A stretch of 64,000 nucleotides of DNA from Escherichia coli 042 (GTDB taxonomy: Bacteria > Pseudomonadota > Gammaproteobacteria > Enterobacterales > Enterobacteriaceae), in NCBI RefSeq assembly GCF_000027125.1, contig NC_017626.1. One strand, 5' to 3'. Made by a program: the position numbers and the translations under genes. Positions within the stretch are counted from its first letter, which is position 1; each line of letters begins with the position of its first letter. This document shows, piece by piece, positions 1 through 64,000 of the stretch. The notes beneath the pieces were generated by a model. The model was not told the DNA's origin and searched no databases. It was given only the letters and a program-made list of their open reading frames with translations.

Positions 1-1645
1 CATTTGCCACAAAATATCTTGCCGTGCTCCTCGGCAACGCTTCTTGCCCGCGAATCATATCCGCTATTTTCTCGCCAATCATAATCGTCGTGGCGTTCAA
101 ATTGCCGGTGATAATCTGCGGCATAATCGACGCATCCACCACACGCAGGCCTTCTAACCCGTGTACGCGGCCTTCGGCGTCAACCACTGCCATCTCGTCA
201 TAACCCATTTTGCAGGTACCGCACGGATGAAACGCGGTTTCGGCGTGGTTACGCACGAACTCATCGAGCTGCTCATCCGTCTGACATTCCGTGCCGGGGC
301 TGATTTCGCGGCCACGGTATTGATCCAGCGCGGGTTGATGCATGATCTCGCGGGTGATGCGAATTGCGTCGCGGAACTCCTGCCAGTCCTGCTCGTGCGA
401 CATGTAGTTAAACAGAATCGCTGGATGCTGGTGCGGGTCGCGGGATTTAATCCGCACATGCCCACGGCTTGGCGAGCGCATCGAGCCGACGTGGCACTGG
501 AAGCCGTGCTCTTTCACTGCATTCGAGCCGTTATAGTTAATCGCCACTGGCAGGAAATGGTACTGAATATTCGGCCACGCAAATTCCTCACGGCTGCGAA
601 TAAATCCGCCTGCTTCAAAGTGGTTGCTGGCACCAACGCCGGTGCCGCCAAACAGCCACTCCGCACCGATTTTCGGCTGATTCCACCACTGCAGGGCAGG
701 GTAGAGGGAAACCGGTTCTTTGCACTCATATTGCAGATACATCTCCAGGTGATCCTGAAGATTTTCGCCGACGCCAGGTAATTCATGCACCAGCGGAATA
801 TCAAACTCCGCCAGCAGTCCAGCGTTGCCGACGCCGGAGCGTTGCAGGATCTGCGGTGAAGCAATCGCGCCTGCACATAACAGCACTTCTTTATTCGCCG
901 CCGCGCGGGTCGGAATGGTGCTGTCGCCTTCCAGCCACTCGACGCCCACCGCGCGTTTGCCGTCAAAAATGATGTGATCGGTCATGGCGTGAGTACGAAT
1001 GGTCAGGTTAGGGCGCGATTTGGCCTGATCGAGATAGCCACGCGCGGTGCTGGCGCGACGGCCATGCGGCGTGACGGTGCGATCCATCGGGCCAAAACCT
1101 TCCTGCTGATAGCCGTTGAGATCGTCCGTGCGCGGGTAGCCCGCCTGCACGCCCGCTTCAATCATCGCTTCAAACAGCGGATTGACGCCGGGTTTGGAGG
1201 TGGTGACGCTCACCGGGCCATCACCGCCGTGGTAGTCGTTCTCGCCCACATCGCGAGTCTCGGCCTTGCGATAGTAGGGCAGACAGTCGAGGTAGCTCCA
1301 GTTCTCCAGACCGGGTTCTTGCGCCCAGTTATCAAGATCCAGCGCGTTACCACGGATGTAACACATGCCGTTGATCAGTGATGACCCGCCAAGCCCCTTA
1401 CCGCGTCCGCACTCCATGCGACGGTTATTCATAAACGGTTCGGGCTCCGTTTCATAGGCCCAGTTGTAGCGTTTACCCTGTAGCGGGAATGCCAGCGCGG
1501 CGGGCATCTGGGTGCGGAAGTCAAAGCGATAGTCCGGGCCGCCTGCTTCAAGCAGCAGCACGGTTGTGTTCGGATCTTCAGTCAGACGGGTAGCGAGGAC
1601 GTTGCCGGCTGAGCCGGCACCAATAATGATGTAGTCAAATTGCAA
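1..1645 (-). CDS. betA: choline dehydrogenase BetA, 3' end runs off the left edge of the window
   Basis: Reverse-strand translation from 1645 reads (M)[14 protein letters not shown] (FAD-binding GxGxxG) and the window edge reads ...[20 protein letters not shown], matching the BetA C-terminus; first codon is TTG with GGAGG 5 nt upstream; absent from the ORF track because the stop lies outside the window. Confidence 0.9.
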
Positions 1646-1658
1646 ATAAACCTCCTGG

Positions 1659-3131
1659 TTAGAATATGGACTGGAATTTAGCCATCTCAACCTGGATGGA
1701 CTTCACCTGGGTGTAACTCTGGAGCGTCATCACGCCGTTCTCGCGACCAATGCCGGAGTGTTTGTAGCCGCCAACGGGCATCTCAGCAGGGGATTCGCCC
1801 CAGGTGTTGATCCAGCAAATACCCGCTTCCAGCTGATGAATGACGCGATGCGCGCGGTTCAGGTCCGCCGTCACGATGCCCGCCGCCAGGCCGTAGTCGG
1901 TATCATTGGCGCGGCGAATCACTTCGTCCTCAGATTCATAAGTGAGAAGCGACATCACCGGACCGAAGATCTCTTCGCGCACGATAGTCATTTCGTCGCG
2001 GCAATCGGTGAACACGGTCGGTGCAACCCATGCGCCGTTATCGAAGCCATCGCCTTTCAGTACATCGCCGCCGCACAGTACGCGCGCGCCTTCCTCTTTG
2101 CCTTTGGCGATATAGCGCAGCACGTTATCGCGATGCGGGAAGCTGACCAGCGGGCCGAAGTTAGTTTGCGGATCGAAAACGTCGCCCGCGCGAATGCGCT
2201 CAACGCGCGCCAGAATCTTTTGTTCAAATGTGGCTTTGCATTTCGCCGGAACGAAGACGCGGGTGCCATTGGTACACACCTGACCGGAGCTGAAGAAGTT
2301 CGCCATCATGGCGATATCAGCGGCGAGATCGAGATCTGCATCGTCGAAAACGATCAGCGGTGATTTACCGCCCAGCTCCATGGTCACTTCTTTCAGGGAG
2401 GAAGCCGCCGAATTAGCCATCACTTTTTTGCCGCTGGCGACACCGCCGGTAAATGACACTTTGGCAATGCCCGGATGCTCGGTCAGATACTGCCCGGTTT
2501 CCGCACCTACGCCCGGCAGCACGTTAAATACGCCGTCCGGCAGGCCCGCTTCGCTGTAAATTTCGGCCAGCTTTAACGCGGTAAGCGGGGTGACTTCGCT
2601 CGGTTTGAAAATCATCGCGTTGCCTGCCGCCAGCGCCGGTGCGGATTTCCACAAGGCAATCTGGATCGGGTAGTTCCATGCGCCAATCCCTGCCACTACG
2701 CCCAGCGGTTCGCGGCGAGTATAAACAAATGACGTCTCACGCAATGGGATCTGGCTGCCTTCCAGCGACGGGATCAGCCCGGCGTAGTACTCGAGCACGT
2801 CCGCGCCGGTAACGATATCGACGGTTGAGGTTTCCGAATACGCTTTTCCGGTGTCGAGGGTTTCCAGTTTTGCGAGTTCGTCATTGCGTTCACGCAGAAT
2901 ATCAACGGCCCGACGCAGAATACGCGAGCGTTCCATAGCGGTCATCGCTGCCCAGATTTTTTGCCCCTGTTGGGCACTCTTCACGGCGCGATCGACATCC
3001 TCACGCCCGGCGGCCTGCACGGTCGCCAGCACGTTACCGTTGGCCGGGTTAATGGTCTCGAAGGTGCGACCGCTGGTGGCGGAGGTATAACCACCATGTA
3101 TATAAAGCTGCTGTTCTGCCATTCGGGACAT
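1659..3131 (-). CDS. betB: betaine aldehyde dehydrogenase
   Basis: 491-aa ORF in track; aldehyde dehydrogenase family sequence; start set at the second codon ([17 protein letters not shown]) rather than the upstream GTG. Confidence 0.93.
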
Positions 3132-3144
3132 CACGTCTCCTCGG

Positions 3145-3732
3145 TTAATCGGTGGGTAAATGCTGAGAAATAAAGTGACGGGTCAGCGAGTGTGCGAGAG
3201 GTTTATCCAGCGGTTTGCCGCTCAGTGCCGCGCGCAGCCATAATCCGTCAATCAGCGCGGCAAGTCCGTAGCCCGCTTCCTGCGCCTGTTGGCGCGGTAA
3301 CTCGCGGCGAAATTCGCTCACCAGATTCGACAATAAGCGGCGGCTGCTCACCTGCTGCAAACGGTAAAGCATCGGCTGATGCATACTGCTGGCCCAGAAC
3401 GCCAGCCAGGCTTTCATCGCAGCATTACTGACCTGAGTCTCATCGAAATTCCCGTCAACAATCGCCTGTAATCGCTGCTCTGCACTGCCCTGCGGAAGTG
3501 CATGTAATCGATTCAAAACCGCGTCACGCAGCTGAGTGGTGATATCGCGCATGGTTGCTTCCAGCAGACCATTTTTGTCCCTGAAATAGTGGCTGATGAT
3601 CCCCGTAGAAACGCCTGCACGGCGGGCGATCTGCGCGATCGTTGCATCGTGCATGCCCACTTCATTTATTGCTTCCAGCGTGGCGTCGATCAGTTGTCTG
3701 CGCCGGATCGACTGCATCCCCAATTTGGGCAT
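3145..3732 (-). CDS. betI: TetR-family repressor of the bet regulon
   Basis: ORF 3145..3750; conserved N-terminus [22 protein letters not shown] places the start at 3732; TetR-type HTH. Confidence 0.9.
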
Positions 3733-3860
3733 TTTCGCCACTCCATTCATCAGCGTTGTTTATCTATTAAAGCGGTTATTGATTGGACGTTCAATATAAA
3801 ATGTGTCTTAATTGTTACGAATTTGATTTTAAATGGTAACAATAACAGTGGGGATACTGG
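3733..3860. promoter_or_regulatory. divergent betI / betT control region
   Basis: 128-bp AT-rich spacer between divergently oriented betI and betT; individual operator sites not resolved by eye. Confidence 0.5.
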
Positions 3861-5894
3861 ATGACAGACCTTTCACACAGCAGGGAAAAGGACAAAATCA
3901 ATCCGGTGGTGTTTTACACTTCCGCCGGACTGATTTTGTTGTTTTCCCTGACAACGATCCTGTTTCGCGACTTCTCGGCCCTGTGGATTGGCCGCACGCT
4001 GGACTGGGTTTCTAAAACCTTCGGTTGGTACTATCTGCTGGCGGCAACGCTCTATATTGTCTTTGTGGTCTGCATCGCTTGTTCGCGTTTTGGTTCGGTG
4101 AAGCTCGGGCCTGAACAATCCAAACCGGAATTTAGCCTGCTGAGCTGGGCGGCGATGCTGTTTGCTGCCGGGATCGGTATCGACCTGATGTTCTTCTCCG
4201 TAGCCGAACCGGTAACGCAGTATATGCAGCCGCCGGAAGGCGCGGGTCAGACGATTGAGGCCGCGCGTCAGGCGATGGTCTGGACGCTGTTTCACTACGG
4301 CTTAACCGGCTGGTCGATGTATGCGCTGATGGGCATGGCGCTCGGATACTTTAGCTATCGTTATAATTTGCCGCTCACCATCCGCTCAGCGTTGTACCCG
4401 ATCTTCGGTAAACGGATTAATGGGCCGATTGGTCATTCAGTGGATATTGCAGCGGTGATCGGCACCATCTTCGGTATTGCCACTACGCTCGGTATCGGTG
4501 TGGTGCAGCTTAACTATGGCTTGAGCGTACTGTTTGATATTCCTGATTCAATGGCGGCGAAAGCGGCACTGATCGCCTTGTCGGTGATCATCGCAACGAT
4601 CTCTGTCACCTCCGGTGTCGATAAGGGCATTCGCGTGTTATCGGAACTCAACGTTGCGCTGGCGCTGGGGTTGATCCTGTTCGTGCTGTTTATGGGCGAC
4701 ACCTCGTTCCTGCTTAATGCGCTGGTGCTGAACGTTGGCGACTATGTGAATCGCTTTATGGGAATGACGCTCAACAGTTTTGCCTTCGACCGTCCGGTTG
4801 AGTGGATGAATAACTGGACGCTCTTCTTCTGGGCATGGTGGGTGGCATGGTCGCCGTTTGTCGGCCTGTTTCTGGCGCGTATCTCGCGCGGGCGCACCAT
4901 TCGCCAGTTCGTGCTGGGCACGTTGATTATTCCGTTTACCTTCACGCTGTTATGGCTCTCGGTATTCGGCAATAGCGCGCTGTATGAAATCATCCACGGC
5001 GGCGCGGCATTTGCCGAGGAAGCGATGGTCCATCCGGAGCGCGGCTTCTACAGCCTGCTGGCGCAGTATCCGGCGTTTACCTTTAGCGCCTCCGTCGCCA
5101 CCATTACTGGCCTGCTGTTTTATGTGACCTCGGCGGACTCCGGTGCGCTGGTGCTGGGGAATTTCACCTCGCAGCTTAAAGATATCAACAGCGACGCCCC
5201 CGGCTGGCTGCGCGTCTTCTGGTCGGTGGCGATTGGCCTGCTGACGCTTGGCATGCTGATGACCAACGGGATATCCGCGCTGCAAAACACCACGGTGATT
5301 ATGGGGCTGCCGTTCAGCTTTGTGATCTTCTTCGTGATGGCGGGGTTGTATAAATCTCTGAAGGTAGAAGATTACCGCCGTGAAAGTGCCAACCGCGATA
5401 CCGCACCGCGACCGCTGGGGCTTCAGGATCGCCTGAGCTGGAAAAAACGTCTCTCGCGCCTGATGAATTATCCGGGCACGCGTTACACTAAACAGATGAT
5501 GGAGACGGTCTGTTACCCGGCAATGGAAGAAGTGGCGCAGGAGCTGCGGTTGCGCGGCGCGTACGTGGAGCTAAAAAGCCTGCCGCCGGAAGAGGGACAA
5601 CAGTTGGGGCATCTGGATTTGTTGGTGCATATGGGCGAAGAGCAAAACTTTGTCTATCAGATTTGGCCGCAGCAATATTCGGTGCCGGGCTTTACCTACC
5701 GCGCACGTAGCGGTAAATCGACCTACTACCGGCTGGAAACCTTCCTGTTAGAAGGCAGCCAGGGCAACGACCTGATGGACTACAGCAAAGAGCAGGTGAT
5801 CACCGATATTCTCGACCAGTACGAGCGGCACCTTAACTTTATCCATCTCCATCGTGAAGCGCCGGGCCATAGCGTGATGTTCCCGGACGCGTGA
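3861..5894 (+). CDS. betT: choline transporter (BCCT family)
   Basis: 677-aa ORF starting MTDLSHSREKDKINPVVFYTSAGLILLF, polytopic membrane protein. Confidence 0.93.
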   Translation: MTDLSHSREKDKINPVVFYTSAGLILLFSLTTILFRDFSALWIGRTLDWVSKTFGWYYLLAATLYIVFVVCIACSRFGSVKLGPEQSKPEFSLLSWAAMLFAAGIGIDLMFFSVAEPVTQYMQPPEGAGQTIEAARQAMVWTLFHYGLTGWSMYALMGMALGYFSYRYNLPLTIRSALYPIFGKRINGPIGHSVDIAAVIGTIFGIATTLGIGVVQLNYGLSVLFDIPDSMAAKAALIALSVIIATISVTSGVDKGIRVLSELNVALALGLILFVLFMGDTSFLLNALVLNVGDYVNRFMGMTLNSFAFDRPVEWMNNWTLFFWAWWVAWSPFVGLFLARISRGRTIRQFVLGTLIIPFTFTLLWLSVFGNSALYEIIHGGAAFAEEAMVHPERGFYSLLAQYPAFTFSASVATITGLLFYVTSADSGALVLGNFTSQLKDINSDAPGWLRVFWSVAIGLLTLGMLMTNGISALQNTTVIMGLPFSFVIFFVMAGLYKSLKVEDYRRESANRDTAPRPLGLQDRLSWKKRLSRLMNYPGTRYTKQMMETVCYPAMEEVAQELRLRGAYVELKSLPPEEGQQLGHLDLLVHMGEEQNFVYQIWPQQYSVPGFTYRARSGKSTYYRLETFLLEGSQGNDLMDYSKEQVITDILDQYERHLNFIHLHREAPGHSVMFPDA

Positions 5895-5910
5895 TTGTTA
5901 TTGCATAAAA

Positions 5911-5936
5911 CCGCGCCATGTCTGCATATGGCGCGG
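5911..5936 (+). terminator. candidate betT terminator hairpin
   Basis: ccgcgccat / atggcgcgg inverted repeat directly after the betT stop; weak U-tract. Confidence 0.35.
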
Positions 5937-6467
5937 GAATCATTGACTCGCTGTAAAAAATTATGCATATATTATATATGATTGTCATGTCATATCCTGC
6001 AATTCCTCTTGTATCACTTCATGATTTTATATTTTATTAATTAACGATTTTATTTTGTATTAGCTGAATGGATTCAGTCCTATAGAGTTATATATTTATT
6101 AATAAGACGATTCTTATATTTTGATACCTAATAAGAGTTACCACTTTTACCGGCTGTATATTAAATGTATTTCTCTTGCTTTTGTTTATATTTTGAGTTG
6201 ATTTGAGTTCCTGGATACATATAATGCGCAGGTATTAGAGACTGGGGGGGAATGTAATGATAAAGTTAAGAGTGTTAACTTAAAATAAGTTTTCAGTAGT
6301 AACTTGCTATTTTATTACCCTCTGAACTACATACTCAGATATGTGGTTGCCAATGCTATGCAAAATTTTTGAATTTTTATATGCGATGAACAGTAACCGG
6401 AATGGCATTTAATGCGTTGCTGTTTATGCAATCTTGGTTTTATTTGGATGTATTGCTGGAGATTGTG

Positions 6468-9400
6468 ATGAATAAAATATATCGGCTAAAGTGGAACAGG
6501 TCCCGTAACTGTTGGAGCGTCTGCTCGGAGCTGGGGAGTAGAGTAAAAGGAAAAAAGTCCCGGGCTGTTTTAATTAGCGCGATAAGTTTATATTCATCTC
6601 TGGCACTGTCTAAAGATGTCGCTGTAAGTGAAGATTACACAGCTGTATTCGGTAAAGATAACCAGACTATTGATTACCGTATTTCAGTGACCGACAATGC
6701 CAATCTGGTAATCGATGCGACAGATTCTTCTCGTCCACGTCTGACTCTCGCGTCTGGTGGTGGGCTGGATATCACTGGAGGGAAGGTGCATATCAATGGC
6801 TCGCTTAACTTTTTGTTAAAAGGGACGGGGTTTCTGAACGTCGCCAATGCTGGCAGCGAGTTATATGCTGATGATTTATATGAGTCTTACTCTAATATTA
6901 CCCACGATAGAGGCTATTTTAATGTCTCCAACGGCGGCAAAATCCATGTTAAGGGCACCAGCCGTCTGACCTATTTGCAGGGAAATGTCAGCGGTGAAGG
7001 CAGCCAGGTAAATTCTAAAACCTTCTTTATGGGCGTTTACGGCAGTTACGGTGGCAATCAGTATCTGTCAGTTAATAACGGCGGTGAAGTTAATGCCAGT
7101 GAAAAAATTAGCCTAGGCTATTATGATCAAGTCTCCGATACAACACTTGCTGTTTCGGAAGGTGGTAAAATTTATGCGCCGACTATTAGTTTAAGCACCA
7201 ACTCTGAGTTAGCGTTAGGGGCACAGGAAGGAAGTGCTGCGAAGGCAGCAGGGATTATTGATGCCGAAAAAATTGAGTTTGTGTGGGCAAAGACATCCGA
7301 TAAGAAAATCACCTTAAATCACACGGATAAAAACGCGACTATTTCCGCGGATATTGTCAGTGGCAGCGAGGGCCTGGGCTATATCAATGCGCTCAATGGC
7401 ACGACTTACTTAACCGGGGATAACTCCGCCTTTAGCGGTAAAGTCAAAATTGAGCAAAATGGCGCTTTAGGGATCACCCAAAATATAGGTACAGCAGAAA
7501 TCACCAACCGCGGGAAATTACACCTGAAGGCTGACGATAGCATGACCTTTGCCAATAAGATTTCTGGCAACGGTACAATAAGTATCGACAGTGGGACAGT
7601 GACGCTGACTGGCAATAACTATGCATTCAGCGGATATATTGATGTCGCTTCTGGTGCTGTCGCGGTTATTTCTGAAGACAAGAACATCGGCCGTGCAGAA
7701 CTGGATGTTGATGGCAAATTGCAAATTAATGCCAACAAAGATTGGGTATTTGATAACGATCTTGAAGGTAGAGGCATTGTTGAAATAAACATGGGGAATC
7801 ACGAATTCTCCTTCGATGAGTTTGCCTATACAGACTGGTTCCAGGGTTCACTGGCGTTCCAGAACACGACATTTAACCTGGAAAAGAATGCTGAGTTTCT
7901 GCAGAGAGGCGGGATCACTGCGGGTCAGGGAAGCCAGGTAACAGTGGGTAAGGGCGCTCACTCCATTAGCACTTTGGGATTCTCCGGCGGAACGGTTGAT
8001 TTTGGTGCCCTGGCAGCTGGTGCACAGATGACAGAAGGGACAGTCAACGTTAGTAAAACGCTGGATTTGCGTGGCGAGGGTGTGATTCAGGTTTCTGACA
8101 GTGACGTTGTCCGCTCTGTATCTCGTGATATTGACTCTGCGTTATCGCTCACTGAAGTCGATGATGGTAACAGCACCATTAAGTTGGTTGATGCGCAAGG
8201 TGCGGAAGTTCTGGGCGATGCGGGCAATCTGCAATTGCAGGATAAAAATGGACAAATCTTCTCCAGCAGCGCCCAACGTGATATTCAGCAGAATGGGCAA
8301 AAAGCGGCCGTCGGCACTTACGACTATCGTCTGACGAGTGGGGTAAACAATGACGGTCTGTATATCGGTTACGGCCTGACCCAGCTTGAATTGCAGGCTA
8401 CCGACAGTGATGCCCTGGTGCTGAGTGCCAACGGTAAAAGCGAGAATGCCGCCGATCTTAGTGCAAAGATTACCGGCAGTGGTGACCTGGCCTTCAGCAG
8501 CCAGAAAGGTCAGACCGTATCGCTTTCTAACAAAGACAACGACTATACCGGTATTACCGATCTGCGCAGCGGGACGCTTTTGTTGAATAACGATAACGTG
8601 TTGGGTAATACCCATGAACTGCGTCTGGCGGCAGAGACTGAACTGGATATGAATGGTCACAGCCAGATCGTGGGCACGCTCAATGGCAGCGCCGATTCAC
8701 TGCTGAGCTTGAACGGCGGGAGTCTGACGGTTACCAACGGGGGCACTTCAACCGGTTCGTTAACGGGGAGCGGAGAGCTGAATATTCAGGGCGGCACGCT
8801 GGACATCGCGGGCGATAACAGCAACCTGACGGCGAATGTGAACATTGCTAATTCGGCTAATGTCCTGGTAAGTCATGCGCAGGGATTGGGTAGCGCAAAC
8901 GTTGAGAACAACGGTACCCTGGCGTTGAATAATAGCGCTGAAAAAAGAGCGGCTGCGTCTGTGAATTACACCCTGGGCGGCAATCTGACCAACAACGGTA
9001 CGCTGATGACCGGAATGTCAGGACAGCAAGCTGGCAATATGTTAGTGGTGAAGGGGAACTACCACGGTAATAACGGTCAACTAGTAATGAATACGGTACT
9101 GAATGGCGATGACTCAGTAACCGATAAATTGGTTGTCGAGGGCGATACTAGCGGCACGACTGCCGTTACGGTGAATAACGCTGGCGGTACAGGTGCGAAA
9201 ACCCTTAACGGTATCGAACTTATCCATGTTGACGGTAAGTCTGAGGGCGAATTCGTTCAGGCTGGGCGTATCGTTGCGGGGGCATATGACTACACTCTCG
9301 CGCGTGGACAAGGGGCAAATAGTGGTAACTGGTATCTGACCAGCGGCAGTGATTCTCCTGAACTGCAGCCGGAGCCAGACCCGATGCCGAATCCGGAGCC

Positions 9401-10451
9401 AAACCCGAATCCAGAGCCGAACCCTAACCCGACACCTACGCCGGGTCCGGATCTGAATGTGGATAATGACCTGCGACCGGAGGCGGGTAGCTACATTGCG
9501 AACCTTGCAGCAGCGAATACCATGTTCACCACGCGTCTGCATGAGCGTCTGGGTAATACGTACTATACCGACATGGTGACGGGTGAGCAGAAACAAACCA
9601 CTATGTGGATGCGCCATGAAGGTGGTCATAATAAATGGCGTGATGGCAGCGGCCAGCTGAAAACCCAAAGCAATCGCTATGTTCTGCAACTGGGAGGCGA
9701 TATCGCGCAGTGGAGCCAAAACGGCAGCGACAGCTGGCATGTTGGGGTCATGGCGGGATATGGCAACAGCGACAGCAAAACCATTTCCTCGCGAACTGGT
9801 TATCGTGCTAAAGCGAGTGTGAACGGATATAGCACAGGCCTCTATGCCACCTGGTATGCCGATGACGAGTCGCGTAATGGCGCGTATCTCGACAGTTGGG
9901 CGCAGTACAGCTGGTTTGATAACACAGTGAAAGGTGATGATTTACAAAGTGAATCCTATAAATCAAAAGGATTTACCGCTTCACTGGAAGCTGGATACAA
10001 ACACAAATTAGCTGAATTTAATGGCAGCCAGGGAACGCGTAATGAATGGTATGTTCAGCCGCAAGCACAGGTTACCTGGATGGGAGTCAAAGCCGATAAG
10101 CACCGCGAAAACAATGGAACCCTCGTTCATAGCAACGGTGATGGCAATGTTCAAACCCGACTTGGCGTAAAAACCTGGCTGAAGAGCCACCATAAAATGG
10201 ATGACGGTAAATCCCGCGAGTTCCAGCCGTTTGTAGAAGTGAACTGGCTGCATAACAGTAAGGATTTCAGCACCAGTATGGATGGCGTGTCCGTCACTCA
10301 GGATGGAGCCCGAAATATTGCTGAGATAAAAACCGGGGTGGAAGGACAGCTAAATGCCAACCTGAATGTCTGGGGGAATGTGGGCGTTCAGGTTGCCGAT
10401 AGGGGATATAATGACACCTCTGCAATGGTTGGCATTAAGTGGCAATTCTGA
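6468..10451 (+). CDS. ehaA: AIDA-I-type (type Va) autotransporter adhesin, 1327 aa, EhaA-like
   Basis: ORF 6402..10451; start set at ATG 6468 (MNKIYRLKWNRSRNCWSVCSELG... extended autotransporter signal peptide) with GGAGA 6 nt upstream; repetitive Gly/Thr/Asn-rich passenger; Pro-rich PEPDPMPNPEPNPNPEPNPNPTPTPGP linker; C-terminal beta-barrel ending ...GIKWQF. Gene symbol is from memory of the EHEC autotransporter at this locus and is uncertain. Confidence 0.8.
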   Translation: MNKIYRLKWNRSRNCWSVCSELGSRVKGKKSRAVLISAISLYSSLALSKDVAVSEDYTAVFGKDNQTIDYRISVTDNANLVIDATDSSRPRLTLASGGGLDITGGKVHINGSLNFLLKGTGFLNVANAGSELYADDLYESYSNITHDRGYFNVSNGGKIHVKGTSRLTYLQGNVSGEGSQVNSKTFFMGVYGSYGGNQYLSVNNGGEVNASEKISLGYYDQVSDTTLAVSEGGKIYAPTISLSTNSELALGAQEGSAAKAAGIIDAEKIEFVWAKTSDKKITLNHTDKNATISADIVSGSEGLGYINALNGTTYLTGDNSAFSGKVKIEQNGALGITQNIGTAEITNRGKLHLKADDSMTFANKISGNGTISIDSGTVTLTGNNYAFSGYIDVASGAVAVISEDKNIGRAELDVDGKLQINANKDWVFDNDLEGRGIVEINMGNHEFSFDEFAYTDWFQGSLAFQNTTFNLEKNAEFLQRGGITAGQGSQVTVGKGAHSISTLGFSGGTVDFGALAAGAQMTEGTVNVSKTLDLRGEGVIQVSDSDVVRSVSRDIDSALSLTEVDDGNSTIKLVDAQGAEVLGDAGNLQLQDKNGQIFSSSAQRDIQQNGQKAAVGTYDYRLTSGVNNDGLYIGYGLTQLELQATDSDALVLSANGKSENAADLSAKITGSGDLAFSSQKGQTVSLSNKDNDYTGITDLRSGTLLLNNDNVLGNTHELRLAAETELDMNGHSQIVGTLNGSADSLLSLNGGSLTVTNGGTSTGSLTGSGELNIQGGTLDIAGDNSNLTANVNIANSANVLVSHAQGLGSANVENNGTLALNNSAEKRAAASVNYTLGGNLTNNGTLMTGMSGQQAGNMLVVKGNYHGNNGQLVMNTVLNGDDSVTDKLVVEGDTSGTTAVTVNNAGGTGAKTLNGIELIHVDGKSEGEFVQAGRIVAGAYDYTLARGQGANSGNWYLTSGSDSPELQPEPDPMPNPEPNPNPEPNPNPTPTPGPDLNVDNDLRPEAGSYIANLAAANTMFTTRLHERLGNTYYTDMVTGEQKQTTMWMRHEGGHNKWRDGSGQLKTQSNRYVLQLGGDIAQWSQNGSDSWHVGVMAGYGNSDSKTISSRTGYRAKASVNGYSTGLYATWYADDESRNGAYLDSWAQYSWFDNTVKGDDLQSESYKSKGFTASLEAGYKHKLAEFNGSQGTRNEWYVQPQAQVTWMGVKADKHRENNGTLVHSNGDGNVQTRLGVKTWLKSHHKMDDGKSREFQPFVEVNWLHNSKDFSTSMDGVSVTQDGARNIAEIKTGVEGQLNANLNVWGNVGVQVADRGYNDTSAMVGIKWQF

Positions 10452-10473
10452 TCTGAATAATGAGTAAAAGGAG

Positions 10474-10515
10474 AGAGAGCCGAACGGGAGATAATTCGGC
10501 TCTCTGTGTCATTTT
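10474..10515 (+). terminator. rho-independent terminator after the autotransporter gene
   Basis: agagagccgaa / ttcggctctct 11-bp stem with 10-nt loop, followed by a T-rich stretch (gtgtcattttctt). Confidence 0.6.
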
Positions 10516-10592
10516 CTTGCAGCCAGCTTTATCAGTCAGAGTGAAGACTCGCAGATTTAGCTGGCGCACAAGATTTAATCAAGGTGTGTTCA

Positions 10593-11681
10593 ATGGCTTC
10601 GCATGATTTGAGTGTTTTTTTGGAAGAGTTCGGGGCAACGGTGAATTTGACGTTGCCTGGTATCGTGTCCGAAAAAGAACGGCTTTTACTCAAGCTGCTA
10701 ATGGAGGGAATGTCGGTTACAGAAATCTCACAGTACAGAAATCGCAGTGCAAAGACAATTTCACATCAAAAGAAGCAGCTGTATGAAAAACTAGGCATCC
10801 AGAGTGATATTACCTTCTGGCGGGATATCTTTTTTCAATATCATCCGCAAGTCATCAGTGGCACGGGAAATAAAAATAATTTTTATATTCCTGATAACCG
10901 TTGTCACCATATCGTCACGCCTGAAGCCATCAGTCTGGCGTTGGAAAACCATGAATTTAAACCGTGGATCCAACCGGTTTTCTGCGCGCAGACTGGGGTA
11001 CTGACGGGCTGTGAGGTGCTTGTCCGCTGGGAACATCCACAAACGGGAATTATCCCACCGGATCAGTTTATTCCTCTGGCGGAGTCATCTGGTCTTATCG
11101 TCATAATGACTCGCCAGTTGATGAAACAGACTGCGGATATTCTGATGCCGGTAAAACATTTGCTGCCGGACAATTTCCATATTGGCATCAACGTCTCGGC
11201 GGGTTGTTTTTTGGCTGCGGGATTTGAAAAAGAGTGTCTGAACCTGGTTAAGAAATTAGGTAACGATAAAATCAAACTGGTTCTCGAGCTAACGGAACGT
11301 AACCCTATTCCGGTAACGCCAGAAGCCAGAGCGATATTTGACAGCCTTCATCAGCACAACATTACCTTTGCGCTGGATGATTTTGGTACGGGTTATGCGA
11401 CCTATCGTTATTTGCAGGCGTTTCCGGTCGATTTTATTAAGATCGATAAGTCGTTTGTGCAAATGGCGAGTGTCGACGAAATTTCCGGTCATATTGTGGA
11501 CAATATTGTCGAACTGGCGCGTAAGCCTGGTCTGAGTATCGTGGCGGAAGGGGTAGAAACCCAGGAGCAGGCGGATTTAATGATCGGCAAAGGCGTTCAC
11601 TTTTTACAGGGCTATTTGTACTCCCCGCCAGTTCCGGGTAATAAATTTATCTCTGAATGGGTAATGAAAGCAGGTGGTTGA
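10593..11681 (+). CDS. pdeL: c-di-GMP phosphodiesterase with LuxR-type HTH and EAL domain
   Basis: ORF 10584..11681; first ATG at 10593 gives 362 aa; LuxR-type HTH followed by an EAL domain. Confidence 0.88.
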   Translation: MASHDLSVFLEEFGATVNLTLPGIVSEKERLLLKLLMEGMSVTEISQYRNRSAKTISHQKKQLYEKLGIQSDITFWRDIFFQYHPQVISGTGNKNNFYIPDNRCHHIVTPEAISLALENHEFKPWIQPVFCAQTGVLTGCEVLVRWEHPQTGIIPPDQFIPLAESSGLIVIMTRQLMKQTADILMPVKHLLPDNFHIGINVSAGCFLAAGFEKECLNLVKKLGNDKIKLVLELTERNPIPVTPEARAIFDSLHQHNITFALDDFGTGYATYRYLQAFPVDFIKIDKSFVQMASVDEISGHIVDNIVELARKPGLSIVAEGVETQEQADLMIGKGVHFLQGYLYSPPVPGNKFISEWVMKAGG

Positions 11682-11722
11682 TGTAAACCGCTATTCACAG
11701 CGCATCGGGAGGTTGGCAGCGA

Positions 11723-12655
11723 TTAATTCTCCCGATGCAGTAAATCCTGATAGATCCCCGTTAATATGCCATTTGGCGCAAATTGTTTTTTAATCCACTG
11801 CGTCACCTGACCCGTAGCAGAATGCTGAGTCGCCAGTAACATGCGCGAATCCTGGCGCGGATTATGGATTTGTCGGGTAACCAGCAGGGATTGCGTCATC
11901 GCCTCACGGACCATGTAATCCGGCAAAAACCCAATTCCTTCACCTAAAATCTGGCACTGACATTTGGTGTTGAAATCTGGCACCAGAATCGACTCCTGCC
12001 CATGCAGCAACCAGCCCACTTTTTTATTAATCGTATGCGCGGTGTCCTCCACCATGATATTAGGATAGAGACGCAGTTGGCTTTCGGCGATCGGCTCCGG
12101 CACAAAGGCTAATGGGTGATCCGGGGCGATAGCAAAAGCCCAGCGAATTGCGCCAATCTCCGTGTAATCAATGCCGCCGCCGTCCAGCAGTGTGTCGGGC
12201 GCGCCGATAGCAATATTCGCCTGATTATTAATAATCGCATCCCAGACGCCGTTATACACTTCGGTCGTCACGGTAATCTGGCAGGTTGGAAACTGCTTTT
12301 TCAGTACCTGTAATAAGCGTGCGGTGTGTTTGGGCGTATAAAGCAGTTGGTTAATACAAATGCGCACCCGTGCTTCTATACCCTGCGAAATAGTATCGAT
12401 GCTGCGTTTGATGGCGTGAAAATCATTCAGCAGGTCGGTAGCTTTGCGGAAAAAATAACGCCCGGACTCCGTTAACTCAATGCTTCGGGTACTGCGAGTG
12501 AACAGCACCACATCCAGCCCTGTTTCCATTCGCTTGATGGTGTAGCTAATGGCGGAAGTGGTTAAACCCAACTCTTCTGCGGCTTTACTGAAACTGCCAA
12601 AACGCGCAGCGGTAGTAAATGCCAACAGATTCTCTTCGGTAAAAATTGAGTTCAT
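11723..12655 (-). CDS. yahB: LysR-family transcriptional regulator
   Basis: 310-aa ORF; N-terminal HTH (FSKAAEELGLTTSAISYTIKRME) and LysR substrate-binding domain. Confidence 0.88.
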   Translation of the reverse strand: MNSIFTEENLLAFTTAARFGSFSKAAEELGLTTSAISYTIKRMETGLDVVLFTRSTRSIELTESGRYFFRKATDLLNDFHAIKRSIDTISQGIEARVRICINQLLYTPKHTARLLQVLKKQFPTCQITVTTEVYNGVWDAIINNQANIAIGAPDTLLDGGGIDYTEIGAIRWAFAIAPDHPLAFVPEPIAESQLRLYPNIMVEDTAHTINKKVGWLLHGQESILVPDFNTKCQCQILGEGIGFLPDYMVREAMTQSLLVTRQIHNPRQDSRMLLATQHSATGQVTQWIKKQFAPNGILTGIYQDLLHREN

Positions 12656-12746
12656 TAAACCATTCCCGCCATTATCGAATATGAATTTCTCCAGCCATGA
12701 CTGTAGAGGTATCGGTTAAAGATAGATAATCATTTTTGAATAACTT

Positions 12747-13244
12747 TTAATACCCGTCGCGTTTAGTCGTCGCTTCGCTTAATTTTTGTCCGCCATATTC
12801 TGAAATTATCCCCACGCAGTTACCCGCCAGAAAACCCAGTAATGTCACTGTCCAGTTCATCCCGCTGGCAAAAAATAGCGTCATGCCGAGAAAGCCTCCG
12901 GGAATAAAAGACAATAAACCGAAACGTCCTTGCCAGACCACCACCGCCGAGAAGGGTACAGTCATAATCACGCTCGCCCAGAACGTGGACAATCCACTCA
13001 CCGAGGCCAGCCAGCCGGCAGCCAGCGCGGCGAAAAACGCCCACACCATCCCGGAATAATTAACCGCCAGACTTCTGATAAACCCCGATTTACCGCCGCC
13101 TGCGGCATAAAAACTGCAAAAGGCGACGAAGCCAATGGTTCCTAATAATTCCCATCCCTGAGAGAGCCCGACATGTGAAGACACTAACTGCCAAAGCCCT
13201 GCACAAATACCGACGGTGACACCCGTTGCCGTGAGTCCGTTCAT
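12747..13244 (-). CDS. yahC: small hydrophobic inner-membrane protein
   Basis: 165-aa ORF, strongly hydrophobic (multiple predicted TM helices). Confidence 0.8.
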   Translation of the reverse strand: MNGLTATGVTVGICAGLWQLVSSHVGLSQGWELLGTIGFVAFCSFYAAGGGKSGFIRSLAVNYSGMVWAFFAALAAGWLASVSGLSTFWASVIMTVPFSAVVVWQGRFGLLSFIPGGFLGMTLFFASGMNWTVTLLGFLAGNCVGIISEYGGQKLSEATTKRDGY

Positions 13245-13501
13245 CTTGTTCCCCTCTGGTTAGACATGGACGAAAGCTACTCTTACATGTGCAGACTATA
13301 GAGAAATAAAACCTGATTGAGTGAAAGGGTATCGGGTCAAAGAAACAAATATTGCACTACCGCACACTGCGAAAAGATTGTTGAACATCATTCAACAAAA
13401 AGGCGAAATACGGCGAATTAAATTTAAGCGGGTTCTTTTATCAGATTATCGTTGCTATTCTCAATTCATCGAAAACAGCCACAAAAACCAGGGGAATGTG
13501 A

Positions 13502-14107
13502 ATGACTATAAAAAATCTACCTGCCGACTATTTATTGGCTGCGCAACAGGGTGATATCGATAAAGTAAAAACCTGCCTTGCGCTGGGTGTCGATATTAAT
13601 ACCTGCGATCGTCAGGGGAAAACGGCAATTACGCTGGCAAGTTTATATCAGCAATATGCTTGCGTTCAGGCATTAATTGATGCCGGAGCGGATATTAATA
13701 AGCAAGATCAAATATGTTCAAATCCTTTTTTAATTAGCTGCCTGACCGGCGATTTAACCCTGTTACGGATTATTTTATCGGCTAAACCCGATCTTAATTG
13801 CGTCACCCGTTTTGGCGGTGTCGGCCTGACGCCTGCCTGTGAAAAAGGCCATTTAAGTATTGTAAAAGAGCTTTTGGCGCATACGGAGATTAACGTTAAC
13901 CAGACCAACCATGTTGGCTGGACGCCGCTACTGGAAGCAATTGTGCTTAATGATGGCGGGATTAAACAGCAGGCGATTGTCCAGTTATTGCTGGAACACG
14001 GTGCCAGCCCGCACATGACGGATAAATATGGCAAAACGCCGCTGGAACTGGCGCGGGAACGAGGCTTTGAAGAGATTGCGCAGTTACTGATTGCCGCAGG
14101 TGCATAA
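13502..14107 (+). CDS. yahD: ankyrin-repeat protein
   Basis: 201-aa ORF with repeated ankyrin-like motifs (GKTAITLAS..., GLTPACEKGHLSIVKELL, GWTPLLEAI, GKTPLELARERGFEEIAQLL). Confidence 0.85.
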   Translation: MTIKNLPADYLLAAQQGDIDKVKTCLALGVDINTCDRQGKTAITLASLYQQYACVQALIDAGADINKQDQICSNPFLISCLTGDLTLLRIILSAKPDLNCVTRFGGVGLTPACEKGHLSIVKELLAHTEINVNQTNHVGWTPLLEAIVLNDGGIKQQAIVQLLLEHGASPHMTDKYGKTPLELARERGFEEIAQLLIAAGA

Positions 14108-14146
14108 ACCGGGAGGCTTGCTATCAACACACCAGAAAGACGGTGT

Positions 14147-15010
14147 GTGTGGGCGCTAACTGCGGATGCTGATTTTCTGGCGCAGCGGGGGCAAGGACAG
14201 GTTGAACAGGTCTTTGCCAGAGCGGTAAATATCGCACTTCCGGCCCGCCAGCAGTTGCTGACGCTGCTTTGTGAAGAGTACGACAATGCGCCAAACAGTT
14301 GTCGGTTGGCACTCACTCACTTTGATGATCTGTTCCGGCATGGTGATAAGGTTCAGTTTGACGATCAAGGCATTACGGTTGGTCAACATCTTCATATAGA
14401 GATGAGTCGTTGTCGGCGTTGGCTGTCCCCAACCTTGCAAATGACCGCTGTGAATTTTCACCTTATCGCCTGGCAACAGTGGCATGACATTATTCATCAG
14501 CACCTGGGGGAAAATGAAACCCTGTTTAATTATCGCGGCGATAATCCGTTTTATCAGGCGTTAAATAAAGAATTACATATTAAACGACAGGCAGTTATTC
14601 AGGCAGTAAACGATAAACAAAATATCGCCTCAGCGGTCGTCAGTATGATGGGCTTAGGGATTGGCCTTACGCCATCAGCCGACGATTATTTAACAGGTCT
14701 GGCGCTTATTTTATTTATTTCCGGACATCCGTCGGAAAAATACAAAGAGGAATTTTATCTCGGTCTGCAACGCGGCAGAAATAATACCACGTTATTAAGT
14801 GCCATAACGCTGGAAGCCGCATTACAACAACGCTGCCGGGAAAATATTCATCGTTTTATTCATAACATTATTTATGACATCCCTGGGAACGCAACTCAGG
14901 CAATAGAAAAAATTAAACATATTGGCTCCAGTTCCGGCTGCGACATGCTGTATGGCATGGCCGATGGTTGTGCGCTGAGCCAAACCTACGGAGGGAATTA
15001 TGTCAGTTAA
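14147..15010 (+). CDS. yahE: DUF2877-family protein (YlbF-like)
   Basis: 287-aa ORF with GTG start; overlaps yahF start by 11 bp. Confidence 0.8.
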   Translation: MWALTADADFLAQRGQGQVEQVFARAVNIALPARQQLLTLLCEEYDNAPNSCRLALTHFDDLFRHGDKVQFDDQGITVGQHLHIEMSRCRRWLSPTLQMTAVNFHLIAWQQWHDIIHQHLGENETLFNYRGDNPFYQALNKELHIKRQAVIQAVNDKQNIASAVVSMMGLGIGLTPSADDYLTGLALILFISGHPSEKYKEEFYLGLQRGRNNTTLLSAITLEAALQQRCRENIHRFIHNIIYDIPGNATQAIEKIKHIGSSSGCDMLYGMADGCALSQTYGGNYVS

Positions 15011-16547
15011 AATAGTCATTAAACCGAATACCTATTTTGATTCTGTCTCGCTGATGTCTATCTCCACGCGTGCAAATAAACTCGACGGCGTCGAGCAGGC
15101 ATTTGTGGCGATGGCGACCGAAATGAACAAAGGCGTACTGAAGAATTTAGGGCTGCTGACGCCGGAGCTGGAGCAGGCGAAAAACGGCGACCTGATGATT
15201 GTCATTAACGGCAAAGCGGGCGCAGACAACGAGCAGTTGCTGGTGGAGATTGAAGAACTGTTCAACACCAAAGCGCAAAGCGGCTCGCACGAGGCGCGTT
15301 ACGCCACTATTGCCAGCGCCAAAAAGCATATCCCGGAAAGTAACCTGGCGGTGATTTCGGTCAACGGTCTGTTTGCTGCTCGCGAAGCGCGTCAGGCACT
15401 GCAAAACGATCTTAACGTGATGCTGTTTTCCGATAACGTCTCAGTTGAAGATGAACTGGCGCTCAAACAACTGGCCCACGAAAAAGGGCTGCTGATGATG
15501 GGGCCAGACTGCGGCACGGCGATTATCAACGGCGCGGCGCTCTGCTTTGGTAACGCCGTGCGTCGCGGCAACATCGGTATTGTTGGCGCATCTGGCACCG
15601 GCAGCCAGGAGCTGAGCGTCCGTATCCATGAATTTGGCGGCGGCGTTTCGCAACTGATTGGCACCGGCGGGCGCGACCTGAGCGAGAAAATCGGCGGCCT
15701 GATGATGCTCGACGCCATCGGGATGCTGGAAAACGATCCGCAAACTGAAATCATTGTGCTTATCTCCAAACCGCCTGCGCCTGCGGTGGCCCGCAAAGTG
15801 CTGGAACGCGCACGTGCCTGCCGCAAGCCGGTGGTGGTCTGCTTCCTCGGTCGTGGCGAAACGCCAGTGGATGAGCAGGGGCTACAGTTTGCCCGCGGCA
15901 GTAAAGAGGCGGCATTGAAAGCGGTGATGCTCTCCGGCGTGAAACAGGAACATCTCGAGCTGCATACGCTGAACCAGTCGTTGATTGCTGACGTGCGCGC
16001 TCGCCTGCAACCGCAGCAGAAATACATTCGTGGCCTGTTCTGCGGCGGTACGCTGTGTGACGAAACCATGTTCGCGGTGATGGAAAAACATGGCGATGTC
16101 TACAGCAATATTCAGCCCGATCCTGAATTCCGCCTGCAAGATATCAACCGCAGCATCAAACACACCTTCCTCGACTTTGGCGATGACGACTTCACCAACG
16201 GCAAGCCGCATCCAATGATTGACCCGACCAACCGTATCAGCCGCTTGATCGAAGAGGCGCGCGATCCAGAAGTGGCGGTGATCGTGATGGATTTTGTGCT
16301 CGGATTTGGATCGCATGAAGATCCGGTCGGTTCCACCATCGAGGCGATCAAAGAGGCGAAAGCGATCGCCGCTGCCGAAGGACGTGAGTTGATCATTCTC
16401 GCCTATGTGCTGGGTACCGATCTTGATACGCCATCATTAGAACAACAAAGCCAGATGCTGCTTGATGCCGGAGTGATTCTGGCAAGCAGCAGCACCAATA
16501 CCGGATTGCTGGCGCGTGAATTTATCTGCAAAGGGGAGGAAGCCTGA
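15000..16547 (+). CDS. yahF: FdrA-like protein with CoA-binding / succinyl-CoA-synthetase-like fold
   Basis: 515-aa ORF, GGAGGG RBS, Gly-rich nucleotide-binding motifs (GIVGASGTGSQE). Confidence 0.85.
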   Translation: MSVKIVIKPNTYFDSVSLMSISTRANKLDGVEQAFVAMATEMNKGVLKNLGLLTPELEQAKNGDLMIVINGKAGADNEQLLVEIEELFNTKAQSGSHEARYATIASAKKHIPESNLAVISVNGLFAAREARQALQNDLNVMLFSDNVSVEDELALKQLAHEKGLLMMGPDCGTAIINGAALCFGNAVRRGNIGIVGASGTGSQELSVRIHEFGGGVSQLIGTGGRDLSEKIGGLMMLDAIGMLENDPQTEIIVLISKPPAPAVARKVLERARACRKPVVVCFLGRGETPVDEQGLQFARGSKEAALKAVMLSGVKQEHLELHTLNQSLIADVRARLQPQQKYIRGLFCGGTLCDETMFAVMEKHGDVYSNIQPDPEFRLQDINRSIKHTFLDFGDDDFTNGKPHPMIDPTNRISRLIEEARDPEVAVIVMDFVLGFGSHEDPVGSTIEAIKEAKAIAAAEGRELIILAYVLGTDLDTPSLEQQSQMLLDAGVILASSSTNTGLLAREFICKGEEA

Positions 16548-17965
16548 TGAGCCAGTCACTGTTTAGCCAACCGTTGAACGTTATTAACGTCGGCATCGCC
16601 ATGTTTAGCGATGATCTGAAAAAGCAGCATGTAGAAGTGACCCAACTCGACTGGACGCCGCCGGGGCAGGGCAATATGCAGGTGGTGCAGGCGCTGGACA
16701 ACATTGCCGATTCCCCGCTGGCGGACAAAATCGCCTCCGCGAATCAGCAGGCGCTGGAGCGCATTATTCAGTCACATCCGGTGCTGATTGGTTTTGATCA
16801 GGCGATTAACGTGGTGCCGGGCATGACGCCGAAAACCATTCTTCACGCCGGGCCGCCGATCACCTGGGAAAAAATGTGCGGTGCGATGAAAGGCGCGGTC
16901 ACCGGGGCGCTGGTGTTCGAAGGGCTGGCGAAAGATCTCGACGAGGCGGCTGAACTGGCGGCCTCCGGGGAGATCTCCTTCTCGCCGTGCCACGAACATG
17001 ACTGCGTGGGATCGATGGCTGGTGTTACCTCGGCCTCGATGTTTATGCACATCGTAAAAAACAAAACCTACGGCAACATCGCTTACACCAATATGAGCGA
17101 GCAGATGGCGAAGATTTTGCGTATGGGCGCTAACGACCAGAGCGTGATTGACCGCCTCAACTGGATGCGCGATGTGCAGGGGCCCATGCTGCGCGACGCG
17201 ATGAAAATTATCGGCGAGATCGATCTGCGCTTGATGCTGGCGCAGGCGCTGCATATGGGCGATGAATGCCATAACCGCAATAACGCCGGGACTACGCTGC
17301 TGATTCAGGCGCTGACGCCGGGGATTATTCAGGCGGGCTATTCCGTCGAGCAACAGCGCGAAGTGTTTGAGTTTGTCGCCAGCAGCGACTACTTCTCCGG
17401 CCCGACGTGGATGGCGATGTGTAAAGCGGCGATGGATGCGGCGCACGGCATCGAATACAGCACCGTGGTGACCACGATGGCGCGTAACGGCGTCGAGTTC
17501 GGCCTGCGGGTCAGCGGATTACCGGGGCAGTGGTTTACCGGTCCGGCGCAGCAGGTGATCGGCCCGATGTTTGCCGGTTATAAGCCGGAAGATTCTGGAT
17601 TGGATATTGGCGACAGTGCCATCACCGAAACCTACGGTATTGGCGGATTTGCTATGGCGACCGCGCCTGCAATCGTCGCGCTGGTGGGCGGTACGGTGGA
17701 AGAGGCTATCGATTTCTCCCGTCAGATGCGCGAAATCACTCTCGGCGAAAACCCCAACGTCACCATTCCGCTGCTCGGTTTTATGGGCGTGCCGTCGGCA
17801 ATCGACATCACCCGCGTGGGCAGTAGCGGCATTCTGCCAGTGATCAACACCGCCATCGCTCATAAAGATGCGGGCATCGGCATGATTGGCGCGGGCATTG
17901 TGCATCCACCATTCGCCTGCTTCGAAAAAGCCATTCTTGGCTGGTGCGAACGTTACGGCGTCTGA
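16547..17965 (+). CDS. yahG: DUF1116-family protein (YlbE-like)
   Basis: 472-aa ORF; start overlaps yahF stop (TGATGA). Confidence 0.82.
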   Translation: MSQSLFSQPLNVINVGIAMFSDDLKKQHVEVTQLDWTPPGQGNMQVVQALDNIADSPLADKIASANQQALERIIQSHPVLIGFDQAINVVPGMTPKTILHAGPPITWEKMCGAMKGAVTGALVFEGLAKDLDEAAELAASGEISFSPCHEHDCVGSMAGVTSASMFMHIVKNKTYGNIAYTNMSEQMAKILRMGANDQSVIDRLNWMRDVQGPMLRDAMKIIGEIDLRLMLAQALHMGDECHNRNNAGTTLLIQALTPGIIQAGYSVEQQREVFEFVASSDYFSGPTWMAMCKAAMDAAHGIEYSTVVTTMARNGVEFGLRVSGLPGQWFTGPAQQVIGPMFAGYKPEDSGLDIGDSAITETYGIGGFAMATAPAIVALVGGTVEEAIDFSRQMREITLGENPNVTIPLLGFMGVPSAIDITRVGSSGILPVINTAIAHKDAGIGMIGAGIVHPPFACFEKAILGWCERYGV

Positions 17966-17988
17966 CCTGCAAAGTGCGCGTTGTCTCT

Positions 17989-18161
17989 GCCGGATGCGGC
18001 GTGAACGCCTTATCCGGCCTACGAGTGGCGCGAGAATCTGTAGGCCTGATAAGCGTAGCGCATCAGGCATTTGTCACCATTGCCGGATGCGGCGTGAACG
18101 CCTTATCCGGCCTACGAATGGCACGAGAATTCTAGGCCTGATAAGCGTAGCGCATCAGGCA
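17989..18161. repeat. BIME: four alternating REP palindromes
   Basis: gccggatgcggcgtgaacgccttatccggcctacg and gtaggcctgataagcgtagcgcatcaggca units, each present twice. Confidence 0.9.
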
Positions 18162-18210
18162 GTCTGGCGTTGGTCATAACCCCATCACCCTCTGTAGCGG
18201 ACATAACAAC

Positions 18211-19161
18211 ATGAAAGAACTTGTGGTCGTTGCCATTGGTGGCAACAGCATTATCAAAGATAACGCCAGCCAGTCGATTGAGCATCAGGCGGAGGCGGTG
18301 AAAGCCGTGGCCGATACGGTGCTGGAAATGCTGGCTTCCGATTACGACATTGTGCTGACCCACGGCAACGGGCCGCAGGTCGGGCTGGATTTACGCCGTG
18401 CGGAGATTGCCCACGAGCGTGAAGGGCTGCCCTTAATGCCGCTGGCGAACTGTGTGGCAGATACGCAAGGCGGCATTGGCTACTTGATCCAGCAGGCGCT
18501 GAACAACCGACTGGCGCGTCACAGCGAGAAAAAAGCCGTCACCGTGGTGACTCAGGTGGAAGTGGATATAAACGATCCGGGTTTTGCTCATCCCACCAAG
18601 CCCATCGGCGCATTCTTCAGTGAAAGCCAGCGTGACGAATTACAAAAGGCAAACCCTGACTGGCGTTTTGTTGAAGATGCCGGACGGGGCTATCGCCGCG
18701 TGGTCGCCTCGCCGGAACCGAAACGTATTGTCGAGGCACCTGCCATTAAGGCGCTGATCCAACAAGGCTTTGTCGTAATTGGTGCGGGCGGCGGTGGAAT
18801 TCCGGTAGTGCGTACTGACGCGGGGGATTACCAAAGCGTGGACGCGGTTATCGACAAAGATCTCTCTACCGCGCTGCTGGCCCGTGAAATTCACGCCGAC
18901 ATTCTGGTGATCACCACCGGCGTCGAAAAAGTCTGTATTCACTTTGGCAAGCCGCAGCAGCAGGCGCTGGATCGGGTGGATATTGCCACCATGACCCGCT
19001 ATATGCAGGAAGGGCATTTCCCGCCTGGCAGCATGTTGCCAAAAATCATCGCCAGCCTGGCGTTCCTGGAACAGGGCGGCAAAGAAGTGATTATCACCAC
19101 GCCGGAATGCCTGCCTGCGGCGCTGCGTGGTGAAACGGGCACCCACATTATTAAAACGTAA
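18211..19161 (+). CDS. yahI: carbamate kinase-like protein
   Basis: 316-aa ORF, amino-acid kinase fold (MKELVVVAIGGNSI...). Confidence 0.85.
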   Translation: MKELVVVAIGGNSIIKDNASQSIEHQAEAVKAVADTVLEMLASDYDIVLTHGNGPQVGLDLRRAEIAHEREGLPLMPLANCVADTQGGIGYLIQQALNNRLARHSEKKAVTVVTQVEVDINDPGFAHPTKPIGAFFSESQRDELQKANPDWRFVEDAGRGYRRVVASPEPKRIVEAPAIKALIQQGFVVIGAGGGGIPVVRTDAGDYQSVDAVIDKDLSTALLAREIHADILVITTGVEKVCIHFGKPQQQALDRVDIATMTRYMQEGHFPPGSMLPKIIASLAFLEQGGKEVIITTPECLPAALRGETGTHIIKT

Positions 19162-19170
19162 GGACGTAAG

Positions 19171-20550
19171 ATGAAAGAAAACAATAGCCGCCGTGAATTT
19201 CTGAGCCAGAGCGGTAAGATGGTCACCGCCGCCGCGCTGTTTGGTACCTCTGTGCCGCTCGCCCATGCGGCAGTCTCTGGCACAACCCACTGCGACGCGA
19301 ATAACACCATGAAAATCACTGACCCGCACTACTATCTCGACAACGTGCTGCTGGAAACCGGTTTTGACTACGAAAATGGCGTGGCGGTACAGACCCGCAT
19401 GGCGCGCCAGACCGTGGAGATTCAGGACGGTAAAATTGTTGCCCTGCGCGAGAACAAGCAGCATCCGGACGCCACGCTGCCGCACTATGACGCTGGCGGT
19501 AAGCTGATGCTGCCCACCACCCGCGACATGCATATTCATCTCGACAAAACCTTCTACGGCGGGCCGTGGCGCTCGCTCAATCGTCCGGCAGGCACCACTA
19601 TCCAGGACATGATCAAACTCGAGCAGAAAATGCTGCCGGAACTGCAACCGTACACTCAGGAACGAGCGGAAAAACTGATCGATTTATTGCAGTCGAAAGG
19701 CACCACCATTGCCCGCAGCCACTGCAATATCGAACCGGTTTCCGGCCTGAAAAATCTGCAAAATTTGCAGGCGGTGCTGGCGCGACGTCAGGCGGGCTTC
19801 GAGTGTGAAATTGTCGCCTTCCCGCAGCACGGTTTGCTGCTGTCGAAATCGGAACCCTTAATGCGCGAAGCGATGCAGGCAGGGGCGCATTACGTCGGCG
19901 GGCTGGACCCAACCAGTGTTGATGGCGCGATGGAAAAATCCCTCGACACCATGTTCCAGATTGCGCTGGACTACGACAAAGGCGTCGATATTCACCTACA
20001 CGAAACCACTCCGGCAGGCGTGGCAGCCATCAATTATATGGTTGAAACGGTAGAGAAAACGCCACAGCTGAAGGGCAAGCTGACCATCAGCCACGCCTTT
20101 GCGCTGGCAACGCTCAATGAGCAACAGGTAGATGAACTGGCGCACCGGATGGCGGCGCAGCAAATTTCTATCGCCTCGACGGTGCCGATTGGCACGTTGC
20201 ATATGCCGCTCAAACAACTGCACGACAAAGGCGTAAAAGTTATGACCGGCACCGACAGCGTTATCGACCACTGGTCGCCTTACGGCCTGGGCGACATGCT
20301 GGAAAAAGCCAATCTGTACGCGCAGCTCTATATTCGTCCTAACGAACAGAACCTCTCCCGCTCGCTGTTTTTAGCCACTGGCGATGTATTGCCGCTCAAC
20401 GAAAAAGGCGAGCGCGTGTGGCCCAAAGCGCAGGATGACGCCAGTTTTGTGCTGGTGGACGCCTCCTGTTCCGCCGAGGCGGTGGCGCGTATCTCGCCGA
20501 GAACGGCAACGTTCCATAAAGGACAACTGGTGTGGGGGAGTGTGGTGTAA
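19171..20550 (+). CDS. yahJ: Tat-exported amidohydrolase / deaminase (CodA-like metal-dependent hydrolase)
   Basis: 459-aa ORF; N-terminal SRREFLSQ twin-arginine motif followed by a hydrophobic stretch; HIHLD metal-binding motif. Confidence 0.85.
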   Translation: MKENNSRREFLSQSGKMVTAAALFGTSVPLAHAAVSGTTHCDANNTMKITDPHYYLDNVLLETGFDYENGVAVQTRMARQTVEIQDGKIVALRENKQHPDATLPHYDAGGKLMLPTTRDMHIHLDKTFYGGPWRSLNRPAGTTIQDMIKLEQKMLPELQPYTQERAEKLIDLLQSKGTTIARSHCNIEPVSGLKNLQNLQAVLARRQAGFECEIVAFPQHGLLLSKSEPLMREAMQAGAHYVGGLDPTSVDGAMEKSLDTMFQIALDYDKGVDIHLHETTPAGVAAINYMVETVEKTPQLKGKLTISHAFALATLNEQQVDELAHRMAAQQISIASTVPIGTLHMPLKQLHDKGVKVMTGTDSVIDHWSPYGLGDMLEKANLYAQLYIRPNEQNLSRSLFLATGDVLPLNEKGERVWPKAQDDASFVLVDASCSAEAVARISPRTATFHKGQLVWGSVV

Positions 20551-20669
20551 CGTTATCAGCGAGGATATCCGGGCAGGCACTATTCCGATTTTAAAACCCG
20601 ATATCCTCTGCGTTTTGCCCATGACGTACACTGCGGATTATCTTTTTTATCCAGGGATGGATAGACGCC

Positions 20670-21317
20670 GTGAAATTTCTTTGGTTATCGCTGTTGTTTC
20701 TGAGTCAGGCCGTCCTGGCAACTTGCCCTGCTGGAAATTCACAACACGAATGCGAGGCGGTGCGCATACAGCCCCTGGTCACGCCGGAGCAGAAAAAAGA
20801 TGCCTTAACGCAATTGCAAAAGTTTCAGCAAGCGCTGAGTGCAAAGAATGCCACGAAACTAAAAACCTTCTTAAAATTCCCCTACGATACCTATTTCGGC
20901 TTTCTCGCTGAGATTGAGTTGCCTGAATCTGAACCCTTCACAGAAGCACTATTTGATCGCCATTCAGAAACCATTATGCGGCGTCTGCATAATGTCACAA
21001 AATTCACGATACATCCGGGTACCCAATGGATTGATGATTATCTCAGTCATTCGCTGACGCCAGCGGAGCAAAAAAGAAAATATTATCCCCTCAATGATGG
21101 ACGTTTCTATTACGAAGAGAAAGGGGAGCGCCACTACGTCACGGGAATATGTGAACTGGCGATGTCGGGGAATATTTCTGACGATGGCATTACGCTGAAT
21201 ATTGGTTCGCAGGCTAATGAACAAATTCCACCGGCTGTTTGTGATGGCACAACTATACTGGAATTTGGCATGATTAACGGGCAGTTAAAGTTATTGCGTG
21301 TTTCTTTTGCGGGGTAA
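20670..21317 (+). CDS. hypothetical exported protein or lipoprotein, 215 aa
   Basis: GTG-initiated ORF, no upstream ATG in frame; N-terminus MKFLWLSLLFLSQAVLATC is a typical signal peptide (possible lipobox LATC); four Cys in the mature part; I do not recall an annotated K-12 gene between yahJ and yahK. Confidence 0.5.
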   Translation: MKFLWLSLLFLSQAVLATCPAGNSQHECEAVRIQPLVTPEQKKDALTQLQKFQQALSAKNATKLKTFLKFPYDTYFGFLAEIELPESEPFTEALFDRHSETIMRRLHNVTKFTIHPGTQWIDDYLSHSLTPAEQKRKYYPLNDGRFYYEEKGERHYVTGICELAMSGNISDDGITLNIGSQANEQIPPAVCDGTTILEFGMINGQLKLLRVSFAG

Positions 21318-21588
21318 ACGGCGTGTGCGTAATAATTGAATTTCACGGCAGTCTAATTCGCCAGTCACGATACCGCCCCGGTTTTAAGGCGGAAAAGGGA
21401 TATCGCTGGTGCCAGAAAGTGTGATCTGCCACGAAAAACGACACCACTATTGGTCATTAAACTCTCCGGTATCAACGTCTCAGAGCCCATCACGGGCAAC
21501 CATTCATTGGCTATATTGAATGAGCGAGTTTTGCTGCAAAGACGTTCCTCACATCATCCAGATACCTCTTCGAACAGGAGTGAATGCA

Positions 21589-22638
21589 ATGAATATCAAG
21601 GCTATTGGTGCTTATTCCGCGACGCAACCGCTGGAACCGATGGATATTACCAGGCGTGAACCGGGACCGCATGATGTCAAAATTGAAATCGCTTACTGTG
21701 GCGTCTGCCATTCCGATATCCACCAGGTCCGTTCCGAGTGGGCGGGGACGGTTTACCCCTGCGTGCCGGGTCATGAAATTGTGGGGCGTGTGGTAGCCGT
21801 TGGTGATCAGGTAGAAAAACATGCGACGGGCGATCTGGTCGGTGTCGGCTGTATTGTCGACAGTTGTAAACATTGCGAAGAGTGTGAAGACGGGCTGGAA
21901 AACTACTGTGATCACATGACCGGCACCTATAACTCGCCGACGCCGGACGAACCGGGCCATACGCTGGGCGGCTACTCACAACAGATCGTCGTTCATGAGC
22001 GATATGTTCTGCGTATTCGTCACCCGCAAGAGCAGCTGGCGGCGGTGGCTCCTTTATTGTGTGCAGGGATCACCACATACTCGCCGCTACGTCACTGGCA
22101 GGCCGGGCCGGGTAAAAAAGTGGGCGTGGTTGGCATCGGCGGTCTGGGACATATGGGGATTAAGCTGGCCCACGCGATGGGGGCACATGTGGTGGCATTT
22201 ACCACTTCTGAGGCAAAACGCGAAGCGGCAAAAGCCCTGGGGGCCGATGAAGTTGTTAACTCACGCAATGCCGATGAGATGGCGGCTCATCTGAAGAGTT
22301 TCGATTTCATTTTGAATACAGTAGCTGCGCCACATAATCTCGACGATTTTACCACCTTGCTGAAGCGCGATGGCACCATGACGCTGGTTGGTACGCCTGC
22401 GACACCGCATAAATCGCCGGAAGTTTTCAACCTGATCATGAAACGCCGCGCGATAGCCGGCTCTATGATTGGCGGCATTCCAGAAACACAGGAGATGCTC
22501 GATTTTTGCGCCGAACATGGCATCGTGGCTGATATAGAGATGATTCGGGCCGATCAAATTAATGAAGCCTATGAGCGAATGCTGCGAGGAGATGTGAAAT
22601 ATCGTTTTGTTATCGATAATCGCACACTAACAGACTGA
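21589..22638 (+). CDS. yahK: zinc-dependent NADPH aldehyde reductase
   Basis: ORF 21520..22638; start set at ATG 21589 (MNIKAIGAYSA); GHEIVGRV and GxGxxG motifs of the MDR/ADH family. Confidence 0.9.
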   Translation: MNIKAIGAYSATQPLEPMDITRREPGPHDVKIEIAYCGVCHSDIHQVRSEWAGTVYPCVPGHEIVGRVVAVGDQVEKHATGDLVGVGCIVDSCKHCEECEDGLENYCDHMTGTYNSPTPDEPGHTLGGYSQQIVVHERYVLRIRHPQEQLAAVAPLLCAGITTYSPLRHWQAGPGKKVGVVGIGGLGHMGIKLAHAMGAHVVAFTTSEAKREAAKALGADEVVNSRNADEMAAHLKSFDFILNTVAAPHNLDDFTTLLKRDGTMTLVGTPATPHKSPEVFNLIMKRRAIAGSMIGGIPETQEMLDFCAEHGIVADIEMIRADQINEAYERMLRGDVKYRFVIDNRTLTD

Positions 22639-22678
22639 AACAATTAATAAATACCCTGTGGTTTAACATATTAACTTC

Positions 22679-22711
22679 GCTCTCCACTTAACTTTTTAGT
22701 TAAGGAGAGCG
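22679..22711 (+). other. near-perfect stem-loop downstream of yahK
   Basis: cgctctccacttaac / gttaaggagagcg inverted repeat with a ttttta loop; no U-tract follows, so terminator function is uncertain. Confidence 0.3.
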
Positions 22712-22880
22712 AAATAATATCAAAGTAGCGGTAAAACCTATAACGTAAATTCAAATTGTTAAATTAACTCCCTCCAGGACACAATACTTCATACGTTAGT
22801 TATGAGCGATTTCTGATAGTGCCTGGTTTAATCAGGGCTTTATTATCTGCGACGTTTATTTTTATTTAAGAGAGATCGCG

Positions 22881-23696
22881 ATGATATCATTAAAAGCTCC
22901 GTACAATAATTTGATGCCATATACGCAACAAAGCATACTTAATACGGTTAAAAACAATCAGTTACCGGAGGATATCAAAAGCTCCCTGGTTTCCTGTGTC
23001 GATATATTCAAGGTTTTGATTAAACAATATTATGATTATCCTTATGATTGTCGTGATGATTTAGTCGATGATGACAAACTCATTCATCTCATGGCTGCCG
23101 TACGAGACTGTGAGTGGTCAGACGATAACGCACTTACCATAAATGTACAGTTTAATGATTTCCCGGGATTTTATGACTGGATGGATTACCCTGATTACCC
23201 GGTTAAGTTTGTTTTTCGCATACTTGAAAATCAAAAAGGGACAGTTTGGGTATATGACCAGGATGATGCGTTTCTTGATATTAAAGCAAATGTGCAGGCT
23301 GGACGCTTTACCGGGCTTAAGAAATTAGTGCAGTTTATCGATTCAGTGCGAACAGATTGCAAATGTATTCTTCTTGAACACCATATGCCTTTACTGAGAC
23401 TTTTCCCTAAAGGGAAAGAGTGTATGCATGTGGAAAAATGGCTTCGCGAAATGTCGTCTATTCCGGAGAGCGACGCACCAATTAAGCAGGCGCTTGCGCA
23501 TGGATTATTATTACACTTAAAAAATATCTACCCTGTTTTTCCTGAATCGCTGGTGATGTTATTGCTCTCTGTTCTGGACGTAAAAACATACAGAGATGAT
23601 GCGCGATTAAACGAATGGATATCGAATAGAGTGCAGGAATTAGGTGACAGATATTATCCTGTAAATAAGCACGTTAAAATCCGCTACACTCTTTAG
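22881..23696 (+). CDS. yahL: uncharacterised protein
   Basis: 271-aa ORF (MISLKAPYNNLMPY...) in an AT-rich context; position and length match yahL. Confidence 0.75.
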   Translation: MISLKAPYNNLMPYTQQSILNTVKNNQLPEDIKSSLVSCVDIFKVLIKQYYDYPYDCRDDLVDDDKLIHLMAAVRDCEWSDDNALTINVQFNDFPGFYDWMDYPDYPVKFVFRILENQKGTVWVYDQDDAFLDIKANVQAGRFTGLKKLVQFIDSVRTDCKCILLEHHMPLLRLFPKGKECMHVEKWLREMSSIPESDAPIKQALAHGLLLHLKNIYPVFPESLVMLLLSVLDVKTYRDDARLNEWISNRVQELGDRYYPVNKHVKIRYTL

Positions 23697-24108
23697 TTCA
23701 GAAAGGGTTCCACCTGCAAGTTGTTATTCCAGCAGAGAGTGAATCGCAAAGCAGGTGATCATTTCATCTGTATATCCGTATGCCAAATGGCATTCCACCG
23801 CCTTTTTCGCCGATATTTTGTTGTGATCGGCGACGCTTCGCTTAAAAAATCACCAGTAGTAGTTTTGCAGCTATGTGGTGTATAAAAAATGATCTCATGC
23901 AGGTGTTTTGTGAATGTGTGGGTTGACATTCATATGAAAAAAATCATAATTCCATCATGTTTGTGTGGGGTCTTTTCTGTACCTTACGCATCGCACTCAA
24001 GCCTGACAGAAAATATGCTGTAAGGCTCATATCAAAAACCGCCATTAGCTCATCAGGAAGAGCAGACGACAACCAGGATTGTTGTATGGTACGGGGTTCG
24101 AGGCCTCG

Positions 24109-24354
24109 ATGGCGGTCCAACTTTTCATAACTCTTCTGAATCAGCTCCCCTTATTATCATCCCTGCAAAGTGAAACATTGCCATTGTTTGGCTATTCAGG
24201 GCGGGTCAGAGCAATGAAAAAAGCCCACACAGGGGAGAGTGGGCTGAAATGGGAAGCTAAAGACTCAAGTAAACTTATCGGAAATAAGGACCACGCATTA
24301 CGGGGGCTATCATCGCCGATGACCGGGATTTGGCAAATCAGGTTGATTACGTAG
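24109..24354 (+). CDS. yahM: small uncharacterised protein, 81 aa
   Basis: ORF 24079..24354 begins at TTG; first ATG at 24109 (MAVQLF...) gives 81 aa. Confidence 0.6.
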   Translation: MAVQLFITLLNQLPLLSSLQSETLPLFGYSGRVRAMKKAHTGESGLKWEAKDSSKLIGNKDHALRGLSSPMTGIWQIRLIT

Positions 24355-24370
24355 AGAGTAAATTATCTGC

Positions 24371-25042
24371 TCACCGCTGCATCACCCCTTCGTAAATCAG
24401 GCGTAGCGCGAATATACCAATAATTGCACCAATAACCCGACTGGCAACGCGTTGCATACGCCCATAAGCACGACGCACAGCGGGCAAAGAAAACGCCTGA
24501 CTAAGAAAAACGCGCCAGATAACTGATGCGAGCACAATCCCCGCCCAGGCCATTAAACGTGCCCATGTTGGTGTTTCGGCATTTAATGTTACTGAGAAAA
24601 TACTGATAAAAAATAAAACGGTTTGCGGGTTAGAGAGATCGGTAATTAATCCACGTCGAAAAAAAACATACCAGGGGGCGCTAATCGGTTGTTGTAGTGT
24701 GCTCATTTGCGGTGTTGACTGGCGGCGCATGCTGCACCACGCAAACCATAAGAGATAAGCGCCGCCAACGATTCTGATAAGCAAAAAAATCTCCTCACAC
24801 TGCGTAATTAGCGTTGCAAGACCAAACAAACCCAACCCGGAATAAAATGCATCGCCCAACGCCACGCCCAGTCCGGTCAGCACTCCTGCGCGTCGACCGG
24901 AAGCCAGGCTGGTTTGTACTACCACAAAGAGATTGGCTCCCGGATTAAAAAAAGTAATCACGAACAGTCCTACGGTCAGATAAACGGCGTGCAAAGGATC
25001 CATAGTGATTTCATCCATAAATAAGTGAAGTAACTTCATCAT
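24371..25042 (-). CDS. yahN: LysE/RhtB-family amino-acid exporter
   Basis: 223-aa hydrophobic ORF of LysE-type translocator character. Confidence 0.85.
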   Translation of the reverse strand: MMKLLHLFMDEITMDPLHAVYLTVGLFVITFFNPGANLFVVVQTSLASGRRAGVLTGLGVALGDAFYSGLGLFGLATLITQCEEIFLLIRIVGGAYLLWFAWCSMRRQSTPQMSTLQQPISAPWYVFFRRGLITDLSNPQTVLFFISIFSVTLNAETPTWARLMAWAGIVLASVIWRVFLSQAFSLPAVRRAYGRMQRVASRVIGAIIGIFALRLIYEGVMQR

Positions 25043-25188
25043 ATTTCTACCAAAAATAATCGGGTGCGAGAGAGATCACAAAGTGTCTTATTTCCGGTTA
25101 CTGGCGTTTATGCCCTGACTGAACTAATTATTAATCAACCCAATAATGTGGGTGGGTGATAGTGTGATAACAACTCTGGAGCCGTAAT

Positions 25189-25464
25189 ATGAAAATAATC
25201 TCTAAAATGTTAGTCGGTGCGTTAGCGTTTGCCGTTACCAATGTCTATGCCGCAGAATTAATGACCAAAGCGGAATTTGAAAAGGTTGAATCGCAATATG
25301 AAAAAATAGGTGATATTTCAACCAGTAATGAAATGTCGACCGCAGATGCGAAAGAAGATTTGATCAAAAAAGCGGATGAAAAAGGGGCTGATGTGTTGGT
25401 ACTGACCTCTGGTCAAACTGACAATAAGATCCACGGCACGGCAAATATTTATAAGAAGAAGTAA
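25189..25464 (+). CDS. yahO: periplasmic DUF1471 (YhcN/BhsA-family) protein
   Basis: 91-aa ORF with signal peptide [21 protein letters not shown]. Confidence 0.85.
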
Positions 25465-25561
25465 TTCTGAACCCTATGTAAACATCCCCGATGCGTAAGT
25501 TTATCGGTGATCATCTATTGAAATTTATGCCGGAGAAAGCGTTCGCGCTGCATTCGGCAGT

Positions 25562-27148
25562 TCAGCTTTTCAGCCGCCGCCAGAACGTCGTCCGGCTGAT
25601 GCCTAAATAATTCGCCGCTGCTGTTTTATCGCCATTAAATTTCTCCAGTGCCTGTAGTGGTGTCAGCAAGGATGGGGCGGGAATTTTCGCCGACTCGCGC
25701 GCCAGTTCCGGCAGTAGCAGCTGCAAAAATTGCGGCGTTAAATCCGGCGTCGGTTCCACACTTAAAAACAGCGCCAGTCGCTCCATCATATTGCGCAGTT
25801 CACGAATATTGCCCGGCCAGTCGTAGTGCACCAGCACGGTTTCGCTTGCCTGTAATCCCTGGCGTAATGCGGCAGAAAACGGGGCGGAGAGCGCCGCCAG
25901 AGACACTTTCAAAAAGCTTTCCGCCAGCGGCAGAATATCCGTCACCCGCTCGCGCAGTGGTGGCAATTGCAGACGCAAAATACTCAGCCGATAAAACAGA
26001 TCACGGCGAAACTGCCCTTGCCGCATATCTTCTTCCAGATTGCAGTGAGTGGCGCTAATGACTCGCACATCCACCGGAACAGGCTGATGCCCGCCGACGC
26101 GGGTGACCTCTTTTTCTTCCAGCACCCGTAACAGGCGAGTCTGCAAAGGTAGCGGCATTTCGCCAATCTCATCCAGAAACAGCGTACCACCGTGGGCGAT
26201 TTCGAACAGCCCGGCGCGACCTCCGCGTCGCGAGCCGGTAAACGCCCCTTCCTCATAGCCAAACAGCTCTGCCTCCAGCAGCGATTCGGCAATCGCCCCG
26301 CAGTTGACGGCAACAAACGGATGTGACTTTTTGCCCTGTCGCGCATCGTGGCGGGCAAAATATTCCCGATGAATCGCCTGGGCCGCCAGCTCTTTGCCCG
26401 TCCCCGTTTCCCCTTCAATCAACACCGCTGCACTGGAGCGGGCATACAGCAAAATAGTCTGCCGTACCTGTTCCATCTGTGGTGATTGACCGAGCATATC
26501 GCCCAGCACGTAACGAGTACGCTGGGCGTTACGGGTGGCATCGTGAGTGTTATGGCGTAACGACATGCGCGTCATATCCAGCGCATCGCTGAATGCCTGG
26601 CGCACGGTGGCGGCGGAATAGATAAAAATTCCGGTCATTCCGGCTTCTTCTGCCAAATCGGTAATCAGCCCTGCGCCGACCACCGCTTCGGTGCCGTTAG
26701 CTTTCAGCTCGTTAATCTGCCCGCGTGCGTCTTCCTCTGTAATGTAGCTACGTTGGTCGAGGCGCAAATTAAAGGTTTTTTGAAACGCCACCAGCGCTGG
26801 AATGGTTTCCTGATAAGTGACAACGCCGATAGAAGAGGTGAGTTTTCCGGCTTTTGCCAGTGCCTGCAACACATCGTAGCCGCTCGGTTTAATCAAAATA
26901 ACTGGCACTGACAGGCGGCTTTTAAGATATGCGCCGTTAGAGCCAGCAGCGATGATGGCGTCACAGCGTTCGCTTGCCAGTTTCTTGCGGATGTAGGTCA
27001 CCGCTTTTTCAAAGCCAAGCTGGATAGGGGTAATGTTCGCCAGATGATCAAACTCGAGGCTGATATCGCGAAACAGCTCGAACAGGCGCGTCACCGATAC
27101 CGTCCAGATAACCGGTTTGTCGTCATTCAGCCGTGGTGGATGTGCCAT
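25562..27148 (-). CDS. prpR: sigma-54-dependent transcriptional activator of the prp operon
   Basis: ORF 25562..27160 begins at TTG; start set at ATG 27148 ([11 protein letters not shown]); AAA+ sigma-54 interaction domain ([13 protein letters not shown]) and C-terminal HTH. Confidence 0.9.
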
Positions 27149-27324
27149 AGCGCACCGCAAAGTTAAGAAACTGAATATTGGGTTTAGTCTTGTTTCATAA
27201 TTGTTGCAATGAAACGCGGTGAAACATTGCCTGAAACGTTAACTGAAACGCATATTTGCGGATTACTTCATGACTTTATCTCTAACAAATTGAAATAAAA
27301 CATTTAATTTTATTCAGGCAATTG

Positions 27325-27339
27325 TGGCACACCCCTTGC
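27325..27339 (+). promoter_or_regulatory. sigma-54 promoter (-24/-12) of prpBCDE
   Basis: TGGCAC-acccc-TTGC (GG-N10-GC) 48 bp upstream of the prpB ATG, downstream of the divergent prpR. Confidence 0.8.
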
Positions 27340-27386
27340 TTTGTCTTTATTAACGCAAATAACAAGTTGATAACAAAGGATGGGCT

Positions 27387-28277
27387 ATGTCTCTACACTC
27401 TCCAGGTAAAGCGTTTCGCGCTGCACTGACTAAAGAAAATCCATTGCAGATTGTTGGCACCATCAACGCTAACCATGCGCTGTTGGCGCAGCGTGCCGGA
27501 TATCAGGCGATTTATCTTTCCGGCGGTGGCGTGGCGGCAGGTTCGCTGGGGCTGCCCGATCTCGGTATTTCTACCCTTGATGACGTGCTGACCGACATTC
27601 GCCGTATCACCGACGTCTGCTCGCTGCCGCTGCTGGTAGATGCGGATATCGGTTTTGGTTCTTCTGCTTTTAACGTTGCGCGCACCGTGAAATCGATGAT
27701 TAAAGCCGGTGCGGCGGGATTGCATATTGAAGATCAGGTTGGTGCGAAACGCTGCGGCCATCGCCCGAATAAAGCGATCGTCTCGAAAGAGGAGATGGTG
27801 GATCGGATCCGCGCGGCGGTGGATGCGAAAACCGATCCTGATTTTGTGATCATGGCGCGCACCGATGCGCTGGCGGTTGAAGGGCTGGATGCGGCGATCG
27901 AGCGTGCGCGGGCCTATGTTGAAGCGGGTGCCGAGATGTTGTTCCCGGAGGCGATTACCGAACTCGCTATGTACCGCCAGTTTGCCGATGCGGTGCAGGT
28001 GCCAATCCTCGCCAACATTACCGAATTTGGCGCAACACCGCTGTTTACTACCGATGAATTACGCAGTGCCCATGTTGCAATGGCGCTGTACCCGCTTTCA
28101 GCGTTTCGCGCCATGAACCGCGCCGCCGAACATGTCTACAACGTCCTGCGTCAGGAAGGCACGCAGAAAAGCGTCATCGACACCATGCAGACCCGCAACG
28201 AACTGTACGAAAGCATCAACTATTACCAGTACGAAGAGAAGCTCGACGACCTGTTTGCCCGTAGCCAGGCGAAATAA
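27387..28277 (+). CDS. prpB: 2-methylisocitrate lyase
   Basis: 296-aa ORF, isocitrate-lyase/PEP-mutase superfamily. Confidence 0.92.
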
Positions 28278-28298
28278 AAAACGCCCGTTGGTTGTATT

Positions 28299-28770
28299 CG
28301 ACAACCGATGCCTGATGCGCCGCTGACGCGGCTTATCAGGCCTACGGGATGAACTGAACTGTAGGTCGGATAAGACGCATAGCGTCGCATCCGACAACCG
28401 ATGCCTGATGCGCCGCTGACGCGGCTTATCAGGCCTACGGGGTGAACTGAACTGTAGGTCGGATAAGACGCATAGCGTCGCATCCGACAACCGATGCCTG
28501 ATGCGCCGCTGACGCGGCTTATCAGGCCTACGGGGCGTGCTGAACTGTAGGTCGGATAAGACGTATGGCGTCGCATCCGACAACCGATGCCTGATGCGCC
28601 GCTGACGCGACTTATCAGGCCTACGGGGTGAACTGAACTGTAGGTCGGATAAGACGCATGGCGTCGCATCCGACAACCGATGCCTGATGCGACGCTGACG
28701 CGGCTTATCAGGCCTGCGGGGTGAACTGAACTGTAGGTCGGATAAGACGCATAGCGTCGCATCCGACAAC
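28299..28770. repeat. tandem REP/BIME array, about five copies of a 93-bp unit
   Basis: cgacaaccgatgcctgatgcgccgctgacgcggcttatcaggcctacgg...gtaggtcggataagacgcatagcgtcgcatc recurs at 28299, 28392, 28485, 28578 and 28671. Confidence 0.9.
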
Positions 28771-28809
28771 AATCTCGACCCTACAAATGATAACAATGAC
28801 GAGGACAAT

Positions 28810-29979
28810 ATGAGCGACACAACGATCCTGCAAAACAGTACCCATGTCATTAAACCGAAAAAATCTGTGGCACTTTCTGGCGTTCCGGCGGGCAATACGG
28901 CGCTCTGCACCGTGGGTAAAAGTGGCAATGACTTGCATTACCGTGGTTACGATATTATTGATCTGGCGGAACATTGCGAATTTGAAGAAGTGGCGCATCT
29001 GCTGATCCACGGCAAACTGCCGACCCGTGACGAACTCGCCGCTTACAAAACAAAACTGAAAGCCCTGCGCGGTTTACCGGCTAACGTGCGTACCGTGCTG
29101 GAAGCCTTACCGGCGGCGTCGCACCCGATGGATGTCATGCGCACAGGCGTTTCCGCACTCGGTTGCACGCTGCCAGAAAAAGAAGGGCACACTGTCTCTG
29201 GCGCGCGGGATATTGCCGACAAACTGTTGGCGTCGCTTAGCTCGATTCTTCTCTACTGGTATCACTACAGCCACAACGGCGAACGCATCCAGCCAGAAAC
29301 CGATGACGACTCCATCGGCGGTCACTTCCTGCATCTGCTGCATGGCGAAAAGCCGTCGCAAAGCTGGGAAAAGGCGATGCATATTTCGCTGGTGCTGTAC
29401 GCCGAACACGAGTTTAACGCCTCCACCTTTACCAGCCGGGTGATTGCGGGCACCGGCTCTGATATGTATTCCGCGATTATTGGCGCGATTGGCGCACTGC
29501 GCGGGCCGAAACACGGCGGGGCGAATGAAGTGTCGCTGGAGATCCAACAACGCTACGAAACGCCGGACGAAGCCGAAGCCGATATCCGCAAGCGCGTGGA
29601 AAACAGAGAAGTGGTCATTGGTTTTGGTCATCCGGTTTACACCATCGCCGACCCGCGTCATCAGGTGATCAAACGCGTGGCGAAGCAGCTCTCGCAGGAA
29701 GGCGGTTCGCTGAAGATGTACAACATCGCCGATCGCCTGGAAACGGTGATGTGGGAGAGCAAAAAGATGTTCCCCAATCTCGACTGGTTCTCCGCTGTTT
29801 CCTACAACATGATGGGCGTTCCCACCGAGATGTTCACCCCACTGTTTGTTATCGCCCGCGTCACCGGCTGGGCGGCGCACATTATCGAACAACGTCAGGA
29901 CAACAAAATTATCCGTCCTTCCGCCAATTATGTTGGACCGGAAGACCGCCAGTTTGTCGCGCTGGATAAGCGCCAGTAA
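28810..29979 (+). CDS. prpC: 2-methylcitrate synthase
   Basis: 389-aa ORF of the citrate synthase family. Confidence 0.92.
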
Positions 29980-30012
29980 ACCTCTACGAATAACAATAAG
30001 GAAACGTACCCA

Positions 30013-31464
30013 ATGTCAGCTCAAATCAACAACATCCGCCCGGAATTTGATCGTGAAATCGTTGATATCGTCGATTACGTCATGAACTACGAAATTAGCT
30101 CTAAAGTGGCCTACGACACCGCACATTACTGCCTGCTCGACACTCTCGGCTGCGGTCTTGAAGCTCTCGAATACCCGGCCTGTAAAAAACTGCTGGGGCC
30201 AATTGTCCCCGGCACTGTCGTACCTAACGGCGTGCGCGTCCCCGGAACTCAGTTCCAGCTCGACCCCGTCCAGGCGGCATTTAACATTGGCGCGATGATC
30301 CGCTGGCTTGATTTCAACGATACCTGGCTGGCGGCGGAGTGGGGCCATCCTTCCGACAACCTCGGCGGCATTCTGGCAACGGCGGACTGGCTTTCGCGCA
30401 ACGCGGTCGCCAGCGGCAAAGCGCCGTTGACCATGAAACAGGTGCTGACCGCAATGATCAAAGCCCATGAAATTCAGGGCTGCATCGCGCTGGAAAACTC
30501 CTTTAACCGCGTCGGCCTCGACCACGTTCTGTTAGTGAAAGTGGCTTCCACCGCCGTGGTCGCCGAAATGCTCGGCCTGACCCGCGAGGAAATTCTCAAC
30601 GCCGTTTCGCTGGCGTGGGTGGACGGTCAGTCGCTGCGCACCTATCGCCATGCGCCGAACACCGGCACGCGTAAATCCTGGGCGGCGGGCGATGCCACTT
30701 CCCGCGCGGTACGTCTGGCACTGATGGCGAAAACGGGCGAAATGGGTTACCCGTCAGCCCTGACTGCGCCTGTGTGGGGCTTCTACGACGTCTCCTTCAA
30801 AGGTGAGTCGTTCCGCTTCCAGCGCCCGTACGGTTCTTACGTGATGGAAAATGTGCTGTTCAAAATCTCCTTCCCGGCGGAGTTCCACTCCCAGACGGCA
30901 GTTGAAGCAGCGATGACGCTCTATGAACAGATGCAGGCAGCAGGCAAAACGGCGGCAGATATCGAAAAAGTGACCATTCGCACCCACGAAGCCTGTATTC
31001 GCATCATCGACAAAAAAGGACCGCTCAATAACCCGGCAGACCGCGATCACTGCATTCAGTACATGGTGGCGATCCCGCTGCTGTTCGGACGCTTAACGGC
31101 GGCAGATTACGAGGACAACGTTGCGCAAGATAAACGCATCGACGCCCTGCGCGAGAAGATCAATTGCTTTGAAGATCCGGCATTTACCGCTGACTACCAC
31201 GACCCGGAAAAACGTGCCATCGCCAATGCCATAACCCTTGAGTTCACCGACGGTACGCGATTTGAAGAAGTGGTGGTGGAGTACCCAATTGGTCATGCTC
31301 GCCGCCGTCAGGATGGCATTCCGAAACTGGTCGATAAATTCAAAATCAATCTCGCGCGCCAGTTCCCGACTCGCCAACAGCAGCGCATTCTGGAGGTTTC
31401 TCTCGACAGAGCTCGCCTGGAACAGATGCCGGTCAATGAGTATCTCGACCTGTACGTCATTTAA
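30013..31464 (+). CDS. prpD: 2-methylcitrate dehydratase
   Basis: 483-aa ORF of the MmgE/PrpD family. Confidence 0.92.
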
Positions 31465-31503
31465 GCAAACAGCGGTAAGGCGTAAGTTCAACAGGAGAGC
31501 ATT

Positions 31504-33390
31504 ATGTCTTTTAGCGAATTTTATCAGCGTTCGATTAACGAACCGGAGAAGTTCTGGGCCGAGCAGGCCCGGCGTATTGACTGGCAGACGCCCTTTACGC
31601 AAACGCTCGATCACAGCAATCCGCCGTTTGCCCGTTGGTTTTGTGAAGGCCGAACCAACTTGTGTCACAACGCTATCGACCGCTGGCTGGAGAAACAGCC
31701 AGAGGCGCTGGCGCTGATTGCCGTCTCTTCGGAAACAGAAGAAGAGCGCACCTTTACCTTCCGCCAGTTACATGACGAAGTGAATGCGGTGGCCTCAATG
31801 CTGCGCTCGCTGGGTGTGCAGCGCGGCGATCGGGTGCTGGTGTATATGCCGATGATTGCCGAAGCACATATTACTCTGCTGGCTTGCGCGCGCATTGGCG
31901 CTATTCACTCGGTGGTGTTTGGGGGATTTGCCTCGCACAGCGTGGCGGCGCGAATTGATGATGCTAAACCGGTGCTGATTGTCTCGGCTGATGCCGGAGC
32001 GCGCGGTGGCAAAATCATTCCCTATAAAAAATTGCTCGACGATGCGATAAGTCAGGCGCAGCACCAGCCACGCCATGTTTTGCTGGTGGATCGCGGGCTG
32101 GCGAAAATGGCACGCGTCAGCGGGCGGGATGTCGATTTCGCGTCGTTGCGCCATCAACACATCGGCGCGCGGGTACCGGTGGCGTGGCTGGAATCCAACG
32201 AAACCTCCTGCATTCTCTACACCTCCGGCACGACCGGCAAACCTAAAGGCGTGCAGCGTGACGTTGGCGGATATGCGGTGGCGCTGGCGACCTCGATGGA
32301 CACCATTTTTGGCGGCAAAGCGGGCGGTGTGTTCTTTTGTGCTTCGGATATCGGCTGGGTGGTGGGGCATTCGTATATCGTCTACGCGCCGCTGCTGGCG
32401 GGGATGGCGACTATCGTTTACGAAGGATTACCGACCTGGCCGGACTGCGGCGTGTGGTGGAAAATCGTCGAGAAATATCAGGTTAGCCGGATGTTCTCAG
32501 CGCCGACCGCCATTCGCGTGCTGAAAAAATTCCCTACCGCTGAAATTCGCAAACACGATCTCTCGTCGCTGGAAGTGCTCTATCTGGCTGGAGAACCGCT
32601 GGACGAGCCGACCGCCAGTTGGGTGAGCAATACGCTGGATGTGCCAGTGATCGACAATTACTGGCAGACCGAATCCGGCTGGCCGATTATGGCGATTGCT
32701 CGCGGTCTGGACGACAGGCCGACGCGTCTGGGTAGCCCCGGCGTGCCGATGTATGGCTATAACGTGCAGTTGCTTAATGAAGTCACCGGCGAACCGTGTG
32801 GCGTCAACGAGAAAGGGATGCTGGTGGTGGAAGGGCCATTGCCGCCGGGGTGTATTCAGACCATTTGGGGCGACGACGACCGCTTTGTGAAGACGTACTG
32901 GTCGCTGTTTTCCCGTCCGGTGTACGCCACTTTTGACTGGGGTATCCGCGATGCTGACGGTTATCACTTTATTCTCGGGCGCACTGACGATGTGATTAAC
33001 GTTGCCGGGCATCGGCTGGGGACGCGCGAGATTGAAGAGAGTATCTCCAGTCATCCGGGCGTTGCCGAAGTGGCGGTGGTTGGGGTGAAAGATGCGCTGA
33101 AAGGGCAGGTGGCGGTGGCGTTTGTCATTCCGAAAGAGAGCGACAGTCTGGAAGACCGTGAGGTGGCGCACTCGCAAGAGAAGGCGATTATGGCGCTGGT
33201 GGACAGCCAGATTGGCAACTTTGGCCGCCCGGCGCACGTCTGGTTTGTCTCGCAATTGCCGAAAACGCGATCCGGAAAAATGCTGCGCCGCACGATCCAG
33301 GCGATTTGCGAAGGACGCGATCCTGGGGATCTGACGACCATTGATGATCCTGCGTCGTTGGATCAGATCCGCCAGGCGATGGAAGAGTAA
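31504..33390 (+). CDS. prpE: propionyl-CoA synthetase
   Basis: 628-aa ORF with AMP-binding motif YTSGTTGKPKG. Confidence 0.92.
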   Translation: MSFSEFYQRSINEPEKFWAEQARRIDWQTPFTQTLDHSNPPFARWFCEGRTNLCHNAIDRWLEKQPEALALIAVSSETEEERTFTFRQLHDEVNAVASMLRSLGVQRGDRVLVYMPMIAEAHITLLACARIGAIHSVVFGGFASHSVAARIDDAKPVLIVSADAGARGGKIIPYKKLLDDAISQAQHQPRHVLLVDRGLAKMARVSGRDVDFASLRHQHIGARVPVAWLESNETSCILYTSGTTGKPKGVQRDVGGYAVALATSMDTIFGGKAGGVFFCASDIGWVVGHSYIVYAPLLAGMATIVYEGLPTWPDCGVWWKIVEKYQVSRMFSAPTAIRVLKKFPTAEIRKHDLSSLEVLYLAGEPLDEPTASWVSNTLDVPVIDNYWQTESGWPIMAIARGLDDRPTRLGSPGVPMYGYNVQLLNEVTGEPCGVNEKGMLVVEGPLPPGCIQTIWGDDDRFVKTYWSLFSRPVYATFDWGIRDADGYHFILGRTDDVINVAGHRLGTREIEESISSHPGVAEVAVVGVKDALKGQVAVAFVIPKESDSLEDREVAHSQEKAIMALVDSQIGNFGRPAHVWFVSQLPKTRSGKMLRRTIQAICEGRDPGDLTTIDDPASLDQIRQAMEE

Positions 33391-33396
33391 GGTATT

Positions 33397-33863
33397 GTCG
33401 GATGCGTCGTGTGGCGCATCCGACACCGTGCGCCGATGCCTGATGCGACGCTGACGCGTCTTATCATGCCTACAGGCCTGAACCGTAGGTCGGATAAGGC
33501 GCTCGCGCCGCATCCGACACCGTGCGCCGATGCCTGATGCGACGCTGACGCGTCTTATCATGCCTACAGGCCTGAACCGTAGGTCGGATAAGGCGCTCGC
33601 GCCGCATCCGACACCGTGCGCCGATGCCTGATGCGACGCTGGCGCGTCTTATCATGCCTACAGGTCTGAACCGTAGGTCGGATAAGGCGCTCGCGCCGCA
33701 TCCGACACCGTGCGCAGATGCCTGATACGACGCTGGCGCGTCTTATCATGCCTACAGGCCTGAACCGTAGGTCGGATAAGGCGCTCGCGCCGCATCCGAC
33801 ACCGTGCGCAGATGCCTGATGCGACGCTGACGCGTCTTATCATGCCCACAGGCCTGAACCGTG
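33397..33863. repeat. tandem REP/BIME array, about five copies of a 94-bp unit
   Basis: unit cgacaccgtgcgccgatgcctgatgcgacgctgacgcgtcttatcatgcctacaggcctgaaccgtaggtcggataaggcgctcgcgccgcatc recurs at 33421, 33515, 33609, 33703 and 33797. Confidence 0.9.
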
Positions 33864-33999
33864 GATAATTTTTCCCCCACCTTTTTGCACTCATTCATAT
33901 AAAAAATATATTTCCCCACGAAAACGATTGCTTTTTATCTTCAGATGAATAGAATGCGGCGGATTTTTTGGGTTTCAAACAGCAAAAAGGGGGAATTTC

Positions 34000-35259
34000 G
34001 TGTCGCAAGATAACAACTTTAGCCAGGGGCCAGTCCCGCAGTCGGCGCGGAAAGGGGTATTGGCATTGACGTTCGTCATGCTGGGATTAACCTTCTTTTC
34101 CGCCAGTATGTGGACCGGCGGCACTCTCGGAACCGGTCTTAGCTATCATGATTTCTTCCTCGCAGTCCTCATCGGTAATCTTCTCCTCGGTATTTACACT
34201 TCATTTCTTGGTTACATTGGCGCAAAAACCGGCCTGACCACCCATCTTCTTGCTCGCTTCTCGTTTGGTGTTAAAGGCTCATGGCTGCCTTCACTGCTGC
34301 TGGGGGGTACCCAGGTTGGCTGGTTTGGCGTTGGCGTGGCGATGTTTGCCATTCCGGTGGGTAAGGCAACCGGGCTGGATATTAATTTGCTGATTGCCGT
34401 TTCCGGTTTACTGATGACCGTCACCGTCTTCTTTGGCATTTCGGCGCTGACGGTTCTTTCGGTGATTGCGGTTCCGGCTATCGCCTGTCTTGGCGGTTAT
34501 TCCGTGTGGCTGGCCGTTAACGGCATGGGCGGCCTGGACGCATTAAAAGCGGTCGTTCCTGCACAACCGCTAGATTTCAATGTCGCGCTGGCGCTGGTTG
34601 TGGGGTCATTTATCAGCGCGGGTACGCTCACCGCTGACTTTGTCCGGTTTGGTCGCAATGCCAAACTGGCGGTGCTGGTGGCGATGGTGGCCTTTTTCCT
34701 TGGCAACTCGTTGATGTTTATTTTCGGTGCAGCGGGAGCGGCGGCACTGGGCATGGCAGATATCTCTGATGTGATGATTGCTCAGGGCCTGCTGCTACCC
34801 GCGATTGTGGTGCTGGGGCTGAATATCTGGACCACCAACGATAACGCGCTCTATGCGTCGGGCTTAGGTTTCGCCAACATTACCGGTATGTCGAGCAAAA
34901 CCCTTTCGGTGATTAACGGTATTATCGGTACGGTCTGCGCACTATGGCTGTATAACAATTTTGTCGGCTGGCTGACCTTCCTTTCGGCAGCTATTCCTCC
35001 GGTAGGGGGCGTGATCATCGCCGACTATCTGATGAACCGTCGCCGCTATGAGCACTTTGCGACCACGCGTATGATGAGTGTCAATTGGGTGGCGATTCTG
35101 GCGGTCGCCTTGGGGATTGCCGCAGGCCACTGGTTACCGGGAATTGTTCCGGTCAACGCGGTATTAGGTGGCGCGCTGAGCTATCTGATCCTTAACCCGA
35201 TTTTGAATCGTAAAACGACAGCAGCAATGACGCATGTGGAGGCTAACAGTGTCGAATAA
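34000..35259 (+). CDS. codB: cytosine permease
   Basis: 419-aa ORF with GTG start ([14 protein letters not shown]...), NCS1-family membrane protein. Confidence 0.92.
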
Positions 35260-36532
35260 CGCTTTACAAACAATTATTAACGCCCGGTTACCCGGCAAAG
35301 AGGGGCTGTGGCAGATTCATCTGCAGGACGGAAAAATCAGCGCCATTGATGCGCAATCTGGTGTGATGCCCGTAACTGAAAACAGCCTGGATGCCGAACA
35401 AGGTTTAGTTTTACCGCCGTTTGTGGAGCCGCATATTCACCTGGACACCACGCAAACCGCCGGGCAACCGAACTGGAATCAGTCCGGCACGCTGTTTGAA
35501 GGCATTGAACGCTGGGCCGAGCGCAAAGCGTTATTAACCCATGACGATGTGAAACAACGCGCATGGCAAACGCTGAAATGGCAGATTGCCAACGGCATTC
35601 AGCATGTGCGTACCCATGTCGATGTTTCCGACGCAACGCTGACTGCGTTGAAAGCGATGCTGGAAGTGAAACAGGAAGTTGCGCCGTGGATTGATCTGCA
35701 AATCGTCGCCTTCCCGCAGGAAGGGATTTTGTCGTATCCCAACGGTGAAGCGTTGCTGGAAGAGGCGCTACGCTTAGGAGCAGACGTTGTTGGGGCGATT
35801 CCGCATTTTGAATTTACCCGTGAATATGGCGTGGAGTCGCTGCATAAAACCTTCGCCCTGGCGCAAAAATACGACCGTCTCATCGACGTTCACTGTGATG
35901 AGATCGATGATGAGCAGTCGCGCTTTGTCGAAACCGTTGCCGCCCTGGCGCACCGTGAAGGAATGGGCGCACGAGTCACCGCCAGCCATACTACGGCAAT
36001 GCACTCCTATAACGGGGCGTATACCTCACGCCTGTTCCGCCTGCTGAAAATGTCCGGTATTAACTTTGTCGCCAACCCGTTGGTCAATATTCATCTACAA
36101 GGGCGTTTCGATACGTATCCAAAACGTCGCGGCATCACGCGCGTTAAAGAGATGCTGGAGTCAGGCATTAACGTCTGCTTTGGTCACGATGATGTCTTCG
36201 ATCCGTGGTATCCGCTGGGAACGGCGAATATGCTGCAAGTGCTGCATATGGGGCTGCATGTTTGCCAGCTGATGGGCTACGGGCAGATTAACGACGGCCT
36301 GAATTTAATCACCCACCACAGCGCCAGGACGTTGAATTTGCAGGATTACGGCATTGCCGCCGGAAACAGCGCCAACCTGATTATCCTGCCGGCTGAAAAT
36401 GGATTTGATGCGCTGCGCCGTCAGGTTCCGGTACGTTATTCGGTACGTGGCGGCAAGGTGATTGCCAGCACACAACCGGCACAAACCACCGTATATCTGG
36501 AGCAGCCAGAAGCCATCGATTACAAACGGTGA
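35249..36532 (+). CDS. codA: cytosine deaminase
   Basis: ORF 35234..36532; conserved start is GTG 35249 ([15 protein letters not shown]), overlapping the codB stop by 11 bp; HIHLD amidohydrolase motif. Confidence 0.92.
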
Positions 36533-36570
36533 TCGGCTGGGCTGTGTGTTGACAAAGCGAGCGTAGTTTA

Positions 36571-36651
36571 TGCCGGATGCGGCGTGAACGCCTTATCCGG
36601 CCTACGTAGAGCACTGAACTCGTAGGCCTGATAAGCGTAGCGCATCAGGCA
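36571..36651. repeat. BIME: two REP palindromes
   Basis: tgccggatgcggcgtgaacgccttatccggcctacg and gtaggcctgataagcgtagcgcatcaggca. Confidence 0.9.
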
Positions 36652-36664
36652 ATTGTGTCAGTGG

Positions 36665-37564
36665 TTACCGCGATTCATTCCCGCCAACAACCGCGCATTT
36701 ATCCAACGCCATTTGCAAAAATGCCTTCGCGGCGGCTGTCTGCCAGCTATTTTTCCGCCGCAACAAAACCGCCGTTCTCTTCAGTAGTGGTGGGGCAAGA
36801 GAAATAGCTTTAAGCCCTTCATGTTGTGTGGCAATCGCTGCTGGCAACAATGTGGAAAGGGAAGTGCGGCGAATCAGCTCCAGAACCGCGCTAATTGAGT
36901 TCGCCTCAATGACCACCTGTGGATGTAGCCCCGCTTTCTCGCAGTAGTGGTCAATTTGCTCTCTGGTGGCAAATTCCGCGCTGAGCAGGACCAGTTTTTC
37001 ATCATGCAAGCGACTCAACGCCACCTGTTCACAGGCAGCCAGCGGATGATGTTGCGCCACGACTAACGCTAAACTTTCTGTCAGTAAAGGAATTGCCTCC
37101 AGCTCCGGCGAATGCACAGGCGCGAAGGCAATCCCAACGTCCAACTCGTCGCGACAAAGCAGATCTTCGATTTTCTCCTGCGACATTTCCTGTAGCTGGA
37201 GCGTGATGCCGGGGTAGCGCGCATAGAAACCCGCCATTAAAGGGCCGATAAAGTAGCTTGTAAAGGTGGGAGTGACGGCGATACGCAGCGATCCTCGCGT
37301 CAGATCGGCAACATCATGAATCGCCCGTTTACCCGCCCCGAGTTCCTGTAACGCCCGGCTGGCGTACTGTCGCCAGACTTCTCCTGCATCAGTGAGACGA
37401 ATCGTTCGCCCGCTACGGTCAAACAGCGGCACGCCTAAACTCTCCTCTAACTGGCGAATCTGCTGGGAAAGCGCAGGCTGGGAGACGTGCAACACACTGG
37501 CGGCACGGGTGAAGCTGCCATGTTCAGCCACGGCAAGAAAATAATTGATATGTCGAGAGAGCAT
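36665..37564 (-). CDS. cynR: LysR-family regulator of the cyn operon
   Basis: ORF 36665..37588 begins at TTG; start set at ATG 37564 ([22 protein letters not shown]). Confidence 0.9.
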
Positions 37565-37673
37565 TCGCCAACCTATAAGTAAATCCAATAGAACTCATCA
37601 TAAATGAGTCTTTTACCTTATGACAATCGGCGAGTAGTCTGCCTCTCATTCCAGAGACAGACAGAGGTTAACG

Positions 37674-38333
37674 GTGAAAGAGATTATTGATGGATTCCTT
37701 AAATTCCAGCGCGAGGCATTTCCGAAGCGGGAAGCCTTGTTTAAACAGCTGGCGACACAGCAAAGCCCGCGCACCCTTTTTATCTCCTGCTCCGACAGCC
37801 GTCTGGTCCCTGAGCTGGTGACGCAACGTGAACCTGGCGATCTGTTCGTTATTCGCAACGCGGGCAATATCGTCCCTTCCTACGGGCCAGAACCCGGTGG
37901 CGTTTCTGCTTCGGTGGAGTACGCCGTCGCTGCGCTTCGGGTATCTGACATTGTGATTTGCGGTCATTCCAACTGTGGCGCAATGACCGCTATTGCCAGC
38001 TGCCAGTGCATGGACCATATGCCTGCCGTCTCTCACTGGCTGCGTTATGCCGATTCTGCCCGCGTCGTTAATGAGGCGCGCCCGCATCGTGATTTACCGT
38101 CAAAAGCTGCGGCGATGGTGCGTGAAAACGTGATTGCTCAGTTGGCTAATCTGCAAACGCATCCATCGGTGCGCCTGGCGCTCGAAGAGGGGCGGATCGC
38201 CCTGCACGGCTGGGTCTACGACATTGAAAGCGGCAGCATCGCAGCTTTTGACGGCGCAACCCGCCAGTTTGTGCCACTGGCCGCTAATCCTCGCGTTTGT
38301 GCCATACCGCTACGCCAACCGACCGCAGCGTAA
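37674..38333 (+). CDS. cynT: beta-class carbonic anhydrase
   Basis: 219-aa ORF with GTG start; CSDSR and HxxCG zinc-ligand motifs. Confidence 0.92.
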
Positions 38334-38345
38334 CCTTATTTTTAA

Positions 38346-38834
<489 letters not shown>

Positions 38835-38866
38835 CAACCATGCGCGACCATCAAAAGACGTTCACG

Positions 38867-40021
38867 ATGCTGCTGGTTCTGGTGCTGATTGGTCTTAATA
38901 TGCGACCACTGCTCACCTCCGTCGGACCACTGCTACCGCAATTGCGTCAGGCGAGTGGAATGAGCTTTAGCGTGGCAGCCCTGTTGACCGCTCTGCCGGT
39001 GGTTACCATGGGCGGGCTGGCGCTGGCCGGAAGCTGGCTTCATCAGCATGTCAGCGAACGTCGCAGCGTCGCCATCAGTTTGTTACTGATTGCCGTCGGT
39101 GCATTGATGCGTGAGCTTTACCCCCAAAGTGCGCTGCTGCTTAGCAGCGCACTGCTTGGTGGAGTGGGGATCGGCATCATTCAGGCAGTGATGCCTTCGG
39201 TAATTAAGCGGCGGTTTCAGCACCGTACGCCACTGGTGATGGGGCTGTGGTCCGCGGCTCTGATGGGCGGCGGTGGACTTGGTGCCGCCATTACGCCCTG
39301 GTTAGTTCAACATAGCGAAACCTGGTATCAAACACTCGCCTGGTGGGCGCTGCCTGCCGTTGTTGCGCTCTTTGCCTGGTGGTGGCAAAGCGCCCGCGAG
39401 GTCGCCTCTTCTCACAAGACAACAACCACTCCGGTTCGCGTGGTATTTACTCCCCGCGCCTGGACGCTGGGTGTTTACTTCGGTCTGATTAACGGCGGTT
39501 ACGCCAGCCTGATTGCCTGGTTACCCGCTTTCTATATTGAGATTGGTGCCAGCGCGCAGTACAGCGGTTCCTTGCTGGCATTGATGACGCTTGGGCAAGC
39601 AGCAGGGGCATTGCTGATGCCTGCTATGGCTCGCCATCAGGATCGGCGCAAACTTTTGATGCTGGCGCTGGCGTTACAACTGGTGGGGTTCTGCGGCTTT
39701 ATCTGGCTGCCGCTGCAATTGCCGGTATTGTGGGCAATGGTGTGCGGATTAGGTCTGGGCGGCGCATTTCCGCTCTGTTTGCTGCTGGCGCTCGATCACT
39801 CTGCGCAACCGGCTATTGCTGGCAAACTGGTGGCGTTTATGCAGGGGATCGGTTTTATCATCGCCGGGCTTGCTCCCTGGTTTTCTGGCGTGCTGCGTAG
39901 TATCAGTGGCAATTACTTGATGGACTGGGCGTTTCATGCGCTGTGCGTCGTTGGGCTGATGATCATAACCCTGCGTTTTGCACCAGCACGTTTTCCGCAG
40001 CTGTGGGTCAAAGAGGCATGA
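38867..40021 (+). CDS. cynX: MFS cyanate transporter
   Basis: ORF 38840..40021; start set at ATG 38867 (MLLVLVLIGLNMRPLL, 384 aa); the upstream ATG at 38840 is an alternative. Confidence 0.85.
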   Translation: MLLVLVLIGLNMRPLLTSVGPLLPQLRQASGMSFSVAALLTALPVVTMGGLALAGSWLHQHVSERRSVAISLLLIAVGALMRELYPQSALLLSSALLGGVGIGIIQAVMPSVIKRRFQHRTPLVMGLWSAALMGGGGLGAAITPWLVQHSETWYQTLAWWALPAVVALFAWWWQSAREVASSHKTTTTPVRVVFTPRAWTLGVYFGLINGGYASLIAWLPAFYIEIGASAQYSGSLLALMTLGQAAGALLMPAMARHQDRRKLLMLALALQLVGFCGFIWLPLQLPVLWAMVCGLGLGGAFPLCLLLALDHSAQPAIAGKLVAFMQGIGFIIAGLAPWFSGVLRSISGNYLMDWAFHALCVVGLMIITLRFAPARFPQLWVKEA

Positions 40022-40063
40022 TGCGACGCTTGTTTCGCCAGATAATGGAAGAGTGAATTATTG

Positions 40064-40090
40064 TCGGATGTGCCCAATGGCGCATCCGAC
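40064..40090. repeat. REP palindrome
   Basis: gtcggatgtgcccaatggcgcatccgac. Confidence 0.75.
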
Positions 40091-40108
40091 ATTTATTTCA
40101 GTGCTTAT

Positions 40109-40720
40109 TTAAACTGAAGGCTCAACTTTATAATCTTTGTAATAATAGTGCTTATCCCGGTCGTTTATTTCGCGAATAACCCGACAAGGAACGCCAGCAG
40201 CCACGACGTTTGGTGGAATGTCTTTTATGACGACACTACCCGCGCCAATAACAGAATTATCCCCGATGGTGACGCCTGGATTAATGACCACATGACTTCC
40301 GATCCAGACGTTATTGCCAATCGTTATCGGAAAAGAGTACATCTCACCGTTTTTTCTTAATTCATGGTGTACCGGGTGTCCCGTAACGGAAAGAGTAACG
40401 TTGGGTGCAATCAGTACGTTATCACCGATTGTTACCGTGTAGTCATCGACAATGGTTAAATTAAAATTTGCATAAAAATTGCGGCCTATATGGATGTTGG
40501 AACCGTAAGAGAAATAGACGGGAGGTTCTACCCAGGCGTTTTCCCCTACCGTGGCAAACATTTCTTTAATCAGGCTTTCTCTTTTTTCAACTTCTGATGG
40601 ATGCGAGTGATTAAACTCATACATTAACGTTTTCCCACGAAGTCTTTTTTCCGGTAAGCCTTCGCACATATCGGTAAATAGCTTGCCTGCTTTTATTCTT
40701 TCGGTCATTGGCATGTTCAT
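40109..40720 (-). CDS. lacA: galactoside O-acetyltransferase
   Basis: ORF 40109..40771 extends into a REP element; start set at ATG 40720 (MNMPMTERI, 203 aa); hexapeptide-repeat acetyltransferase. Confidence 0.92.
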   Translation of the reverse strand: MNMPMTERIKAGKLFTDMCEGLPEKRLRGKTLMYEFNHSHPSEVEKRESLIKEMFATVGENAWVEPPVYFSYGSNIHIGRNFYANFNLTIVDDYTVTIGDNVLIAPNVTLSVTGHPVHHELRKNGEMYSFPITIGNNVWIGSHVVINPGVTIGDNSVIGAGSVVIKDIPPNVVAAGVPCRVIREINDRDKHYYYKDYKVEPSV

Positions 40721-40746
40721 TGCGATCATTCCGTTATGATATGTTG

Positions 40747-40776
40747 GTCGGATAAGGCGCTCGCGCCGCATCCGAC
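40747..40776. repeat. REP palindrome between lacY and lacA
   Basis: gtcggataaggcgctcgcgccgcatccgac. Confidence 0.8.
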
Positions 40777-40785
40777 ATTGATTGC

Positions 40786-42084
<1,299 letters not shown>

Positions 42085-42090
42085 TTATTA

Positions 42091-45203
<3,113 letters not shown>

Positions 45204-45209
45204 CCACAC

Positions 45210-45240
45210 AACATACGAGCCGGACGCATAAAGTGTAAAG
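45210..45240 (-). promoter_or_regulatory. lacZYA promoter (-35 TTTACA, -10 TATGTT)
   Basis: reverse strand reads GGCTTTACACTTTATGCGTCCGGCTCGTATGTTGTGTGG. Confidence 0.9.
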
Positions 45241-45251
45241 CCTGGGGTGCC

Positions 45252-45275
45252 TAATGAGTGAGCTGACTCACATTA
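45252..45275. promoter_or_regulatory. CRP (CAP) binding site of the lac promoter
   Basis: reverse strand reads TAATGTGAGTCAGCTCACTCATTA (TGTGA-N6-TCACT). Confidence 0.85.
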
Positions 45276-45295
45276 ATTGCGTTGCGCTCACTGCC
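45275..45295. promoter_or_regulatory. lac operator O3, overlapping the lacI 3' end
   Basis: aattgcgttgcgctcactgcc, the reverse complement of GGCAGTGAGCGCAACGCAATT; about 92 bp from O1. Confidence 0.85.
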
Positions 45296-46370
45296 CGCTT
45301 TCGAGTCGGGAAATTTGTCGCGCCAGCTGCATTAAAGAATCTGCCAACGCCTGGGGAGAAGCGGTTTGCGTATTGGGCGGAAGGGTGGTTTTTCTTTTCA
45401 CCAGTGAGACGGGCAACAGCTGATTGCCCTTCACCGCCTGGCCCTGAGAGAGTTGCAGCAAGCGGTCCACGCTGGTTTGCCCCAGCAGGCGAAAATCCTG
45501 TTTGATGGTGGTTAACGGCGGGATATAACACGAGCTGTCTTCGGTATCGTCGTATCCCACTACCGAGATATCCGCACCAACGCACAGCCCGGACTCGGTA
45601 ATGGCGCGCATTGCGCCCAGCGCCATCTGATCGTTGGCAACCAGCATCGCAGTGGGGACGATGCCCTCATTCAGCATTTGCATGGTTTGTTGAAAACCGG
45701 ACATGGCACTCCAGTCGCCTTCCCGTTCTGCTATCGGCTGAATTTGATTGCGAGTGAGATATTTATGCCAGCCCGCCAGACGCAGACGCGCCGAGACAGA
45801 ACTTAATGGGCCCGCTAACAGCGCGATTTGCTGGTGACCCAATGCGACCAGATGCTCCACGCCCAGTCGCGTACCGTCTTCATGGGAGAAAATAATACTG
45901 TTGATGGGAGTCTGGTCAGAGACATCAAGAAATAACGCCGGAACATTAGCGCAGGCAGCTTCCACAGCAATGGCATCCTGGTCATCCAGCGGATAGTTAA
46001 TGATCAGCCCACTGACGCGTTGCGCGAGAAGATTGTGCACCGCCGCTTTACAGGCTTCGACGCCGCTTCGTTCTACCATCGACACCACCACGCTGGCACC
46101 CAGTTGATCAGCGCGAGATTTAATCGCCGCGACAATTTGCGACGGCGCGTGCAGGGCCAGACTGGAAGTGGCAACGCCAATCAGCAACGACTGTTTGCCC
46201 GCCAGTTGTTGTGCCACGCGGTTGGGAATGTAATTCAGCTCCGCCATCGCCGCTTCCACTTTTTCCCGCGTTTTCGCAGAAACGTGGCTGGCCTGGTTCA
46301 CCACGCGGGAAACGGTCTGATAAGAGACACCGGCATACTCTGCGACATCGTATAGCGTTACTGGTTTCAC
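45288..46370 (-). CDS. lacI: lactose repressor
   Basis: ORF 45288..46379; conserved GTG start at 46370 (KPVTLYDVAEYAGVSYQTVSRVVNQ, 360 aa). Confidence 0.95.
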   Translation of the reverse strand: MKPVTLYDVAEYAGVSYQTVSRVVNQASHVSAKTREKVEAAMAELNYIPNRVAQQLAGKQSLLIGVATSSLALHAPSQIVAAIKSRADQLGASVVVSMVERSGVEACKAAVHNLLAQRVSGLIINYPLDDQDAIAVEAACANVPALFLDVSDQTPINSIIFSHEDGTRLGVEHLVALGHQQIALLAGPLSSVSARLRLAGWHKYLTRNQIQPIAEREGDWSAMSGFQQTMQMLNEGIVPTAMLVANDQMALGAMRAITESGLCVGADISVVGYDDTEDSSCYIPPLTTIKQDFRLLGQTSVDRLLQLSQGQAVKGNQLLPVSLVKRKTTLPPNTQTASPQALADSLMQLARQISRLESGQ

Positions 46371-46446
46371 ATTCACCACCCTGAATTGACTTTCTTCCGG
46401 GCGCTATCATGCCATACCACGAAAGGTTTTGCGCCATTCGATGGTG

Positions 46447-47280
46447 TCAACGTAAATGCACGCCGCTTCGCCGTCCGGCCACCAGAATAGCCTGCGATTC
46501 AACCCCTTCTTCGATCTGTTTTGCCACCCGTTGTAGCGCCGGAAGATGCTTTTCCGCTGCCTGTTCAATGGTCATTGCGCTCGCCATATACACCAGATTC
46601 AGACAGCCAATCACCCGTTGTTCACTGCGCAGCGGTACGGCAATGGAGGCGATCTTTTCTTCTTGATCCCAGCCGCGGTAGTTCTGTCCGTACCCCTCTT
46701 TGCGCGCCCGCGCCAGAATGGCTTCCAGTTTTAACGGTTCCCGTGCCAGTTGATAGTCATCACCGGGACGGGTGGCTAACATTTCGATTAATTCCTTGCG
46801 TTCTTGTTCGGGGCAAAAGGCCAGCCAGGTCAGGCCCGAGGCGGTTTTCAGAAGCGGTAACCGTCGCCCGACCATTGCCCGGTGAAAGGATAAGCGGCTG
46901 AAACGGTGGGTGGTTTCGCGTACCACCATTGCATCAACATCCAGCGTGGACACATCTGTCGGCCATACCACTTCGCGCAACAGATCGCCCAGCAGTGGGG
47001 CCGCCAGTGCAGAAATCCACTGTTCGTCACGAAATCCTTCGCTTAATTGCCGCACTTTGATGGTCAAACGGAAACTATCATCGGAGGGACTACGCCGGAC
47101 ATATCCCTCTTCCTGCAGCGTCTCCAGCAGTCGCCGCACAGTGGTGCGATGCAGGCCGCTGAGTTCCGCCAGCAGCCCGACGCTGGCACCGCCATCAAGT
47201 TTATTTAACATATTTAATAACATTAGACCGCGGGTTAAGCCGCGCACGGTTTTGTATTCCGTCTGCTCATTGTTCTGCAT
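46447..47280 (-). CDS. mhpR: IclR-family activator of the mhp operon
   Basis: ORF 46447..47292 (MSINMQNNEQ...); start set at the second ATG, 47280, to match the N-terminus I recall; 47292 is an alternative. Confidence 0.85.
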   Translation of the reverse strand: MQNNEQTEYKTVRGLTRGLMLLNMLNKLDGGASVGLLAELSGLHRTTVRRLLETLQEEGYVRRSPSDDSFRLTIKVRQLSEGFRDEQWISALAAPLLGDLLREVVWPTDVSTLDVDAMVVRETTHRFSRLSFHRAMVGRRLPLLKTASGLTWLAFCPEQERKELIEMLATRPGDDYQLAREPLKLEAILARARKEGYGQNYRGWDQEEKIASIAVPLRSEQRVIGCLNLVYMASAMTIEQAAEKHLPALQRVAKQIEEGVESQAILVAGRRSGVHLR

Positions 47281-47312
47281 ATTAATTGACATTTATATAG
47301 TTAAAACAACGT

Positions 47313-47328
47313 GGTGCACCTGGTGCAC
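47313..47328. promoter_or_regulatory. palindromic candidate MhpR operator in the mhpR/mhpA divergent region
   Basis: ggtgcacctggtgcac (two GTGCAC hexamers) about 145 bp upstream of mhpA. Confidence 0.5.
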
Positions 47329-47470
47329 ATTCGGGCATGTTTTGATTGTAGCCGAAAACACCCTTCCTATACTGAGCGCACAATAAAAAATCATTTACAT
47401 GTTTTTAACAAAATAAGTTGCGCTGTACTGTGCGCGCAACGGCATTTTGTCCGAGTCGTGAGGTACTGAA

Positions 47471-49135
47471 ATGGCAATACAACACCCTGACATCCAGCCT
47501 GCTGTTAACCATAGCGTTCAGGTGGCGATCGCTGGTGCCGGTCCGGTCGGGCTGATGATGGCGAACTATCTCGGCCAGATGGGCATTGACGTGCTGGTGG
47601 TGGAGAAACTCGATAAGTTGATCGACTACCCGCGTGCGATTGGTATTGATGACGAGGCGCTGCGCACCATGCAGTCGGTTGGCCTGGTCGATAATGTTCT
47701 GCCGCACACTACGCCGTGGCACGCGATGCGTTTTCTCACCCCAAAAGGTCGCTGTTTTGCTGATATTCAGCCAATGACCGATGAATTTGGCTGGCCGCGC
47801 CGTAACGCCTTTATTCAGCCTCAGGTCGATGCGGTGATGCTGGAAGGATTGTCGCGTTTTCCGAATGTGCGCTGCCTGTTTTCCCGCGAGCTGGAGGCCT
47901 TCAGCCAGCAAGATGACGAAGTGACCTTGCACCTGAAAACGGCAGAAGGGCAGCGGGAAACGGTCAAAGCCCAGTGGCTGGTGGCCTGTGATGGTGGGGC
48001 AAGTTTTGTCCGTCGCACCCTGAATGTGCCGTTTGAAGGTAAAACTGCGCCAAATCAGTGGATTGTGGTAGATATCGCCAACGATCCGTTAAGTACGCCG
48101 CATATCTATTTGTGTTGTGATCCGGTGCGCCCGTATGTTTCTGCCGCGCTGCCTCATGCGGTACGTCGCTTTGAATTTATGGTGATGCCGGGAGAAACCG
48201 AAGAACAGCTGCGTGAGCCGCAAAATATGCGCAAGCTGTTAAGCAAAGTGCTGCCTAATCCGGACAATGTTGAATTGATTCGCCAGCGTGTCTACACCCA
48301 CAACGCGCGACTGGCGCAACGTTTTCGTATTGATCGCGTACTGCTGGCGGGCGATGCCGCGCACATCATGCCGGTATGGCAGGGGCAGGGCTATAACAGT
48401 GGCATGCGCGACGCCTTTAACCTCGCATGGAAACTGGCGTTGGTTATCCAGGGGAAAGCCCGCGATGCGCTGCTCGATACCTATCAACAAGAACGTCGCG
48501 ATCACGCCAAAGCGATGATTGACCTGTCTGTGACGGCGGGCAACGTGCTGGCTCCGCCGAAACGCTGGCAGGGTACGTTACGTGACGGCGTTTCCTGGCT
48601 GCTGAATTATCTGCCGCCAGTAAAACGCTACTTCCTCGAAATGCGCTTCAAGCCGATGCCGCAATATTACGGCGGTGCACTGGTGCGTGAGGGCGAGGCG
48701 AAGCACTCTCCGGTCGGCAAGATGTTTATTCAACCGAAAGTCACGCTGGAAAACGGCGACGTGACGCTACTCGATAACGCGATCGGCGCGAACTTCGCGG
48801 TAATTGGCTGGGGATGCAATCCACTGTGGGGGATGAGCGACGAGCAAATCCAGCAGTGGCGCGCGTTGGGCACACGCTTTATTCAGGTGGTGCCGGAAGT
48901 GCAAATTCATACCGCACAGGATAACCACGACGGCGTACTACGCGTGGGGGATACGCAAGGTCGCCTGCGTAGCTGGTTCGCGCAACACAATGCTTCGCTG
49001 GTGGTGATGCGCCCGGATCGCTTTGTTGCCGCCACCGCCATTCCGCAAACCCTGGGCAAGACCCTGAATAAACTGGCGTCGGTGATGACGCTGACCCGCC
49101 CTGATGCCGACGTTTCTGTCGAAAAGGTAGCCTGA
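47471..49135 (+). CDS. mhpA: 3-(3-hydroxyphenyl)propionate hydroxylase (FAD monooxygenase)
   Basis: 554-aa ORF with N-terminal FAD motif [18 protein letters not shown]. Confidence 0.92.
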
Positions 49136-49136
49136 T

Positions 49137-50081
49137 ATGCACGCTTATCTTCACTGTCTTTCCCACTCGCCGCTGGTGGGATATGTCGACCCGGCGCAAG
49201 AGGTACTCGATGAGGTCAATGGCGTGATTGCCAGCGCCCGCGAGCGTATTGCGGCTTTCTCCCCTGAACTGGTGGTGCTGTTTGCGCCAGATCACTACAA
49301 CGGCTTTTTCTATGACGTGATGCCACCGTTCTGTTTAGGCGTTGGAGCGACGGCAATTGGTGATTTCGGCAGTGCGGCAGGAGAGCTGCCCGTGCCTGTT
49401 GAGCTGGCGGAGGCCTGTGCGCATGCCGTCATGAAGAGCGGAATCGATCTTGCCGTTTCTTACTGTATGCAGGTGGACCACGGGTTCGCCCAGCCGCTGG
49501 AGTTCCTGCTCGGTGGGCTGGATAAGGTGCCGGTTCTGCCTGTGTTCATCAACGGTGTCGCCACGCCATTGCCCGGTTTCCAGCGTACCCGCATGTTGGG
49601 GGAAGCCATTGGACGTTTCACCAGCACTCTCAATAAACGCGTGCTGTTCCTTGGGTCCGGTGGGCTTTCCCATCAGCCACCGGTACCAGAACTGGCGAAA
49701 GCCGATGCCCATATGCGCGACCGTCTGTTGGGGAGCGGGAAAGATTTACCCGCCAGTGAGCGCGAATTGCGTCAGCAGCGGGTGATTAGCGCCGCTGAGA
49801 AGTTTGTTGAGGATCAGAGAACGCTGCATCCCCTCAACCCGATTTGGGATAACCAGTTCATGACTTTGCTGGAGCAGGGACGCATACAGGAACTGGATGC
49901 CGTCAGTAACGAAGAGCTTTCCGCCATTGCCGGAAAGTCGACACATGAAATCAAAACCTGGGTCGCCGCTTTTGCCGCTATTTCTGCGTTTGGCAACTGG
50001 CGTAGCGAAGGGCGTTATTACCGCCCAATCCCGGAGTGGATTGCCGGATTTGGCTCGTTAAGCGCCAGAACAGAGAACTGA
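49137..50081 (+). CDS. mhpB: 3-(2,3-dihydroxyphenyl)propionate extradiol dioxygenase
   Basis: 314-aa ORF starting 2 bp after the mhpA stop. Confidence 0.92.
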
Positions 50082-50098
50082 ATATGCAGGAGAAGATG

Positions 50099-50965
50099 AT
50101 GAGTTATCAGCCACAAACCGAAGCCGCCACCAGCCGTTTTCTGAATGTAGAAGAAGCGGGTAAAACGCTGCGCATCCATTTTAATGACTGCGGACAAGGC
50201 GACGAAACTGTTGTCCTGCTGCATGGTTCCGGCCCGGGTGCTACTGGCTGGGCGAACTTCAGCCGCAATATCGATCCGCTGGTAGAGGCGGGCTATCGGG
50301 TGATCCTGCTGGATTGTCCGGGTTGGGGTAAGAGCGATTCGATCGTTAATAGTGGTTCGCGATCGGATCTTAATGCGCGAATCCTGAAAAGCGTGGTGGA
50401 TCAACTGGATATCGCCAAAATCCACCTGCTGGGCAACTCGATGGGCGGCCACAGTTCTGTGGCGTTCACTCTTAACTGGCCGGAGCGCGTCGGCAAACTG
50501 GTGCTGATGGGCGGCGGTACGGGCGGCATGAGTTTGTTTACGCCGATGCCAACCGAAGGTATTAAGCGACTGAATCAGCTTTATCGTCAGCCGACTATCG
50601 AAAACCTGAAGCTGATGATGGATATCTTCGTTTTTGATACCAGCGATTTGACCGACGCCCTGTTTGAAGCGCGCCTGAATAATATGCTGTCGCGCCGCGA
50701 TCACCTGGAAAACTTCGTTAAGAGCCTGGAAGCCAATCCGAAACAGTTCCCGGATTTTGGCCCACGTCTGGCGGAAATCAAAGCGCAAACCCTGATTGTC
50801 TGGGGGCGCAACGACCGCTTTGTGCCGATGGATGCGGGTCTGCGTCTGCTGTCCGGCATTGCCGGTTCTGAACTGCATATCTTCCGCGACTGTGGTCACT
50901 GGGCGCAGTGGGAACATGCCGACGCTTTCAATCAACTGGTGCTGAATTTCCTCGCACGCCCTTAA
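50099..50965 (+). CDS. mhpC: 2-hydroxy-6-ketonona-2,4-dienedioate hydrolase (alpha/beta hydrolase)
   Basis: ORF 50036..50965; start set at ATG 50099 ([22 protein letters not shown], 288 aa); GNSMGG nucleophile elbow. Confidence 0.9.
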
Positions 50966-52727
<1,762 letters not shown>

Positions 52728-52731
<4 letters not shown>

Positions 52732-53741
52732 ACGGTAAAAAACTATATATCTCGGACGTCACGTTGCGTGACGGTATGCACGCCATTCGTCATCAGTATT
52801 CGCTGGAAAACGTTCGCCAGATTGCCAAAGCACTGGACGATGCCCGCGTGGATTCGATTGAAGTGGCCCACGGCGACGGTTTGCAGGGGTCCAGCTTTAA
52901 CTATGGTTTCGGCGCACATAGCGACCTTGAATGGATTGAAGCAGCGGCGGATGTGGTGAAGCACGCCAAAATCGCGACGTTGTTGCTGCCAGGAATCGGC
53001 ACTATTCACGATTTGAAAAATGCCTGGCAGGCTGGCGCGCGGGTGGTTCGTGTGGCAACGCACTGTACCGAAGCTGATGTTTCCGCCCAGCATATTCAGT
53101 ATGCCCGCGAGCTCGGAATGGACACCGTTGGTTTTCTGATGATGAGCCATATGACCACGCCAGAGAATCTCGCAAAGCAGGCAAAGCTGATGGAAGGCTA
53201 CGGTGCGACCTGTATTTATGTGGTGGATTCTGGCGGTGCGATGAACATGAGCGATATCCGTGACCGTTTCCGCGCCCTGAAAGCAGTGCTGAAACCAGAA
53301 ACGCAAACCGGCATGCACGCTCACCATAACCTGAGTCTTGGCGTGGCGAACTCTATCGCGGCGGTGGAAGAGGGCTGTGACCGAATCGACGCCAGTCTCG
53401 CAGGAATGGGCGCGGGCGCAGGTAACGCGCCGCTGGAAGTGTTTATTGCCGCCGCGGATAAACTGGGCTGGCAGCATGGGACCGATCTCTATGCGTTAAT
53501 GGATGCCGCTGACGACCTGGTGCGTCCGTTGCAGGATCGTCCGGTACGAGTCGATCGCGAAACGCTGGCGCTGGGATACGCTGGTGTTTACTCCAGCTTC
53601 CTGCGTCACTGTGAAACGGCGGCGGCGCGTTATGGCTTAAGCGCGGTGGATATTCTCGTTGAGCTGGGCAAACGCCGGATGGTTGGCGGCCAGGAGGATA
53701 TGATCGTTGACGTGGCGCTGGATCTGCGCAACAACAAATAA
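52728..53741 (+). CDS. mhpE: 4-hydroxy-2-oxovalerate aldolase
   Basis: 337-aa ORF; 4-bp overlap with mhpF. Confidence 0.92.
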
Positions 53742-53788
53742 TATTGACTGCCGAGAACGTGCATTTTGTATGCCCATCCCAGCACGAC

Positions 53789-53940
53789 TGCCGGATGCGG
53801 CGTGAACGCCTTATCCGGCCTACGGATGGCGCGAGAATTTGTAGGCCAGATAAGACGCGTTAGCGTCGCATCAGGCATCTGAGCACGACTGCCGGATGCG
53901 GCGTAAACGTCTTGTTCGGCCTACATTTCGCCTGTAGGCA
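53789..53940. repeat. BIME: three to four REP palindromes
   Basis: tgccggatgcggcgtgaacgccttatccggcctacg, gtaggccagataagacgcgttagcgtcgcatcaggca and a degenerate third copy. Confidence 0.88.
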
Positions 53941-54017
53941 GTCATTAAATGGTTCTGATTACGCGGCTGACAATGTATCAGCCGCGATTCACCTGCACTC
54001 GCAACGAGGTTCATCTT

Positions 54018-55229
54018 ATGTCGACTCGTACCCCTTCATCATCTTCATCCCGCCTGATGCTGACCATCGGGCTTTGTTTTTTGGTCGCTCTGATGGAAGG
54101 GCTGGATCTTCAGGCGGCTGGCATTGCGGCGGGTGGCATCGCCCAGGCTTTCGCACTCGATAAAATGCAAATGGGCTGGATATTCAGCGCCGGAATACTC
54201 GGTTTGCTACCCGGCGCGCTGGTTGGCGGAATGCTGGCGGACCGTTATGGTCGTAAGCGTATTTTAATTAGCTCAGTTGCGCTGTTTGGTTTGTTCTCAC
54301 TGGCAACGGCGATTGCCTGGGATTTCCCCTCACTGGTCTTTGCGCGGCTGATGACCGGTGTCGGGCTGGGGGCGGCGTTGCCGAATCTTATCGCCCTGAC
54401 GTCTGAAGCCGCGGGTCCACGTTTTCGTGGGACGGCAGTGAGCCTGATGTATTGCGGTGTTCCCATTGGCGCGGCGCTGGCGGCGACACTGGGTTTCGCG
54501 GGGGCAAACTTAGCATGGCAAACGGTGTTTTGGGTCGGTGGTGTGGTGCCGTTGATTCTGGTGCCGCTATTAATGCGTTGGCTGCCGGAGTCGGCGGTGT
54601 TCGCTGGCGAAAAACAGGCTGCGCCACCACTGCGTGCCTTATTTGCGCCAGAAACGGCCACCGCGACGCTGCTGCTGTGGTTGTGTTATTTCTTCACTCT
54701 GCTGGTGGTCTACATGTTGATCAACTGGCTACCGCTGCTTTTGGTGGAGCAAGGATTCCAGCCATCGCAGGCGGCAGGGGTGATGTTTGCACTGCAAATG
54801 GGGGCGGCAAGCGGGACGTTAATGTTGGGCGCATTGATGGATAAGCTGCGTCCAGTAACCATGTCGCTACTGATTTATAGCGGCATGTTAGCTTCGCTGC
54901 TGGCGCTGGGAACGGTGTCGTCATTTAACGGTATGTTGCTGGCGGGATTCGTCGCGGGGTTGTTTGCGACAGGTGGGCAAAGCGTTTTGTATGCCCTGGC
55001 ACCGTTGTTTTACAGTTCGCAGATCCGCGCAACAGGTGTGGGAACAGCCGTGGCGGTAGGGCGTCTGGGGGCTATGAGCGGTCCGTTACTGGCCGGGAAA
55101 ATGCTGGCATTAGGTACTGGCACGGTTGGCGTAATGGCCGCTTCAGCGCCGGGTATTCTTGTTGCTGGCCTGGCAGTGTTTATTTTGATGAGCCGGAGAT
55201 CACGAATGCAGCCGTGTGCCGATGCCTGA
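54018..55229 (+). CDS. mhpT: MFS 3-hydroxyphenylpropionate transporter
   Basis: ORF 53949..55229; start set at ATG 54018 (MSTRTPSSSSSRLMLTIGLCF, 403 aa). Confidence 0.9.
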   Translation: MSTRTPSSSSSRLMLTIGLCFLVALMEGLDLQAAGIAAGGIAQAFALDKMQMGWIFSAGILGLLPGALVGGMLADRYGRKRILISSVALFGLFSLATAIAWDFPSLVFARLMTGVGLGAALPNLIALTSEAAGPRFRGTAVSLMYCGVPIGAALAATLGFAGANLAWQTVFWVGGVVPLILVPLLMRWLPESAVFAGEKQAAPPLRALFAPETATATLLLWLCYFFTLLVVYMLINWLPLLLVEQGFQPSQAAGVMFALQMGAASGTLMLGALMDKLRPVTMSLLIYSGMLASLLALGTVSSFNGMLLAGFVAGLFATGGQSVLYALAPLFYSSQIRATGVGTAVAVGRLGAMSGPLLAGKMLALGTGTVGVMAASAPGILVAGLAVFILMSRRSRMQPCADA

Positions 55230-55330
55230 CGCGCCTTATTAAGTAGGGGCGAAAGGGACTTGCCCCCAATACACCTACGGCGTTTACAGGTATACTCGCT
55301 AAAAATTATTCAGCGGGTTTGGAAACAAAG

Positions 55331-55870
55331 ATGGCAAAACTTACCTTACAAGAGCAGTTGCTCAAAGCAGGATTAGTCACCAGCAAAAAAGCGGCGAAGG
55401 TCGAGAGAACGGCGAAAAAATCGCGCGTTCAGGCGCGTGAAGCTCGGGCGGCGGTAGAAGAAAATAAAAAGGCACAGCTTGAACGTGATAAACAGCTTAG
55501 CGAGCAGCAAAAACAAGCGGCGTTGGCGAAAGAATATAAAGCTCAGGTGAAGCAGCTCATTGAAATGAACCGAATCACCATTGCTAATGGCGATATTGGT
55601 TTTAACTTCACTGACGGTAATCTGATTAAGAAAATCTTTGTCGATAAGCTCACGCAAGCGCAGTTGATTAATGGTCGTCTGGCGATTGCCCGCTTGTTGG
55701 TCGATAACAATAGCGAAGGTGAATACGCAATTATTCCCGCCAGCGTTGCCGATAAAATTGCTCAGCGTGATGCCAGCAGTATTGTGTTGCACAGCGCGCT
55801 CAGTGCCGAAGAGCAGGATGAAGACGATCCGTATGCCGACTTCAAAGTGCCTGATGATTTGATGTGGTAA
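55331..55870 (+). CDS. yaiL: DUF2058-family protein
   Basis: ORF 55319..55870; start set at ATG 55331 (MAKLTLQEQLLKAGLV, 179 aa); Lys/Glu-rich. Confidence 0.85.
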   Translation: MAKLTLQEQLLKAGLVTSKKAAKVERTAKKSRVQAREARAAVEENKKAQLERDKQLSEQQKQAALAKEYKAQVKQLIEMNRITIANGDIGFNFTDGNLIKKIFVDKLTQAQLINGRLAIARLLVDNNSEGEYAIIPASVADKIAQRDASSIVLHSALSAEEQDEDDPYADFKVPDDLMW

Positions 55871-55890
55871 ACATAGATAAGTCGTGCGCA

Positions 55891-55980
55891 GATGCCTGAT
55901 GCGACGCTATGCGCGTCTTATCATGCCTACGGCCTGCGGGCGAAATGTAGGCGGATAAGGCGTTCACGCCGCATCCGGCA
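55891..55980. repeat. BIME: two REP palindromes
   Basis: gatgcctgatgcgacgctatgcgcgtcttatcatgcctacgg and gtaggcggataaggcgttcacgccgcatccggca. Confidence 0.88.
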
Positions 55981-55994
55981 GTCGTGCACTATTA

Positions 55995-56828
55995 TTAACG
56001 CATATTCAGTTTATTGGCGTGGTAGGCAATATGCTCGCCAATAAAACTGGAGACAAAATAATAGCTGTGATCATAACCCTCGTGATAACGGATTAACGTC
56101 TTGATATTCATCTCCTGGCAGATCTTTTCAAGATTTGGAGTCCGCAGCTGTTCTGCGTAAAAATCATCACTCAACCCCTGATCAACCATTATTTCCGCAA
56201 CGCGTTGACCTTGTGAAATAAGGCTCACCGGATCGTAATCCAAGCACGCCTCTTTATTTTCACCAAGATATGCGGTAAAGGCTTGCTGTCCCCACGGTAC
56301 TTGCGATGGGGAGACAATGGGCGAAAACGCCGAGACGCTGACATATTCATCTGGGTTACGTAACGCCAGCACCAGTGCGCCCAGCCCGCCCATAGAATGA
56401 CCTGAGATAGACTTTCTGGCCGTTGCCGGAAAATGTTGCATCACTAAATCCGGCAGCTCGTTGTGGATATAATCATACATTTTGTAATGTTCATTCCACG
56501 GCGCTTGCGTTGCGTTCAGGTAAAACCCGGCACCTTGCCCGAGATCGTAACGGTCGGCATCTGCGACATGACTGCCTCGCGGACTGGTGTCTGGCGCAAC
56601 AACAATAATGTTGTGCTCAGCCGCGTAACGTTGCATCCCCGATTTAGTAATGAAATTCTGCTCGTTGCAAGTCAGCCCTGAAAGCCAGTACAACACCGGC
56701 AATTTTTCACTTGCGGCTTTTGGTGGGAGATAGACGCCGACATTCATTTCACATTTCAGTGATGGGGAATAATGCCGATACACATTTTGCCAGCCGCCAA
56801 AGCTGGCATGTTTTTCAATGAGTTCCAT
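55995..56828 (-). CDS. frmB: S-formylglutathione hydrolase
   Basis: 277-aa ORF, esterase-D family with GHSMGG nucleophile motif. Confidence 0.92.
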   Translation of the reverse strand: MELIEKHASFGGWQNVYRHYSPSLKCEMNVGVYLPPKAASEKLPVLYWLSGLTCNEQNFITKSGMQRYAAEHNIIVVAPDTSPRGSHVADADRYDLGQGAGFYLNATQAPWNEHYKMYDYIHNELPDLVMQHFPATARKSISGHSMGGLGALVLALRNPDEYVSVSAFSPIVSPSQVPWGQQAFTAYLGENKEACLDYDPVSLISQGQRVAEIMVDQGLSDDFYAEQLRTPNLEKICQEMNIKTLIRYHEGYDHSYYFVSSFIGEHIAYHANKLNMR

Positions 56829-56919
56829 CAGTCATTATCTCACGGTTAATCCCCCGGACGGCTGCCCGGGGAGAGTATTAAGAACCCCGTCTGAACTGGA
56901 CGGGTAAACCTGCGGGAAA

Positions 56920-58059
<1,140 letters not shown>

Positions 58060-58063
58060 TCAG

Positions 58064-58339
58064 CTATTTAAGATAGGCACGAACCAGTTCAATAGTGTCG
58101 TCAACGGATTGGCTGACTTCGCGGCTGTAGCAGTCATTTCGGTCAAACGTTTCCCGGATATGGCTTTCAAGCACTTCTGCCATCAGCCCGTTAGCCGCGC
58201 CCCGAACGGCAGCGATCTGTTGGAGTATGGCACGGCATTCGGCATCACCCTCCAGCGACCGTTCCAGAGCATCAATCTGCCCCCGAATACGACGAACTCG
58301 AGTAAGGACCTTTTTCTTCTCTTCCGGAGTACTGGGCAT
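58064..58339 (-). CDS. frmR: formaldehyde-responsive repressor (CsoR/RcnR family)
   Basis: ORF 58064..58360 begins at GTG; start set at ATG 58339 ([21 protein letters not shown], 91 aa). Confidence 0.9.
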
Positions 58340-58363
58340 TTCGCACCTCATCATCTGCACGCA

Positions 58364-58416
58364 ATATACTATAGGGGGGTATGCTATATGTCAATGCATA
58401 CCCCCCTATAGTATAT
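58364..58416. promoter_or_regulatory. perfect 21-bp inverted repeat in the frmRAB promoter, candidate FrmR operator
   Basis: atatactataggggggtatgc - 11 bp spacer - gcatacccccctatagtatat, 25 to 77 bp upstream of the frmR start. Confidence 0.7.
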
Positions 58417-58454
58417 AACACTGGAGAATAAAATTTATCCGGTGAATGTGGTCG

Positions 58455-58502
58455 GAAAACAAAGAGGAAAGGGGGGGGCTAATCGGCAGGGAAGGCCCCC
58501 CC
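58455..58502 (-). terminator. rho-independent terminator of yaiO
   Basis: on the reverse strand a G7 / C8 stem (ccggggggg...cccccccc) is followed by tttcctctttgtttt; 23 bp downstream of the yaiO stop. Confidence 0.6.
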
Positions 58503-58524
58503 GGATAGCGGGCGGCAGAAGGAA

Positions 58525-59298
58525 TCAGAATTTCCAGGTCAGATGGGCTGCAAGTTGCAGACCGTTATAATCATCGGTTGGGGTGTCGTACCACACTTTA
58601 CCTGCCGTCAGCCCGAGATTAAGTTGCTCAGTCAGCGGTTGAATACGTTGCAGACTGACGCTCTTCATGCTGCCGTAGCGTGTTTCTGGCGTCCAGTCAT
58701 AGGTGTAAGCACCTGTTCCGCGGCTTAGCCATAGTTGCGTATAACCAGTGCCGCGCGGGTCATTCAGACGCACGGAAATCATATTGCTGTAACTACCACC
58801 TGCATCGCTGGAGTCATAATGGGTATAGCGATAGCTGGTGATCACCGGGCCAGTATAGAGGGATACGCCGCCTTGCCAGGCATCGACTTCGACATCATCG
58901 TAATATTTAGTGTAGCGATAACCGGTCGTGAAAAGCGTTTTTGGCAACAGTGCCAGGTTAATATCCTGACGAAAATCCTGGCGGGCAAAGACCGGCGTAT
59001 TATCCGCAAAGGCAATACCCGTTCGGGTTGTCAGCCAGTTATTCCATTTATACCAGACCGCACCCTGACCGCGAGTGGCATTGAAATGTTCAGTTTCATA
59101 ATCACGACGCCCCTGGGAAAGATTAAAAAGCAGCGTTGCGTTTTCAACTTTCGCCACCAGTTCAGCATACGCTAAATTACGGTTGCCATGATCGCCAGAA
59201 TAATCGGTAAAATCGTAGCCCGCGGTAATGGAAGTTAACCCGGCATAAGCGGGCAATGTGCTAAAAATTGCTGCCGCTAATAACGTCCGTTTTATCAT
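58525..59298 (-). CDS. yaiO: outer-membrane beta-barrel protein
   Basis: 257-aa ORF with signal peptide MIKRTLLAAAIFSTLPAYA and C-terminal ...HLTWKF. Confidence 0.88.
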   Translation of the reverse strand: MIKRTLLAAAIFSTLPAYAGLTSITAGYDFTDYSGDHGNRNLAYAELVAKVENATLLFNLSQGRRDYETEHFNATRGQGAVWYKWNNWLTTRTGIAFADNTPVFARQDFRQDINLALLPKTLFTTGYRYTKYYDDVEVDAWQGGVSLYTGPVITSYRYTHYDSSDAGGSYSNMISVRLNDPRGTGYTQLWLSRGTGAYTYDWTPETRYGSMKSVSLQRIQPLTEQLNLGLTAGKVWYDTPTDDYNGLQLAAHLTWKF

Positions 59299-59299
59299 T

Positions 59300-60010
59300 T
59301 TAATCTCCTGTACGGATAAGTTCTTGTCGGAGTGAATAAGTTCCGGTAGGTAAATTACGTTCTACAATCACGCGCGGGCCAAGTTGCGTGTTCGGGGAAA
59401 TAATTCGCCCAGGCAAAATAATAACTTGTACACCAAGGCGTGAACGCTGCCCGATATAACAACCTAATTTATCGCATTCGGTAGCGATAATTCCCTCTGG
59501 AGTTCGAACAGATACGGGCTGTTGATCCAGACGATGATTACTGGTACGTACTTGTGCGCCCAAATATGTCTGGTTTGCAACTACCGAGTCGGCGATAAAG
59601 CATTGCGGACCAATCGTTGCTTCCGCTTCAATAACCGCATTTTTAATTTCGGTGGCAAAACCAATTTTTACGCCATTGCTGATTATTGTGCCAGGACGAA
59701 TAAACGCATAATTACCTATCAGGCAGTTTGCGCCAATCACTACCGGACCCTGAATAACGGCACCGTGACAAATACGGGTATTCGCGCCGATAACAACTTC
59801 ACCTGCAGTTTCATCAATAATTACCTGGTCTGCAATCTGAATATTTTTCTCTTTAACATTAAGCTTCAGAAAGTTTTTCAGTTCCTGTGACAGAAGGTTG
59901 GGAATAAGCGGTTGACGCTTCCACCAGTGCGGAATAGCGGGTGGGTTTGTCGCGCTGAGGTTCGCGTCCAGTAAAAAAGGCAATAAGTCCATAAATAATC
60001 CAGATGGCAT
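59300..60010 (-). CDS. yaiX: hexapeptide-repeat (LbH) acyltransferase, uninterrupted; start codon uncertain
   Basis: 236-aa ORF with repeated [LIV]G-x-x-x-x-I hexapeptide motifs; the N-terminal ~50 codons overlap the yaiP 3' end in another frame; stop lies 1 bp from the yaiO start. Confidence 0.65.
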   Translation of the reverse strand: MPSGLFMDLLPFLLDANLSATNPPAIPHWWKRQPLIPNLLSQELKNFLKLNVKEKNIQIADQVIIDETAGEVVIGANTRICHGAVIQGPVVIGANCLIGNYAFIRPGTIISNGVKIGFATEIKNAVIEAEATIGPQCFIADSVVANQTYLGAQVRTSNHRLDQQPVSVRTPEGIIATECDKLGCYIGQRSRLGVQVIILPGRIISPNTQLGPRVIVERNLPTGTYSLRQELIRTGD

Positions 60011-61055
60011 AAGCTAATAATACATACACAACGGAAAGCGGTGCTAAAGGCACCAACAACCAGCAACGATGAAACCAGGCGCTAAAAGCACCAATAACAC
60101 AAACTACGCCGACCCAGATAAGCGGAAACATTGCCAACACCACACCATGCGGCCCGGTGGTAATGAATTCATTAAACCAGGTAGTGAGATAAATCCCAAC
60201 GCCATAAAGCACAACCAACAGCATAGGAAATATACTGAAGATACCGAAGCGGCTAAATAAAAGTCTTTTATGCAGGCGCATACAGACCGCGTAGCCCACA
60301 ATCCAACGCCGCCAGCGACGCCACTCCTCACGCGGGCTGTTGCATTCCTGTGGGTATACGATGCAGCGATTCGCCTGCCGAATACGGTAGCCGTTTGCCA
60401 CCAATGTCCAGGTGAGATCAAGGTCTTCGACTTTAGTACGATCCGAGAAACCGAACTTACGCAATACATCAGTACGGAACATCCCGCAGGCACCGCTGAT
60501 AATAAACGGTGCGCCGCCCACGAGCTGCTGTAGCGTGCGCTTCATAACAATCATCGGCAACTTTACGGTCGCGCGGATGTGTGGTAACAGACCCGCGCCT
60601 TTCAACGCAGTAGAGGGAATGCCGCCTACGGCATCGGCACCGCGCTCAATTTCTGCCAGCATATAGCCCATTCCGTCTTGATCGGGCGGAACATAGGTGT
60701 CGGCATCACTTAAAAAAACCTGGTCGCAGGTGGCGTAATTGAGGCCATTCATCAGCGCACCACCTTTACCGGTATTTTTTTGCGTGACGGCAACAAAGCG
60801 GTCGCCCCATTTGCGTTTGACTTCCTCCATGACCGATTCGGTATTGTCCGTGGAGCCGTCGTTTACGCAAATTACCCGGCAAAAATAAGGGTTACGCAGC
60901 AGATTATCCAGTGACTGTGCCAGACACGGGCCTTCGTTATAAGCAGGTATAATGGCGTCAATACAGCCTTTCTTTTGACTGGGTTTACGTTTTAGCGTAC
61001 TTAAAAACCATAGCAACATTGCTATGGACATACAGATAAATATCCAGGTTTTCAT
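59859..61055 (-). CDS. yaiP: family-2 glycosyltransferase with C-terminal transmembrane region
   Basis: 398-aa ORF; GT-A features (IIPAYNE, DGSTDNT, DAD, VEDLDLTW, ...REEWRRW) followed by several hydrophobic helices. Confidence 0.85.
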   Translation of the reverse strand: MKTWIFICMSIAMLLWFLSTLKRKPSQKKGCIDAIIPAYNEGPCLAQSLDNLLRNPYFCRVICVNDGSTDNTESVMEEVKRKWGDRFVAVTQKNTGKGGALMNGLNYATCDQVFLSDADTYVPPDQDGMGYMLAEIERGADAVGGIPSTALKGAGLLPHIRATVKLPMIVMKRTLQQLVGGAPFIISGACGMFRTDVLRKFGFSDRTKVEDLDLTWTLVANGYRIRQANRCIVYPQECNSPREEWRRWRRWIVGYAVCMRLHKRLLFSRFGIFSIFPMLLVVLYGVGIYLTTWFNEFITTGPHGVVLAMFPLIWVGVVCVIGAFSAWFHRCWLLVPLAPLSVVYVLLAYAIWIIYGLIAFFTGREPQRDKPTRYSALVEASTAYSQPSVTGTEKLSEA

Positions 61056-61064
61056 GCAATTTGC

Positions 61065-61736
61065 TCAAAGAATCATTTTATGAATTACAAAGCCTTCACC
61101 CAGATCGCTATTGACCTGTTGCCCGCGAAATTGTGCAACTGCACGCAGGCGATCCGGGCGCATATAATCACGATGGCCCTGGCTCTTATGCTGTTTTAAT
61201 GCAGCCAGTTTAATGGTGAAATATTCTTCTTCCACGGATTCAAAAACCTGTGGCATAAATGAAAGCCAGGTACTTGGCGTTTCATAGCCGAGAATTTGCG
61301 GAATAGCGCGACAGGCAACCATTGAGGCTTGATAGACTGCAAGATGATCCTGATGGCGGTCAGCATCATGCATGGTGTATACACGAATGATTTCTACATC
61401 AGACGGAATTTGTTTTTTAAGGACATCTTCCAGAGCGGAAATCATATCATTAAGTTGTAAATGAGTACGGGTGTCAGCAAAATTAAAATGAATAGTTTGT
61501 TGACACCCCAAAATGTTTAATGCTTCGAGTGATTCTTGATGTCGATTAATTATTTCACTCACGCCGGAATTACCCGATGTCATCACTACCGCTGCAATAT
61601 AGAACCCTTTTTTTGCAAGACGAGCGAGCGACGCGCCACAGCCCAATTCTATATCGTCAGGATGTGCGCCAATAGCAAGGATACCCTTTCTTTTATTTGC
61701 CGAAGAAAGGATGGCTGAATCTAAAACCTTATCCAC
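61065..61736 (-). CDS. yaiS: PIG-L/LmbE-family N-acetylglucosaminyl deacetylase
   Basis: 223-aa ORF with GTG start; conserved AHPDDIELG motif near the N-terminus; 9 bp upstream of yaiP. Confidence 0.8.
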   Translation of the reverse strand: MDKVLDSAILSSANKRKGILAIGAHPDDIELGCGASLARLAKKGFYIAAVVMTSGNSGVSEIINRHQESLEALNILGCQQTIHFNFADTRTHLQLNDMISALEDVLKKQIPSDVEIIRVYTMHDADRHQDHLAVYQASMVACRAIPQILGYETPSTWLSFMPQVFESVEEEYFTIKLAALKQHKSQGHRDYMRPDRLRAVAQFRGQQVNSDLGEGFVIHKMIL

Positions 61737-62343
61737 TTAATGACACTCCATTTTATTTATTATACTACAAGCACAACGATGCCCACAGAGACGTAATCTC
61801 TGGCGCAGACAGATGCTAATATTTAAGTGTTAAAAATTGCTGATAGCTGAAAAATAAGGGGCTTTCAGGTACGTGGATACGACTGCGTAATCTTTTATGT
61901 AGTTCATATGTTAAGTGTTTGTGTGTTTGGTTTGTATAGTTATTTTGTTTTATATATTGTATTTAGATGTGATTTAGTTTGTCAATTAATTACATATTAA
62001 AAATATGTTCTATGCACGAATATGGATTATATACATTATGTGAATATATTATGTGGTTGATTGAGAATGATACAGTTATATATGCAATGTGAATATAATG
62101 GTTTCATTATATGTATTGCTGTTAATAAAATAAAAGACATTATAATCTGCTTGTTTATGCATTAATAAAATGAAGTGCAGTAACTTACTGAATTGTCAGA
62201 GTGGGTGTAATTGCATATTTAATCTTTCCTTTGCCGCTTTTTTGCTAAGAATAAAATCATCTGTGCGATAACGACTAATTCTTTTAATGAATGTTTTTAT
62301 TCCTGAATACTGCTCCTATAACAAGACAGGGGAGCAGACAATC

Positions 62344-63306
62344 ATGGCAATTTCATCGCGTAACACACTTCTTGCCGCACTGGCATTCATCGCTTTTCAG
62401 GCACAGGCGGTGAACGTCACCGTGGCCTATCAAACCTCCGCTGAACCGGCGAAAGTGGCTCAGGCTGATAACACCTTTGCTAAAGAGAGCGGGGCGACGG
62501 TGGACTGGCGTAAGTTTGACAGCGGAGCCAGCATCGTGCGGGCGCTGGCTTCAGGCGATGTCCAAATCGGTAACCTCGGTTCCAGCCCATTAGCGGTGGC
62601 AGCCAGCCAACAGGTGCCGATTGAAGTCTTCTTACTGGCGTCAAAACTGGGTAACTCCGAAGCGCTGGTGGTAAAGAAAACTATCAGCAAACCGGAAGAT
62701 CTGATTGGCAAACGCATCGCCGTACCGTTTATCTCCACCACCCATTACAGCCTGCTGGCGGCGCTGAAACACTGGGGTATAAAACCCGGACAAGTGGAGA
62801 TAGTGAACCTGCAGCCACCCGCGATTATCGCCGCATGGCAACGGGGAGACATTGATGGTGCTTATGTCTGGGCACCGGCGGTTAACGCCCTGGAAAAAGA
62901 CGGCAAGGTGCTGACCGATTCTGAACAGGTCGGGCAGTGGGGCGCGCCGACGCTGGATGTTTGGGTAGTGCGCAAAGATTTTGCCGAGAAACATCCTGAG
63001 GTAGTGAAAGCGTTCGCTAAAAGCGCCATCGATGCTCAGCAACCGTACATTGCTAACCCAGACGCGTGGCTGAAACAGCCGGAAAACATCAGCAAGCTGG
63101 CGCGTTTAAGCGGCGTGCCGGAAGGTGACGTGCCGGGGCTGGTGAAGGGGAATACCTATCTGACGCCGCAGCAACAAACGGCAGAACTGACCGGACCGGT
63201 GAACAAAGCAATTATCGACACCGCGCAGTTTTTGAAAGAGCAGGGCAAAGTCCCCGCCGTGGCGAATGATTACAGCCAGTACGTTACCTCGCGCTTCGTA
63301 CAATAA
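62344..63306 (+). CDS. tauA: taurine ABC transporter periplasmic binding protein
   Basis: ORF 62287..63306; start set at ATG 62344 (MAISSRNTLLAALAFIAFQAQA signal peptide, 320 aa). Confidence 0.92.
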   Translation: MAISSRNTLLAALAFIAFQAQAVNVTVAYQTSAEPAKVAQADNTFAKESGATVDWRKFDSGASIVRALASGDVQIGNLGSSPLAVAASQQVPIEVFLLASKLGNSEALVVKKTISKPEDLIGKRIAVPFISTTHYSLLAALKHWGIKPGQVEIVNLQPPAIIAAWQRGDIDGAYVWAPAVNALEKDGKVLTDSEQVGQWGAPTLDVWVVRKDFAEKHPEVVKAFAKSAIDAQQPYIANPDAWLKQPENISKLARLSGVPEGDVPGLVKGNTYLTPQQQTAELTGPVNKAIIDTAQFLKEQGKVPAVANDYSQYVTSRFVQ

Positions 63307-63318
63307 AAGGAGGCGCGG

Positions 63319-64000
63319 ATGCTGCAAATCTCTCATCTCTATGCCGATTATGGCGGCAAACTGGCGTTGGAAGATATCAACCTGACGCTGGAAAGCGGCG
63401 AGCTGCTGGTGGTGCTGGGGCCGTCTGGCTGCGGCAAAACCACCTTGCTGAATCTGATTGCCGGTTTTGTGCCTTATCAGCATGGCAGCATTCAACTGGC
63501 GGGTAAGTGCATTGAGGGACCGGGAGCAGAGCGGGGCGTGGTTTTTCAGAATGAAGGGCTGTTGCCGTGGCGTAATGTGGTAGACAACGTGGCGTTCGGC
63601 CTGCAACTGGCAGGTGTAGAGAAAGCACTGCGCCTGGAAATCGCGCACCAGATGCTGAAAAAAGTGGGGCTGGAAGGCGCAGAAAAACGCTATATCTGGC
63701 AGCTTTCCGGCGGTCAACGTCAGCGGGTAGGGATTGCCCGCGCGCTGGCGGCGAATCCCCAGCTGTTATTACTCGACGAACCGTTTGGCGCGCTGGACGC
63801 CTTCACCCGCGATCAGATGCAAACTCTGCTGCTGAAACTCTGGCAGGAGACAGGTAAGCAGGTGCTGTTGATTACCCACGATATAGAAGAAGCGGTGTTT
63901 ATGGCAACCGAACTGGTTCTGCTTTCACCCGGCCCAGGCCGTGTGCTGGAGCGGCTGCCGCTCAACTTTGCTCGCCGCTTTGTTGCGGGAGAGTCGAGCC
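63319..64000 (+). CDS. tauB: taurine ABC transporter ATP-binding protein, 3' end runs off the right edge of the window
   Basis: ATG 63319 after AAGGAGG; translation [14 protein letters not shown]...GPSGCGKTT (Walker A) ...LSGGQRQR (signature) ...LLLDEPF (Walker B). Confidence 0.9.

Follow-up and report, generated by a model that had tools for sequence, protein, structure and literature searches.

The window analysed here is a stretch of 64,000 nucleotides from Escherichia coli 042 (NC_017626.1), and the open reading frame list placed four minus-strand genes in it in the order yaiS, yaiP, the yaiX frame and yaiO. Using Pfam and NCBIfam models, yaiS (61065 to 61736, minus strand, 223 aa), which opens this conserved four-gene cluster, was assigned as a PIG-L deacetylase, yaiP (59859 to 61055, minus strand, 398 aa) as a family-2 glycosyltransferase resembling PgaC/IcaA, and yaiO (58525 to 59298, minus strand), which closes the cluster, as an outer-membrane beta-barrel. 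The yaiS-yaiP-yaiX-yaiO cluster was also found in Salmonella, Enterobacter and Citrobacter, and its combination of a deacetylase, a PgaC-like synthase, an acetyltransferase and an outer-membrane barrel represents a little-studied aggregation/exopolysaccharide system. A 901-bp query covering the yaiP-yaiX junction (59250 to 60150) was 100% identical to NZ_AP022298 from E. coli strain BEC1-S17-ESBL-09. The window carries yaiS as an uninterrupted PIG-L ORF of 223 aa, as compared to K-12 MG1655 where a CAG to TAG amber codon cuts it to 185 aa. In the window-identical strain PGAP labels yaiS a pseudogene 'missing C-terminus', and the same record carries an antisense 39-aa YkiC-like 'hypothetical protein' over the yaiS 3' end (61080 to 61199, plus strand) that is apparently an annotation artefact, prompted by the small protein YkiC of K-12.

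Relative to yaiP, the yaiX reading frame is shifted by +1; it opens past a TAG at 60016 to 60014 and ends at 59300. The candidate starts in this frame were determined by an in-frame codon scan. The only canonical starts ahead of the beta-helix were ATG 60010, ATG 59992 and TTG 59983, all within yaiP, and past TTG 59983 only CTG and ATT occurred as start-like codons as far as GTG 59740, the codon of residue 91, deep in the hexapeptide (beta-helix) domain. A first-pass annotation of this DNA had reported that the only two ATG codons of the frame lie inside yaiP and that no Met codon follows the yaiP stop before the hexapeptide domain. The scan confirmed both statements, as no ATG, GTG or TTG was detected in the yaiX frame from the yaiP stop (59861 to 59859) to the beta-helix. 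The overlap between the two genes is 152 nt from the upstream ATG (60008 to 60010, minus strand), which gives a 236-aa form, and 134 nt from ATG 59992 (59990 to 59992, minus strand). As resolved below, the yaiX coding sequence runs from 59992 to 59300 on the minus strand, encodes 230 aa beginning MDLLPFLLD... and terminates at TAA (59302 to 59300), making 59859 to 59992 (minus strand) a dual-coding overlap with coordinates that agree with those curated for K-12. The sequence TAATG at the yaiP stop (59857 to 59861, minus strand) resembles a classic coupled start. Its ATG (59859 to 59857) was considered as a start for yaiX and rejected, as it lies in the third frame and opens a 12-codon ORF only.

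Public resources carry at least five N-termini for YaiX, with products of 236, 230, 197, 193 and 174 aa. PGAP starts the gene at CTG 59881 (59879 to 59881, minus strand, 193 aa) in the window-identical strain and others, at CTG 59893 (59891 to 59893, minus strand, 197 aa) in another lineage, and at a GTG where GTA 59824 is GTG (174 aa), and these three products are called in thousands of genomes. The 230-aa form is used by the ENA and Logan gene calls and by some RefSeq proteins, and NCBI annotates the corresponding M[DE] start for the Citrobacter cronae, Salmonella and Enterobacter bugandensis orthologues. KEGG uses the 236-aa form, as does a 2026 paper that takes this variant as intact yaiX and remarks that it has no Shine-Dalgarno sequence (PMC13058169). 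In the curated K-12 MG1655 record the IS2-split yaiX starts at 382872 and yaiP ends at 382739, which corresponds to the second ATG and a 134-nt overlap. No family-specific NCBIfam model for YaiX reached its cut-off, so that no curated model guides the PGAP choice of start. A search of the accessible literature on yaiX, yaiP, yaiO and yaiS turned up no start-site mapping and no ribosome profiling or proteomics of intact yaiX. The start of yaiX is already known from the curated K-12 annotation, in which yaiX' (b4579) is an EcoGene/EcoCyc reconstruction of the IS2-split pseudogene with a start and a 134-nt overlap identical to those of the window; unlike K-12 yaiX', the window yaiX is intact and without IS2. 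What is new here is the evidence for this start, the probable error of the automatic RefSeq starts and the evolutionary route by which the overlap arose.

The N-terminus of YaiX was compared with that of its homologues. Proteins of about 200 aa from many phyla begin MWW or VWW and aligned to E. coli H22-W23-W24 (230-aa numbering). The WW motif (YaiX W23-W24; 59921 to 59926, minus strand) was nearly invariant in 65 homologues and corresponds to the ancestral-type N-terminus, while the CAC codon for His22 (59927 to 59929, minus strand) occupies the site of the ancestral ATG/GTG start. Six non-enteric loci (L010 to L013, L016 and L017), referred to here as class A, keep ATG or GTG at this site. 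In class A the glycosyltransferase ends ...RDKPTRYxxVVx* and its gene stops 11 nt past the first W base. The ATG/GTG-TGG-TGG start of the acetyltransferase is read in the +1 frame from the His/Val-Val-Val codons, giving a 14-nt overlap with the glycosyltransferase gene. The Arg codon of the T-R-Y motif is AGG or AGA in these loci and produces GAGG, AAGG or AAGAGA 7 nt before the acetyltransferase start. Stops in the +1 frame were present further upstream in four of the six loci (L012, L013, L016 and L017), and the two genes are clearly separate at ancestral-type loci. The acetyltransferase of a Kaiserbacteria candidate phylum locus (L014) has no upstream glycosyltransferase and still begins MWW, indicating that WW belongs to the acetyltransferase itself and does not arise as a side effect of the neighboring gene.

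We then compared 12 distinct enterobacterial loci from E. coli, E. whittamii, three Citrobacter species (one with two copies), Superficieibacter, a contig binned as Ignatzschineria, two Salmonella and two Enterobacter. Both reading frames were open through the overlap in all 12. The ancestral start and its ribosome-binding site were absent from every one of them: the codon before WW specified H, Y, P, R, A or L, and the yaiP Arg codon at the site of the ancestral Shine-Dalgarno sequence (CGC in the window; 59937 to 59939, minus strand) was CGN throughout. Each of the 12 loci instead carried an ATG followed by GA(C/T/A), reading M-D/E, 21-22 codons upstream of WW and equivalent to window position 59992, where the ATG is made by the yaiP codons TAT-GGA (Tyr-Gly). 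Four loci (L008 and L019 to L021) have a stop 1-2 codons upstream of this ATG, making it the first possible start there. ATG 60010 was present only in Escherichia (E. coli and E. whittamii); its position reads PTLSGLF or RTLSGLF in Citrobacter and the frame is closed by in-frame stops in the other genera. Glycosyltransferase tails in the enterobacterial loci extended 17-83 nt past the first W base and the length of the yaiP/yaiX overlap varied by genus from 83 to 149 nt. When yaiP codons were resampled using each species' own yaiP codon usage, the probability of obtaining both an open frame and an ATG was 0.07 for the window and 0.03-0.28 per locus. An open +1 frame of such length is unremarkable alone, but the retention of both the frame and the ATG in every locus exceeds chance.

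Selection on the two frames was assessed by codon-aligning the 12 enterobacterial yaiP genes and comparing synonymous differences with the gene-wide, amino-acid-specific expectation for each pair. These pairwise statistics come from related sequences that are not phylogenetically independent, and the ratios are descriptive and do not correspond to exact p-values. The observed/expected ratio for yaiP was about 1.0 along the gene and 0.98 over the 20 codons before ATG 59992. It dropped to 0.29 over the nine codons starting at the ATG, as compared to a minimum of 0.75 among 336 control windows, and was 0.63 across the 26 codons up to WW. Synonymous sites of yaiP between 60010 and 59992 varied normally. 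The yaiP Tyr/His codon was always NAT (0 synonymous differences vs 16.8 expected) and the Gly codon GGA was invariant (0 vs 43.1 expected). The frozen sites matched what yaiX needs: NAT-GGA supplies ATG-GA, ATT-GCC supplies L-L-P, a second GGA supplies Asp9, TAT supplies Ile/Met20 and GTG supplies WW. The corresponding ratio for yaiX was 0.15-0.29 in the leader, a low value due to the strong conservation of YaiP there, and rose to 1.04-1.19 right after WW, indicating no detectable constraint from the YaiP tail. This C-terminal tail (59859 to 59918, minus strand) consists of 19 aa and the stop and lies beyond the position of the ancestral stop.

The distribution of variation among codon positions was also determined. 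In the leader, variation was highest at the second codon position of yaiX, where yaiP has its wobble position. In the WW..E segment upstream of the PGAP CTG, yaiX position 3 was the most variable (0.55 vs 0.32 and 0.29), which is the pattern of the non-overlapping part of yaiX. Across genera, variation over the whole of yaiX was likewise concentrated at position 3 (0.58-0.62 vs 0.15-0.27). Within E. coli, 90.7% of 4,850-4,860 records matched the window at 99% identity or more across the overlap, and this level of identity was reached in 62.0% and 74.6% for equal-length flanks that are yaiP only and yaiX only, respectively. These data show selection on both frames over the first 66 nt of the overlap and on yaiX only over the remaining 68 nt.

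Local signals were evaluated at each candidate start. A weak Shine-Dalgarno-like UGGA (59999 to 60002, minus strand) was detected 6 nt before ATG 59992. It derives from an invariant YaiP Trp codon, and the site reads TGGAT, TGGGT or TGGGG in every enterobacterial locus. Nothing of this kind was found ahead of ATG 60010, and the view of the first-pass annotation that neither ATG has an obvious Shine-Dalgarno sequence was essentially right. It had also raised the prospect of orthologues with a conserved independent start and ribosome-binding site; the orthologues clearly share the start codon and share the ribosome-binding site weakly (UGGA/UGGG). The 60 nt around ATG 59992 fold weakly (-3.9 kcal/mol, z = +1.15), and RNA folding compared with shuffled controls gave no significant difference for any candidate start. 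A consensus scan of 59700 to 60400 for an internal promoter or leaderless mRNA feeding either ATG found none. ATT 59935 was considered as a rare start just before WW and discarded, as its equivalent is ATA in two loci and no ribosome-binding site precedes it; a requirement for a hydrophobic residue accounts better for its conservation. Several lineages carry ATG or ATT 2-3 codons before WW, and this codon could act as an additional start in those lineages. A terminator-like hairpin lies inside yaiP at 60039 to 60055 (minus strand), just upstream of the yaiX start region. Such sites occurred at chance level (1 found vs 0.9 expected).

YaiX is predicted to be a left-handed beta-helix acetyltransferase. 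The protein matched Hexapep (PF00132) at 64.5 bits against a cut-off of 27 and LbH_EIF2B at 63.6 bits, above its cut-off, and the substrate is stated to be not known (PMC13058169). An AlphaFold model built from 65 homologues had a mean pLDDT of 88.8, with values below 50 for residues 1-11 and 16-18 and about 82-87 from residue 21, and modelled short helices at residues 23-25, 31-33 and 36-41 run into the beta-helix. The closest solved structure was the C-terminal acetyltransferase domain of ST0452 from Sulfolobus tokodaii (E = 2e-34; TM 0.72, 32-34% identity). The YaiX fold is like the C-terminal left-handed beta-helix acetyltransferase domains of ST0452 and GlmU, but YaiX consists of this domain alone, lacking the nucleotidyltransferase half, and has its own WW N-terminal segment. 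The leader, residues 2-22 (DLLPFLLDANLSATNPPAIPH; 59927 to 59989, minus strand), is encoded over the conserved YaiP C-terminal segment GLIAFFTGREPQRDKPTRYSA, and its low pLDDT may come partly from the small number of aligned sequences that contain a leader. Starting translation at the PGAP CTG 59881 would remove residues 1-37, including WW and the modelled segment 23-37.

Taken together, these data make it likely that yaiX is independently initiated at AUG 59992 to give a 230-aa protein, 134 nt inside yaiP, and that the overlap is derived within the enterobacteria. The ATG and the open frame are conserved, the dual-coding constraint starts at the ATG, and the WW segment evolves as yaiX coding sequence. 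The ancestral arrangement would have been that of class A, in which the acetyltransferase starts at AUG/GUG-UGG-UGG, overlaps the upstream gene by 14 nt and has a ribosome-binding site of the GAGG type 7 nt before its start. In the Enterobacteriaceae this start and ribosome-binding site would have been lost and initiation shifted upstream by 21-22 codons, to an ATG that arises within the codons for the conserved Tyr/His-Gly of YaiP. The ancestral stop of yaiP would have been lost as well, leaving a tail of variable length. Initiation would occur de novo at AUG 59992 by way of the weak UGGA in an AU-rich, poorly structured stretch, and the N-terminal peptide expected from this start is MDLLPFLLDANLSATNPPAIPHWWK. 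With these features initiation is probably inefficient and unlikely to proceed by termination-reinitiation, and YaiX expression is probably low. Repair of yaiX in K-12 results in yaiP-dependent clumping according to an abstract cited in EcoGene 3.0 (PMC3531124), and, as far as that abstract goes, the native start therefore works.

Other starts were weighed against AUG 59992. Translation in Escherichia mainly from ATG 60010, producing the 236-aa protein, would agree with the position of this codon as the first in-frame ATG past the upstream stop, with its presence in both E. coli and E. whittamii and with its use for the intact form in PMC13058169. We consider this unlikely given that the codon is missing in Citrobacter, that stops close the frame in the other genera, that no Shine-Dalgarno-like element precedes it, that the constraint on yaiP synonymous sites does not extend to it and that the curated K-12 annotation takes the second ATG. 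It is possible that ATG 60010 acts as a minor extra start within Escherichia, where it is likewise conserved. The first-pass annotation had also proposed a non-canonical start near 59880, in effect the PGAP CTG 59881, and with a start there, at CTG 59893 or at a GTG further in, the long overlap would be an illusion. Its attractions are the thousands of PGAP calls and an AGGA just ahead of CTG 59881. The AGGA is separated from that CTG by 1 nt only, however, and PGAP chooses different starts from strain to strain. The 15 codons upstream of CTG 59881 (WWKRQPLIPNLLSQE) show a yaiX-frame coding pattern, a start at either CTG or at the GTG drops the invariant WW together with residues 23-37, which are modelled at a pLDDT of about 82-87, and distant homologues begin exactly at MWW. 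None of these PGAP starts, whether CTG or GTG, is supported by these data and we regard such a start as very unlikely. The automatic RefSeq yaiX starts are probably wrong: the models in thousands of E. coli genomes are without the conserved WW segment, and constructs made from public YaiX models may be truncated or extended.

Two further explanations dispense with an efficient independent start. The first holds that yaiX has lost its native start and is a decaying gene with little or no translation in E. coli. Neither the ancestral ATG nor the ancestral ribosome-binding site is indeed left, the replacement ribosome-binding site is weak and IS2 disrupts the gene in K-12. We give little credence to decay since variation is concentrated at codon position 3 over the whole gene across genera, about 4,450 of 5,426 complete E. 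coli genomes carry an intact yaiX and its repair in K-12 yields the phenotype given in the cited abstract. The second is a fusion of the YaiX domain to YaiP, through transcriptional slippage or through a programmed ribosomal frameshift (+1), a programmed frameshift having been suggested by the first-pass annotation. The yaiX frame does lie in the +1 direction that a fusion would need, the overlap contains a T6 run (59973 to 59978, minus strand) as the only plausible slippage site, and one contig with T5 in place of T6 encodes a YaiP-YaiX fusion. A search for a slippery heptamer (X_XXY_YYZ), which would promote a -1 shift, found none in the overlap, and the T6 and CCC +1 sites vary among orthologues, with TTT GTT in E. 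whittamii and TTT TTC in L022 at the position of the T6 run. The +1 re-pairing sites TTT-T 59978 and CCC-A 59945 are not followed by a stop or rare codon, and the next 0-frame codons (TTT, ACT, CCC, ACC and CTT) offer no stimulatory element. A frameshift would also leave the invariant ATG-GA unexplained, as an independent ATG has no role in it, and among the 120 listed homologues fused orthologues were absent except for the one 911-nt contig. We consider such a fusion exceedingly improbable. The fusion protein itself (P0031) was traced to this single Logan contig (L025, SRR28345966), the rest of its cluster being ordinary partial proteins, and its T5 probably reflects either an error in the homopolymer or a sporadic mutation.

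With initiation at AUG 59992 as the preferred reading, yaiP/yaiX is most likely a true long overlap of two same-strand genes, ordinary in kind though instructive, and involves no new mechanism. Palleja et al. found no real co-directional overlap of more than 60 bp, the longest real one being holD/rimI at 32-56 bp (PMC2478687). Like holD/rimI, yaiP/yaiX is a same-strand, out-of-frame overlap conserved in Enterobacteria with a length that differs between genera. At 83-149 nt it would be placed in their 'misannotation' class v (5' and 3' extension), although here the two extensions are genuine and conserved, and the locus is a counter-example to the rule that same-strand overlaps of more than 60 bp are annotation errors. 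It also illustrates how an overlap can grow stepwise, as the start and ribosome-binding site are lost, an upstream ATG is captured and the upstream stop is lost, with the captured ATG owing its existence to the protein sequence of the other gene, yaiP. The first-pass annotation had suggested a long coupled overlap. The overlap is real and conserved and runs from 59992 (134 nt), not necessarily from 60010. With its start 131 nt ahead of the yaiP stop, yaiX is unlikely to be coupled by termination-reinitiation. Huber et al. 2023 reported for E. coli that coupling is already lost at distances of about 20 nt (PMC10666635). The non-enteric locus, where the genes overlap by 14 nt and the ribosome-binding site lies within the first of them, is similar to short-overlap termination-reinitiation, unlike the E. 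coli locus with its distant start.

A more speculative proposal is that the overlap is maintained by selection, that it arose through a shift of the start by 22 codons into a conserved membrane-protein C-terminus (+1 frame), and that the resulting 22-residue leader (conserved M-D/E-L-L-P...D/E) has a role of its own. The leader might attach YaiX to YaiP, or it might keep the YaiX:YaiP ratio low. We put this forward only tentatively and regard it as rather doubtful. If it is true, the leader is more than a passive provider of a start, and a low YaiX:YaiP ratio would depend on yaiP ribosome traffic.

Several minor observations were made on the cluster itself. Copies of the yaiP-yaiX region were found on plasmids (24-30 places) and numbered up to 7 per genome, and Citrobacter braakii ATCC 51113 carries two diverged copies of the cluster (L005 and L009). 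One 348-aa protein from a single Logan contig (P0039) joins TauA-like substrate-binding domains to the C-terminal half of YaiX, suggesting a deletion or misassembly between tauA and yaiX. In Enterobacter sp. PGRG2 (L022) the yaiX homologue has a long C-terminal extension that overlaps yaiO by 86 nt (3141 to 3226), a second long overlap in the same cluster.

Follow-up and report, generated by a model that had tools for sequence, protein, structure and literature searches.

The spacer that separates the divergent yaiS and tauA genes of Escherichia coli 042 is probably composed of two regulatory modules with different histories: an H-NS-silenced control region that belongs to the yai genes, and a tauA promoter that is self-contained. 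The first module (61737 to ~62208, ~470 bp) would be the upstream control region of the horizontally mobile yaiS-yaiP-yaiX-yaiO genes, in which a near-consensus sigma-70 promoter, P2, and a proximal TATAAT, P1, are embedded in DNA of 23-30% GC. H-NS would nucleate and polymerise on this AT-rich, TpA-rich ~470 bp owing to its composition, would extend into yaiS, and would occlude P2, P1 and the spurious promoter-like sites, leaving the acquired yaiSPXO cassette silent (a xenogeneic silencing of a promoter island). Rho-dependent termination at the C-rich, G-poor early leader may stop those transcripts that escape. The second module (62209-62343, ~135 bp) would be an ordinary LysR-type, Cbl-activated tauABCD promoter. 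Positions throughout are those of the window, by which we mean the whole stretch of 64,000 nucleotides that was analysed, and the features are collected in Table 1.

Because yaiS starts with a GTG at 61736 on the minus strand and tauA with an ATG at 62344 on the plus strand, the interval 61737-62343 is a divergent intergenic region. The initial annotation had described it as a gap of about 600 bp, rich in A+T and free of open reading frames, and this description stands. The GC content is 0.300 over 607 bp, against 0.525 for the 64-kb window; among 607-bp windows the spacer is the GC minimum of the 64 kb (0.09% of windows are equally low), and it contains no ORF that reaches 60 aa, its longest internal ORFs being 30-37 aa. 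Within the spacer, 61891-62190 is the lowest-GC stretch of 300 bp in the window, with a GC content of 0.233 (A97 C19 G51 T134). The gene order, frmR-yaiO-yaiX-yaiP-(ykiC)-yaiS followed divergently by tauABCD-hemB, is also the one that RefSeq gives for a strain of 100% identity and for a K-12 derivative, and in the sampled genomes RefSeq places no feature inside the spacer, save slightly longer yaiS CDS rows and one IS1 insertion. As for repeats, the spacer holds a 22-nt imperfect direct repeat (62027/62076), and its inverted repeats are short and at chance level.

Table 1. Features of the yaiS-tauA spacer and the adjoining cassette (window positions)
Feature	Position	Strand	Remarks
yaiS-tauA divergent spacer	61737..62343		607 bp, GC 0.30, RefSeq-unannotated
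Variable cassette of ~3.8 kb: yaiO, yaiX, yaiP, ykiC, yaiS and ~470 bp of spacer	58443..62208		From junction alignments
AT-rich core, counterpart of K-12 promoter island 383994_309	61891..62190		GC 0.233; K-12 coordinates mapped by alignment
Proximal yaiS promoter candidate P1, perfect TATAAT	61759..61764	-	~22 nt upstream of GTG, then a GGAG Shine-Dalgarno
Palindrome CAGAGA-N5-TCTCTG	61786..61802		Upstream of P1; stem invariant in 5 alleles, no covariation
Predicted long yaiS leader	61737..61949	-	~213 nt; first ~55 nt C/A-rich and nearly G-free
Distal yaiS promoter candidate P2, TTGACA-18-TACAAT	61956..61985	-	11/12 consensus matches; promoter scan, K-12 SELEX and conservation
Counterpart of K-12 'constitutive' promoter TTGAGA-16-TACAAT	62061..62088	+	-10 is TGCAAT here
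tauA promoter module	62209..62343	+	~135 bp; 12-taxa alignment, homologous across Enterobacteriaceae

The distribution of the yai genes is of particular importance, as it assigns the AT-rich tract to the cassette rather than to tau. The variable cassette is flanked by the promoters of frmR and tauA. In alignments its left junction falls near 58443, just beyond the retained frmR promoter and operator, and its right junction at ~62208, up to which the sequence is unrelated to the cassette-free form. The spacer is carried by 4238 of 5426 complete E. coli genomes, and in at least 594 E. coli genomes frmR stands directly beside tauA across 305 bp, without yai genes; frmR also adjoins tauA, with the cassette absent, in E. 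albertii and in Escherichia sp. E1V33. Among 80 species representatives with a close TauA, yaiOXPS together with an upstream GC of 0.30-0.31 were found only in E. coli and E. whittamii, and the remaining TauA species (Citrobacter, Klebsiella, Enterobacter and others) have an upstream GC of 0.40-0.62 and no yai genes. The cassette itself occurs in other settings: it adjoins tauA across a 670-bp spacer (GC 0.307) in E. fergusonii, it adjoins hemB in Citrobacter, with no tau and with 512-518 bp upstream at GC 0.30, and in C. braakii it lies elsewhere, behind a gap of 1329 bp that is AT-rich over its final ~330 bp. Each of these upstream regions (512-1329 bp) contains a 200-bp GC minimum of 0.205-0.22. 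Since every setting of the cassette keeps an AT-rich upstream region, the tract goes with the cassette and not with tau. No sequence homology was detected between the Citrobacter and E. coli upstream regions, which have composition and length in common, so that the statement that the tract travels with the cassette is one about composition and length. The Pfam domains of yaiS-yaiP-yaiX-yaiO are a PIG-L deacetylase, a GT2 glycosyltransferase, a hexapeptide acetyltransferase and the YaiO outer-membrane barrel, and taken together they look like those of a synthase-dependent exopolysaccharide system.

That the spacer is a site of H-NS binding, as the initial annotation supposed from the letters, is correct and already known from K-12. 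The K-12 yaiS(-)/tauA(+) spacer contains promoter island 383994_309 (309 bp), among the 78 listed by Panyukov and Ozoline in 2013 (PMC3661553, Table 1); the island was H-NS-bound in every ChIP-chip study compiled there (Grainger, Kahramanoglou and Oshima), and its adjoining genes were predicted to be foreign by three methods. Aligned to the window, the island maps to 61890-62189 and coincides with the GC minimum at 61891-62190. The K-12 spacer also holds an H-NS SELEX site and an RpoD-holoenzyme genomic-SELEX site (PMC3946193). Inside K-12 yaiS, a predicted FNR site is covered by H-NS and is bound by FNR only in an hns/stpA double mutant (PMC3688515, supplements); in the published overlap list for the site inside yaiS, as distinct from the spacer, H-NS is the sole name. 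These binding data come from the K-12 allele. The window allele is 86% identical to it and equally AT-rich, and H-NS presumably occupies the spacer of E. coli 042 as well.

The structural premise of the initial annotation, namely phased A/T tracts, has to be corrected to TpA-rich, uncurved DNA. A/T tracts of 4 nt or more number 24 in the spacer against 25.5 ± 2.7 in dinucleotide shuffles, the power at a periodicity of 10-11.5 bp is 0.92 against 2.16 ± 0.99 (93% of shuffles are as high or higher), and the AA/TT periodicity of the spacer is unremarkable too. Curvature was predicted with a wedge model, of which only the relative comparison is meaningful; the spacer mean of 0.142 equals the window mean, and ~49% of windows of 607 bp are as curved or more so. 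The profile stays flat over the AT-rich core (at most 0.28), and its sole local maximum within the spacer, 0.43 at 62239, falls on the T6 tract of the tauA promoter. Intrinsically curved DNA with helically phased A-tracts is rejected by tract count, periodicity and curvature alike. TpA steps, of which there are 74 in the spacer against 25.9 per 607 bp elsewhere in the window, point the other way, and this richness in TpA suggests that the DNA is flexible rather than A-tract-curved.

Counts of binding and promoter motifs lead to a similar emphasis on composition. Per 607 bp, -10-like hexamers number 22 in the spacer and 3.1 on average in the other tiles, and promoter-like pairs 13 and 3.0; the spacer counts of both, and those of TpA, the H-NS 10-mer and IHF, are 3-7-fold over the rest of the window, and the same counts equal those in mono- and dinucleotide shuffles of the spacer. 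Since shuffled DNA yields as many, the core has no mark of a designed binding site other than its composition, and the promoter-island character and H-NS affinity of the spacer are consequences of its 70-77% A+T. A stricter promoter scan of the spacer gave 1 site against 3.7 expected. At up to 2 mismatches the H-NS 10-mer TCGATAAATT has 1 match in the spacer against 1.6 in shuffles, which is uninformative. For IHF, which had been named beside H-NS as a likely ligand, the spacer offers no particular target: the consensus WATCAANNNNTTR has no exact match in it, and the one-mismatch count of 3 is at the level of shuffles (2.2 ± 1.6). A Fis-like pattern occurs 10 times in the spacer against 5.1 ± 2.4 in shuffles (p ~0.03, one among eight tests).

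The tau side of the spacer can be followed across a much wider range of bacteria. Over 12 taxa the blocks TTTTTTnCTAAnAA (62238-62251), TAATT (62276-62280) and AATACTGC (62306-62313) are invariant, and a Shine-Dalgarno GGGGAG lies 3' of AATACTGC. Compared with the K-12 upstream region, 62216-62343 is 97.7% identical, with 100% in the bins 62265-62314, an identity that marks it as the Cbl/CysB-dependent tauA promoter; according to a secondary source (PMC3680503), Cbl acts as the activator and CysB as a repressor of tauABCD. The module is found without the AT-rich tract in 594 E. coli genomes and in E. albertii, Citrobacter, Klebsiella and Enterobacter.

The initial annotation went further and proposed that the spacer couples its two promoters, in that a single H-NS and IHF nucleoprotein complex over the whole of it would tie sulfate starvation (through Cbl/CysB) to the silencing of yaiSPXO. 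We consider this unlikely. Although only ~20-60 bp separate the end of the H-NS-bound core from the upstream limit of the tau module, and H-NS filaments spread and can silence both of two divergent promoters (a general argument made in PMC3946193), the spacer has no IHF consensus, A-tract phasing or curvature on which such a complex would be built. Taxa and strains without any AT-rich tract have conserved the tau module, and the tract accompanies the cassette where tau is absent, which argues against a joint element even though the tau haplotype of cassette-bearing strains is distinct and more AT-rich. Our literature search found no published effect of hns on tau, nor any yaiS or tauA expression data in an hns mutant. 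With a few tens of bp between the end of the H-NS tract and the tau module, coupling keeps a small chance of being real; as far as the sequence and its relatives can tell, it would not be needed to explain the spacer, and the comparative data do not suggest it.

The junction of the two modules brought out a second property of the tau promoter. From 62306 to 62343 the window is 100% identical to cassette-free E. coli, and there is a sharp break at -38: over 62209-62305 (-135 to -39) the two are ~51-57% identical (MAFFT 51%, pairwise 57%). In the same interval, identity among the alleles that carry the cassette (window, K-12, E. whittamii and E. fergusonii) is 77-98%; the version of cassette-free E. 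coli shares 93% with E. albertii and 69% with Enterobacter cloacae, and the two E. coli versions are thus further apart than cassette-free E. coli is from Enterobacter. The GC content of the tau promoter is 0.28-0.29 in cassette-bearing and 0.35 in cassette-free strains. There are, then, two very different tauABCD promoter haplotypes within E. coli, linked to the presence of the cassette, and the cassette and the foreign-looking version of the tau promoter are inherited together. This pattern is consistent with acquisition by a recombination event that had one end inside the tau promoter. It is conceivable, if doubtful, that the two versions are functionally distinct regulatory haplotypes of tauABCD and represent a horizontal rewiring of the promoter. 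If this were true, H-NS spreading or altered Cbl/CysB sites, for example, might give cassette-bearing strains a tighter or differently tuned response to sulfur starvation, and the K-12 tau promoter, which is used as the model for Cbl, would be an atypical version.

On the yai side, the window carries a minority allele: 17 genomes are at least 99% identical to its spacer and 766 are 95-99% identical (783 at 95% or more), while for 3251 genomes the identity is no more than 80-90%. Compared with K-12, the window shows an identity of 87.6% in yaiS, 86.4% in the spacer, 81.6% in the core and 95.5% in tauA, and the whole segment from yaiS to the spacer therefore has to be regarded as occurring in deeply diverged alleles. 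Along the spacer, 50-bp bins range from 63-78% up to 92-100% identity, and a 9-bp indel separates E. coli alleles in the core. The conserved blocks are the yaiS-proximal 80 bp (TATAAT, GGAG and the palindrome), 61915-62015 and the tau promoter.

The second of these blocks contains P2. Our promoter scan found TTGACA-18-TACAAT at 61985..61956 (-) independently of its naming as the yaiS promoter in K-12, which came from RpoD-holoenzyme SELEX (PMC3946193). P2 is identical across 5 divergent alleles, and E. fergusonii has the same two hexamers amid flanking DNA that is ~69% identical or unalignable. The block 61915-62015, which spans this distal promoter together with the initial ~35 nt of the predicted transcript, is 92-94% identical between the window and K-12, against 63-78% in the neighbouring 50-bp bins. 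That the hexamers and the early leader have been kept amid diverged E. fergusonii DNA argues for selection on a real promoter at P2, from which transcription would start near 61949 and produce a leader of ~213 nt. The P1 TATAAT is invariant in the 5 alleles, and at 61764..61759 it coincides with a K-12 RpoS-holoenzyme SELEX peak at 383868, 28 bp upstream of the yaiS start (PMC5493296). Consensus, SELEX and conservation together make P1 and P2 candidate yaiS promoters. The palindrome upstream of P1 may be either a possible operator or a leader hairpin.

Two further promoters have been ascribed to this DNA. RegulonDB lists a sigma-54 promoter for yaiS; 61737-62343 contains no TGGCAC-N5-TTGC element, and the sole candidate is intragenic in yaiS (window 61624-61638, 2 mismatches; K-12 L001 5888-5902, 1 mismatch). 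The plus-strand 'constitutive' promoter of K-12, TTGAGA-16-TACAAT, is a SELEX prediction (PMC3946193, Table 1), and its -10 counterpart in the window, TGCAAT, has lost the key A at position 2 of TACAAT.

It could be argued that the AT-rich tract is functionless filler, an old insertion scar under AT-biased mutation, and that H-NS binds it incidentally. The hypervariability of the core (63-78% in some 50-bp bins between E. coli alleles, together with the 9-bp indel) and the equality of all motif counts with composition-matched shuffles are in keeping with such a scar, as is the IS1 found inside the spacer in one strain without obvious consequence. We nevertheless regard this as distinctly unlikely, given that E. 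coli and E. fergusonii have both retained P2 and the initial ~55 nt of the leader, that a long AT-rich upstream region is kept in every genomic context of the cassette, and that RNAP holoenzyme binds the spacer in vitro.

The early part of the predicted yaiS leader is also unusual in its bases. Over the first 78 nt of the leader the C/G ratio is 3.2, which ranks among the highest 0.17% of windows, and the minus strand of 61894-61987 has the highest C:G ratio in the 64 kb; E. fergusonii has largely retained the C/A-rich early leader as far as a conserved AUG (61909). Since the early leader is C-rich and G-poor, a Rho-loading site in it is a reasonable, though unproven, suggestion, and Rho may act there on transcripts that escape silencing. 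The conserved AUG opens a 25-codon uORF whose start and length are kept in 4 of 5 alleles, and the predicted leader contains two small conserved hairpins. A structured leader RNA or riboswitch is unsupported (MFE z -0.60 against shuffles; alifold covariation term +0.36), with 1 of 40 pairs in the leader fold showing any two-sided change across alleles. The RfaH ops element is absent from the yaiS leader, and a terminator-like hairpin at 61870-61889 is not in a conserved register between alleles. It is very improbable that the spacer hides an unannotated gene, whether for a small protein, for an sRNA or for an RNA that regulates in cis from within the long yaiS leader: besides the conservation of the early leader, what speaks for one are the minus-strand uORF, whose peptide is not conserved among alleles, and a plus-strand hydrophobic ORF of 20 codons (GTG, 61915-61977) kept in 5 alleles, which is unsupported as a small protein, having no Shine-Dalgarno, 3 synonymous against 3-4 non-synonymous changes and a frameshift in E. 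fergusonii, while the leader fold is no better than shuffles and shows no covariation, an Rfam search of the spacer gave no match at E <= 1, and PGAP annotates nothing in the K-12 spacer though it does annotate the nearby small protein YkiC.

We therefore return to the spacer as a yai control region joined to a tau promoter. So read, it would be an example of the rule that acquired cassettes bring with them AT-rich, H-NS-silenced control regions. Its H-NS target was already catalogued in K-12, and we detected no further element in the spacer.

The closest known counterpart of the yai part is K-12 promoter island 383994_309, with which the core shares its locus and its position in the spacer, its richness in A+T, its dense promoter-like sites and its predicted-foreign neighbours. 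It differs in that the window core is 81.6% identical, is without the 9-bp insertion, and has TGCAAT for the plus-strand -10 TACAAT. By the definition of the Ozoline group, an island is at least 300 bp long and abnormally dense in promoter-like sites or predicted starts on both strands; judged by proxy hexamer and pair counts instead of PlatProm, the spacer has such a density, which equals that of composition-matched shuffles. The link of islands to horizontally acquired genes is seen here in the presence/absence polymorphism of the cassette.

Xenogeneic silencing by H-NS of acquired AT-rich DNA operates at the regulatory regions of bgl, proU, the LEE and the SPIs. The yai region resembles these systems in having an AT-rich control region at the edge of a variable cassette, a strong promoter within H-NS-bound DNA and, at K-12 yaiS, the exclusion of FNR by H-NS. 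Unlike them, the coding DNA of the cassette is merely mildly AT-rich (GC 0.47), and for this reason the region of H-NS nucleation would be essentially the spacer. We know of no anti-silencer for yaiSPXO.

On the tau side, the counterpart is the Cbl/CysB-activated tauABCD promoter of K-12, which has reportedly been characterised experimentally by van der Ploeg and colleagues (in 1997, J Bacteriol 179:7671), with further CysB sites said to reach out to about -220; Cbl and CysB footprints on the tauA promoter are reported to come from the same work. The likeness lies in the 97.7% identity and in the T-tract, TAATT and AATACTGC common to the 12 taxa, and in scope it covers only ~135 of the 607 bp. 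Finally, Oren and colleagues are said to have described (in PNAS, in 2014) horizontal regulatory transfer, in which promoter regions are replaced between strains. The two tau haplotypes are like this in that versions of one operon's promoter have diverged beyond the species background and are linked to adjacent gene content, but the swap at tau does not stand alone, being tied to whether a neighbouring cassette was gained or lost.

The tauABCD promoter occurs in two forms inside E. coli, one in strains that bear the variable yaiS-yaiP-yaiX-yaiO (yaiSPXO) cassette and the other in strains that lack it. When window positions 62209-62305 were compared with L003 5904-6000 and with the comparison loci L011 and L087, the segment from -135 to -39, counted from the tauA ATG, was only ~51-57% identical between cassette-bearing and cassette-free E. 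coli, and the tauA upstream DNA from -38 on showed no difference between the two. The cassette-linked form of the promoter is also present in E. whittamii and E. fergusonii. Gene content near hemB-tau is itself a hotspot of variation. In one E. coli species representative (L005 2143-6730), the DNA 5' of tauA holds, in place of frmR, three genes that code for a response regulator of the GerE type, a histidine kinase with a MASE1 domain and a transporter of the MFS class; in Citrobacter (L090 9420-12642), the same trio flanks a yaiSPXO cassette that occupies the place expected for tauABCD.

The AT-rich spacer between yaiS and tauA is interrupted by IS1 in the clinical strain EJN001 (n=1). The AT-rich core of the spacer carries a 22-nt imperfect direct repeat (TTATATACATTATGTGAATATA / TTATATATGCAATGTGAATATA), the copies of which are 82% identical and are both recognisable in K-12. 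On the minus strand, positions 61894-61987 have the highest C:G ratio of the entire 64 kb with both strands considered (17:1, 78-nt windows). This C-rich stretch spans the distal yaiS promoter and the early leader, and could possibly serve as a Rho-loading region. Elsewhere in the window, the betT-ehaA intergenic DNA includes a stretch with a GC content of 0.273, which ranks second for AT-richness among 300-bp stretches and is probably another H-NS-type region.

Features of the window and of the comparison loci
Feature	Position	Strand	Remarks
AT-rich 300 bp	5941-6240		betT-ehaA intergenic, 5' of autotransporter adhesin gene ehaA
Direct-repeat copies in AT-rich core	62027-62048 and 62076-62097		49 bp apart
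IS1 in yaiS-tauA spacer	L086 1916-2613		strain EJN001
Sigma-54-like element inside yaiS	61624-61638	minus	TGGCGCGTCGCTCGC
K-12 counterpart of this element	L001 5888-5902		TGGCGCATCGCTTGC

The annotation of yaiS differs between strains, and inconsistently so. In the window, yaiS (61065-61736, minus strand) is a full-length ORF of 223 aa, as against 185 aa in the K-12 annotation, and its product matches the database proteins P0001 and P0002 at every residue; in the strain with 100% identity to the window, PGAP calls yaiS a partial pseudogene.

The sole perfect match to the sigma-54 consensus in the window, TGGCACACCCCTTGC, lies at 27325-27339 on the plus strand and, by map position alone, may be the prpBCDE promoter. 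A further sigma-54-like element is found within the yaiS coding region, ~100 nt in, with a -12 element that is weaker in the window allele than in K-12. This intragenic element is probably the reason that RegulonDB includes yaiS among sigma-54 promoters (PMC3118216).
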